From Eledone cirrhosa (lineage: Eukaryota), in NCBI GenBank assembly GCA_964016885.1, contig OZ024740.1, forward strand, positions 110,980,001 through 111,044,000: a stretch of 64,000 nucleotides of DNA, in the 5' to 3' direction. A model generated the notes under the pieces. The model worked only from the letters and a program-made list of their open reading frames with translations. It was not told the DNA's origin and ran no database searches. Both the position numbers and the translations under genes were made by a program. Shown here in pieces: positions 1-64,000 of the stretch; within the stretch, counting starts at the first letter, position 1; each line of letters begins with the position of its first letter.

Positions 1-3000
1 TGTGTTGGTATGTGTTACTGTGTATGTCTGTGTGTTAATAAGTGTGTTGGTATGTGTTACTGTGTATGTCTGTGTGTTAATGTGTGTTGGTATGTGTTAC
101 TGTGTATGTCTGTGTGTTAATGTGTGTTGGTATGTGTTACTGTGTATGTCTGTGTGTTAATATGTGTTGGTATGTGTTACTGTGTATGTCTGTGTGTTAA
201 TGTGTGTTGGTATGTGTTACTGTGTATGTCTGTGTGTTAATATGTATGTTGGTATGTGTTACTGTGTATGTCTGTGTGTTAAAGTGTGTTGGTATGTGTT
301 ACTGTGTATGTCTGTGTGTTAATATATGTGTTGGTATGTGTTACTGTGTATGTCTGTGTGTTAATATGTGTGTTGGTATGTGTTACTGTGTATGTCTGTG
401 TGTTAATATGTGTGATGGTATGTGTTACTGTGTATGTCTGTGTGTTAATATGTGTGTTGGTATGTGTTACTGTGTATGTCTGTGTGTTAATATATGTTTT
501 GGTATGTGTTACTGTGTATGTCTGTGTGTTAATATGTGTTGGTATGTGTTACTGTGTATGTATGTGTGTTAATATGTGTGTTGGTATGTGTTACTCTGTA
601 TGTCTGTGTGTTAATATGTGTTGGTATGTGTTACTGTGTATGTCTGTGTGTTAATGTGTGTTGGTATGTGTTACTGTGTATGTCTGTGTGTTAATGTGTG
701 TGTTGGTATGTGTTACTGTGTATGACTGTGTGTTAATGTGTGTTGGTATGTGTTACTGTGTATGTCTGTGTGTTAATATGTGTTGGTATGTGTTACTGTG
801 TATGTCTGTGTGTTAATGTGTGTGTTGGTATGTGTTACTGTGTATGTCTGTGTGTTAATATGTGTGTTGGTATGTGTTACTGTGTATGTCTGTGTGTTAA
901 TGTGTGTGTTGGTATGTGTTACTGTGTATGTCTGTGTGTTAATATGTGTGTTGATATGTGTTACTGTGTATGTCTGAGTGTTAATGTGTGTTGGTATGTG
1001 TTACTGTGTATGTATGTGTGTTAATATGTGTGTTGGTATGTGTTACTGTGTATGTCTGTGTGTTAATATGTGTGTTGGTATGTGTTACTGTGTATGTCTG
1101 TGTGTTAATGTGTGTGTTGGTATGTGTTACTGTGTATGTCTGTGTGTTAATATGTGTGTTGGTATGTGTTACTGTGTATGTCTGTGTGTTAATATGTGTG
1201 TTGGTATGTGTTACTGTGTATGTCTGTGTGTTAATATATGTTTTGGTATGTGTTACTGTGTATGTCTGTGTGTTAATATGTGTGTTGCTATGTGTTACTG
1301 TGTATGTCTGTGTGTTAATATGTGTGTTGGTATGTGTTACTGTGTATGTCTGTGTGTTAATATGTGTGTTGGTATGTGTTACTGTGTATGTCTGTGTGTT
1401 AATATGTGTGTTGGTATGTGTTACTGTGTATGTCTGTGTTAATATGTGTGTTGGTATGTGTTACTGTGTATGTCTGTGTGTTAATATGTGTGTTGGTATG
1501 TGTTACTGTGTATGTCTGTGTGTTAATATGTGTGTTGGTATGTGTTACTGTGCATGTCTGTGTGTTAATATATGTGTTGGTATGCGTTACTGTGTATGTC
1601 TGTGTGCTAATATGTGTGTTGGTATGTGTTACTGTGTATGTATGTGTGTTAATATGTGTGTTGGTATGTGTTACTGTGTATGTCTGTGTGTTAATATATG
1701 TGTTGGTCTGTGTTACTGTGTATGTCTGTGTGTTAATATCTGTGTTGGTATGTGTTACTGTGTATGTCTGTGTGTTAATATGTGTGTTGGTATGTGTTAC
1801 TGTGTATGTCTGTGTGTTAATATGTGTGTTGGTATGTGTTACTGTGTATGTCTGTGTGTTAATATGTGTGTTGGTATGTGTTATTGTGTATGTCTGTGTG
1901 TTAATATGTGTGTTGGTATGTGTTACTGTGTATGTCTGTGTGTTAATATGTGTGTTGGTATGTGTTACCGTTTATGTCTGTGTGTTAATATATGTGTTGG
2001 TATGTGTTACTCTTTATGTCTGTGTGTTAATATGTGTGTTGGTATGTGTTACTGTGTATGTCCGTGCGTTAATATGTGTGTTGTTATGTGTTAGTGTGTA
2101 TGTCTGTGTGTTAATATATGTGTTGGTATGTGTTACTGTGTATGTCTGTGTGTTAATGTGTGTGTTGGTATGTGTTACTGTGTATGTCTGTGTGTTAATA
2201 TGTGTGTTGTTATGTGTTACTGTGTATGTCTGTGTGTTAATGTGTGTTGGTATGTGTTACTGTGTATGTCTATGTGTTAATGTGTGTGTTGGTATGTGTT
2301 ACTGTGTATGTCTGTGTGTTAATGTGTGTTGGTATGTGTTACTGTGTATGTCTGTGTGTTAATATGTGTTGGTATGTGTTACTGTGTATGTCTGTGTGTT
2401 AATGTGTGTGTTGGTATGTGTTACTGTGTATGTCTGTGTGTTAATATGTGTGTTGGTATGTGTTACTGTGTATGTCTGTGTGTTAATATGTGTGTTGGTA
2501 TGTGTTACTGTGTATGTCTGTGTGTTAATATGTGTGTTGGTATGTGTTACTGTGTATGTCTGTGTGTTAATACGTGTGTTGGTATGTGTTACTTTGTATG
2601 ACTGTGTGTTAATGTGTGTGTTGGTATGTGTTACTGTGTATGTCTGTGTGTTAATATGTGTGTTGGTATGTGTTACTGTGTATGTCTGTGTGTTAATATG
2701 TGTGTTGGTATGTGTTACTGTGTATGTCTGTGTGTTAATATGTGTGTTGGTATGTGTTACTGTGTATGTCTGTGTGTTAATGTGTGTTGGTATTTGTTAC
2801 TGTGTCTGTCTGTGTGTTAATATGTATGTTGGTATGTGTTACTGTGTATGTCTGTGTGTTAATATGGGTGTTGGTATGTGTTACTGTGTGTGTCTGTGTG
2901 TTAATATGTGTGTTGGTATGTGTTACTGTGTATGTCTGTGTGTTAATGTGTGTTGGTATGTGTTACTCTGTATGTCTGTGTGTTAATGTGTGTTGGTATG

Positions 3001-6000
3001 TGTTACTGTGTATGTCTGTGTGTTAATATGTGTGTTGGTATGTGTTACTGTGTATGTCTGTGTGTTAATATGTGTTGGTATGTGTTACTGTGTATGTCTG
3101 TGTGTTAATATGTGTGTTGGTATGTGTTACTGTGTATGTCTCTGTGTTAATATGTGTTGGTATGTGTTACTGTGTATGTCTGTGTGTTAATAAGTGTGTT
3201 GGTATGTGTTACTGTGTATGTCTGAGTGTTAATGTGTGTTGGTATGTGTTACTGTGTATGTATGTGTGTTAATATGTGTGTTGGTATGTGTTACTGTGTA
3301 TGTCTGTGTGTTAATATGTGTGTTGGTATGTGTTACTGTGTATGTCTGTGTGTTAATGTGTGTGTTGGTATGTGTTACTGTGTATGTCTGTGTGTTAATA
3401 TGTGTGTTGGTATGTGTTACTGTGTATGTCTGTGTGTTAATATGTCTGTTGGTATGTGTTACTGTGTATGTCTGTGTGTTAATATGTCTGTTGGTATGTG
3501 TTACTGTGTATGTCTGTGTGTTAATGTGTGTTGGTATGTGTTACTGTGTATGTCTGTGTGTTAATATGTATGTTGGTATGTGTTACTGTGTATGTCTGTG
3601 TGTTAATATGTGTTGGTATGTGTTACTGTGTATGTCTGTGTGTTAATATGTGTGTTGGTATGTGTTACTGTGTATGTCTGTGTGTTAATATGTGTGTTGG
3701 TATGTGTTACTGTGTATGTCTGTGTGTTAATATGTATGTTGGTATGTGTTACTGTGTATGTCTGTGTGTTAATATGTGTTGGTATGTGTTACTGTGTATG
3801 TCTGTGTGTTAATAAGTGTGTTGGTATGTGTTACTGTGTATGTCTGTGTGTTAATGTGTGTTGGTATGTGTTACTGTGTATGTCTGTGTGTTAATGTGTG
3901 TTGGTATGTGTTACTGTGTATGTCTGTGTGTTAATATGTGTTGGTATGTGTTACTGTGTATGTCTGTGTGTTAATGTGTGTTGGTATGTGTTACTGTGTA
4001 TGTCTGTGTGTTAATATGTATGTTGGTATGTGTTACTGTGTATGTCTGTGTGTTAAAGTGTGTTGGTATGTGTTACTGTGTATGTCTGTGTGTTAATATA
4101 TGTGTTGGTATGTGTTACTCTGTATGTCTGTGTGTTAATATGTGTGTTGGTATGTGTTACTGTGTATGTCTGTGTGTTAATATGTGTGATGGTATGTGTT
4201 ACTGTGTATGTCTGTGTGTTAATATATGTTTTGGTATGTGTTACTGTGTATGTCTGTGTGTTAATATGTGTGTTGCTATGTGTTACTGTGTATGTCTGTG
4301 TGTTAATATGTGTGTTGGTATGTGTTACTGTGTATGTCTGTGTGTTAATATGTGTGTTGGTATGTGTTACTGTGTATGTCTGTGTGTTAATATGTGTGTT
4401 GGTATGTGTTACTGTGTATGTCTGTGTTAATATGTGTGTTGGTATGTGTTACTGTGTATGTCTGTGTGTTAATATGTGTGTTGGTATGTGTTACTGTGTA
4501 TGTCTGTGTGTTAATATGTGTGTTGGTATGTGTTACTGTGCATGTCTGTGTGTTAATATATGTGTTGGTATGCGTTACTGTGTATGTCTGTGTGCTAATA
4601 TGTGTGTTGGTATATGTTACTGTGTATGTATGTGTGTTAATATGTGTGTTGGTATGTGTTACTGTGTATGTCTGTGTGTTAATATATGTGTTGGTATGTG
4701 TTACTGTGTATGTCTGTGTGTTAATATGTGTGTTGGTATGTGTTACTGTGTATGTCTGTGTGTTAATATGTGTGTTGGTATGTGTTACTGTGTATGTCTG
4801 TGTGTTAATATATGTGTTGGTCTGTGTTACTGTGTATGTCTGTGTGTTAATATCTGTGTTGGTATGTGTTACTGTGTATGTCTGTGTGTTAATATGTGTG
4901 TTGGTATGTGTTACTGTGTATGTCTGTGTGTTAATATGTGTGTTGGTATGTGTTACTTTGTATGACTGTGTGTTAATGTGTGTGTTGGTATGTGTTACTG
5001 TGTATGTCTGTGTGTTAATATCTGTGTTGGTATGTGTTACTGTGTATGTCTGTGTGTTAATATGTGTGTTGGTATGTGTTACTGTGTATGTCTGTGTGTT
5101 AATACGTGTGTTGGTATGTGTTACTTTGTATGACTGTGTGTTAATGTGTGTGTTGGTATGTGTTACTGTGTATGTCTGTGTGTTAATATGTGTGTTGGTA
5201 TGTGTTACTGTGTATGTCTGTGTGTTAATATGTGTGTTGGTATGTGTTACTGTGTATGTCTGTGTGTTAATATGTGTGTTGGTATGTGTTACTGTGTATG
5301 TCTGTGTGTTAATGTGTGTTGGTATTTGTTACTGTGTCTGTCTGTGTGTTAATATGTATGTTGGTATGTGTTACTGTGTATGTCTGTGTGTTAATATGGG
5401 TGTTGGTATGTGTTACTGTGTGTGTCTGTGTGTTAATATGTGTGTTGGTATGTGTTACTGTGTATGTCTGTGTGTTAATATGTGTGTTGGTATGTGTTAC
5501 TCTGTATGTCTGTGTGTTAATGTGTGTTGGTATGTGTTACTGTGTATGTCTGTGTGTTAATATGTGTGTTGGTATGTGTTACTGTGTATGTCTGTGTGTT
5601 AATATGTGTTGGTATGTGTTACTGTGTATGTCTGTGTGTTAATATGTGTGTTGGTATGTGTTACTGTGTATGTCTGTGTGTTAATATGTGTTGGTATGTG
5701 TTACTGTGTATGTCTGTGTGTTAATAAGTGTGTTGGTATGTGTTACTGTGTATGTCTGAGTGTTAATGTGTGTTGGTATGTGTTACTGTGTATGTATGTG
5801 TGTTAATATGTGTGTTGGTATGTGTTACTGTGTATGTCTGTGTGTTAATATGTGTGTTGGTATGTGTTACTGTGTATGTCTGTGTGTTAATGTGTGTGTT
5901 GGTATGTGTTACTGTGTATGTCTGTGTGTTAATATGTGTGTTGGTATGTGTTACTGTGTATGTCTGTGTGTTAATATGTCTGTTGGTATGTGTTACTGTG

Positions 6001-9000
6001 TATGTCTGTGTGTTAATATGTCTGTTGGTATGTGTTACTGTGTATGTCTGTGTGTTAATGTGTGTTGGTATGTGTTACTGTGTATGTCTGTGTGTTAATA
6101 TGTATGTTGGTATGTGTTACTGTGTATGTCTGTGTGTTAATATGTGTTGGTATGTGTTACTGTGTATGTCTGTGTGTTAATATGTGTGTTGGTATGTGTT
6201 ACTGTGTATGTCTGTGTGTTAATATGTGTGTTGGTATGTGTTACTGTGTATGTCTGTGTGTTAATATGTATGTTGGTATGTGTTACTGTGTATGTCTGTG
6301 TGTTAATATGTGTTGGTATGTGTTACTGTGTATGTCTGTGTGTTAATAAGTGTGTTGGTATGTGTTACTGTGTATGTCTGTGTGTTAATGTGTGTTGGTA
6401 TGTGTTACTGTGTATGTCTGTGTGTTAATGTGTGTTGGTATGTGTTACTGTGTATGTCTGTGTGTTAATATGTGTTGGTATGTGTTACTGTGTATGTCTG
6501 TGTGTTAATGTGTGTTGGTATGTGTTACTGTGTATGTCTGTGTGTTAATATGTATGTTGGTATGTGTTACTGTGTATGTCTGTGTGTTAAAGTGTGTTGG
6601 TATGTGTTACTGTGTATGTCTGTGTGTTAATATATGTGTTGGTATGTGTTACTCTGTATGTCTGTGTGTTAATATGTGTGTTGGTATGTGTTACTGTGTA
6701 TGTCTGTGTGTTAATATGTGTGATGGTATGTGTTACTGTGTATGTCTGTGTGTTAATATATGTTTTGGTATGTGTTACTGTGTATGTCTGTGTGTTAATA
6801 TGTGTGTTGCTATGTGTTACTGTGTATGTCTGTGTGTTAATATGTGTGTTGGTATGTGTTACTGTGTATGTCTGTGTGTTAATATGTGTGTTGGTATGTG
6901 TTACTGTGTATGTCTGTGTGTTAATATGTGTGTTGGTATGTGTTACTGTGTATGTCTGTGTTAATATGTGTGTTGGTATGTGTTACTGTGTATGTCTGTG
7001 TGTTAATATGTGTGTTGGTATGTGTTACTGTGTATGTCTGTGTGTTAATATGTGTGTTGGTATGTGTTACTGTGCATGTCTGTGTGTTAATATATGTGTT
7101 GGTATGCGTTACTGTGTATGTCTGTGTGCTAATATGTGTGTTGGTATATGTTACTGTGTATGTATGTGTGTTAATATGTGTGTTGGTATGTGTTACTGTG
7201 TATGTCTGTGTGTTAATATATGTGTTGGTATGTGTTACTGTGTATGTCTGTGTGTTAATATGTGTGTTGGTATGTGTTACTGTGTATGTCTGTGTGTTAA
7301 TATGTGTGTTGGTATGTGTTACTGTGTATGTCTGTGTGTTAATATATGTGTTGGTCTGTGTTACTGTGTATGTCTGTGTGTTAATATCTGTGTTGGTATG
7401 TGTTACTGTGTATGTCTGTGTGTTAATATGTGTGTTGGTATGTGTTACTGTGTATGTCTGTGTGTTAATATGTGTGTTGGTATGTGTTACTGTGTATGTC
7501 TGTGTGTTAATATGTGTGTTGGTATGTGTTATTGTGTATGTCTGTGTGTTAATATGTGTGTTGGTATGTGTTACTGTGTATGTCTGTGTGTTAATATGTG
7601 TGTTGGTATGTGTTACCGTTTATGTCTGTGTGTTAATATATGTGTTGGTATGTGTTACTCTTTATGTCTGTGTGTTAATATGTGTGTTGGTATGTGTTAC
7701 TGTGTATGTCCGTGCGTTAATATGTGTGTTGTTATGTGTTAGTGTGTATGTCTGTGTGTTAATATATGTGTTGGTATGTGTTACTGTGTATGTCTGTGTG
7801 TTAATGTGTGTGTTGGTATGTGTTACTGTGTATGTCTGTGTGTTAATATGTGTGTTGTTATGTGTTACTGTGTATGTCTGTGTGTTAATGTGTGTTGGTA
7901 TGTGTTACTGTGTATGTCTATGTGTTAATGTGTGTGTTGGTATGTGTTACTGTGTATGTCTGTGTGTTAATGTGTGTTGGTATGTGTTACTGTGTATGTC
8001 TGTGTGTTAATATGTGTTGGTATGTGTTACTGTGTATGTCTGTGTGTTAATGTGTGTGTTGGTATGTGTTACTGTGTATGTCTGTGTGTTAATATGTGTG
8101 TTGGTATGTGTTACTGTGTATGTCTGTGTGTTAATATGTGTGTTGGTATGTGTTACTGTGTATGTCTGTGTGTTAATATGTGTGTTGGTATGTGTTACTG
8201 TGTATGTCTGTGTGTTAATACGTGTGTTGGTATGTGTTACTTTGTATGACTGTGTGTTAATGTGTGTGTTGGTATGTGTTACTGTGTATGTCTGTGTGTT
8301 AATATGTGTGTTGGTATGTGTTACTGTGTATGTCTGTGTGTTAATATGTGTGTTGGTATGTGTTACTGTGTATGTCTGTGTGTTAATATGTGTGTTGGTA
8401 TGTGTTACTGTGTATGTCTGTGTGTTAATGTGTGTTGGTATTTGTTACTGTGTCTGTCTGTGTGTTAATATGTATGTTGGTATGTGTTACTGTGTATGTC
8501 TGTGTGTTAATATGGGTGTTGGTATGTGTTACTGTGTGTGTCTGTGTGTTAATATGTGTGTTGGTATGTGTTACTGTGTATGTCTGTGTGTTAATATGTG
8601 TGTTGGTATGTGTTACTCTGTATGTCTGTGTGTTAATATGTGTGTTGGTATGTGTTACTGTGTATGTCTGTGTGTTAATATGTGTGATGGTATGTGTTAC
8701 TGTGTATGTCTGTGTGTTAATATATGTTTTGGTATGTGTTACTGTGTATGTCTGTGTGTTAATATGTGTGTTGCTATGTGTTACTGTGTATGTCTGTGTG
8801 TTAATATGTGTGTTGGTATGTGTTACTGTGTATGTCTGTGTGTTAATATGTGTGTTGGTATGTGTTACTGTGTATGTCTGTGTGTTAATATGTGTGTTGG
8901 TATGTGTTACTGTGTATGTCTGTGTTAATATGTGTGTTGGTATGTGTTACTGTGTATGTCTGTGTGTTAATATGTGTGTTGGTATGTGTTACTGTGTATG

Positions 9001-12000
9001 TCTGTGTGTTAATATGTGTGTTGGTATGTGTTACTGTGCATGTCTGTGTGTTAATATATGTGTTGGTATGCGTTACTGTGTATGTCTGTGTGCTAATATG
9101 TGTGTTGGTATATGTTACTGTGTATGTATGTGTGTTAATATGTGTGTTGGTATGTGTTACTGTGTATGTCTGTGTGTTAATATATGTGTTGGTATGTGTT
9201 ACTGTGTATGTCTGTGTGTTAATATGTGTGTTGGTATGTGTTACTGTGTATGTCTGTGTGTTAATATGTGTGTTGGTATGTGTTACTGTGTATGTCTGTG
9301 TGTTAATATATGTGTTGGTCTGTGTTACTGTGTATGTCTGTGTGTTAATATCTGTGTTGGTATGTGTTACTGTGTATGTCTGTGTGTTAATATGTGTGTT
9401 GGTATGTGTTACTGTGTATGTCTGTGTGTTAATATGTGTGTTGGTATGTGTTACTTTGTATGACTGTGTGTTAATGTGTGTGTTGGTATGTGTTACTGTG
9501 TATGTCTGTGTGTTAATATCTGTGTTGGTATGTGTTACTGTGTATGTCTGTGTGTTAATATGTGTGTTGGTATGTGTTACTGTGTATGTCTGTGTGTTAA
9601 TACGTGTGTTGGTATGTGTTACTTTGTATGACTGTGTGTTAATGTGTGTGTTGGTATGTGTTACTGTGTATGTCTGTGTGTTAATATGTGTGTTGGTATG
9701 TGTTACTGTGTATGTCTGTGTGTTAATATGTGTGTTGGTATGTGTTACTGTGTAGGTCTGTGTGTTAATATGTGTGTTGGTATGTGTTACTGTGTATGTC
9801 TGTGTGTTAATGTGTGTTGGTATTTGTTACTGTGTCTGTCTGTGTGTTAATATGTATGTTGGTATGTGTTACTGTGTATGTCTGTGTGTTAATATGGGTG
9901 TTGGTATGTGTTACTGTGTGTGTCTGTGTGTTAATATGTGTGTTGGTATGTGTTACTGTGTATGTCTGTGTGTTAATATGTGTGTTGGTATGTGTTACTC
10001 TGTATGTCTGTGTGTTAATGTGTGTTGGTATGTGTTACTGTGTATGTCTGTGTGTTAATATGTGTGTTGGTATGTGTTACTGTGTATGTCTGTGTGTTAA
10101 TATGTGTTGGTATGTGTTACTGTGTATGTCTGTGTGTTAATATGTGTGTTGGTATGTGTTACTGTGTATGTCTGTGTGTTAATATGTGTTGGTATGTGTT
10201 ACTGTGTATGCCTGTGTGTTAATAAGTGTGTTGGTACGTGTTACTGTGTATGTCTGAGTGTTAATGTGTGTTGGTATGTGTTACTGTGTATGTATGTGTG
10301 TTAATATGTGTGTTGGTATGTGTTACTGTGTATGTCTGTGTGTTAATATGTGTGTTGGTATGTGTTACTGTGTATGTCTGTGTGTTAATGTGTGTGTTGG
10401 TATGTGTTACTGTGTATGTCTGTGTGTTAATATGTGTGTTGGTATGTGTTACTGTGTATGTCTGTGTGTTAATATGTCTGTTGGTATGTGTTACTGTGTA
10501 TGTCTGTGTGTTAATATGTCTGTTGGTATGTGTTACTGTGTATGTCTGTGTGTTAATGTGTGTTGGTATGTGTTACTGTGTATGTCTGTGTGTTAATATG
10601 TATGTTGGTATGTGTTACTGTGTATGTCTGTGTGTTAATATGTGTTGGTATGTGTTACTGTGTATGTCTGTGTGTTAATATGTGTGTTGGTATGTGTTAC
10701 TGTGTATGTCTGTGTGTTAATATGTGTGTTGGTATGTGTTACTGTGTATGTCTGTGTGTTAATATGTATGTTGGTATGTGTTACTGTGTATGTCTGTGTG
10801 TTAATATGTGTTGGTATGTGTTACTGTGTATGTCTGTGTGTTAATAAGTGTGTTGGTATGTGTTACTGTGTATGTCTGTGTGTTAATGTGTGTTGGTATG
10901 TGTTACTGTGTATGTCTGTGTGTTAATGTGTGTTGGTATGTGTTACTGTGTATGTCTGTGTGTTAATATGTGTTGGTATGTGTTACTGTGTATGTCTCTG
11001 TGTTAATGTGTGTTGGTATGTGTTACTGTGTATGTCTGTGTGTTAATATGTATGTTGGTATGTGTTACTGTGTATGACTGTGTGTTAAAGTGTGTTGGTA
11101 TGTGTTACTGTGTATGTCTGTGTGTTAATATATGTGTTGGTATGTGTTACTCTGTATGTCTGTGTGTTAATATGTGTGTTGGTATGTGTTACTGTGTATG
11201 TCTGTGTGTTAATATGTGTGATGGTATGTGTTACTGTGTATGTCTGTGTGTTAATATATGTTTTGGTATGTGTTACTGTGTATGTCTGTGTGTTAATATG
11301 TGTGTTGCTATGTGTTACTGTGTATGTCTGTGTGTTAATATGTGTGTTGGTATGTGTTACTGTGTATGTCTGTGTGTTAATATGTGTGTTGGTATGTGTT
11401 ACTGTGTATGTCTGTGTGTTAATATGTGTGTTGGTATGTGTTACTGTGTATGTCTGTGTTAATATGTGTGTTGGTATGTGTTACTGTGTATGTCTGTGTG
11501 TTAATATGTGTGTTGGTATGTGTTACTGTGTATGTCTGTGTGTTAATATGTGTGTTGGTATGTGTTACTGTGCATGTCTGTGTGTTAATATATGTGTTGG
11601 TATGCGTTACTGTGTATGTCTGTGTGCTAATATGTGTGTTGGTATATGTTACTGTGTATGTATGTGTGTTAATATGTGTGTTGGTATGTGTTACTGTGTA
11701 TGTCTGTGTGTTAATATATGTGTTGGTATGTGTTACTGTGTATGTCTGTGTGTTAATATGTGTGTTGGTATGTGTTACTGTGTATGTCTGTGTGTTAATA
11801 TGTGTGTTGGTATGTGTTACTGTGTATGTCTGTGTGTTAATATATGTGTTGGTCTGTGTTACTGTGTATGTCTGTGTGTTAATATCTGTGTTGGTATGTG
11901 TTACTGTGTATGTCTGTGTGTTAATATGTGTGTTGGTATGTGTTACTGTGTATGTCTGTGTGTTAATATGTGTGTTGGTATGTGTTACTGTGTATGTCTG

Positions 12001-15000
12001 TGTGTTAATATGTGTGTTGGTATGTGTTATTGTGTATGTCTGTGTGTTAATATGTGTGTTGGTATGTGTTACTGTGTATGTCTGTGTGTTAATATGTGTG
12101 TTGGTATGTGTTACCGTTTATGTCTGTGTGTTAATATATGTGTTGGTATGTGTTACTCTTTATGTCTGTGTGTTAATATGTGTGTTGGTATGTGTTACTG
12201 TGTATGTCCGTGCGTTAATATGTGTGTTGTTATGTGTTAGTGTGTATGTCTGTGTGTTAATATATGTGTTGGTATGTGTTACTGTGTATGTCTGTGTGTT
12301 AATGTGTGTGTTGGTATGTGTTACTGTGTATGTCTGTGTGTTAATATGTGTGTTGTTATGTGTTACTGTGTATGTCTGTGTGTTAATGTGTGTTGGTATG
12401 TGTTACTGTGTATGTCTATGTGTTAATGTGTGTGTTGGTATGTGTTACTGTGTATGTCTGTGTGTTAATGTGTGTTGGTATGTGTTACTGTGTATGTCTG
12501 TGTGTTAATATGTGTTGGTATGTGTTACTGTGTATGTCTGTGTGTTAATGTGTGTGTTGGTATGTGTTACTGTGTATGTCTGTGTGTTAATATGTGTGTT
12601 GGTATGTGTTACTGTGTATGTCTGTGTGTTAATATGTGTGTTGGTATGTGTTACTGTGTATGTCTGTGTGTTAATATGTGTGTTGGTATGTGTTACTGTG
12701 TATGTCTGTGTGTTAATACGTGTGTTGGTATGTGTTACTTTGTATGACTGTGTGTTAATGTGTGTGTTGGTATGTGTTACTGTGTATGTCTGTGTGTTAA
12801 TATGTGTGTTGGTATGTGTTACTGTGTATGTCTGTGTGTTAATATGTGTGTTGGTATGTGTTACTGTGTATGTCTGTGTGTTAATATGTGTGTTGGTATG
12901 TGTTACTGTGTATGTCTGTGTGTTAATGTGTGTTGGTATTTGTTACTGTGTCTGTCTGTGTGTTAATATGTATGTTGGTATGTGTTACTGTGTATGTCTG
13001 TGTGTTAATATGGGTGTTGGTATGTGTTACTGTGTGTGTCTGTGTGTTAATATGTGTGTTGGTATGTGTTACTGTGTATGTCTGTGTGTTAATATGTGTG
13101 TTGGTATGTGTTACTCTGTATGTCTGTGTGTTAATGTGTGTTGGTATGTGTTACTGTGTATGTCTGTGTGTTAATATGTGTGTTGGTATGTGTTACTGTG
13201 TATGTCTGTGTGTTAATATGTGTTGGTATGTGTTACTGTGTATGTCTGTGTGTTAATATGTGTGTTGGTATGTGTTACTGTGTATGTCTGTGTGTTAATA
13301 TGTGTTGGTATGTGTTACTGTGTATGTCTGTGTGTTAATAAGTGTGTTGGTATGTGTTACTGTGTATGTCTGAGTGTTAATGTGTGTTGGTATGTGTTAC
13401 TGTGTATGTATGTGTGTTAATATGTGTGTTGGTATGTGTTACTGTGTATGTCTGTGTGTTAATATGTGTGTTGGTATGTGTTACTGTGTATGTCTGTGTG
13501 TTAATGTGTGTGTTGGTATGTGTTACTGTGTATGTCTGTGTGTTAATATGTGTGTTGGTATGTGTTACTGTGTATGTCTGTGTGTTAATATGTCTGTTGG
13601 TATGTGTTACTGTGTATGTCTGTGTGTTAATATGTCTGTTGGTATGTGTTACTGTGTATGTCTGTGTGTTAATGTGTGTTGGTATGTGTTACTGTGTATG
13701 TCTGTGTGTTAATATGTATGTTGGTATGTGTTACTGTGTATGTCTGTGTGTTAATATGTGTTGGTATGTGTTACTGTGTATGTCTGTGTGTTAATATGTG
13801 TGTTGGTATGTGTTACTGTGTATGTCTGTGTGTTAATATGTGTGTTGGTATGTGTTACTGTGTATGTCTGTGTGTTAATATGTATGTTGGTATGTGTTAC
13901 TGTGTATGTCTGTGTGTTAATATGTGTTGGTATGTGTTACTGTGTATGTCTGTGTGTTAATAAGTGTGTTGGTATGTGTTACTGTGTATGTCTGTGTGTT
14001 AATGTGTGTTGGTATGTGTTACTGTGTATGTCTGTGTGTTAATGTGTGTTGGTATGTGTTACTGTGTATGTCTGTGTGTTAATATGTGTTGGTATGTGTT
14101 ACTGTGTATGTCTGTGTGTTAATGTGTGTTGGTATGTGTTACTGTGTATGTCTGTGTGTTAATATGTATGTTGGTATGTGTTACTGTGTATGTCTGTGTG
14201 TTAAAGTGTGTTGGTATGTGTTACTGTGTATGTCTGTGTGTTAATATATGTGTTGGTATGTGTTACTCTGTATGTCTGTGTGTTAATATGTGTGTTGGTA
14301 TGTGTTACTGTGTATGTCTGTGTGTTAATATGTGTGATGGTATGTGTTACTGTGTATGTCTGTGTGTTAATATATGTTTTGGTATGTGTTACTGTGTATG
14401 TCTGTGTGTTAATATGTGTGTTGCTATGTGTTACTGTGTATGTCTGTGTGTTAATATGTGTGTTGGTATGTGTTACTGTGTATGTCTGTGTGTTAATATG
14501 TGTGTTGGTATGTGTTACTGTGTATGTCTGTGTGTTAATATGTGTGTTGGTATGTGTTACTGTGTATGTCTGTGTTAATATGTGTGTTGGTATGTGTTAC
14601 TGTGTATGTCTGTGTGTTAATATGTGTGTTGGTATGTGTTACTGTGTATGTCTGTGTGTTAATATGTGTGTTGGTATGTGTTACTGTGCATGTCTGTGTG
14701 TTAATATATGTGTTGGTATGCGTTACTGTGTATGTCTGTGTGCTAATATGTGTGTTGGTATATGTTACTGTGTATGTATGTGTGTTAATATGTGTGTTGG
14801 TATGTGTTACTGTGTATGTCTGTGTGTTAATATATGTGTTGGTATGTGTTACTGTGTATGTCTGTGTGTTAATATGTGTGTTGGTATGTGTTACTGTGTA
14901 TGTCTGTGTGTTAATATGTGTGTTGGTATGTGTTACTGTGTATGTCTGTGTGTTAATATGTGTGTTGGTATGTGTTACTGTGTATGTCTGTGTGTTAATA

Positions 15001-18000
15001 TGTGTGTTGGTATATGTTATTGTGTATGTATGTGTGTTAATATGTGTGTTGGTATGTGTTACTGTGTATGTCTGTGTGTTAATATGTGTGTTGGTATGTG
15101 TTACCGTTTATGTCTGTGTGTTAATATATGTGTTGGTATGTGTTACTGTGTATGTCTGTGTGTTAATATGTGTGTTGGTATGTGTTACTGTGTATGTCCG
15201 TGCGTTAATATGTGTGTTGTTATGTGTTAGTGTGTATGTCTGTGTGTTAATATATGTGTTGGTATGTGTTACTGTGTATGTCTGTGTGTTAATGTGTGTG
15301 TTGGTATGTGTTACTGTGTATGTCTGTGTGTTAATATGTGTGTTGTTATGTGTTACTGTGTATGTCTGTGTGTTAATGTGTGTTGGTATGTGTTACTGTG
15401 TATGTCTGTGTGTTAATGTGTGTGTTGGTATGTGTTACTGTGTATGTCTGTGTGTTAATGTGTGTTGGTATGTGTTACTGTGTATGTCTGTGTGTTAATA
15501 TGTGTTAGTATGTGTTACTGTGTATGTCTGTGTGTTAATGTGTGTGTTGGTATGTGTTACTGTGTATGTCTGTGTGTTAATATGTGTGTTGGTATGTGTT
15601 ACTGTGTATGTCTGTGTGTTAATATGTGTGTTGGTATGTGTTACTGTGTATGTCTGTGTGTTAATATGTGTGTTGGTATGTGTTACTGTGTATGTCTTTG
15701 TGTTAATACGTGTGTTGGTATGTGTTACTTTGTATGACTGTGTGTTAATGTGTGTGTTGGTATGTGTTACTGTGTATGTCTGTGTGTTAATATGTGTGTT
15801 GGTATGTGTTACTGTGTATGTCTGTGTGTTAATATGTGTGTTGGTATGTGTTACTGTGTATGTCTGTGTGTTAATATGTGTGTTGGTATGTGTTACTGTG
15901 TATGTCTGTGTGTTAATGTGTGTTGGTATTTGTTACTGTGTCTGTCTGTGTGTTAATATGTATGTTGGTATGTGTTACTGTGTATGTCTGTGTGTTAATA
16001 TGGGTGTTGGTATGTGTTACTGTGTGTGTCTGTGTGTTAATATGTGTGTTGGTATGTGTTACTGTGTATGTCTGTGTGTTAATATGTGTGTTGGTATGTG
16101 TTACTCTGTATGTCTGTGTGTTAATGTGTGTTGGTATGTGTTACTGTGTATGTCTGTGTGTTAATATGTGTGTTGGTATGTGTTACTGTGTATGTCTGTG
16201 TGTTAATATGTGTTGGTATGTGTTACTGTGTATGTCTGTGTGTTAATATGTGTGTTGGTATGTGTTACTGTGTATGTCTGTGTGTTAATATGTGTTGGTA
16301 TGTGTTACTGTGTATGTCTGTGTGTTAATAAGTGTGTTGGTATGTGTTACTGTGTATGTCTGAGTGTTAATGTGTGTTGGTATGTGTTACTGTGTATGTA
16401 TGTGTGTTAATATGTGTGTTGGTATGTGTTACTGTGTATGTCTGTGTGTTAATATGTGTGTTGGTATGTGTTACTGTGTATGTCTGTGTGTTAATGTGTG
16501 TGTTGGTATGTGTTACTGTGTATGTCTGTGTGTTAATATGTGTGTTGGTATGTGTTACTGTGTATGTCTGTGTGTTAATATGTCTGTTGGTATGTGTTAC
16601 TGTGTATGTCTGTGTGTTAATATGTCTGTTGTTATGTGTTACTGTGTATGTCTGTGTGTTAATGTGTGTTGGTATGTGTTACTGTGTATGTCTGTGTGTT
16701 AATGTGTGTGTTGGTATGTGTTACTGTGTATGTCTGTGTGTTAATGTGTGTTGGTATGTGTTACTGTGTATGTCTGTGTGTTAATATGTGTTAGTATGTG
16801 TTACTGTGTATGTCTGTGTGTTAATGTGTGTGTTGGTATGTGTTACTGTGTATGTATGTGTGTTAATATGTGTGTTGGTATGTGTTACTGTGTATGTCTG
16901 TGTGTTAATATGTGTGTTGGTATGTGTTACTGTGTATGTCTGTGTGTTAATATGTGTGTTGGTATGTGTTACTGTGTATGTCTGTGTGTTAATACGTGTG
17001 TTGGTATGTGTTACTTTGTATGACTGTGTGTTAATGTGTGTGTTGGTATGTGTTACTGTGTATGTCTGTGTGTTAATATGTGTGTTGGTATGTGTTACTG
17101 TGTATGTCTGTGTGTTAATATGTGTGTTGATATGTGTTACTGTGTATGTCTGTGTGTTAATATGTGTGTTGGTATGTGTTAATGTGTATGTCTGTGTGTT
17201 AATGTGTGTTGGTATTTGTTACTGTGTCTGTCTGTGTGTTAATATGTATGTTGGTATGTGTTACTGTGTATGTCTGTGTGTTAATATGGGTGTTGGTATG
17301 TGTTACTGTGTGTGTCTGTGTGTTAATATGTGTGTTGGTATGTGTTACTGTGTATGTCTGTGTGTTAATATGTGTGTTGGTATGTGTTACTCTGTATGTC
17401 TGTGTGTTAATGTGTGTTGGTATGTGTTACTGTGTATGTCTGTGTGTTAATATGTGTGTTGGTATGTGTTACTGTGTATGTCTGTGTGTTAATATGTGTT
17501 GGTATGTGTTACTGTGTATGTCTGTGTGTTAATATGTGTGTTGGTATGTGTTACTGTGTATGTCTGTGTGTTAATATGTGTTGGTATGTGTTACTGTGTA
17601 TGTCTGTGTGTTAATAAGTGTGTTGGTATGTGTTACTGTGTATGTCTGAGTGTTAATGTGTGTTGGTATGTGTTACTGTGTATGTATGTGTGTTAATATG
17701 TGTGTTGGTATGTGTTACTGTGTATGTCTGTGTGTTAATATGTGTGTTGGTATGTGTTACTGTGTATGTCTGTGTGTTAATGTGTGTGTTGGTATGTGTT
17801 ACTGTGTATGTCTGTGTGTTAATATGTGTGTTGGTATGTGTTACTGTGTATGTCTGTGTGTTAATATGTCTGTTGGTATGTGTTACTGTGTATGTCTGTG
17901 TGTTAATATGTCTGTTGGTATGTGTTACTGTGTATGTCTGTGTGTTAATGTGTGTTGGTATGTGTTACTGTGTATGTCTGTGTGTTAATACGTATGTTGG

Positions 18001-21000
18001 TATGTGTTACTGTGTATGTCTGTGTGTTAATATGTGTTGGTATGTGTTACTGTGTATGTCTGTGTGTTAATAAGTGTGTTGGTATGTGTTACTGTGTATG
18101 TCTGTGTGTTAATGTGTGTTGGTATGTGTTACTGTGTATGTCTGTGTGTTAATGTGTGTTGGTATGTGTTACTGTGTATGTCTGTGTGTTAATATGTGTT
18201 GGTATGTGTTACTGTGTATGTCTGTGTGTTAATGTGTGTTGGTATGTGTTACTGTGTATGTCTGTGTGTTAATATGTATGTTGGTATGTGTTACTGTGTA
18301 TGTCTGTGTGTTAAAGTGTGTTGGTATGTGTTACTGTGTATGTCTGTGTGTTAATATATGTTTTGGTATGTGTTACTGTGTATGTCTGTGTGTTAATATG
18401 TGTGTTGCTATGTGTTACTGTGTATGTCTGTGTGTTAATATGTGTGTTGGTATGTGTTACTGTGTATGTCTGTGTGTTAATATGTGTGTTGGTATGTGTT
18501 ACTGTGTATGTCTGTGTGTTATGTGTTACTGTGTATGTCTGTGTTAATATGTGTGTTGGTATGTGTTACTGTGTATGTCTGTGTGTTAATATGTGTGTTG
18601 GTATGTGTTACTGTGTATGTCTGTGTGTTAATATGTGTGTTGGTATGTGTTACTGTGCATGTCTGTGTGTTAATATGTGTGTTGGTATGTGTTACTGTGT
18701 ATGTCTGTGTGTTAATATGTGTGTTGGTATGTGTTACTCTGTATGTCTGTGTGTTAATGTGTGTTGGTATGTGTTACTGTGTATGTCTGTGTGTTAATAT
18801 GTGTGTTGGTATGTGTTACTGTGTATGTCTGTGTGTTAATATGTGTTGGTATGTGTTACTGTGTATGTCTGTGTGTTAATATGTGTGTTGGTATGTGTTA
18901 CTGTGTATGTCTGTGTGTTAATATGTGTTGGTATGTGTTACTGTGTATGTCTGTGTGTTAATAAGTGTATTGGTATGTGTTACTGTGTATGTCTGAGTGT
19001 TAATGTGTGTTGGTATGTGTTACTGTGTATGTATGTGTGTTAATATGTGTGTTGGTATGTGTTACTGTGTATGTCTGTGTGTTAATATGTGTGTTGGTAT
19101 GTGTTACTGTGTATGTCTGTGTGTTAATGTGTGTGTTGGTATGTGTTACTGTGTATGTCTGTGTGTTAATATGTGTGTTGGTATGTGTTACTGTGTATGT
19201 CTGTGTGTTAATATGTCTGTTGGTATGTGTTACTGTGTATGTCTGTGTGTTAATATGTCTGTTGTTATGTGTTACTGTGTATGTCTGTGTGTTAATGTGT
19301 GTTGGTATGTGTTACTGTGTATGTCTGTGTGTTAATGTGTGTGTTGGTATGTGTTACTGTGTATGTCTGTGTGTTAATGTGTGTTGGTATGTGTTACTGT
19401 GTATGTCTGTGTGTTAATATGTGTTAGTATGTGTTACTGTGTATGTCTGTGTGTTAATGTGTGTGTTGGTATGTGTTACTGTGTATGTCTGTGTGTTAAT
19501 ATGTGTGTTGGTATGTGTTACTGTGTATGTCTGTGTGTTAATATGTGTGTTGGTATGTGTTACTGTGTATGTCTGTGTGTTAATATGTGTGTTGGTATGT
19601 GTTACTGTGTATGTCTGTGTGTTAATACGTGTGTTGGTATGTGTTACTTTGTATGACTGTGTGTTAATGTGTGTGTTGGTATGTGTTACTGTGTATGTCT
19701 GTGTGTTAATATGTGTGTTGGTATGTGTTACTGTGTATGTCTGTGTGTTAATATGTGTGTTGGTATGTGTTACTGTGTATGTCTGTGTGTTAATATGTGT
19801 GTTGGTATGTGTTACTGTGTATGTCTGTGTGTTAATGTGTGTTGGTATTTGTTACTGTGTCTGTCTGTGTGTTAATATGTATGTTGGTATGTGTTACTGT
19901 GTATGTCTGTGTGTTAATATGGGTGTTGGTATGTGTTACTGTGTGTGTCTGTGTGTTAATATGTGTGTTGGTATGTGTTACTGTGTATGTCTGTGTGTTA
20001 ATATGTGTGTTGGTATGTGTTACTCTGTATGTCTGTGTGTTAATGTGTGTTGGTATGTGTTACTGTGTATGTCTGTGTGTTAATATGTGTGTTGGTATGT
20101 GTTACTGTGTATGTCTGTGTGTTAATATGTGTTGGTATGTGTTACTGTGTATGTCTGTGTGTTAATATGTGTGTTGGTATGTGTTACTGTGTATGTCTGT
20201 GTGTTAATATGTGTTGGTATGTGTTACTGTGTATGTCTGTGTGTTAATAAGTGTGTTGGTATGTGTTACTGTGTATGTCTGAGTGTTAATGTGTGTTGGT
20301 ATGTGTTACTGTGTATGTATGTGTGTTAATATGTGTGTTGGTATGTGTTACTGTGTATGTCTGTGTGTTAATATGTGTGTTGGTATGTGTTACTGTGTAT
20401 GTCTGTGTGTTAATGTGTGTGTTGGTATGTGTTACTGTGTATGTCTGTGTGTTAATATGTGTGTTGGTATGTGTTACTGTGTATGTCTGTGTGTTAATAT
20501 GCCTGTTGGTATGTGTTACTGTGTATGTCTGTGTGTTAATATGTCTGTTGGTATATGTTACTGTGTATGTCTGTGTGTTAATGTGTGTTGGTATGTGTTA
20601 CTGTGTATGTCTCTGTGTTAATATGTATGTTGGTATGTGTTACTGTGTATGTCTGTGTGTTAATATGTGTTGGTATGTGTTACTGTGTATGTCTGTGTGT
20701 TAATAAGTGTGTTGGTATGTGTTACTGTGTATGTCTGTGTGTTAATGTGTGTTGGTATGTGTTACTGTGTATGTCTGTGTGTTAATGTGTGTTGGTATGT
20801 GTTACTGTGTATGTCTGTGTGTTAATATGTGTTGGTATGTGTTACTGTGTATGTCTGTGTGTTAATGTGTGTTGGTATGTGTTACTGTGTATGTCTGTGT
20901 GTTAATATGTATGTTGGTATGTGTTACTGTGTATGTCTGTGTGTTAAAGTGTGTTGGTATGTGTTACTGTGTATGTCTGTGTGTTAATATATGTGTTGGT

Positions 21001-24000
21001 ATGTGTTACTGTGTATGTCTGTGTGTTAATATGTGTGTTGGTATGTGTTACTGTGTATGTCTGTGTGTTAATATGTGTGTTGGTATGTGTTACTGTGTAT
21101 GTCTGTGTGTTAATATATGTTTTGGTATGTGTTACTGTGTATGTCTGTGTGTTAATATGTGTGTTGCTATGTGTTACTGTGTATGTCTGTGTGTTAATAT
21201 GTGTGTTGGTATGTGTTACTGTGTATGTCTGTGTGTTAATATGTGTGTTGGTATGTGTTACTGTGTATGTCTGTGTGTTATGTGTTACTGTGTATGTCTG
21301 TGTTAATATGTGTGTTGGTATGTGTTACTGTGTATGTCTGTGTGTTAATATGTGTGTTGGTATGTGTTACTGTGTATGTCTGTGTGTTAATATGTGTGTT
21401 GGTATGTGTTAATGTGCATGTCTGTGTGTTAATATATGTGTTGGTATGCGTTACTGTGTATGTCTGTGTGCTAATATGTGTGTTGGTATGTGTTACTGTG
21501 TATGTATGTGTGTTAATATGTGTGTTGGTATGTGTTACTGTGTATGTCTGTGTGTTAATACATGTGTTGGTATGTGTTACTGTGTATGTCTGTGTGTTAA
21601 TATGTGTGTTGGTATGTGTTACTGTGTATGTCTGTGTGTTAATATGTGTGTTGGTATGTGTTACTGTGTATGTCTGTGTGTTAATATGTGTGTTGGTATG
21701 TGTTACTGTGTATGTCTGTGTGTTAATATGTGTGTTGGTATGTGTTATTGTGTATGTCTGTGTGTTAATATGTGTGTTGGTATGTGTTACTGTGTATGTC
21801 TGTGTGTTAATATGTGTGTTGGTATGTGTTACCGTTTATGTCTGTGTGTTAATATATGTGTTGGTATGTGTTACTGTGTATGTCTGTGTGTTAATATGTG
21901 TGTTGGTATGTGTTACTGTGTATGTCCGTGCGTTAATATGTGTGTTGTTATGTGTTAGTGTGTATGTCTGTGTGTTAATATATGTGTTGGTATGTGTTAC
22001 TGTGTATGTCTGTGTGTTAATGTGTGTGTTGGTATGTGTTACTGTGTATGTCTGTGTGTTAATATGTGTGTTGTTATGTGTTACTGTGTATGTCTGTGTG
22101 TTAATGTGTGTTGGTATGTGTTACTGTGTATGTCTGTGTGTTAATGTGTGTGTTGGTATGTGTTACTGTGTATGTCTGTGTGTTAATGTGTGTTGGTATG
22201 TGTTACTGTGTATGTCTGTGTGTTAATATGTGTTGGTATGTGTTACTGTGTATGTCTGTGTGTTAATGTGTGTATTGGTATGTGTTACTGTGTATGTCTG
22301 TGTGTTAATATGTGTGTTGGTATGTGTTACTGTGTATGTCTGTGTGTTAATATGTGTGTTGGTATGTGTTACTGTGTATGTCTGTGTGTTAATATGTGTG
22401 TTGGTATGTGTTACTGTGTATGTCTGTGTGTTAATACGTGTGTTGGTATGTGTTACTTTGTATGACTGTGTGTTAATGTGTGTGTTGGTATGTGTTACTG
22501 TGTATGTCTGTGTGTTAATATGTGTGTTGGTATGTGTTACTGTGTATGTCTGTGTGTTAATATGTGTGTTGGTATGTGTTACTGTGTATGTCTGTGTGTT
22601 AATATGTGTGTTGGTATGTGTTACTGTGTATGTCTGTGTGTTAATGTGTGTGTTGGTATGTGTTACTGTGTATGTCTGTGTGTTAATATGTGTGTTGGTA
22701 TGTGTTACTGTGTATGTCTGTGTGTTAATATGTGTGTTGGTATGTGTTACTGTGTATGTCTGTCTGTTAATATGTGTGTTGGTATGTGTTACTGTGTATG
22801 TCTGTGTGTTAATGTGTGTTGGTATGTGTTACTGTGTATGTCTGTGTGTTAATATGTATGTTGGTATGTGTTACTGTGTATGTCTGTGTGTTAATATGTG
22901 TTGGTATGTGTTACTGTGTATGTCTGTGTGTTAATATGTGTGTTGGTATGTGTTACTGTGTATGTCTGTGTGTTAATGTGTGTTGGTATGTGTTACTGTG
23001 TATGTCTGTGTGTTAATGTGTGTTGGCATGTGTTACTGTGTATGTCTGTGTGTTAATATGTATGTTGGTATGTGTTACTGTGTATGTCTGTGTGTTAATG
23101 TGTGTTGGTATGTGTTACTGTGTATGTCTGTGTGTTAATGTGTGTTGGTATGTGTTACTGTGTATGTCTTTGTTTTAATATATGTTGGTATGTGTTACTG
23201 TGTATGTCTGTGTATTAATGTGTGTTGGTATGTGTTACTGTGTATGTCTGTGTGTTAATATGTATGTTGGTATGTGTTACTGTGTATGTTTGTGTGTTAA
23301 TGTGTGTTGGTATGTGTTACTGTGTATGTCTGTGTGTTAATATATGTGTTGGTATGTGTTACTGTGTATGTCTGTGTGTTAATATGTGTGTTGGTATGTG
23401 TTACTGTGTATGTCTGTGTGTTAATATGTGTGTTGGTATGTGTTACTGTGTATGTCTGTGTGTTAATATGTGTGTTGGTATGTGTTACTGTGTATGTCTG
23501 TGTGTTAATATGTGTGTTGGTATGTGTTACTGTGTATGTCTGTGTGTTAATATATGTGTTGGTATGTGTTACTCTGTATGTCTGTGTGTTAATGTGTGTT
23601 GGTATATGTTACTGTGTATGTCTGTGTGTTAATATGTGTGTTGGTATGTGTTACTGTGTATGTCTGTGTGTTAATATGTGTGTTGGTATGTGTTACTGTG
23701 TATGTATGTGTGTTAATATGTGTGTTGGTATGTGTTACTGTGTATGTCTGTGTGTTAATATGTGTGTTGGTATGTGTTACTGTGTATGTCTGTGTGTTAA
23801 TATGTGTGTTGGTATGTGTTACTGTTTATGTCTGTGTGTTAATATATGTGTTGGTATGTGTTACTGTGTATGTCTGTGTGTTAATATGTGTGTTGGTATG
23901 TGTTACTGTGTATGTCTGTGCGTTAATATGTATTTTGGTATGTGTTACTGTGTATGTCTGTGTGTTAATATGTGTGTTGGTATGTGTTATTGTGTATGTA

Positions 24001-27000
24001 TGTCTGTTAATATGTGTTGGTATGTGTTACTGTGTATGTCTGTGTGTTAATATGTGTGTTGGTATGTGTTACTGTGTATGTCTGTGTGTTAATATGTGTG
24101 TTGGTATGTGTTACTGTGTATGTCTGTGTGTTAATATGTGTGTTGGTATGTGTTAATGTGTATGTATGTGCGTTAATATGTATGTTGGTATGTGTTACTG
24201 TGTATGTCTGTGTGTTAATGTGTGTTGGTATGTGTTACTGTGTATGTCTGTGTGTTTATGTGTGTTGGTATGTGTTACTGTGTATGTCTGTGTGTTAATG
24301 TGTGTTGGTATGTGTTACTGTGTATGTCTGTGTGTTAATATGTATGTTGGTATGTGTTACAGTGTATGTCTGTGTGTTAATATGTGTTGGTATGTGTTAC
24401 TATGTATGTCTGTGTGTTAATATGTATGTTGGTATGTGTTACTCTGTATGTCTGTGAGTTAATGTGTGTTGGTATATGTTACTGTGTATGTCTGTGTGTT
24501 AATGTGTGTTGGTATGTGTTACTGTGTATGTCTGTGTGTTAATATGTGTTGGTATGTGTTACTGTGTATGTCTGTGTGTTAATGTGTGTTGGTATGTGTT
24601 ACTGTGTATGTCTGTGTGTTAATATGTATGTTGGTATGTGTTACTGTGTGTGTCTGTGTGTTAATGTGTGTTGGTATGTGTTACTGTGTATGTCTGTGTG
24701 TTAATATATGTGTTGGTATGTGTTACTGTGTATGTCTGTGTGTTAATATGTGTGTTGGTATGTGTTACTGTGTATGTCTGTGTGTTGGTATGTGTTACTG
24801 TGTATGTCTGTGTGTTAATGTGTGTTGGTATGTGTTACTGTGTATGTCTGTGTGTTAATATATGTTGGTATGTGTTACTGTGTATGTCTGTGTGTTAATA
24901 TGTATGTTGGTATGTGTTACTGTGTATGTCTGTGTGTTAATGTGTGTTGGTATGTGTTACTGTGTATGTCTGTGTGTTAATGTGTGTTGGTATGTGTTAC
25001 TGTGTATGTCTGTGTGTTAATGTGTATGTTGGTATGTGTTACTGTGTATGTCTGTGTGTTAATGTGTGTTGGTATGTGTTACTGTGTATGTCTGTGTGTT
25101 AATGTGTGTTGGTATGTGTTACTGTGTATGTCTGTGTGTTAATATGTATGTTGGTATGTGTTACTGTGTATGTCTGTGTGTTAATATGTGTTGGTATGTG
25201 TTACTGTGTATGTCTGTGTGTTAATATGTGTGTTGGTATGTGTTACTGTGTATGTCTGTGTGTTAATGTGTGTTGGTATGTGTTACTGTGTATGTATGTG
25301 TGTTAATATGTATGTTGGTATGTGTTACTGTGTATGTCTGTGTGTTAATGTGTGTTGGTATGTGTTACTGTGTATGTCTGTGTGTTAATGTGTGTTGGCA
25401 TGTGTTACTGTGTATGTCTGTGTGTTAATATGTATGTTGGTATGTGTTACTGTGTATGTCTGTGTGTTAATGTGTGTTGGTATGTGTTACTGTGTATGTC
25501 TGTGTGTTAATGTGTGTTGGTATGTGTTACTGTGTATGTCTGTGTGTTAATATATGTTGGTATGTGTTACTGTGTATGTCTGTGTATTAATGTGTGTTGG
25601 TATGTGTTACTGTGTATGTCTGTGTGTTAATATGTATGTTGGTATGTGTTACTGTGTATGTTTGTGTGTTAATGTGTGTTGGTATGTGTTACTGTGTATG
25701 TCTGTGTGTTAATATATGTGTTGGTATGTGTTACTGTGTATGTCTGTGTGTTAATATGTGTGTTGGTATGTGTTACTGTGTATGTCTGTGTGTTAATATG
25801 TGTGTTGGTATGTGTTACTGTGTATGTCTGTGTGTTAATATGTGTGTTGGTATGTGTTACTGTGTATGTCTGTGTGTTAATATGTGTGTTGGTATGTGTT
25901 ACTGTGTATGTCTGTGTGTTAATATATGTGTTGGTATGTGTTACTGTGTATATCTGTGTGTTAATGTGTGTTGGTATGTGTTACTGTGTATGTCTGTGTG
26001 TTAATATGTGTGTTGGTATGTGTTACTGTGTATGTCTGTGTGTTAATATGTGTGTTGGTATGTGTTACTGTGTATGTATGTGTGTTAATATGTGTGTTGG
26101 TATGTGTTACTGTGTATGTCTGTGTGTTAATATGTGTGTTGGTATGTGTTACTGTGTATGTCTGTGTGTTAATATGTGTGTTGGTATGTGTTACTGTTTA
26201 TGTCTGTGTGTTAATATATGTGTTGGTATGTGTTACTGTGTATGTCTGTGTGTTAATATGTGTGTTGGTATGTGTTACTGTGTATGTCTGTGCGTTAATA
26301 TGTATTTTGGTATGTGTTACTGTGTATGTCTGTGTGTTAATATGTGTGTTGGTATGTGTTATTGTGTATGTATGTCTGTTAATATGTGTTGGTATGTGTT
26401 ACTGTGTATGTCTGTGTGTTAATATGTGTGTTGGTATGTGTTACTGTGTATGTCTGTGTGTTAATATGTGTGTTGGTATGTGTTACTGTGTATGTCTGTG
26501 TGTTAATATGTGTGTTGGTATGTGTTACTGTGTATGTATGTGCGTTAATATGTATGTTGGTATGTGTTACTCTGTATGTCTGTGTGTTAATGTGTGTTGG
26601 TATGTGTTACTGTGTATGTCTGTGTGTTTATGTGTGTTGGTATGTGTTACTGTGTATGTCTGTGTGTTAATGTGTGTTGGTATGTGTTACTGTGTATGTC
26701 TGTGTGTTAATATGTATGTTGGTATGTGTTACAGTGTATGTCTGTGTGTTAATATGTGTTGGTATGTGTTACTATGTATGTCTGTGTGTTAATATGTATG
26801 TTGGTATGTGTTACTCTGTATGTCTGTGTGTTAATGTGTGTTGGTATATGTTACTGTGTATGTCTGTGTGTTAATGTGTGTTGGTATGTGTTACTGTGTA
26901 TGTCTGTGTGTTAATATGTGTGTTGGTATGTGTTACTGTGTATGTCTGTGTGTTAATATGTGTGTTGGTATGTGTTACTGTGTATGTCTGTGTGTTAATA

Positions 27001-30000
27001 TGTGTGTTGGTATGTGTTATTGTGTATGTCTGTGTGTTAATATGTGTGTTGGTATGTGTTACTGTGTATGTCTGTGTGTTAATATGTGTGTTGGTATGTG
27101 TTACCGTTTATGTCTGTGTGTTAATATATGTGTTGGTATGTGTTACTGTGTATGTCTGTGTGTTAATATGTGTGTTGGTATGTGTTACTGTGTATGTCCG
27201 TGCGTTAATATGTGTGTTGTTATGTGTTAGTGTGTATGTCTGTGTGTTAATATATGTGTTGGTATGTGTTACTGTGTATGTCTGTGTGTTAATGTGTGTG
27301 TTGGTATGTGTTACTGTGTATGTCTGTGTGTTAATATGTGTGTTGTTATGTGTTACTGTGTATGTCTGTGTGTTAATGTGTGTTGGTATGTGTTACTGTG
27401 TATGTCTGTGTGTTAATGTGTGTGTTGGTATGTGTTACTGTGTATGTCTGTGTGTTAATGTGTGTTGGTATGTGTTACTGTGTATGTCTGTGTGTTAATA
27501 TGTGTTGGTATGTGTTACTGTGTATGTCTGTGTGTTAATGTGTGTGTTGGTATGTGTTACTGTGTATGTCTGTGTGTTAATATGTGTGTTGGTATGTGTT
27601 ACTGTGTATGTCTGTGTGTTAATATGTGTGTTGGTATGTGTTACTGTGTATGTCTGTGTGTTAATATGTGTGTTGGTATGTGTTACTGTGTATGTCTGTG
27701 TGTTAATACGTGTGTTGGTATGTGTTACTTTGTATGACTGTGTGTTAATGTGTGTGTTGGTATGTGTTACTGTGTATGTCTGTGTGTTAATATGTGTGTT
27801 GGTATGTGTTACTGTGTATGTCTGTGTGTTAATATGTGTGTTGGTATGTGTTACTGTGTATGTCTGTGTGTTAATATGTGTGTTGGTATGTGTTACTGTG
27901 TATGTCTGTGTGTTAATGTGTGTGTTGGTATGTGTTACTGTGTATGTCTGTGTGTTAATATGTGTGTTGGTATGTGTTACTGTGTATGTCTGTGTGTTAA
28001 TATGTGTGTTGGTATGTGTTACTGTGTATGTCTGTCTGTTAATATGTGTGTTGGTATGTGTTACTGTGTATGTCTGTGTGTTAATGTGTGTTGGTATGTG
28101 TTACTGTGTATGTCTGTGTGTTAATATGTATGTTGGTATGTGTTACTGTGTATGTCTGTGTGTTAATATGTGTTGGTATGTGTTACTGTGTATGTCTGTG
28201 TGTTAATATGTGTGTTGGTATGTGTTACTGTGTATGTCTGTGTGTTAATGTGTGTTGGTATGTGTTACTGTGTATGTATGTGTGTTAATATGTATGTTGG
28301 TATGTGTTACTGTGTATGTCTGTGTGTTAATGTGTGTTGGTATGTGTTACTGTGTATGTCTGTGTGTTAATGTGTGTTGGCATGTGTTACTGTGTATGTC
28401 TGTGTGTTAATATGTATGTTGGTATGTGTTACTGTGTATGTCTGTGTGTTAATGTGTGTTGGTATGTGTTACTGTGTATGTCTGTGTGTTAATGTGTGTT
28501 GGTATGTGTTACTGTGTATGTCTTTGTTTTAATATATGTTGGTATGTGTTACTGTGTATGTCTGTGTATTAATGTGTGTTGGTATGTGTTACTGTGTATG
28601 TCTGTGTGTTAATATGTATGTTGGTATGTGTTACTGTGTATGTTTGTGTGTTAATGTGTGTTGGTATGTGTTACTGTGTATGTCTGTGTGTTAATATATG
28701 TGTTGGTATGTGTTACTGTGTATGTCTGTGTGTTAATATGTGTGTTGGTATGTGTTACTGTGTATGTCTGTGTGTTAATATGTGTGTTGGTATGTGTTAC
28801 TGTGTATGTCTGTGTGTTAATATGTGTGTTGGTATGTGTTACTGTGTATGTCTGTGTGTTAATATGTGTGTTGGTATGTGTTACTGTGTATGTCTGTGTG
28901 TTAATATATGTGTTGGTATGTGTTACTCTGTATGTCTGTGTGTTAATGTGTGTTGGTATATGTTACTGTGTATGTCTGTGTGTTAATATGTGTGTTGGTA
29001 TGTGTTACTGTGTTCGGTTAATGTGTTGTATGTGTTACTGTGTATGTCTGTGTGTTGGTATGTGTTACTGTGTATGTCTGTGTGTTAATATGTGTTGGTA
29101 TGTGTTACTGTGTATGTCTGTGTGTTAATATGTGTGTTGGTATGTGTTATTGTGTATGTCTGTGTGTTATATGTGTGTTGGTATGTGTTACTGTGTATGT
29201 CTGTGTGTTAATATGTGTGTTGGTATGTGTTACCTGTGTATGTCTGTGTGTTAATATTGTGTTGGTATGTGTTACTGTTTATGTCTGTGTGTTAATATGT
29301 GTGTTGGTATGTGTTACTGTGTATGTCCGTGCGTTAATATGTGTGTTGGTATGTGTTAGTGTGTATGTCTGTGTGTTAATATGTGTGTTGGTATGTGTTA
29401 CTGTGTATGTCTGTGTGTTAATATAGTGTGTTGGTATGTGTTACTGTGTATGTCTGTGTGTTAATATGTGTGTTGGTATGTGTTACTGTGTATGTCTGTG
29501 TGTTAATGTGTGTTGGTATGTGTTACTGTGTATGTCTGTGTGTTAATATGTGTGTTGGTATGTGTTACTGTGTATGTCTGTGTGTTAATGTGTGTGTTGT
29601 ATGTGTTACTGTGTATGTCTGTGTGTTAATATGTGTTGTATGTGTTACTGTGTATGTCTGTGTGTTAATGTGTGTGTTGGTATGTGTTACTGTGTATGTC
29701 TGTGTGTTAATATGTGTGTTGGTATGTGTTACTGTGTATGTCTGTGTGTTAATATGTGTGTTGGTATGTGTTTACTGTGTATGTCTGTGTGTTAATATGT
29801 GTGTTGGTATGTGTTACTGTGTATGTCTGTGTGTTAAGTGTGTTGGTATGTGTTACTTTGTATGTCTGTGTGTTATATGTGTGTTTGTATGTGTTTACTG
29901 TGTATGTCTGTGTGTTAATGTGTGTGTTGGTATGTGTTACTGTGTATGTCTGTGTGTTGAATATGTGTGTTGGTATGTGTTACTGTGTATGTCTGTGTGT

Positions 30001-33000
30001 TAATATGTGTGTTGGTATGTGTTACTGTGTATGTCTGTGTGTTAATGTGTGTGTTGGTATGTGTTACTGTGTATGTCTGTGTGTTAATAGTGTGTTGGTA
30101 TGTGTTACTGTGTATGTCTGTGTGTTAATATGTGTGTTGGTATGTGTTACTGTGTATGTCTGTGTGTTAATATGTGTGTTGGTATGTGTTACTGTGTATG
30201 TCTGTGTGTTAATTGTGTGTTGGTATGTGTTACTGTGTATGTCTGTGTGTTAATATGTATGTTGGTATGTGTTACTGTGTATGTCTGTGTGTTAATGAGT
30301 GTGTTGGTATGTGTTACTGTGTATGTCTGTGTGTTAATATGTGTGTTGGTATGTGTTACTGTGTATGTCTGTGTGTTAATGTGTGTTGGTATGTGTTACT
30401 GTGTATGTATGTGTGTTAATATGTATGTTGGTATGTGTTACTGTGTATGTCTGTGTGTTAATGTGTGTTGGTATGTGTTACTGTGTATGTCTGTGTGTTA
30501 ATGTGTGTTGGCATGTGTTACTGTGTATGTCTGTGTGTTAATATGTATGTTGGTATGTGTTACTGTGTATGTCTGTGTGTTAATGTGTGTTGGTATGTGT
30601 TACTGTGTATGTCTGTGTGTTAATGTGTGTTGGTATGTGTTACTGTGTATGTCTTTGTTTTAATATATGTTGGTATGTGTTACTGTGTATGTCTGTGTAT
30701 TAATGTGTGTTGGTATGTGTTACTGTGTATGTCTGTGTGTTAATATGTATGTTGGTATGTGTTACTGTGTATGTTTGTGTGTTAATGTGTGTTGGTATGT
30801 GTTACTGTGTATGTCTGTGTGTTAATATATGTGTTGGTATGTGTTACTGTGTATGTCTGTGTGTTAATATGTGTGTTGGTATGTGTTACTGTGTATGTCT
30901 GTGTGTTAATATGTGTGTTGGTATGTGTTACTGTGTATGTCTGTGTGTTAATATGTGTGTTGGTATGTGTTACTGTGTATGTCTGTGTGTTAATATGTGT
31001 GTTGGTATGTGTTACTGTGTATGTCTGTGTGTTAATATATGTGTTGGTATGTGTTACTCTGTATGTCTGTGTGTTAATGTGTGTTGGTATATGTTACTGT
31101 GTATGTCTGTGTGTTAATATGTGTGTTGGTATGTGTTACTGTGTATGTCTGTGTGTTAATATGTGTGTTGGTATGTGTTACTGTGTATGTATGTGTGTTA
31201 ATATGTGTGTTGGTATGTGTTACTGTGTATGTCTGTGTGTTAATATGTGTGTTGGTATGTGTTACTGTGTATGTCTGTGTGTTAATATGTGTGTTGGTAT
31301 GTGTTACTGTTTATGTCTGTGTGTTAATATATGTGTTGGTATGTGTTACTGTGTATGTCTGTGTGTTAATATGTGTGTTGGTATGTGTTACTGTGTATGT
31401 CTGTGCGTTAATATGTATTTTGGTATGTGTTACTGTGTATGTCTGTGTGTTAATATGTGTGTTGGTATGTGTTATTGTGTATGTATGTCTGTTAATATGT
31501 GTTGGTATGTGTTACTGTGTATGTCTGTGTGTTAATATGTGTGTTGGTATGTGTTACTGTGTATGTCTGTGTGTTATATGTGTGTTGGTATGTGTTACTG
31601 TGTATGTCTGTGTGTTAATATGTGTGTTGGTATGTGTTACTGTGTATGTATGTGCGTTAATATGTATGTTGGTATGTGTTACTGTGTATGTCTGTGTGTT
31701 AATGTGTGTTGGTATGTGTTACTGTGTATGTCTGTGTGTTTATGTGTGTTGGTATGTGTTACTGTGTATGTCTGTGTGTTAATGTGTGTTGGTATGTGTT
31801 ACTGTGTATGTCTGTGTGTTAATATGTATGTTGGCATGTGTTACAGTGTATGTCTGTGTGTTAATATGTGTTGGTATGTGTTACTATGTATGTCTGTGTG
31901 TTAATATGTATGTTGGTATGTGTTACTCTGTATGTCTGTGTGTTAATGTGTGTTGGTATATGTTACTGTGTATGTCTGTGTGTTAATGTGTGTTGGTATG
32001 TGTTACTGTGTATGTCTGTGTGTTAATATGTGTTGGTATGTGTTACTGTGTATGTCTGTGTGTTAATGTGTGTTGGTATGTGTTACTGTGTATGTCTGTG
32101 TGTTAATATGTATGTTGGTATGTGTTACTGTGTGTGTCTGTGTGTTAATGTGTGTTGGTATGTGTTACTGTGTATGTCTGTGTGTTAATATATGTGTTGG
32201 TATGTGTTACTGTGTATGTCTGTGTGTTAATATGTGTGTTGGTATGTGTTACTGTGTATGTCTGTGTGTTGGTATGTGTTACTGTGTATGTCTGTGTGTT
32301 AATGTGTGTTGGTATGTGTTACTGTGTATGTCTGTGTGTTAATATATGTTGGTATGTGTTACTGTGTATGTCTGTGTGTTAATATGTATGTTGGTATGTG
32401 TTACTGTGTATGTCTGTGTGTTAATGTGTGTTGGTATGTGTTACTGTGTATGTCTGTGTGTTAATGTGTGTTGGTATGTGTTACTGTGTATGTCTGTGTG
32501 TTAATGTGTATGTTGGTATGTGTTACTGTGTATGTCTGTGTGTTAATCTGTGTTGGTATGTGTTACTGTGTATGTCTGTGTGTTAATGTGTGTTGGTATG
32601 TGTTACTGTGTATGTCTGTGTGTTAATATGTATGTTGGTATGTGTTACTGTGTATGTCTGTGTGTTAATATGTGTTGGTATGTGTTACTGTGTATGTCTG
32701 TGTGTTAATATGTGTGTTGGTATGTGTTACTGTGTATGTCTGTGTGTTAATGTGTGTTGGTATGTGTTACTGTGTATGTATGTGTGTTAATATGTATGTT
32801 GGTATGTGTTACTGTGTATGTCTGTGTGTTAATGTGTGTTGGTATGTGTTACTGTGTATGTCTGTGTGTTAATGTGTGTTGGCATGTGTTACTGTGTATG
32901 TCTGTGTGTTAATATGTATGTTGGTATGTGTTACTGTGTATGTCTGTGTGTTAATGTGTGTTGGTATGTGTTACTGTGTATGTCTGTGTGTTAATGTGTG

Positions 33001-36000
33001 TTGGTATGTGTTACTGTGTATGTCTGTGTGTTAATATATGTTGGTATGTGTTACTGTGTATGTCTGTGTATTAATGTGTGTTGGTATGTGTTACTGTGTA
33101 TGTCTGTGTGTTAATATGTATGTTGGTATGTGTTACTGTGTATGTTTGTGTGCTAATGTGTGTTGGTATGTGTTACTGTGTATGTCTGTGTGTTAATATA
33201 TGTGTTGGTATGTGTTACTGTGTATGTCTGTGTGTTAATATGTGTGTTGGTATGTGTTACTGTGTATGTCTGTGTGTTAATATGTGTGTTGGTATGTGTT
33301 ACTGTGTATGTCTGTGTGTTAATATGTGTGTTGGTATGTGTTACTGTGTATGTCTGTGTGTTAATATGTGTGTTGGTATGTGTTACTGTGTATGTCTGTG
33401 TGTTAATATATGTGTTGGTATGTGTTACTGTGTATATCTGTGTGTTAATGTGTGTTGGTATGTGTTACTGTGTATGTCTGTGTGTTAATATGTGTGTTGG
33501 TATGTGTTACTGTGTATGTCTGTGTGTTAATATGTGTGTTGGTATGTGTTACTGTGTATGTATGTGTGTTAATATGTGTGTTGGTATGTGTTACTGTGTA
33601 TGTCTGTGTGTTAATATGTGTGTTGGTATGTGTTACTGTGTATGTCTGTGTGTTAATATGTGTGTTGGTATGTGTTACTGTTTATGTCTGTGTGTTAATA
33701 TATGTGTTGGTATGTGTTACTGTGTATGTCTGTGTGTTAATATGTGTGTTGGTATGTGTTACTGTGTATGTCTGTGCGTTAATATGTATTTTGGTATGTG
33801 TTACTGTGTATGTCTGTGTGTTAATATGTGTGTTGGTATGTGTTATTGTGTATGTATGTCTGTTAATATGTGTTGGTATGTGTTACTGTGTATGTCTGTG
33901 TGTTAATATGTGTGTTGGTATGTGTTACTGTGTATGTCTGTGTGTTAATATGTGTGTTGGTATGTGTTACTGTGTATGTCTGTATGTTAATATGTGTGTT
34001 GGTATGTGTTACTGTGTATGTATGTGCGTTAATATGTATGTTGGTATGTGTTACTGTGTATGTCTGTGTGTTAATGTGTGTTGGTATGTGTTACTGTGTA
34101 TGTCTGTGTGTTTATGTGTGTTGGTATGTGTTACTGTCTATGTCTGTGTGTTAATATGTATGTTGGTATGTGTTACAGTGTATGTCTGTGTGTTAATATG
34201 TGTTGGTATGTGTTACTATGTATGTCTGTGTGTTAATATGTATGTTGGTATGTGTTACTCTGTATGTCTGTGTGTTAATGTGTGTTGGTATATGTTACTG
34301 TGTATGTCTGTGTGTTAATGTGTGTTGGTATGTGTTACTGTGTATGTCTGTGTGTTAATATGTGTTGGTATGTGTTACTGTGTATGTCTGTGTGTTAATG
34401 TGTGTTGGTATGTGTTACTGTGTATGTCTGTGTGTTAATATGTATGTTGGTATGTGTTACTGTGTGTGTCTGTGTGTTAATGTGTGTTGGTATGTGTTAC
34501 TGTGTATGTCTGTGTGTTAATATATGTGTTGGTATGTGTTACTGTGTATGTCTGTGTGTTAATATGTGTGTTGGTATGTATTACTGTGTATGTCTGTGTG
34601 TTAATATGTGTGATGGTATGTGTTACTGTGTATGTCTGTGTGTTAATATGTGTGTTGGTATGTGTTACTGTGTATGTCTGTGTGTTAATATATGTTTTGG
34701 TATGTATTACTGTGTATGTCTGTGTGTTAATATGTGTGTTGGTATGTGTTACTGTGTATGTCTGTGTGTTAATATGTGTGTTGGTATGTGTTACTGTGTA
34801 TGTCTGTGTGTTAATATGTGTGTTGGTATGTGTTACTGTGTATGTCTGTGTGTTAATATGTGTGTTGGTATGTGTTACTGTGTATGTCTGTGTGTTAATA
34901 TATGTGTTGGTATGTGTTACTGTGTATGTCTGTGTGTTAATATGTGTGTTGGTATGTGTTACTGTGTATGTCTGTGTGTTAATATGTGTGTTGGTATGTG
35001 TTACTGTGTATGTCTGTGTGTTAATATGTGTTTTGGTATGTGTTACTGTGTATGTCTGTATGTTAATATGTGTGTTGGTATGTGTTACTGTGTATGTCTG
35101 TGTGTTAATATGTGTTTTGGTATGTGCGTTAATATGTGTGTTGGTATGTGTTACTGTGTATGTCTGTGTGTTAATATATGTGTTGGTATGTGTTACTGTG
35201 TATGTCAGTGTGTTAATGTGTGTGTTGGTATGTGTTACTGTGTATGTCTGTGTGTTAATGTGTGTGTTGGTATGTGTTACTGTGTATGTCTGTGTGTTAA
35301 TTTGTGTGTTGGTATGTGTTACTGTGTATGTCTGTGTGTTAATGTGTGTTGGTATGTGTTACTGTGTATGTCTGTGTGTTAATATATGTTGGTATGTGTT
35401 ACTGTGTATGTCTGTGTGTTAATATGTGTGTTGGTATGTGTTACTGTGTATGTCTGTGTGTTAATATGTGTGTTGGTATGTGTTACTGTGTATGTCTGTG
35501 TGTTAATGTGTGTGTTGGTATGTGTTACTGTGTATGTCTGTGTGTTAATATGTGTGTTGGTATGTGTTACTGTGTATGTCTGTGTGTTAATGTGTGTTGG
35601 TATGTGTTACTGTGTATGTATGTGTGTTAATATGTGTGTTGGTATGTGTTACTGTGTCTGTCTGTGTGTTAATATGTGTGTTGGTATGTGTTACTGTGTA
35701 TGTCTGTGTGTTAATATGTGTGTTGGTATGTGTTACTGTGTATGTCTGTGTGTTAATATGTGTTTTGGTATGTGTTACTGTGTATGTCTGTGTGTTAATA
35801 TGTGTGTTGGTATGTGTTACTGTTTATGTCTGTGTGTTAATATATGTGTTGGTATGTGTTACTGTGTATGTCTGTGTGTTAATATGTGTGTTGGTATGTG
35901 TTACTGTGTATGTCTGTGCGTTAATATGTGTGTTGGTATGTGTTACTGTGTATGTCTGTGTGTTAATATATGTGTTGGTATGTGTTACTGTGTATGTCAG

Positions 36001-39000
36001 TGTGTTAATGTGTGTGTTGGTATGTGTTACTGTGTATGTCTGTGTGTTAATGTGTGTGTTGGTATGTGTTACTGTGTATGTCTGTGTGTTAATGTGTGTG
36101 TTGGTATGTGTTACTGTGTATGTCTGTGTGTTAATATGTGTGTTGGTATGTGTTACTGTGTATGTCTGTGTGTTAATATATGTGTTGGTATGTGTTACTG
36201 TGTATGTCTGTGTGTTAATATGTGTGTTGGTATGTATTACTGTGTATGTCTGTGTGTTAATATGTGTGATGGTATGTGTTACTGTGTATGTCTGTGTGTT
36301 AATATGTGTGTTGGTATGTGTTACTGTGTATGTCTGTGTGTTAATATATGTTTTGGTATGTATTACTGTGTATGTATATGTGTTAATATGTGTGTTGGTA
36401 TGTGTTACTGTGTATGTCTGTGTGTTAATATGTGTGTTGGTATGTGTTACTGTGTATGTCTGTGTGTTAATGTGTGTGTTGGTATGTGTTACTGTGTATG
36501 TCTGTGCGTTAATATGTATTTTGGTATGTGTTACTGTGTATGTCTGTGTGTTAATATGTGTGTTGGTATGTGTTATTGTGTATGTATGTCTGTTAATATG
36601 TGTTGGTATGTGTTACTGTGTATGTCTGTGTGTTAATATGTGTGTTGGTATGTGTTACTGTGTATGTCTGTGTGTTAATATGTGTGTTGGTATGTGTTAC
36701 TGTGTGTGTCTGTGTGTTAATATGTGTGTTGGTATGTGTTACTGTGTATGTATGTGCGTTAATATGTATGTTGGTATGTGTTACTGTGTATGTCTGTGTG
36801 TTAATGTGTGTTGGTATGTGTTACTGTGTATGTCTGTGTGTTTATGTGTGTTGGTATGTGTTACTGTGTATGTCTGTGTGTTAATGTGTGTTGGTATGTG
36901 TTACTGTGTATGTCTGTGTGTTAATATGTATGTTGGTATGTGTTACAGTGTATGTCTGTGTGTTAATATGTGTTGGTATGTGTTACTATGTATGTCTGTG
37001 TGTTAATATGTATGTTGGTATGTGTTACTCTGTATGTCTGTGTATTAATGTGTGTTGGTATATGTTACTGTGTATGTCTGTGTGTTAATGTGTGTTGGTA
37101 TGTGTTACTGTGTATGTCTGTGTGTTAATATGTGTTGGTATGTGTTACTGTGTATGTCTGTGTGTTAATGTGTGTTGGTATGTGTTACTGTGTATGTCTG
37201 TGTGTTAATATGTATGTTGGTATGTGTTACTGTGTATGTCTGTGTGTTAATATATGTGTTGGTATGTGTTACTGTGTATGTCTGTGTGTTAATATGTGTG
37301 TTGGTATGTATTACTGTGTATGTCTGTGTGTTAATATGTGTGATGGTATGTGTTACTGTGTATGTCTGTGTGTTAATATGTGTGTTGGTATGTGTTACTG
37401 TGTATGTCTGTGTGTTAATATATGTTTTGGTATGTATTACTGTGTATGTCTGTGTGTTAATATGTGTGTTGGTATGTGTTACTGTGTATGTCTGTGTGTT
37501 AATATGTGTGTTGGTATGTGTTACTGTGTATGTCTGTGTGTTAATATGTGTGTTGGTATGTGTTACTGTGTATGTCTGTGTGTTAATATGTGTGTTGGTA
37601 TGTGTTACTGTGTATGTATGTGTGTTAATATGTGTGTTGGTATGTGTTACTGTGTATGTCTGTGTGTTAATATGTGTGTTGGTATGTGTTACTGTGCATG
37701 TCTGTGTGTTAATATATGTGTTGGTATGTGTTACTGTGTATGTCTGTGTGTTAATATGTGTGTTGGTATGTGTTACTGTGTATGTCTGTGTGTTAATATG
37801 TGTGTTGGTATGTGTTACTGTGTATGTCTGTGTGTTAATATATGTGTTGGTATGTGTTACTGTGTATGTCTGTGTGTTAATATGTGTGTTGGTATGTGTT
37901 ACTGTGTATGTCTGTGTGTTAATATGTGTGTTGGTATGTGTTACTGTGTATGTCTGTGTGTTAATATGTGTTTTGGTATGTGTTACTGTGTATGTCTGTG
38001 TGTTAATATGTGTGTTGGTATGTGTTACTGTTTATGTCTGTGTGTTAATATATGTGTTGGTATGTGTTACTGTGTATGTCTGTGTGTTAATATGTGTGTT
38101 GGTATGTGCGTTAATATGTGTGTTGGTATGTGTTACTGTGTATGTCTGTGTGTTAATATATGTGTTGGTATGTGTTACTGTGTATGTCAGTGTGTTAATG
38201 TGTGTGTTGGTATGTGTTACTGTGTATGTCTGTGTGTTAATGTGTGTGTTGGTATGTGTTACTGTGTATGTCTGTGTGTTAATATGTGTGTTGGTATGTG
38301 TTACTGTGTATGTCTGTGTGTTAATGTGTGTTGGTATGTGTTACTGTGTATGTCTGTGTGTTAATATATGTTGGTATGTGTTACTGTGTATGTCTGTGTG
38401 TTAATATGTGTGTTGGTATGTGTTACTGTGTATGTCTGTGTGTTAATATGTGTGTTGGTATGTGTTACTGTGTATGTCTGTGTGTTAATGTGTGTGTTGG
38501 TATGTGTTACTGTGTAGGTCTGTGTGTTAATATGTGTGTTGGTATGTGTTACTGTGTATGTCTGTGTGTTAATGTGTGTTGGTATGTGTTACTGTGTATG
38601 TATGTGTGTTAATATGTGTGTTGGTATGTGTTACTGTGTCTGTCTGTGTGTTAATATGTGTGTTGGTATGTGTTACTGTGTATGTCTGTGTGTTAATATG
38701 TGTGTTGGTATGTGTTACTGTGTATGTCTGTGTGTTAATATGTGTTTTGGTATGTGTTACTGTGTATGTCTGTGTGTTAATATGTGTGTTGGTATGTGTT
38801 ACTGTTTATGTCTGTGTGTTAATATATGTGTTGGTATGTGTTACTGTGTATGTCTGTGTGTTAATATGTGTGTTGGTATGTGTTACTGTGTATGTCTGTG
38901 CGTTAATATGTGTGTTGGTATGTGTTACTGTGTATGTCTGTGTGTTAATATATGTGTTGGTATGTGTTACTGTGTATGTCAGTGTGTTAATGTGTGTGTT

Positions 39001-41330
39001 GGTATGTGTTACTGTGTATGTCTGTGTGTTAATGTGTGTGTTGGTATGTGTTACTGTGTATGTCTGTGTGTTAATATGTGTGTTGGTATGTGTTACTGTG
39101 TATGTCTGTGTGTTAATATGTGTGTTGGTATGTGTTACTGTGTATGTCTGTCTGTTAATATGTGTGTTGGTATGTGTTACTGTGTATGTCTGTGTGTTAA
39201 TATGTGTGTTGGTATGTGTTACTGTGTATGTCTGTGTGTTAATATATGTGTTGGTATGTGTTACTGTGTATGTCTGTGTGTTAATATGTGTGTTGGTATG
39301 TGTTACTGTGTATGTCTGTCTGTTAATATGTGTGTTGGTATGTGTTACTGTGTATGTCTGTGTGTTAATGTGTGTTGGTATGTGTTACTGTGTATGTCTG
39401 TGTGTTAATATGTATGTTGGTATGTGTTACTGTGTATGTCTGTGTGTTAATATGTGTTGGTATGTGTTACTGTGTATGTCTGTGTGTTAATATGTGTGTT
39501 GGTATGTGTTACTGTGTATGTCTGTGTGTTAATGTGTGTTGGTATGTGTTACTGTGTATGTATGTGTGTTAATATGTATGTTGGTATGTGTTACTGTGTA
39601 TGTCTGTGTGTTAATGTGTGTTGGTATGTGTTACTGTGTATGTCTGTGTGTTAATGTGTGTTGGTATGTGTTACTGTGTATGTCTGTGTGTTAATATGTA
39701 TGTTGGTATGTGTTACTGTGTATGTCTGTGTGTTAATGTGTGTTGGTATGTGTTACTGTGTATGTCTGTGTGTTAACGTGTGTTGGTATGTGTTACTGTG
39801 TATGTCTGTGTGTTAATATATGTTGGTATGTGTTACTGTGTATGTCTGTGTATTAATGTGTGTTGGTATGTGTTCCTGTGTATGTCTGTGTGTTAATATG
39901 TATGTTGGTATGTGTTACTGTGTATGTTTGTGTGTTAATGTGTGTTGGTATGTGTTACTGTGTATGTCTGTGTGTTAATATATGTGTTGGTATGTGTTAC
40001 TGTGTATGTCTGTGTGATAATATGTGTGTTGGTATGTGTTACTGTGTATGTCTGTGTGTTAATATGTGTGTTGGTATGTGTTACTGTGTATGTCTGTGTG
40101 TTAATATGTGTGTTGGTATGTATTACTGTGTATGTCTGTGTGTTAATATGTGTGATGGTATGTGTTACTGTGTATGTCTGTGTGTTAATATGTGTGTTGG
40201 TATGTGTTACTGTGTATGTCTGTGTGTTAATATATGTTTTGGTATGTATTACTGTGTATGTATATGTGTTAATATGTGTGTTGGTATGTGTTACTGTGTA
40301 TGTCTGTGTGTTAATATGTGTGTTGGTATGTGTTACTGTGTATGTCTGTGTGTTAATGTGTGTGTTGGTATGTGTTACTGTGTATGTCTGTGCGTTAATA
40401 TGTATTTTGGTATGTGTTACTGTGTATGTCTGTGTGTTAATATGTGTGTTGGTATGTGTTATTGTGTATGTATGTCTGTTAATATGTGTTGGTATGTGTT
40501 ACTGTGTATGTCTGTGTGTTAATATGTGTGTTGGTATGTGTTACTGTGTATGTCTGTGTGTTAATATGTGTGTTGGTATGTGTTACTGTGTGTGTCTGTG
40601 TGTTAATATGTGTGTTGGTATGTGTTACTGTGTATGTATGTGCGTTAATATGTATGTTGGTATGTGTTACTGTGTATGTCTGTGTGTTAATGTGTGTTGG
40701 TATGTGTTACTGTGTATGTCTGTGTGTTTATGTGTGTTGGTATGTGTTACTGTGTATGTCTGTGTGTTAATGTGTGTTGGTATGTGTTACTGTGTATGTC
40801 TGTGTGTTAATGTGTGTTGGTATGTGTTACTGTGTATGTCTGTGTGTTAATATGTGTGTTGGTATGTGTTATTGTGTATGTCTGTATGTTAATATGTGTT
40901 GGTATGTGTTACTGTGTATGTCTGTGTGTTAATATGTGTGTTGGTATGTGTTACTGTGTATGTCTGTGTGTTAATATGTGTGTTGGTATGTGTTACTGTG
41001 TATGTCTGTCTGTTAATATATGTGTTGGTATGTGTTACTGTGTATGTCTGTGTGTTAATGTGTGTGTTGGTATGTGTTTCTGTGTATGTCTGTGTGTTAA
41101 TATGTGTGTTGGTATGTGTTACTGTGTATGTCTGTGTGTTAATATGTGTGTTGGTATGTGTTACTGTGTATGTTTGTGTGTTAATATGTGTGTTGGTATG
41201 TGTTACTGTGTATGTCTGTGTGTTAATATGTGTGTTGGTATGTGTTACTGTGTATGTCTGTGTGTTAATGTGTGTTGGTATGTGTTACTGTGTATGTCTG
41301 TGTGTTAATATGTGTGTTGGTATGTGTGAT
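1..41330. repeat. Large TG-rich tandem satellite, 42-bp unit with frequent 40-bp variants, roughly 1000 copies; extends beyond the left window edge
   Basis: Consensus TTAATATGTGTGTTGGTATGTGTTACTGTGTATGTCTGTGTG repeats head-to-tail without interruption. The 40-bp variants lack one TG/TA dinucleotide. The copy number is simply length divided by unit size. Confidence 0.98.
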
Positions 41331-41440
41331 GGTATTTGTTACTGTGTGTGTATGACTGTGTGTGTATGACTGTATATGTATGACTGTGTATGTATGACTG
41401 TATATGTATGACTGTATGTATGACTGTGTGTATGACTCTG
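41331..41440. repeat. Degenerate satellite edge with 12-14-bp TATGACTGT(G/A)... repeats
   Basis: About 7 copies of TATGACTGT(G/A)T(G/A)(TG) directly after the last 42-mer. Confidence 0.8.
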
Positions 41441-41639
41441 TTTGTCTATTTATGTGTTCGTCTGAATGCATGTTAGTTCGTTGTATTGGAATAAAGAAGT
41501 AAAGTTTATGAATAAACCATAATGTAAAGGTCCAAATGAAACGTGGAGAAGTCAACATGTGGATTTGGCTGGAAAATCTATGTAAATTGAACAATATAGA
41601 CATGACTGCCAACACTGTAGTATTGATGATAGATGGACT

Positions 41640-42235
41640 GGTAGTTAAGGTTGTAGTGGTAATGGTTGTGGTGGTGGTGGTGGTGGTGTGGTGGTAGTTC
41701 CGACTTTAGTGGCTTGTGTCAGAGATGACTAGATGTTGGTTGTGTGGTGGTAGTTGTGACTTTAGTGGCTTGCATTAGTGATGACTGGATGGGGGTAGTG
41801 GTTGAGGTTTGTAGTGGTAATGGTTGTTGTTGTGGTGGTTGTGTGGTGGTGGTGGTAGTTGCGGTGGTGGTGGTGGTAGTTGTGGTGGTGGTGGTGGTAG
41901 TGTGGTGGTGGTAGTGGTAGTGTAGTGCTGGTGGTAGTGTGGTGGTAATGGTGGTAGTGTGGTGGTGGTGGCAGTTGCGGTGGTGGTGGTAGTTGTGGTA
42001 GTGTGGTGGTAATGGTAGTGTGTGGTGGTAGTTGCGGTGGTGGTGGTAGTGTGGTGGTGGTAGTGTGGTGGTGGTGGTGGTGGTGGTGGTAGTGTGGTGG
42101 TAGTGGTATTGTTGTTAGTACTAATGGTTGTTTTTAGTGTGTGGCTGGGGTTGTAGTGGTTTGTGTTAGTGATCACTGGCGATGGTTATGATGATTGTGA
42201 TTGTTGTGATTGGTGGTGGCTGTTTTGGTTGTGGT
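41640..42235. repeat. (GGT)n/(GTA)n low-complexity tract
   Basis: Runs of GGTGGT interspersed with GTAGT; translates as poly-T/P/H on the minus strand. Confidence 0.9.
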
Positions 42236-42549
42236 TTACTGAGCCTCACATATATATTCTGTTAGGTAGTATGGTGTTGAGTCCAATGAACTGAATCTAT
42301 GTTGCTTTTGCTGATGGTATGGTGTTGCGGTGTTATTGGGAGATGGGTCGTGTTTTGACCCAGGTGAGCTCTGATTCGACATTCCATTGACGTGAGGGCT
42401 CTTATCTTTCGAACAACGTGAGGCCACACGCGGATCCATCCACCCAGTTTTACCGTGTCTACATATAGCTATGGACCATACTGTGTACATTGATATGTAG
42501 CAATGCTGAATAGTATGGAATACAGTGTGATAGTCTGGACACACTGTAC

Positions 42550-43402
42550 TACGAAGTGTGTCAGAAATGTTAGAGATCTTAGTGAGGTGTGTGAGCTATG
42601 AGTGGGGTAGGAACTAACGAGTTGCGGAATATCTGAGGAATACGCAACTGCGATCTCAGCGCTCTGAAATCTTTTTACGTGCTTTTTTAAACAGCTCCTC
42701 AATTTTAAGCATTCGAGCGATGGGCACAGAGCAAAGAAACAAGCTAAAGTTTCTGGTCCGGCTGAGAAAAACTCCGCCAGAAGCACTCGAAATACTGCAG
42801 CGAGTGTACCGAGATGAGCTGATGTCACGCTCAAAGGATTTCGAGTTACACAAAAGGTTCAAAGGACGTGGAAGACGACCCCATGGCGGAAGGCCTTCAA
42901 AGAGCTTGACTCAGGCCAACATTGAGTGCGTAAAAGATGTGACGATCGTCAGCTGATAGTTCAACTAATTACAAGAGAGCTGGGCATGAACTGCGACAGT
43001 GTTTGTAAGTATATCACCTAAGATTTTGTCATGCGGAAGTTTTGCACAGAGATGGTGCCGAAGTTGAGGCGATGACCAGAAGGAGCGGTGCATGCAGGTG
43101 TTTCAGCACATCCTCGAGCGTCTTGAAACCAAACTAGACTTTTTTCCCTTTCCTCAAACTCAAAAGGGTCATCAAAGAGACCCGTTTTCCGGACGTGGAA
43201 GCCATCATGAGGGCCGTGACGAAGGAGCTGCCGAGAATTCCGGGAGAATCCTTTTAGGAGTGTATGGTGGTGTGACGGAGAAAGATGGGAAAATTAGACA
43301 CGTGGGAAATTATTTCGAAGGGGAAAACTTTGGATTTGAAATTTGGATTTGAAATTTATTTTTTACAACCCCAATCTTGTTTAGTTTCTGAGACTTTTCC
43401 TA
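42550..43402 (+). mobile_element. Internally deleted mariner (Tc1/mariner) DNA transposon, about 850 bp
   Basis: Imperfect TIRs with TA ends: left TACGAAGTGTGTCAGAAA (42550) vs reverse complement of right end TAGGAAAAGTCTCAGAAA (43402), 14/18 identical. They enclose transposase remnants. Confidence 0.88.
42720..43330 (+). pseudogene. Mariner transposase pseudogene (N-terminal HTH region and C-terminus; catalytic core missing)
   Basis: EQRNKLKFLVRLRKTPPEALEILQRVYRDELMSRSKDFELHKRFK..GRPS resembles the mariner first HTH. Frameshifted DRQLIVQLITRELGM..MRKFCTEMVPKL contains a WVPxxL-like motif. It is followed by DFF..KLKRVIKETRFPDVEAIMRAVTKEL, like the mariner C-terminus. Stops and frameshifts are present. 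Confidence 0.88.
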
Positions 43403-43543
43403 TTTCTACTGACCAATGTTCGTAGTAGTGTTTCTGGTGTGTGTTAGTGTTTTGTTTTTAATGCTTATTTTCTTTTTGTTAATATAAATGTGGAACGGGA
43501 ATAGTAAGGTTGCGCTTTTAGCAGTGCGGATAGTTACTATAGT

Positions 43544-43830
43544 GGTGCCGCGAAGGCTCAAGGCTAACTGGTTAAGGTGATTAGCTCACGACCGTAAAGT
43601 TATGAGTTCGATTCCCGGTGGTACGTTGTTTTATTTTAGCAATTACCTTTATTTTTCGCTGCTCCTGTCCACTCAGCTGGCAAAAGTACGTTGAACCTGT
43701 ATTAAGCTTAACTTTGTTAAGAGTGCACTTGTCTGTGGAATGCCCAGCCACCAGTATTTATGTGAGTAGACAGTTCTGTTGTTTGCACAACTGGAACTCT
43801 CAAGTATGGAACCAACGAAGGTCCAACATA
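43544..43830 (+). mobile_element. tRNA-derived SINE, decayed; different family from the minus-strand SINEs
   Basis: A-box-like GGCTAACTGGTTAAGG and B-box GAGTTCGATTCCC (43604-43616), followed by a body TTGT..AGCAA..CTTTATTT..GCTCCTGTCCACTCAGCTGGCAAAA resembling SINE central domains. The 3' boundary is approximate. Confidence 0.65.
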
Positions 43831-44565
43831 GAGTGGTAGAGATAATGATTATGGTTGTGATTGTGGGAGTGGAGTGTTGACGGTTTTAATGCTGGTAGCT
43901 ATGTTGGTGGGAGAGGGGTATTGACGGTATTAGTGTTGCTGGTAGTGATGGTGGGAGCGAGGTGGTAACAGAATTTGTGCTGGTAGTTATGATGGTAGGA
44001 GGGGGTGCTGACGGTAGTAGTATTGGCAGCAGCGGGGTGTTGATTGTATAAGAGTTGGAGGTTGTAAATATAGTGGGTATGATAGTAATGATTGTGATGA
44101 TGGTTGTAAATTTAGAGCCGACAGATTTGGAATGACATTCTTACGATCTTTACACTGGACTGTTTCTATATCTAGTACTGAATATGGAGGTGGGAGTGAT
44201 GATGTGGGTTATGACAGTGGTGGTTATTTTACTGTCACTAGACACTATGGGGATTGGGAGAGGCGGGAAATGGCTGAAGAAAAATCAGGTGTTATGGTTT
44301 TTGTGTCTCTAGAGGTAGCAGTAGTATTGGTGTTAGCAACGGTGGTACCTGCCGGGTAGTATTGGAGGTCGTGCAGTGATGGTGTAGTAATGGTGGAACA
44401 AGCACCGGTAGTTGTAGTGGTGGTAGTAGCTGTGGTGGTGTATACCGGGGTTTATGGTGCACAGTTTGTACAGATAGTAGTTGTTTTATTAGTGTTGTGG
44501 TGGTGTAGGCATCGTATGACTAACAACTTGATAATAGATATATATATAAATAAATAAATAAATAA

Positions 44566-44602
<37 letters not shown>

Positions 44603-44615
44603 ATATATATTTATA

Positions 44616-45006
44616 TATATTAATAAAAGGAATTTCAACTTTGTCTGATTTACTCGTTTTATTTACAATCCTTTAAAATTTATAATGATATTATAATGAA
44701 ATAGTATGGTAGAATATTAAATGTTAAGTGTTAATTGAACAAGTACTTTCATGCTTTCGCAATCTTCAGGTTCATAATGTGTGGTGACAGTCAAGTTTGC
44801 AATTTTCAACAGTTGAAAATTGCAAACTTGACTGTCACCACACATTATGAACCTGAAGATTGCGAAAGCATGAAAGTACTTGTTCAATTAACACTTAACA
44901 TTTAATATTCTACCATACTATTTCATTATAATATCATTATAAATTTTAAAGGATTGTAAATAAAACGAGTAAATCAGACAAAGTTGGAATTCCTTATATT
45001 AATATA
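44616..45006. mobile_element. Near-perfect palindrome (195-bp arms, 1-nt spacer) carrying a hammerhead in each arm; Penelope-like fold-back fragment
   Basis: Centre AATTTTCAAC-A-GTTGAAAATT at 44811; the arms differ at about 2 positions; abuts a (TA)n tract on the left. Confidence 0.85.
44848..44886 (+). ncRNA. Minimal type I hammerhead ribozyme (mirror copy on minus strand at 44736-44774)
   Basis: TGAAC-CTGAAGA-T TGC GAAA GCA T-GAAA-GTAC-TT-GTTCA: stem I TGAAC/GTTCA, intact core, stem II with GAAA loop, palindromic stem III GTAC, predicted cleavage after CUU. Confidence 0.8.
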
Positions 45007-45049
45007 ATCTTCTATACACAATCATACACACCCGTGTATATTTATCTCT

Positions 45050-45084
45050 CCCTCTCTCTCTATATATATATATATTTATGTGTG

Positions 45085-45179
<95 letters not shown>

Positions 45180-45755
45180 GTGTGTGTGCATAGGTATGTA
45201 TTGTTATTTTATTATTGAAATCTTCTAGAGGGTGTGTTGGCATGCTGAATGACACCCCCCCCCCCCACACACACACACACACACAGACATATATATATAT
45301 ATATAAATGTGTGTAGAAAGAGGGATTGAGGAAGGAGAAAAGTGAGGTAATCGTGGTGGTGGGATGGTAGGTGAAGATGGGGTGCAGCTGCAATAAGTTT
45401 GTTAGACAAAGTATTGATATATACATATACATACATACAAACATATATATATATATATATCCACACACAGACACATACATAAACACACACATATACACAC
45501 ATATATATATACATATATATATATATGTGTGTGTGTGTTTGTTAGAGAAGGCATCGATGCTGAAATGAGATGTGTAATGAGTGAGCAGACATCATCTCTT
45601 ACTTTTCACGCCAGACAGTTTCTCTTTCGCTTCAATAGTCGTCTGCAAACATTCATTTACTCTACTCATACAACTAACTATCTGCCGGTCCTGCCTGCAT
45701 ATCGACATGCGTATGTGTGTATTGTACTGTATGTGTTTGTGCTTACACACACACA

Positions 45756-45850
<95 letters not shown>

Positions 45851-46137
45851 ATATATGTGTATATATATATGTATATATATATGTATGTACATATATATAT
45901 ATGTATATATATATGTATGTACATATATATATATATGTACATATATATATATGTATATATATATGTAAGTATATATGTATATATATATATATGTAAGTAT
46001 ATATATATATATGTATATATATGTAAGTATATATGTATATATATGTAAGTATATATATATATATATATGTATATATATGTTAGTATATATATATATATAT
46101 CTATATATATGTATGTATATATATACATATACGTACA

Positions 46138-46199
<62 letters not shown>

Positions 46200-46220
46200 T
46201 ATGTATACACACACACATGA

Positions 46221-46270
<50 letters not shown>

Positions 46271-46982
46271 GTATATATATATTCGGGTATGCATATGCCA
46301 TCAAATATACAGACAGAAATATATGTGTGAGTGTGTGTGTAATGCATACACGTGTGCGTATATATGTGTATTTTGCATGATTCTACAGGTGTGTAGAATC
46401 ATGCAAAATACACATATATAGGTAGAGAGGTGTGTATATATTTGAATTTCTGTCTGTTGTCAAATGTTTGAATCAGGAGCAGGAAGGGGAGAATGGGTTG
46501 AGGGAAGAGTGTTTGCTCTATCACAGACGATCAACAGACGTCCGTTGACTAACGTGGAAATTCATTTGGTGTTGGCTGGACTCAGACAGTCGCCTCCCAA
46601 AACACTAAACTAGCTACATGCGTCTTTAAACACAAATACACGCATACATACATACATACACATTTAAACATGCATACACAATTTATAAACAAACACACAC
46701 ACACACATATTCCCATTTATACTTATATAGACGTGTATATATAAGTACACTTATATATACGTACGTGTATATATGTATATAGGCATCTATTTGTAATCTT
46801 TCTATCTATCTATCTATCTATTTATCTATCTGTCTATCTATCTAACTATTAAAAATATGTATTTATAAATATATATATATATATATACACATATTTACAT
46901 ATATATATATATATATTTATATATTTATATATACATATATATATATATAATCATATATATATGTAAATATATATATAAATAA

Positions 46983-47026
<44 letters not shown>

Positions 47027-47050
47027 AAGCGAGAGAGAGAGAGAGCGAGA
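45050..47050. repeat. Cluster of compound (TA)n/(CA)n/(TG)n/(ATCT)n microsatellites
   Basis: Directly visible; the longest compound block is about 45745-46280. Confidence 0.95.
46359..46420. repeat. Perfect 29-bp inverted repeat with 4-nt spacer
   Basis: TATATATGTGTATTTTGCATGATTCTACA-GGTG-TGTAGAATCATGCAAAATACACATATATA. Confidence 0.9.
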
Positions 47051-47848
47051 AAGGGGGAGAGATAGAGAGTGGAGGAAAGAGGCAGAAAGAAGCAAACAGA
47101 CAAGCAGATAATGAAGAAACTTCACCTCCTCTCATTCAATCTTTCCTACATCTAACTACAACCAGCAAAGCTGACACTTTATTCATAAGCCACCGCTCTC
47201 CTCAACACACACACATATACGTATTACCTCTCCCACCTCAATCACTCACCCAACCAAACCCAACTCCCCGTTTATTCATGATTGCAACCACTTCCTTTCA
47301 TATCAGTTCATGTACATCAGTCTTCACCCCTCTGCCTATAATTTCCTCCTCAACTATCATTTCTCTTCTCTCCTCTCCTTTCGCTAAATCAACTTCCAGC
47401 CTTATTTCTTGTCTAATCTCATCCCACCATACTCCCAATTCTATCTTGTCTTTTTTTTACTCCCTTGTCTTATATTTTCCACCCTATCCCCATCACAACT
47501 TCCTCGTTTCCACCTCCTGTGCTTTCTTTCATATTCAACAGTTAATATCAGTGTATGACCGGCCGTTTTTCGTGTAGCTCTCTTGTGTTAAGAGGTTATT
47601 ATGGCCGACGGCAACTGGTGTTTGTGAAGTGTGTTGGTATGTTGGGAAGTGTGTATGATTGGGGCGTTTGTATTATATGGTGCAACTGGTGGTTCATCGT
47701 TGCCTTCTGGCTAATTTCTTCATTTAACTGACTTTCTGACTGGCTGACTGGCTTCGTGTTCCACAGTAACTACATAGATACATAAATACATACATAAATA
47801 CATACATACATAGTTATATACATTCTAGAAAAGTGCAATAGGCCCAGT

Positions 47849-48057
<209 letters not shown>

Positions 48058-49123
48058 AAGCCCTTGTGGCTAATAATGAAATTTATCTATTTGCATATAT
48101 ATATATATATATATATATTTTTAAATATTTATATATATATATATATCGTTCCTGTGTCAGTGTTGAACAAAAAGGTGACGTGGTTGCCTTAACACCGTAT
48201 GGCATAAATTCAGGCTGTTCAGTTTGTTTACAAACGAACAAAGCGGCGTTATAATAAGCGTCCGCTAAACTGATGCGTGCATATATGTATGTGTACCTGT
48301 ATGTATGTATGTATATATGTATATATATATATATATATATGCATGCTACTGTACGTCTGTATACATATATGTATGTACGTATACATACATACTTACATTT
48401 AAGTAAGTGCCATACTAAGAGTGAGAAATGAAATTTCGTTTTCATTTTATTTCAACTTATATATATATATACATATATTAAAATATTAAATATGTATATA
48501 TCAAATATATATATATATATATATATGAAAATATGAAAACATGGCGTGTTGCGTGGTTGCAAATGGGTTACATATGAATAAATTTAGTCCTTCATCAGTG
48601 ATCTTCCAGCCTTCATTGGTATTTCATCGCTTTAAAGACCATATACCTTCGGTTGGTGCGAGCAACGGCTAAAGAAAGTCGTTGGGACACGTAAATAGGG
48701 GGAACGAGCGAGACAGTAAACAAACAAAGATGGTAATGCAACGAAAAGTGGGGAAGAAGGAGTCAAGTCCCTGAAATCAATGAACATAAGTACTGTGAAA
48801 TCGTGGACGAGAGAGAATAAAGACCATCAAACCTGGTCGAAATGTTTTACGATCATTTCAGAGGGTCGATTAAACGTTGCAGATCGATGTATCGACTAGT
48901 ATGGTAGTGGCTAAGTTACTATTTATTTCTAGCCTCGAAAGTCCTCAGAAACATTAAACTATGATATTATTTGCAATATATATATATATATAGAGATAGA
49001 GGTTGGGAGTACTCTGTGTCGTGGATAGTTTTAACGTACGGCTTTGTTTGACTCAACAAGATGTTTCCATAGTTAGGCAGCGAGTTCGCGGGAATTCCTA
49101 TGCAGGTTATACTTGGAGTAATA

Positions 49124-49521
49124 ATAGTGAAAGAATGAAGAGTAACATGGTTGGCTGTACAACAAGGGGTTTATTTCAGGTATTAACAATTGTTTCATTG
49201 ATCAGGTGAGTCTAGAGGCCGCTAATCGCTCGAAGTTGCGTAAGTCGTTCTCCATTACATTATTTACCTCTGACCAAATCCTCAGAATACGAATAATTCA
49301 TACATGGCATGATATGTATGAATTATTCGTATTCATGCCATGTAGGAATTATTTGTATTCTGAGGATTTGGTCAGAGGTAAATAATGTAATGGAGAACGA
49401 CTTACGCAACTTCGAGCGATTAGCGGCCTCTAGACTCACCTGATCAATGAAACAATTGTTAATACCTGAAATAAACCCCTTGTTGTACAGCCAACCATGT
49501 TATTCTTAATTCTTTCACTAT
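49124..49521. mobile_element. Long palindrome (about 188-bp arms) with a rearranged centre and a hammerhead in each arm
   Basis: ATAGTGAAAGAAT...CATGGCATGA and TCATGCCATG...ATTCTTTCACTAT are reverse complements with a few mismatches; the right end abuts (TA)n. Confidence 0.85.
49355..49465 (+). ncRNA. Type I hammerhead ribozyme with a very long stem II (mirror copy on minus strand at 49180-49290)
   Basis: GTATT-CTGAGGA-T TTGGTCAG..(about 64 nt)..CTGATCAA T-GAAA-CAATTG-TT-AATAC. Stem I GTATT/AATAC extends via TTATTT/AAATAA. The stem II base has 8 bp with one G-U. Stem III is palindromic and the site is GUU. Confidence 0.72.
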
Positions 49522-49549
<28 letters not shown>

Positions 49550-49553
<4 letters not shown>

Positions 49554-49855
49554 TATTCAAAATATTAATAAATGGATACATTCACATAATCAAGACAGGA
49601 ATTGAACCATCAGCACAGTTGAGGTATGTCATACATCAATTTATGTATTTTATCTGATGAGGACGTACTGAAAAACAGCACAGTACCTCCGAAATATATA
49701 TAATAAAACATATATTTTGATTATGTGAATGTATCCATTTATTAATATTTTGAATAATATTAATAACTCCAGAAAACTTCATTGTTGAGTGCTTTTAATC
49801 TATTGTAAAACTATATTCATTGAATAATTAATGAACCTTGTTTAACATTTGGTTA
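49550..49855 (+). mobile_element. Hammerhead-bearing element with a 44-bp inverted duplication, between microsatellite tracts
   Basis: 49550-49593 is the exact reverse complement of 49717-49760; unique sequence continues to the next TA/CA tract. Confidence 0.75.
49648..49708 (+). ncRNA. Minimal type I hammerhead ribozyme
   Basis: TTTTAT-CTGATGA-GGA C GTACTG AAAAACAGCA CAGTAC C TCC-GAAA-TATATA-TA-ATAAAA: canonical core, G-C closed stem II, palindromic stem III, AUA site. Confidence 0.82.
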
Positions 49856-49864
49856 TATATACAT

Positions 49865-49942
<78 letters not shown>

Positions 49943-50149
49943 TTATATATTTATATACAAAGAGGTGGAGGCAGGTGGTTTGTGTGTCACAATGAGTGAA
50001 GAAATAGAAGAAAGAGGTATGCGTAAATTAAGGGTAGTAGGAGCAGAAAGCATATAAAGGGTGCGTAAACAAAGATAGATAATAAAAATAATAATAATGA
50101 TAATGATGAGATTGATAATACTTGTAATACTACTACTTATAATAATTGT

Positions 50150-50335
50150 TTCTACTTTTGCACAAGGCCAGCAATTACCCCAGTACATTACTGGTACTTT
50201 ATTTTATCGACCTCATAAGGATAAAAGGCAAAGTTAACCTCGGCGATATTTGAACTCAGAACGTAAAAGGACGTAACACTATGCTGCAAACCATGGTGTG
50301 TGACACTCTACAAATACTGCCAATTTCCCCCATTA
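50150..50335 (-). mobile_element. tRNA-headed SINE with Nin/Deu-like domain, copy 1
   Basis: Minus strand reads TGGCAGTATT.. (A box), GAGTTCAAAT (B box), then GCCTTT.ATCCTTA.G.GGTCGATAAAATAAAGTACCAG, with a TAA-rich tail. Matches four other copies in the window. Confidence 0.85.
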
Positions 50336-50349
50336 TACTACTTATAATA

Positions 50350-50560
50350 ATGATTTCTAGTATAGGCACAAGGCCAGTAATTTGGGGGGAGGGGAAGTCG
50401 ATTCAATCGACACCAGTGCATTACTGGTACTTTATTTTATCGACCGCGTAAGGATCAAAGGCAAAGTTAACCTCGGCGGGATTTGAACTCAGAATGGCAA
50501 GGGCCGTAACTCTATGCGTCAAAGCATGGCGTCCGACTCTCTACCGATACTGCCAATCCA
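50350..50560 (-). mobile_element. tRNA-headed SINE with Nin/Deu-like domain, copy 2 (near full length)
   Basis: TGGATTGGCAGTATCGGTAGAG...GAGTTCAAATCCCGCCGAGGTTAACTTTGCCTTT on the minus strand; adjacent to copy 1. Confidence 0.88.
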
Positions 50561-51438
50561 AAATAATGTAGCTGTTTAGTGTGGTCAAATTAGGCTGGCA
50601 TCATTAAGAAGCCGTGCTGATAGCGTCTGCCTTTGTAGTGGGGCAGGGTGTGTGGTGCCAATTAAGATCTATTTCATCCAAATTCAACAACTGGACAATG
50701 TCTTCATTTGTGTATACGTTTTGTGGGAAGGCAGTTTACCTTTCCTGAAAAAAACATCATACATCATGTCTGTCAGATATACACAAGATATATACAAATA
50801 TCCACTCAAATACAAGCAGATAAGGATTGGTTCATACACATCAAGATAATCACACTGTCACACGTATCCACTGACAGAAGACTTTTACATGGGAATATAT
50901 AGACGATCTTACATATACCTGAACGTATGATTCAAGAATACGACGGGATGCGTACAGTTTCTCTCCATGACATTTGTTAACTTGGGAGTATATTGGAAGA
51001 CACCCAAAACGCTATTCAGATGTTCTATATATGCAGTCGCTCCTGACATATATTACGTTGAAAACCACACTCTAGCGTTGATTTATATACCGTATCTGTT
51101 CAATATATTTTCTACTTTTTCTGTTATATATCATCGTCAAATCCCTATGGAAGTTGAAGCTATGACAATGCCTTGACTTCCCCATGTTATTTTCTAAAAG
51201 AAACTGCTTTACTGCAATGAGTCGCACTTTTTGATTATAAGCTGGTGCCATTTGCCGGTCGTAATTGCTGGTAGAAGAATGCGAGATTTGAACACTGACC
51301 TCACCGATCCGGATCAGTACCGCAAAGCATCCTGCCGAACTTTTTCACATTTCCCCTAATCTACCGCTCGTAAAGTATATTATACATACCATATTTTATA
51401 TGTACGCCGTACTATATATCCACTTGCCATTACATTGA

Positions 51439-51857
51439 CTAGCAGAAAAACCACCGTTAAGGTGGTTTTTCTGCTAGCATGTGTAGTGTGCATATTGGTA
51501 TTGTACGTCAAATTATTGATATGATACGTCAAATAAAATCGTAATTGACAATATGCACAGAAATTGAACGAAGTTTGCATTACACTCTCTTCTGTAATCA
51601 GTAAAGTAATCCATGATACAGTTAAAAAAGACGATATTATATATAAACTGCATATATGATAAACTAAAATTATATGAAAATAAAAAATGAGACAATTAGC
51701 GACGGAAATATGAACCTTATATAACAATGCAAATATTTGAACGTTTCTATAAGCGATGTGATGTGTGTTATGATATAACGGACGCTGACCGGAAGTGTTG
51801 ACATTTGAACATTTTAAAAAAGTGAATGTTAAAATAAGCAATACTTTATATATAAGA
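51439..51857 (-). mobile_element. Probable non-autonomous Helitron, about 420 bp
   Basis: The minus strand starts TCTTATATATAAAG and ends with hairpin ACCACC-TTAAC-GGTGGT, then TTTTCTG-CTAG followed by T. These match the 5'-TC, subterminal hairpin and CTRR-3' hallmarks. The base before TC is T rather than the usual A. Confidence 0.6.
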
Positions 51858-52599
51858 ATATTTATGTTTAATCAAGAGCTATGACATTTAGTAAATAAAT
51901 TACATAAAATTCTTTCATTATTTATTCAAAGTAATCCAACTTATTTTATTAACGAGATAAAAAAAATATAAAACAGACACTGTCTTCCACTCCTCACTTT
52001 ATTATATTATAGATTTCAACTGTACTAGACTGGTGGTTGTATTAAATAGGTGAGGTATACATGGCAATCCTAATTCGGACTCCAGTATATCCTTGATAAC
52101 ATTTCGTGTGTGAAGAATACTCTGAAATCTCGTATTCCATGTTACCTCATGGCTAATGGCGCTGATGTAGTTTAAGTAGTATTCGTCATAAAATGTAAAA
52201 TGTCTTTGCTGTGGAGAAAAATCTAGAATGGCGTACATCTGTTATTTCTGACAATGCAAGAATAGCAACACTCGTCAATATACCATCGCAAGCTTCTTTC
52301 TTCCACACAACATATATATAATAGAAATGACACACATTTGTTGTTTCCAACAAGGCAAAACAGTTTCCACTTATCAATAGTCAGTTCATGTAGTTAGGGT
52401 TTTATCTCAGTAGTGGCAAATAAATTAGGGTAAAATGAGATGATAATAAACCTAGCTAGGACTGATTAAGCCATCTTAAGTAATACTCAAAAATAACAAT
52501 TTGTTTCTCTGAGTTGGGGTTTTCCAGGTCAGAAGAAAAGCAAAGATACTACACCGGGGAGTGATAAACTGGTGCAGAGATTACTAAGAGAGTTAATAA

Positions 52600-52975
52600 T
52601 GCTCGATTCAAAAGCTTTCTGTGACCCTGCTTCCATTGTATGTTTGATGGGTGGGTGTCGCCTTTTTGTTCTGTTCATACGCAATATGTGGGTAACTACA
52701 AAGATCTGCTAACCATTGTGAAGAAAATAAAAAAGAGATGGTACGGTCACTTGACGAAATCTGAACAATTAACACCATCTTCCAAGGAACAGTTCGAGAG
52801 AAAAGTAGACAAGGATGTCAGAAAAAAAGGAAGACACTATCACAGAACCGACCGCTAAAATCTTCACGACAAGCCAGTTCATGACTCGCTACTGAGATCG
52901 ATACAGGAAGGTGCTACCGTGCTTCACCATAGAGGGTCAAAGGACCGGTAACGGCATCAGACAAGATACACACAT
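52600..52975 (+). mobile_element. RTE-clade LINE 3' fragment, decayed
   Basis: DLLTIVKKIKKRWYGHLTKS, then frameshifted TIFQGTVREKSRQGCQKKR, resembles the RTE C-terminal pattern LxWYGHVxR..TILQGTVxGxRRxGRxRKRW. Confidence 0.8.
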
Positions 52976-53312
52976 TAAACTCCAGAACTTGTTGCGCTCT
53001 TCTCTGTGAAAATGGTTATCTGTCCTCTCCGACGGCGGGGTTAGTGCGGTAAATAGATAAATACGAAGATAGATAGAACAATGTAAGTATGTATGTATAC
53101 ATATTAATTGTTTTAATTTATATCTAAAAAACCACGGTATATGCAAGACTATGTAGGTGAAATTATATATTTACTTTAAAATGTATATTCAGCTTGCAAT
53201 ACTTACTTTTAATATATTGCAAATCTTTACACGCTATTATCATTTTTGAAAACTGAAGCTCTATAAATTATAGTTTTAATCTATATAGTACTTGAACTAC
53301 TTATGGTATAAT

Positions 53313-53491
53313 GGTTTCTGATTTAGGCATACACCAAACAATTTTTAGGGAGGAGAAAGTCGATTAAATCGACCCCAGTGCATTACCGGTATTTTATTTT
53401 ATCGACCCCGTAATGATGAAAGGTAAATTAACCTCAGCGGGATTTGAACTCAGAACGTAAAGGGCCGTAATTCTATGCTGCAAAGCATGGT
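53313..53491 (-). mobile_element. tRNA-headed SINE, copy 3 (head partly truncated)
   Basis: Shares TCGACCCCAGTGCATTAC.GGTA.TTTATTTTATCGACCCCGTAA.GATGAAAGG and GGATTTGAACTCAG with the other copies. Confidence 0.85.
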
Positions 53492-53592
53492 ATAATATGA
53501 CTGAAATAAGAATGTCTGGCGATTTCATACGAATGAAACAGTTCTAGTCCCACAGAAATCATTTCTATGAATAATAAAATATATTATATATT

Positions 53593-53626
<34 letters not shown>

Positions 53627-54169
53627 CTGTGTGTGTGTGTGTGTGTGTGCGCGCACATATATGTATATATATATATAGGTTGGCATGATATTGAGTATAT
53701 ACGAGGTGAACTCCAGATGCTGTTGGGTATGTATGTATGTATGTATGTATATGTGTATGCTTGTGCGTATGTATGTGTGTATGTTTGTATGTGTTTGTAT
53801 GTATATATGTACATAGGTAGATAAATAGCGGAAAGATTTGTGGTTAGGTAAGAAGAGATACGAGCAAATATATTGTGATATAAAGGCAGATGGGTTGGTA
53901 GGTGGGTAGATTCGAACTCTGGTGTCTGATTGAAGTTTGTTCCAACTGTTGATTGCAGTAGCATGAGTCATAGCAAGCAATTCTCTTTGCTTGATTACAT
54001 TCAAGATAATGTCGAACAGCGAGAAAATCACTTTAACATTTTCATTTTGAAAGTAAAGGAAGTTGAGCGAGGGGGTGAGCTATAAGGAGTGGGAGTGTGA
54101 GGATGTGAGAGTCAGCGAGGATGGGTAGATTGAGTGAGTGGATGAGTGTGGTTTGGCAGTGTGTGTGTC

Positions 54170-54432
54170 TGAGACAGAGAGAGAGAGAGAGACGAGGAGA
54201 GAGAGAGAGCAGATAGATAGACTAGATAGAGAGATAGATAGATTGATAAATAGATTCTAGATAAGTAGGTAGACAGATAGATGTATTTGATAGGGAAAAG
54301 GTGAGAGAGAGAGAGAGACGGAGAGAGAGACATAGATAGATATAGATAGATAGATAGAGAGAGAGGGGGAGAGAAAGAAAGAAAGAGAGAGAGAGAAAGA
54401 GAGAAAGAGAGACAGAGAGACAGAGAGAGAAA
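54170..54432. repeat. (GA)n/(GATA)n compound microsatellite
   Basis: Directly visible. Confidence 0.9.
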
Positions 54433-54540
54433 GAGGTTTGTGTGAGATTTTCTTGAAATCTTCATTAAAAACCAGTTATTTGCCGGACGATTAAATTGAA
54501 TATTGTCGGAGATTGGATAAGATTTGGAGGCCATGGCGGT

Positions 54541-54871
54541 ATGGTGATGGTATGGTGATAGTGTGATGGTAGGGCTAGTGGTAGGATGGTGATGGTGTGG
54601 TGATAGTGTGATGGTAGGGCTAGTGGTAGGATGGTGATGGTGTGGTGATAGTGTGATGGTAGGGCTAGTGGTAGGATGGTGATGGTATGGTGATAGTGTG
54701 ATGGTAGGGCTAGTGGTAGGATGGTGATGGTGTGGTGATAGTGTGATGGTAGGGCTAGTGGTAGGATGGTGATGGTGTGGTGATAGTGTGATGGTAGGGC
54801 TAGTGGTAGGATGGTGATGGTATGGTGATAGTGTGATGGTAGGGCTAGTGGTAGGATGGTGATGGTGTGGT
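54541..54871. repeat. 45-bp minisatellite, about 7.3 copies
   Basis: Unit GGTGATAGTGTGATGGTAGGGCTAGTGGTAGGATGGTGATGGT(G/A)T; AGGGCTAG recurs at 54571, 54616, 54661, 54706, 54751, 54796 and 54841. Confidence 0.95.
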
Positions 54872-55384
54872 TTCAGCGTTGTGGCTACATGTCCTGATGG
54901 TGGTGCTGCTGGTAGATTGTGCTGGTATGATGGTGATAGTGGTGGTGATATGGTGATGGTAGTGTGGTAGTATGGTATTGATGATGTTCGTGTTAGGGTT
55001 ATATAGTGATGGTGGTGGTGATATTGTTGTAATGATGGTTATGGTTTAGTCGTGTAGTGTTTATGATGGTGGTGGTGATGGTGTTGGTGGTGATGGTATA
55101 GCATGGTTTTATCGTGGAGTGGTGATGGTGTTGGCAGTGACGGTGGTGGTGGCAGATGATGGGAGTGTTAAGAATGGAACGCATGAATCACACGTATACT
55201 TTAAACTAGTTATTGTGGTTGTTGTTATTATTGTAGTGTAAGCAGTTGTTTTTATAATAGTTTTTAATGTTGTTATTGCTGTGTAAGTTTTTCTTATTTT
55301 TGTTGTTAACTTAGTTTGAGGTAACAATAGTTGTTTCTCAAGTATTGTTGCCACTGTTATTGTTGGAGTTGCTGCTGAAAGTGA

Positions 55385-55795
55385 TAATAATAATAAGGAT
55401 TTCGTTTATTAGCCACAAGGGCCGACATGTAGGGGACAATACAAAGACAGGGACAGTGGGGGTTTACAATAAGGTCGTGTAAAATTGTACAATGGCAAGA
55501 CTAATTTAACAATGAAGATATTAAAAATATAAAATAAACTATGCATAAATATAACAAAATAAATTCCCCGATAGGAGGTGGACGACCTTGGGGTAACTCG
55601 GGTACCCCACCAATCCTGAACCACACTGCGCTTCTAGGGCACCCGGGGAGAGCTCCCCTCTCCTCAAGTTAGCTAGCCTATAGGCGCATGGTCAGAGTAG
55701 GCCCATTCATACGGGCCATTCTCGCCACATTCATCCACCTTTTAGCAAATGTAAATAATAAGAATGTTTTTTGATTTAGACACAAGGACAACAAT
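55385..55795 (-). mobile_element. Probable L1/Tx1-like LINE 3' end
   Basis: Minus-strand ORF end FAKRWMNVARMARMNGPTLTMRL*, then a 3' UTR ending GCCCTTGTGGCTAATAAACGAAATCC and a (TTA)n tail. The clade assignment is inference. Confidence 0.5.
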
Positions 55796-55816
55796 TTTTT
55801 TTTTTTTTTTGAGAGG

Positions 55817-56274
55817 GAGCATTCAGTAGTCAGAAGAAGGGAGGTAGATGTAAAAGCCAAATCCGTTATTTTTAATTCGGTATTCGTGCCAACCCTTACC
55901 TGTGGTCATCAATCTTGGGTAATGACTGGAAGAATACGATCGCGAATACAAGCGGCCGAAAAGAGATTCGGAGATCAGAGAGTTACTCCAGGTAGAGCCG
56001 CTACTTCTCCGAATTGAGAGATCGCAGCTTCGATACTATGGGAGACCAAGGGGTAGACCCTGAGCAAGATGGTTGGATAACATCCTTGAGCTTGGCTGGT
56101 CACGCTTGGGGATCCAGCCGGATCAGTTGACGATGGTTGCTTCTGACAAGAACCACTGGAAGGAGTGTTTGGGGAAACTGACCACAGGACCCTCTCAGGA
56201 ATAAGTGGGCGATGAAGAAGAAGAAGAAGAAGAAGAAGAAGAAGAAGAAGAAGAAGAAGAAGAAGAAGAAGAAG
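55817..56274 (+). mobile_element. RTE-clade (Rex3/Expander-like) LINE 3' fragment with (GAA)n tail
   Basis: Translates across deletions as HSVVRRREVDVKAKSVIFNSVFVPTLTCGHQSWVMTGRIRSRIQAAE..ELLQVEPLLLRIERSQLRYYG..RPRGRP*ARWLDNI..LGWSRLGI, like the Rex3/Expander RT C-terminus. It ends in about 20 GAA repeats. Confidence 0.88.
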
Positions 56275-56279
56275 GGAAA

Positions 56280-56525
56280 TGTTGATTAAATCGACCACAG
56301 TGCATTACTGGGGCTTTATCTTAAATAATTATATTAATAATTATTTCTACGTTTAGCATAAGGCCAGCAATCGACCCCAGTGCATTACTGGTGCTTTATT
56401 TTATAGACCCCGTAAGGATGAAAGGCAAAGTTAACCTCGGCGCGATTTGAACTCACACCGTAAAGGGCCGTAACTCTATGCTGCAAAGCATGGCGTCCGA
56501 CCCTCTACCGATACTGCCAATCCAC
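56280..56525 (-). mobile_element. tRNA-headed SINE, copy 4, plus an adjacent partial fragment (56280-56320)
   Basis: Same consensus as 50350-50560. Confidence 0.85.
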
Positions 56526-56531
56526 TAATTA

Positions 56532-58000
56532 ATGATGATGATTTGTTTTATTAACCGCAAGGGCATCCATACAGAATAGAGTAAACATTATAAAGATAGG
56601 AGTAACACTACACATGGGGCTGCGCAAACACAGTTATATAAAAACGAGGGCAGGCACAACCGTGTTATACAATAGACAGATTAGTTTGATAAAATATGAA
56701 ATAATTATACAATTATTATAAAACACCCAATAATTATCACAAGCTATGGTACAAGACATACAAATATTTAGGATTACCCACATATATGTATATAGGCGGA
56801 TACCAATAGTTAAGAACGCCATCCCCATTTCTGCTCCCCAACCTTATATTATATATTTCAGGGGTATCACCGAAATCTTCCGTAAACCTTTCTTCGGTTG
56901 CTTCAAAAGCACCTACATCCTTTGGACAGAAGTATTGTATTTCTTTGTATAACTTCTTTTGTTGTTAGCAATAAGTGTCAACCATCTGGGAGCTCTCAGT
57001 AACGACTCTTATTTATGAGCTCATCCATATATTGCGTAGGTACAACTCTTTCAATTCATACATATTTCTTAAGCAGCTCAGTGGTGTTTGTTCTGACGAG
57101 GTAATCACGCTATTTAACGTCGTTTTCCCAATACTTATAACAGGGCTTCTTTTTGTTTAATTTTTGTCATGTCCTTTCCTTCTTGCCCTGTTGCAACAGT
57201 TCGCCGGCCTACGTCAACTTTCATTTCGTCCTCATCATCACCAATGGCTGTGGTGGGAGTACTTTTAAGAGGAGGAATTTCGGCATATTTCTCCTCTGAT
57301 ATCGAGCATGAATAAGGTTTTTTTCAACTGTTTTAGGATTAGGATGAGATCTCTCGGTATCGTCTGCTTCAGGAACCGAGCAGGAAGTAGATTTTCTCGT
57401 CATCCTTGGAAATGGAACCGGTGGTGCAATAGAAACTCCAGAAACTTGTTAATTACTTGGTCATGTTTTACCCGCATTAGCATAGAAACCCATTAATGTA
57501 ACACGGGGTTTTCTGCTTTGCCCCGTCAGTCTTATCGCTTTTGATTATGCGCCCATAACGAAACAATGCTAGAATGGTTTTGTAGTGCTGCGAAGTCATG
57601 AGTACTTTCAAGTCCATACTGACCCCACCCAATTCTCAATGCCTTGGCACTTAATACATGCACATATTGTATAAAAAAAGAAAGAAGGACTAGGGGATCA
57701 ATGTGATTTTCTATATTTCTAACATGCATCCACTTGTACTGAAGTACTAGCTTGTGGGCGGGCCTCTTGCGCAATAGTTTTGCTTGTGTTTTTCGGTACA
57801 GACGTCCGATAGAACTTCTTTAAATTCATTTTCTTGGAGCATAAGAACGTACCTTTTCATTTGTGAGATAAATATAAATACGTTTTCTATGAGGACGTTT
57901 CGGGATATATTCTTCGAGAAAAATAACAAAATTCTTTTCAATACAATTGTAACAACTAATTTGTTCAGAATTTATTTTTGTCATATCTAAACGTTCAATA
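56532..58000 (-). mobile_element. Decayed non-LTR retroelement-like segment sharing its 3' terminus with the 55385-55795 element
   Basis: Minus-strand end GCCCTTGCGGTTAATAAAACAAAT followed by (CAT)n resembles GCCCTTGTGGCTAATAAACGAAAT. The interior looks like broken coding sequence but no domain was recognised. The 5' limit is uncertain. Confidence 0.35.
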
Positions 58001-58214
58001 TGGTGGTTGAAATTGTGTGTTAATGTCAAAGTGTATGCACGTGTACTTATTAATGCTGTTGTTATTGCCGTTATTTATGTTACGGAAATTATCATTTTCG
58101 GACATATATGTTCGAAAAAAATACTTCATTTTATTCCAGATATTTGGATGGATGCCTGCTGCGTACAAAATAATCTAAATGGAAAGTGGGTAGTAACTCA
58201 CTCTAATCGGATTT

Positions 58215-58400
58215 TTCATAGAAATTTGGCGGGAAGAGAAAGTCAATAAGATTGATCTCAGTACTTACTTATATGGTACTTTATTTTATCCACGATGAGA
58301 GGCAAAATTGTCTTTGGCGGGTTTGAATACAGACTGTAAAGAGCCGTAACTAAATGCCGCTAAGCATTTTGTACAGCTCTCTAACAATTTTATCAATCAA
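58215..58400 (-). mobile_element. tRNA-headed SINE, copy 5 (more diverged)
   Basis: TGGTACTTTATTTTATC..GATGA..GGCAAA..GGCGG.TTTGAA..CAG..GTAAAG.GCCGTAACT matches the family. Confidence 0.75.
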
Positions 58401-58555
58401 GTGCTCTTAAAATAAACAGAGTTCCCATGCCGGAATCATATGATTCCAGTTCCTAAGGGAAATAACAACCCAACCAGGATCTGGGCATATCAGAGTATTC
58501 ACAATATTATACACCTCAACAACATATGTACTTGTCTATACCACACTAATTAGGA

Positions 58556-58608
58556 CTGCCTGAAGAGGTCACAGCCAAAGATGGGTGTCACTGAAATATA
58601 TATAGCAG
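58556..58608 (+). ncRNA. Minimal type I hammerhead ribozyme with an imperfect stem II
   Basis: CTGC-CTGAAGA-GGTCAC AGCCAAAGATGGGT GTCACT-GAAA-TATATA-TA-GCAG: stem I CTGC/GCAG and one C-C mismatch in stem II; 50 bp upstream of a 105-bp (TA)n. Confidence 0.68.
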
Positions 58609-58652
58609 CAATAAACGAAGCTAAATTTTAAACATTTGACTTTTTATTTAAC

Positions 58653-59001
<349 letters not shown>

Positions 59002-59112
59002 TATTGTTCTGCAACCCCATGCATTGAACCACAAAGTTACTAAGACAAAACATATATATTTGCTAGCATTGATATGCATCTGTATGTATATATATGTTAC
59101 TAGATATTAATT

Positions 59113-59165
<53 letters not shown>

Positions 59166-59285
59166 TATAGACATAGAATATTCGAAAATATTCTGTATGT
59201 TTATAATAAACATTTTGAAGACCTAATCGCTATAGAATAGAATACGTCACGTATTACAATTAGATTCTCGATAAAAGCAAGGGAA

Positions 59286-59328
59286 GTAATCTACGCGTTT
59301 CATTCTCGTTAGAAATCATCAGGACTAC
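59286..59328 (-). ncRNA. Type I hammerhead ribozyme, inverted copy
   Basis: Exact reverse complement of 59728-59770. Confidence 0.88.
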
Positions 59329-59727
59329 ATATCCAGTGCTTTTATCGAGAATGACACAGCTAGAGACTTATAGAATACTTAGCTGTGTACAGGAACTGGT
59401 TTGAAAGAGCGGTTGCCGGTCCGGCAGAAATTAGAAATTGGAATAAATGCTCTGAAATAGCGATATATATGTGAATATAGACATAGAATATTCGAAAATA
59501 TTCTGTATGTTTATAATAAACATTTTGAAGACCTAATCGCTATAGAATAGAATACGTCACGTATTACAATTAGATTCTCGATAAAAGCAAGGGAAGTAAT
59601 CTACGCGTTTCATTCTCGTTAGAAATTTCTGCCGGACCGGCAACCGCTCTTTCAAACCAGTTCCTGTACACAGCTAAGTATTCTATAAGTCTCTAGCTGT
59701 GTCATTCTCGATAAAAGCACTGGATAT

Positions 59728-59770
59728 GTAGTCCTGATGATTTCTAACGAGAATGAAACGCGTAGATTAC
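59728..59770 (+). ncRNA. Type I hammerhead ribozyme, first of 11 tandem copies (repeating every 310 bp to 62828-62870)
   Basis: GTAGTC-CTGATGA-T TTCT AACG AGAA T-GAAA-CGCG-TA-GATTAC: 6-bp stem I with one G-U, canonical CUGAUGA/GAAA core, palindromic CGCG stem III, predicted cleavage after GUA (59764/59765). Confidence 0.9.
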
Positions 59771-62700
59771 TTCCCTTGCTTTTATCGAGAATCTAATTGT
59801 AATACGTGACGTATTCTATTCTATAGCGATTAGGTCTTCAAAATGTTTATTATAAACATACAGAATATTTTCGAATATTCTATGTCTATATTCACATATA
59901 TATCGCTATTTCAGAGCATTTATTCCAATTTCTAATTTCTGCCGGACCGGCAACCGCTCTTTCAAACCAGTTCCTGTACACAGCTAAGTATTCTATAAGT
60001 CTCTAGCTGTGTCATTCTCGATAAAAGCACTGGATATGTAGTCCTGATGATTTCTAACGAGAATGAAACGCGTAGATTACTTCCCTTGCTTTTATCGAGA
60101 ATCTAATTGTAATACGTGACGTATTCTATTCTATAGCGATTAGGTCTTCAAAATGTTTATTATAAACATACAGAATATTTTCGAATATTCTATGTCTATA
60201 TTCACATATATATCGCTATTTCAGAGCATTTATTCCAATTTCTAATTTCTGCCGGACCGGCAACCGCTCTTTCAAACCAGTTCCTGTACACAGCTAAGTA
60301 TTCTATAAGTCTCTAGCTGTGTCATTCTCGATAAAAGCACTGGATATGTAGTCCTGATGATTTCTAACGAGAATGAAACGCGTAGATTACTTCCCTTGCT
60401 TTTATCGAGAATCTAATTGTAATACGTGACGTATTCTATTCTATAGCGATTAGGTCTTCAAAATGTTTATTATAAACATACAGAATATTTTCGAATATTC
60501 TATGTCTATATTCACATATATATCGCTATTTCAGAGCATTTATTCCAATTTCTAATTTCTGCCGGACCGGCAACCGCTCTTTCAAACCAGTTCCTGTACA
60601 CAGCTAAGTATTCTATAAGTCTCTAGCTGTGTCATTCTCGATAAAAGCACTGGATATGTAGTCCTGATGATTTCTAACGAGAATGAAACGCGTAGATTAC
60701 TTCCCTTGCTTTTATCGAGAATCTAATTGTAATACGTGACGTATTCTATTCTATAGCGATTAGGTCTTCAAAATGTTTATTATAAACATACAGAATATTT
60801 TCGAATATTCTATGTCTATATTCACATATATATCGCTATTTCAGAGCATTTATTCCAATTTCTAATTTCTGCCGGACCGGCAACCGCTCTTTCAAACCAG
60901 TTCCTGTACACAGCTAAGTATTCTATAAGTCTCTAGCTGTGTCATTCTCGATAAAAGCACTGGATATGTAGTCCTGATGATTTCTAACGAGAATGAAACG
61001 CGTAGATTACTTCCCTTGCTTTTATCGAGAATCTAATTGTAATACGTGACGTATTCTATTCTATAGCGATTAGGTCTTCAAAATGTTTATTATAAACATA
61101 CAGAATATTTTCGAATATTCTATGTCTATATTCACATATATATCGCTATTTCAGAGCATTTATTCCAATTTCTAATTTCTGCCGGACCGGCAACCGCTCT
61201 TTCAAACCAGTTCCTGTACACAGCTAAGTATTCTATAAGTCTCTAGCTGTGTCATTCTCGATAAAAGCACTGGATATGTAGTCCTGATGATTTCTAACGA
61301 GAATGAAACGCGTAGATTACTTCCCTTGCTTTTATCGAGAATCTAATTGTAATACGTGACGTATTCTATTCTATAGCGATTAGGTCTTCAAAATGTTTAT
61401 TATAAACATACAGAATATTTTCGAATATTCTATGTCTATATTCACATATATATCGCTATTTCAGAGCATTTATTCCAATTTCTAATTTCTGCCGGACCGG
61501 CAACCGCTCTTTCAAACCAGTTCCTGTACACAGCTAAGTATTCTATAAGTCTCTAGCTGTGTCATTCTCGATAAAAGCACTGGATATGTAGTCCTGATGA
61601 TTTCTAACGAGAATGAAACGCGTAGATTACTTCCCTTGCTTTTATCGAGAATCTAATTGTAATACGTGACGTATTCTATTCTATAGCGATTAGGTCTTCA
61701 AAATGTTTATTATAAACATACAGAATATTTTCGAATATTCTATGTCTATATTCACATATATATCGCTATTTCAGAGCATTTATTCCAATTTCTAATTTCT
61801 GCCGGACCGGCAACCGCTCTTTCAAACCAGTTCCTGTACACAGCTAAGTATTCTATAAGTCTCTAGCTGTGTCATTCTCGATAAAAGCACTGGATATGTA
61901 GTCCTGATGATTTCTAACGAGAATGAAACGCGTAGATTACTTCCCTTGCTTTTATCGAGAATCTAATTGTAATACGTGACGTATTCTATTCTATAGCGAT
62001 TAGGTCTTCAAAATGTTTATTATAAACATACAGAATATTTTCGAATATTCTATGTCTATATTCACATATATATCGCTATTTCAGAGCATTTATTCCAATT
62101 TCTAATTTCTGCCGGACCGGCAACCGCTCTTTCAAACCAGTTCCTGTACACAGCTAAGTATTCTATAAGTCTCTAGCTGTGTCATTCTCGATAAAAGCAC
62201 TGGATATGTAGTCCTGATGATTTCTAACGAGAATGAAACGCGTAGATTACTTCCCTTGCTTTTATCGAGAATCTAATTGTAATACGTGACGTATTCTATT
62301 CTATAGCGATTAGGTCTTCAAAATGTTTATTATAAACATACAGAATATTTTCGAATATTCTATGTCTATATTCACATATATATCGCTATTTCAGAGCATT
62401 TATTCCAATTTCTAATTTCTGCCGGACCGGCAACCGCTCTTTCAAACCAGTTCCTGTACACAGCTAAGTATTCTATAAGTCTCTAGCTGTGTCATTCTCG
62501 ATAAAAGCACTGGATATGTAGTCCTGATGATTTCTAACGAGAATGAAACGCGTAGATTACTTCCCTTGCTTTTATCGAGAATCTAATTGTAATACGTGAC
62601 GTATTCTATTCTATAGCGATTAGGTCTTCAAAATGTTTATTATAAACATACAGAATATTTTCGAATATTCTATGTCTATATTCACATATATATCGCTATT

Positions 62701-63027
62701 TCAGAGCATTTATTCCAATTTCTAATTTCTGCCGGACCGGCAACCGCTCTTTCAAACCAGTTCCTGTACACAGCTAAGTATTCTATAAGTCTCTAGCTGT
62801 GTCATTCTCGATAAAAGCACTGGATATGTAGTCCTGATGATTTCTAACGAGAATGAAACGCGTAGATTACTTCCCTTGCTTTTATCGAGAATCTAATTGT
62901 AATACGTGACGTATTCTATTCTATAGCGATTAGGTCTTCAAAATGTTTATTATAAACATACAGAATATTTTCGAATATTCTATGTCTATATTCACATATA
63001 TATCGCTATTTCAGAGCATTTATTCCA

Positions 63028-63028
<1 letters not shown>

Positions 63029-63105
<77 letters not shown>
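63029..63105. repeat. (TA)n(TG)n microsatellite
   Basis: Directly visible. Confidence 0.95.
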
Positions 63106-63108
<3 letters not shown>

Positions 63109-63599
63109 CATCTATGTATACAGTGGAAACACCTTTCAGTATATTTTTCAGTTTATTTCAATTCTACAAATATTCCCACAACAGAATATATACTATCTAC
63201 AAAGTCAAATATTGAAGTACATAATCACAAATACTTAGGCTTCGAGACAGGTAGAAGTTATTCGTGTGAACCTAACATCCTTCTCTTAAAACTACAATTA
63301 CATAAAATTATTATATCCTCAAACCTGTTTCCTTTCGAAAATTTTATTTTTAAAATCACTTAAATTCATTAAAAAAAATATTTATCAATATCTATAAATG
63401 TTTATTCCATTATGAATTTTATAGTTTTAATATATTCCTCTCCATTCTCTGTTCAGATAAAAAAAAGAATGCTTTAGTTTTTGTCCTTTTAGTCTTCATC
63501 TTTGTTCACTGAAATGAATTATCGATTATGAACTCCACAGCTTTATTTTTTTTTTTAACAACACAATAAAATTAAACATAAATATCTTCTAGACTTCTC

Positions 63600-64000
63600 G
63601 AAGAAGCAAAAACCTTTTTTTCATTTCGCTCTGTATGTAATTTTTGTATTGCTAGTTGAAGGAAGGGGATGTGATCATGAGAGTTGCAACCCCCCCGAGA
63701 CTCATGTGATTGATGCTGTTGATGTTTAGCTTGAATTGTTGAAGGTTGACTACTTCTGACATTGTGTAGAGGTTGAATTTTGGAGTTACACACACTGGCT
63801 AGGAAGAACTGGGAGAATTGGTTAGTGCAAGACCCGGGGATGGGGTCGGGTGGACGTTTTATTGGTAATGAGAGAAGGAGAAGTGAGTGATGTGAGACTG
63901 CTTGAGTGTTGGTAGCACGAAGATAGCCAGTTCGAAGGAGCAAAGATCATTGTAGTAGCAGTATAACAAAAAAGCGCCTGTAGGATAGAGGCTGCAGCGT
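63600..64000 (-). pseudogene. Possible decayed LINE endonuclease fragment
   Basis: The minus strand around 63660-63705 can be read, with frameshifts, as SRG(G)VATL..HIPF, resembling the APE-domain motif RGGVAILI..IPF. Weak. Confidence 0.25.

Follow-up and report, generated by a model that had tools for sequence, protein, structure and literature searches.

A 310-bp hammerhead repeat family of Eledone cirrhosa with two-armed insertions resembling those of Penelope-like elements

The array analyzed here lies in a 64,000-nucleotide window of Eledone cirrhosa DNA and is one copy of a young, very abundant 310-bp hammerhead repeat. By every feature tested, the family to which it belongs is almost certainly a non-LTR retrozyme. 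Its insertions probably arose in trans, through the reverse transcriptase (RT) of a Penelope-like element (PLE) that primed both target strands on one RNA circle. Both the retrozyme identity and the recent origin of the array by rolling-circle copying, with a PLE acting in trans, had been proposed in the initial annotation. Both are supported by the non-coding 310-bp unit, its hammerheads and 18,492 genome matches, an insertion footprint with two fixed ends (sites A and B), haplotypes shared between arms, selection among ribozyme variants and covariation.

The element class is already known, and the array itself is real. The mobilization of retrozymes by PLEs via circular RNA has so far been a proposal resting on co-occurrence and pLTR similarity. 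The 310-bp family brings together a PLE footprint on a retrozyme, a rule of one site per arm, shared templates and ribozyme selection. Its natural sequence barcodes open both the life cycle of retrozymes and the way in which the PLE tail originates to direct testing, and a 310-nt circle combined with a PLE protein would make a minimal in vitro system.

Array anatomy and insertion footprint

The window array is composed of two arms that meet head-to-head, with (TA)n on either side (Table 1). Unit position 1 is defined as base 59765, the first after the predicted hammerhead cut. The forward arm comprises 3406 bp, or 10.99 units of 310 bp, with 0 mismatches among units, while the inverted arm comprises 465 bp, or 1.5 units, with 0 mismatches to the unit. 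A single 310-bp array had been annotated at 59161..63029; the description holds for the plus-strand interval 59624-63029, whereas 59162-59626 is an inverted arm on the minus strand. The identity of the units and the location of the block inside (TA)n, with tracts on both sides, were both confirmed. The unit indeed lacks an ORF: its longest stop-to-stop frame is 59 aa (GC content, 34.5%), and the RT and GIY-YIG reading frame of an autonomous PLE is absent from it. Neither a pol III A box nor a B box was found in the unit, which does contain a T4 run. The initial annotation had overlooked that there are two arms joined head-to-head and that their 3' ends lie at two fixed points.

Table 1. Features of the two-armed array; coordinates are those of the window.
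Feature	Coordinates	Strand	Remarks
Left half of (TA)n target	59116..59161		TA x23.5
Inverted arm	59162..59626	-	3' end at unit 130 (site A), 5' end at unit 286
Hammerhead no. 12, type I, complete	59286..59328	-	motif on inverted arm
Head-to-head arm junction	59624..59626		3-nt microhomology (overlap of the arms)
Forward arm	59624..63029	+	5' end at unit 170, 3' end at unit 165 (site B)
16-bp distal helix I extension	59704..59792	+	59704-59719 pairs with 59777-59792; predicted monomer-end clamp
First of 11 type I hammerheads	59728..59770	+	spaced 310 bp, last at 62828-62870; cut predicted
First of ten predicted 310-nt monomer RNAs	59765..60074	+	predicted from hammerhead positions; putative circle precursor
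Site A, first copy, unit 128-139, AU-rich	59892..59903	+	putative RT start, one arm
Site B, first copy, unit 163-172	59927..59936	+	putative RT start, other arm
35-bp tail, unit 131-165	62995..63029	+	at right end of insertion only
Right half of (TA)n target, then (TG)n	63030..63053		repeat tract

Copies in the genome were counted by sequence patterns. The exact 32-nt hammerhead core occurs 4,225 times in the host genome, and a core pattern with five free positions occurs 18,492 times; the reversed control gave 0 in both cases. A unit ending at position 165 and followed by TA was found 1,024 times, and the position-130 end pattern gave 1,208 matches, a count that also takes in internal units carrying 131C>T. 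Since the sampled insertions carry about 10 units each, the 18,492 hammerheads correspond to roughly 1,800 insertions.

In total, 71 insertions were analyzed, all within the first 165 Mb of one contig (C1). The sample consisted of the window locus, the first 10 places matching the core pattern, 40 loci picked by site B and 20 picked by site A, the latter being those without an exact site-B partner; 60 of the 71 were thus chosen by their end pattern. Two loci without an array (L041, L042), a third that proved to be the same insertion as part of another (L073 and L074, respectively), two short inner segments of L043 and sister-family matches in L047 and L076 were excluded before counting. One locus (L051) runs into an assembly gap and was counted among the seven single-armed loci.

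The remaining 64 insertions are two-armed. Every one of them has its arms head-to-head, and each pairs an arm ending at site A with an arm ending at site B. Site A (unit 118-139, mostly 130 or 139) accounts for the 3' ends of 68 arms and site B (unit 157-172, mostly 165) for those of 67, the modal ends being unit 130 and unit 165. The pairing held in each selection group (10/10, 37/37 and 17/17), including the group of ten, which had been picked regardless of ends. From coordinates alone, an exact site-A end faces 41 of 93 site-B ends, while none of the 93 faces a second site-B end. Six of 80 A-pattern matches (three pairs) face another A-pattern match, and two of these pairs are variant units of A/B loci. 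The site-B motif is also an end point in sister families.

The 3' flank is (TA)n in 130 of 135 arms. At the window locus a target duplication is unreadable, because the target is pure (TA)n, but duplications of 17-58 bp were detected in interrupted TA tracts at 5 of 70 loci, compared with 5 of 553 mismatched flank pairs; for non-LTR retrozymes the criterion is a target duplication of more than 4 bp when one is present. Of the 63 junctions scored between arms, 30 showed 1-5-nt microhomology, 9 were blunt, 21 contained filler and 3 had a longer overlap. The arms range from 0.2 to 45 units in length (mean, 5.3), and the lengths of the two arms at a locus show little if any correlation (Spearman 0.22, p = 0.08).

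The offset of about 35 bases between sites A and B matches the PLE tail, which spans the distance between two internal RT start sites (PMC11167929). The case for PLE involvement actually rests on the head-to-head joining of the arms and on their two fixed 3' end positions.

The hammerhead ribozyme

The 11 hammerheads of the plus strand, with CTGATGA at 59734 + 310n, bear out the earlier statement that every unit contains the motif. Cleavage is predicted after GUA, between 59764 and 59765, in agreement with the first monomer proposed initially (Table 1). The motif consists of a 6-bp helix I (GUAGUC/GAUUAC), the CUGAUGA core, GAAA, a palindromic ACGCGU helix III and a helix II of 4 bp with a U.U mismatch at its base. 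On these sequence features, the ribozyme of the 310-bp unit is assigned to the type I form that PMC4209133 defines as canonical for metazoans, and not to the minimal hammerhead (min-HHR) of PLEs, in which helix II has 7-8 bp and helix I 4-5 bp (PMC4209133); its previous classification as a minimal PLE-type ribozyme was therefore abandoned. It resembles the axolotl HHR_Amex2, in which a U.U pair is also located at the base of helix II (PMC7229834).

The Rfam scan of the array, recommended earlier as a check, returned no hammerhead at the gathering threshold (0 matches) and four matches at E<=10, none of them a hammerhead, although the motif is real. CTGATGA does not occur on the minus strand of the unit, and no Rfam ribozyme was detected on either strand. 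A viroid-like RNA with ribozymes in both polarities was considered and rejected, given the lack of an opposite-strand ribozyme in the unit.

The variants at constrained (paired or core) positions of the ribozyme differ according to their distribution: none of the six that are locus-wide breaks the fold, compared with all 15 of those at low frequency (Fisher p = 1.8e-5; p = 0.01 against all substitutions). The fold-keeping, locus-wide variants include a change of U.U to A-U at the base of helix II. An intact core was a matter of selection in 11 of the 71 loci (the window and the ten core-pattern picks), the other 60 having been picked otherwise. A comparison of 16 copies, drawn from the 310-bp family and two sister families, showed both partners altered in 14 of 24 pairs, among them the core pair C3-G8, which becomes U3-A8. 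In the hammerhead alignment 95.5% of the cells are paired, versus 36-49% in slid controls; relatedness among the copies inflates the shuffle control. Of the 13 pairs scored in the distal helix I extension, 7 have both bases altered among the sister families. The fold of the 310-nt monomer has a z of -3.91, with helices I and II present in the minimum-energy fold; within the precursor, helix II faces competition from an alternative pairing. Because helix III is short and palindromic, cleavage is predicted to depend on dimers (PMC4209133; HHR_Amex2 in PMC7229834); among Xenopus retrozyme dimers, 8 of 9 showed no cleavage in vitro (bioRxiv 10.64898/2026.07.22.740005). The variant counts point to selection on the ribozyme fold among inherited variants and, together with the covariation, lend indirect support to the predicted self-cleavage.

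The RNA template and competing explanations

The cycle that we propose would begin with transcription of an array, the hammerheads of which would cut, probably as dimers formed via the ACGCGU palindrome, and release 310-nt monomers. As in other members of the retrozyme family (PMC7229834), the monomers would be ligated into circles. A dimer of the PLE RT-endonuclease would then bind unit 60-200 and cut both strands of (TA)n, a target bias that is the observed part of this step. Extension would start at site B on one strand and at site A on the other; the ends at these sites are observed and priming there is presumed. Each RT would round the circle a variable number of times, and the two cDNA ends would be joined by microhomology or short filler, as the junctions display. 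Whether one PLE RT dimer carries out two simultaneous rolling-circle reverse transcriptions, with A and B starts, on a single 310-nt circle is, in our estimate, evenly balanced. If true, the arrays would for the first time document the life cycle of a retrozyme directly in a genome, and one asymmetric dimer would account for both the PLE tail and the head-to-head repeat.

The template itself is reflected in the sequence variants. Both arms carry the same haplotype in 49 of the 50 loci in which each arm covers at least 90% of the variable sites, whereas random pairing of arms gave a mean of 6.9 and a maximum of 17 (5,000 shuffles; 21 haplotypes); in one locus (L062) the arms differ at one site. 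In total, 28 variant types are present in 80% or more of the units at a locus, and 16 of them were observed in one sampled locus only. The other variants comprise 76 singletons (3.4e-4 per base) and 14 mosaics. The 5' ends of the arms are distributed all around the unit (chi-square p = 0.13) and do not accumulate at the cut site (2 of 134 at unit 1-10 versus 4.3 expected), and the arms cross the cleavage site about 709 times. Symmetric junctions are likewise not enriched (6 of 64 within 15 nt versus 6.4 expected). The shared haplotypes, the spread of 5' ends and the lack of a symmetric-junction excess thus fit repeated copying of one monomer, and a monomer circle is the likely template. The shared haplotypes fit one RNA molecule or two RNAs of one donor locus alike.

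The same PLE twin priming might instead use a linear or circular oligomeric transcript of the donor array as its template, a reading that we regard as unlikely. In two loci, L071 (204C>T) and L095 (173T>C), a variant is confined to the first pass of both arms, a pattern that could not arise from a monomer circle and that speaks for an oligomeric template. Moreover, in the autonomous PLE designated L217 both full-length arms stop a few bases from the predicted hammerhead cut, as would a copy of a linear RNA, uncleaved RNA is the main substrate in vitro (PMC11167929), and axolotl retrozymes yield multimeric RNAs (PMC7229834). The 28 locus-wide variant types, compared with only two that are shared by position, suggest on the other hand a monomer bottleneck. 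An oligomer also sits poorly with the lack of a pile-up of 5' ends at the cut, with arms of up to 45 units against a mean of 5.3, and with ribozyme selection among inherited variants.

The explanations that dispense with twin priming on such an RNA fare worse. According to a model of local satellite growth, discussed in bioRxiv 10.64898/2026.07.22.740005, a monomer or short PLE-end fragment inserts and unequal crossover then builds the array in place. Later local duplication is indeed evident in the longest arrays (paired variants recur 8 units apart in L053, and repeats occur in L052 and L075), but the two arms of an insertion both consist of multiple units (119 of 136 arm segments are longer than one unit) and have private variants in common, singletons departing from the haplotype are as rare as given above, and a great number of loci are dispersed. 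Local growth can therefore account for some of the length but very improbably for the origin of the arrays. Fold-back self-priming of the first cDNA, the hypothesis put forward for PLE head-to-head repeats in PMC3846280, would generate the inverted arm. It finds some echo in the 3 of 63 junctions that overlap by more than 5 nt; in two of these the overlap falls at the 16-bp inverted repeat of the unit itself. Symmetric junctions are, however, no more frequent than expected, and the shorter site-A arm that this hypothesis predicts is contradicted by the 29 of 64 loci in which the site-A arm is the longer; for the 310-bp family the hypothesis is largely refuted and hardly credible. Finally, assembling perfect inverted arrays is difficult, and the precise number of units could be in error. 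An artefact of assembly or of long-read fold-back is nevertheless a practically negligible explanation, since the arms differ in fixed end register and in unique flanks, locus-specific haplotypes recur, junction fillers are present, and the closed unit was found in three independent public sequencing runs. Priming of both target strands by a PLE RT, with a monomer circle as template, is thus the reading retained here.

Penelope-like elements and comparison with known systems

The mobilization of the 310-bp family by a PLE is very likely. Purified PLE protein cuts and extends both strands at AT-rich DNA in vitro, and RT starts at two internal sites, the spacing of which equals the tail; a dimer was predicted (PMC11167929). 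In the same system, that of an anole PLE, the element's own hammerhead is not needed (PMC11167929). The origin of the inverted repeats and tails of PLEs was named as unsolved in PMC8557442, and a dependence of retrozymes on PLEs has been proposed in PMC7229834, PMC7761336 and bioRxiv 10.64898/2026.07.22.740005.

Two autonomous PLEs of the host genome were compared with the 310-bp family. The first, at L072, has an 830-aa frame with RT and GIY-YIG look-alikes in Atlas, at least 150 identical endonuclease matches, a hammerhead of its own and ends at +72 and +209. It was rejected as a helper, as its end spacing differs and it has no sequence similarity to the 310-bp unit. Only four of six pairs in its family mix the two ends, and the rule of one end each is therefore not universal. 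In the family of the second, at L217, arm ends were called by motif, and one long and one short end were present in 10 of 10 scorable head-to-head pairs. Its ends lie at about +125 and +165, a geometry like that of the 310-bp family, and one locus is chimeric with a sister retrozyme. No sequence similarity was found between this PLE and the 310-bp unit, and neither of the two young autonomous families compared showed pLTR similarity to the unit. In 30 loci with the sister site-B motif no attached PLE frame was detected, the copies there being only retrozyme-like. Pfam recognized an RT in only one of four PLE frames, and a PDB search with the L072 frame gave no match.

In a search of the open-access literature, neither the 310-bp family nor retrozyme insertions with two arms, nor any rule assigning one site to each arm, was found to have been reported. 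Animal non-LTR retrozymes are known from coral, mussel and axolotl (Cervera and de la Pena 2020, PMC7229834). The 310-bp family has in common with them a non-coding tandem unit of 150-450 bp, one type I hammerhead per unit, low GC content (<50%) and thousands of copies (PMC7229834). For those retrozymes a cycle from circle to tandem cDNA with a PLE helper was proposed, and expression and cleavage were demonstrated (PMC7229834); for the 310-bp family both are presumed. The main text of that paper describes tandem repeats and contains neither "inverted" nor "microsatellite", in contrast to the 64 of 71 two-armed insertions described here, with two fixed ends and a (TA)n target. The account of vertebrate retrozymes as non-autonomous PLE derivatives (bioRxiv 10.64898/2026.07.22.740005) reaches the same conclusion of PLE dependence. 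There the evidence consists of co-occurrence and pLTR similarity, in a text that contains neither "tail" nor "head-to-head"; here it is the insertion footprint.

The closest parallels to this footprint are found in the EN+ PLEs, including Poseidon PAc (PMC11167929), Neptune and Naiad (PMC8557442) and Adineta Penelope (PMC3846280). Their insertions share with those of the 310-bp family a head-to-head inverted, 5'-truncated copy, a 30-40-bp tail at one end, a bias towards AT-rich or (TA)n targets (PMC8557442, PMC3846280) and a hammerhead upstream of the RT start sites. In every two-armed insertion analyzed here each arm has its own start site, a point left undistinguished by the in vitro pool of PMC11167929. 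Unlike the EN+ PLEs, the 310-bp family lacks an RT-GIY-YIG frame, and its arms are 310-bp multimers of many rounds. In the 5' inversions produced by L1 twin priming, both target strands are also primed on the RNA, and the inverted arm is joined by microhomology. In L1, each arm is copied from its own stretch of one linear RNA, the two stretches following one another without overlap, whereas both arms of the 310-bp family copy the whole unit repeatedly from two fixed sites.

The unit in public sequencing runs

Words of the 310-bp unit were present in 20 public sequencing runs (X1-X20) bearing 18 organism labels, a run being included when 65% or more of these words occurred in it. In two of these (X3 and X10) the unit was assembled as a single closed contig of 340 nt, which could originate from either a circle or a tandem array, while in X20 it was located inside a 394-nt contig. 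The haplotypes in all three runs were the same as, or near, those of G000, the genome searched for family copies. The unit was absent from two other runs of the X18 sample, and a Hi-C run with the same label as X1 yielded 0 reads of it. Owing to these two observations, carry-over between runs is a likelier explanation for the unit under other labels than transfer between species.

Penelope-like elements and a candidate helper

The features associated with the hammerhead families, together with other features of the window, are collected below.

Features in the window and at sampled loci of G000
Feature	Size	Position	Character
End fragment of second hammerhead-bearing element		window 44534-45103	two arms, head-to-head, within (TA)n
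Near-perfect inverted repeat	399 bp	window 49124-49521	adjoins (TA)n
Near-perfect inverted repeat	241 bp	window 58762-59001	adjoins (TA)n
Satellite	41 kb	window 1-41327	about 993 repeats of 42 bp
Very young PLE	6.67-kb unit	L072, L170-L172 (G000:C1:183.74-183.76 Mb)	830-aa frame
Sister retrozyme families, older		L047, L076, L033, L110-L139	homology to retrozyme across unit
Additional hammerhead tandem family	unit about 490 bp	L046:2500-5600	(TA)n inside unit; two-armed
Foreign sequence caught at arm junction	272 bp	L083:1747-2018
Foreign sequence caught at arm junction	54 bp	L093:6307-6360

The end fragment of the second hammerhead-bearing element has unequal ends, one long and one short, and the hammerhead of its family was matched exactly 5,724 times. 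This family is the terminal part of an autonomous Penelope-like element (PLE) seen at locus L217, with frames of 476 and 775 aa, RT and GIY-YIG motifs, and 99.95% identity between arms. Measured from the predicted hammerhead cut, elements of this type end at approximately +125 and +165, distances similar to those of the retrozyme, and long/short pairing was observed in all 10 scorable pairs. The L217-type PLE is a candidate helper for the retrozyme. At L217:4750-5000 (G000:C1, near 21,876,300) both full-length arms of this PLE end no more than a few bases from the predicted cut, which suggests, from this one locus, that the 5' end of a linear PLE template is set by hammerhead cleavage.

At a chimeric locus (L113 / L192; G000:C1, near 4,923,500), one arm carries an L217-type PLE end and the other a sister retrozyme unit. 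The chimera gives a weak hint of machinery common to both elements; alternatively, it may have been produced by a later deletion.

The very young PLE occurs as near-identical, full-length tandem trimers and as head-to-head pairs. Its ends lie at +72 and +209 relative to its hammerhead cut, and were mixed in 4 of 6 pairs. The two inverted repeats of the window are probably two-armed, PLE-type end fragments. Translation of the satellite's minus strand gives Thr/His/Asn-rich repeats with interruptions.

Sister and further hammerhead families

Many copies of the sister retrozymes terminate at the motif of site B, one of the two fixed 3' ends of the retrozyme arms, as does the 310-bp retrozyme itself; a variant of this motif common to the sister families was counted 5,372 times. 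By eye, two more hammerhead-like motifs, with TATATA as helix III, were read at 49645-49705 and 58550-58610 of the window. The sister cores are UUGAUAA, CUGAGGA or CUGAUGA, and their palindromic helix III is longer than that of the 310-bp retrozyme. The family of about 490 bp and the retrozyme have the U.U helix II design in common.
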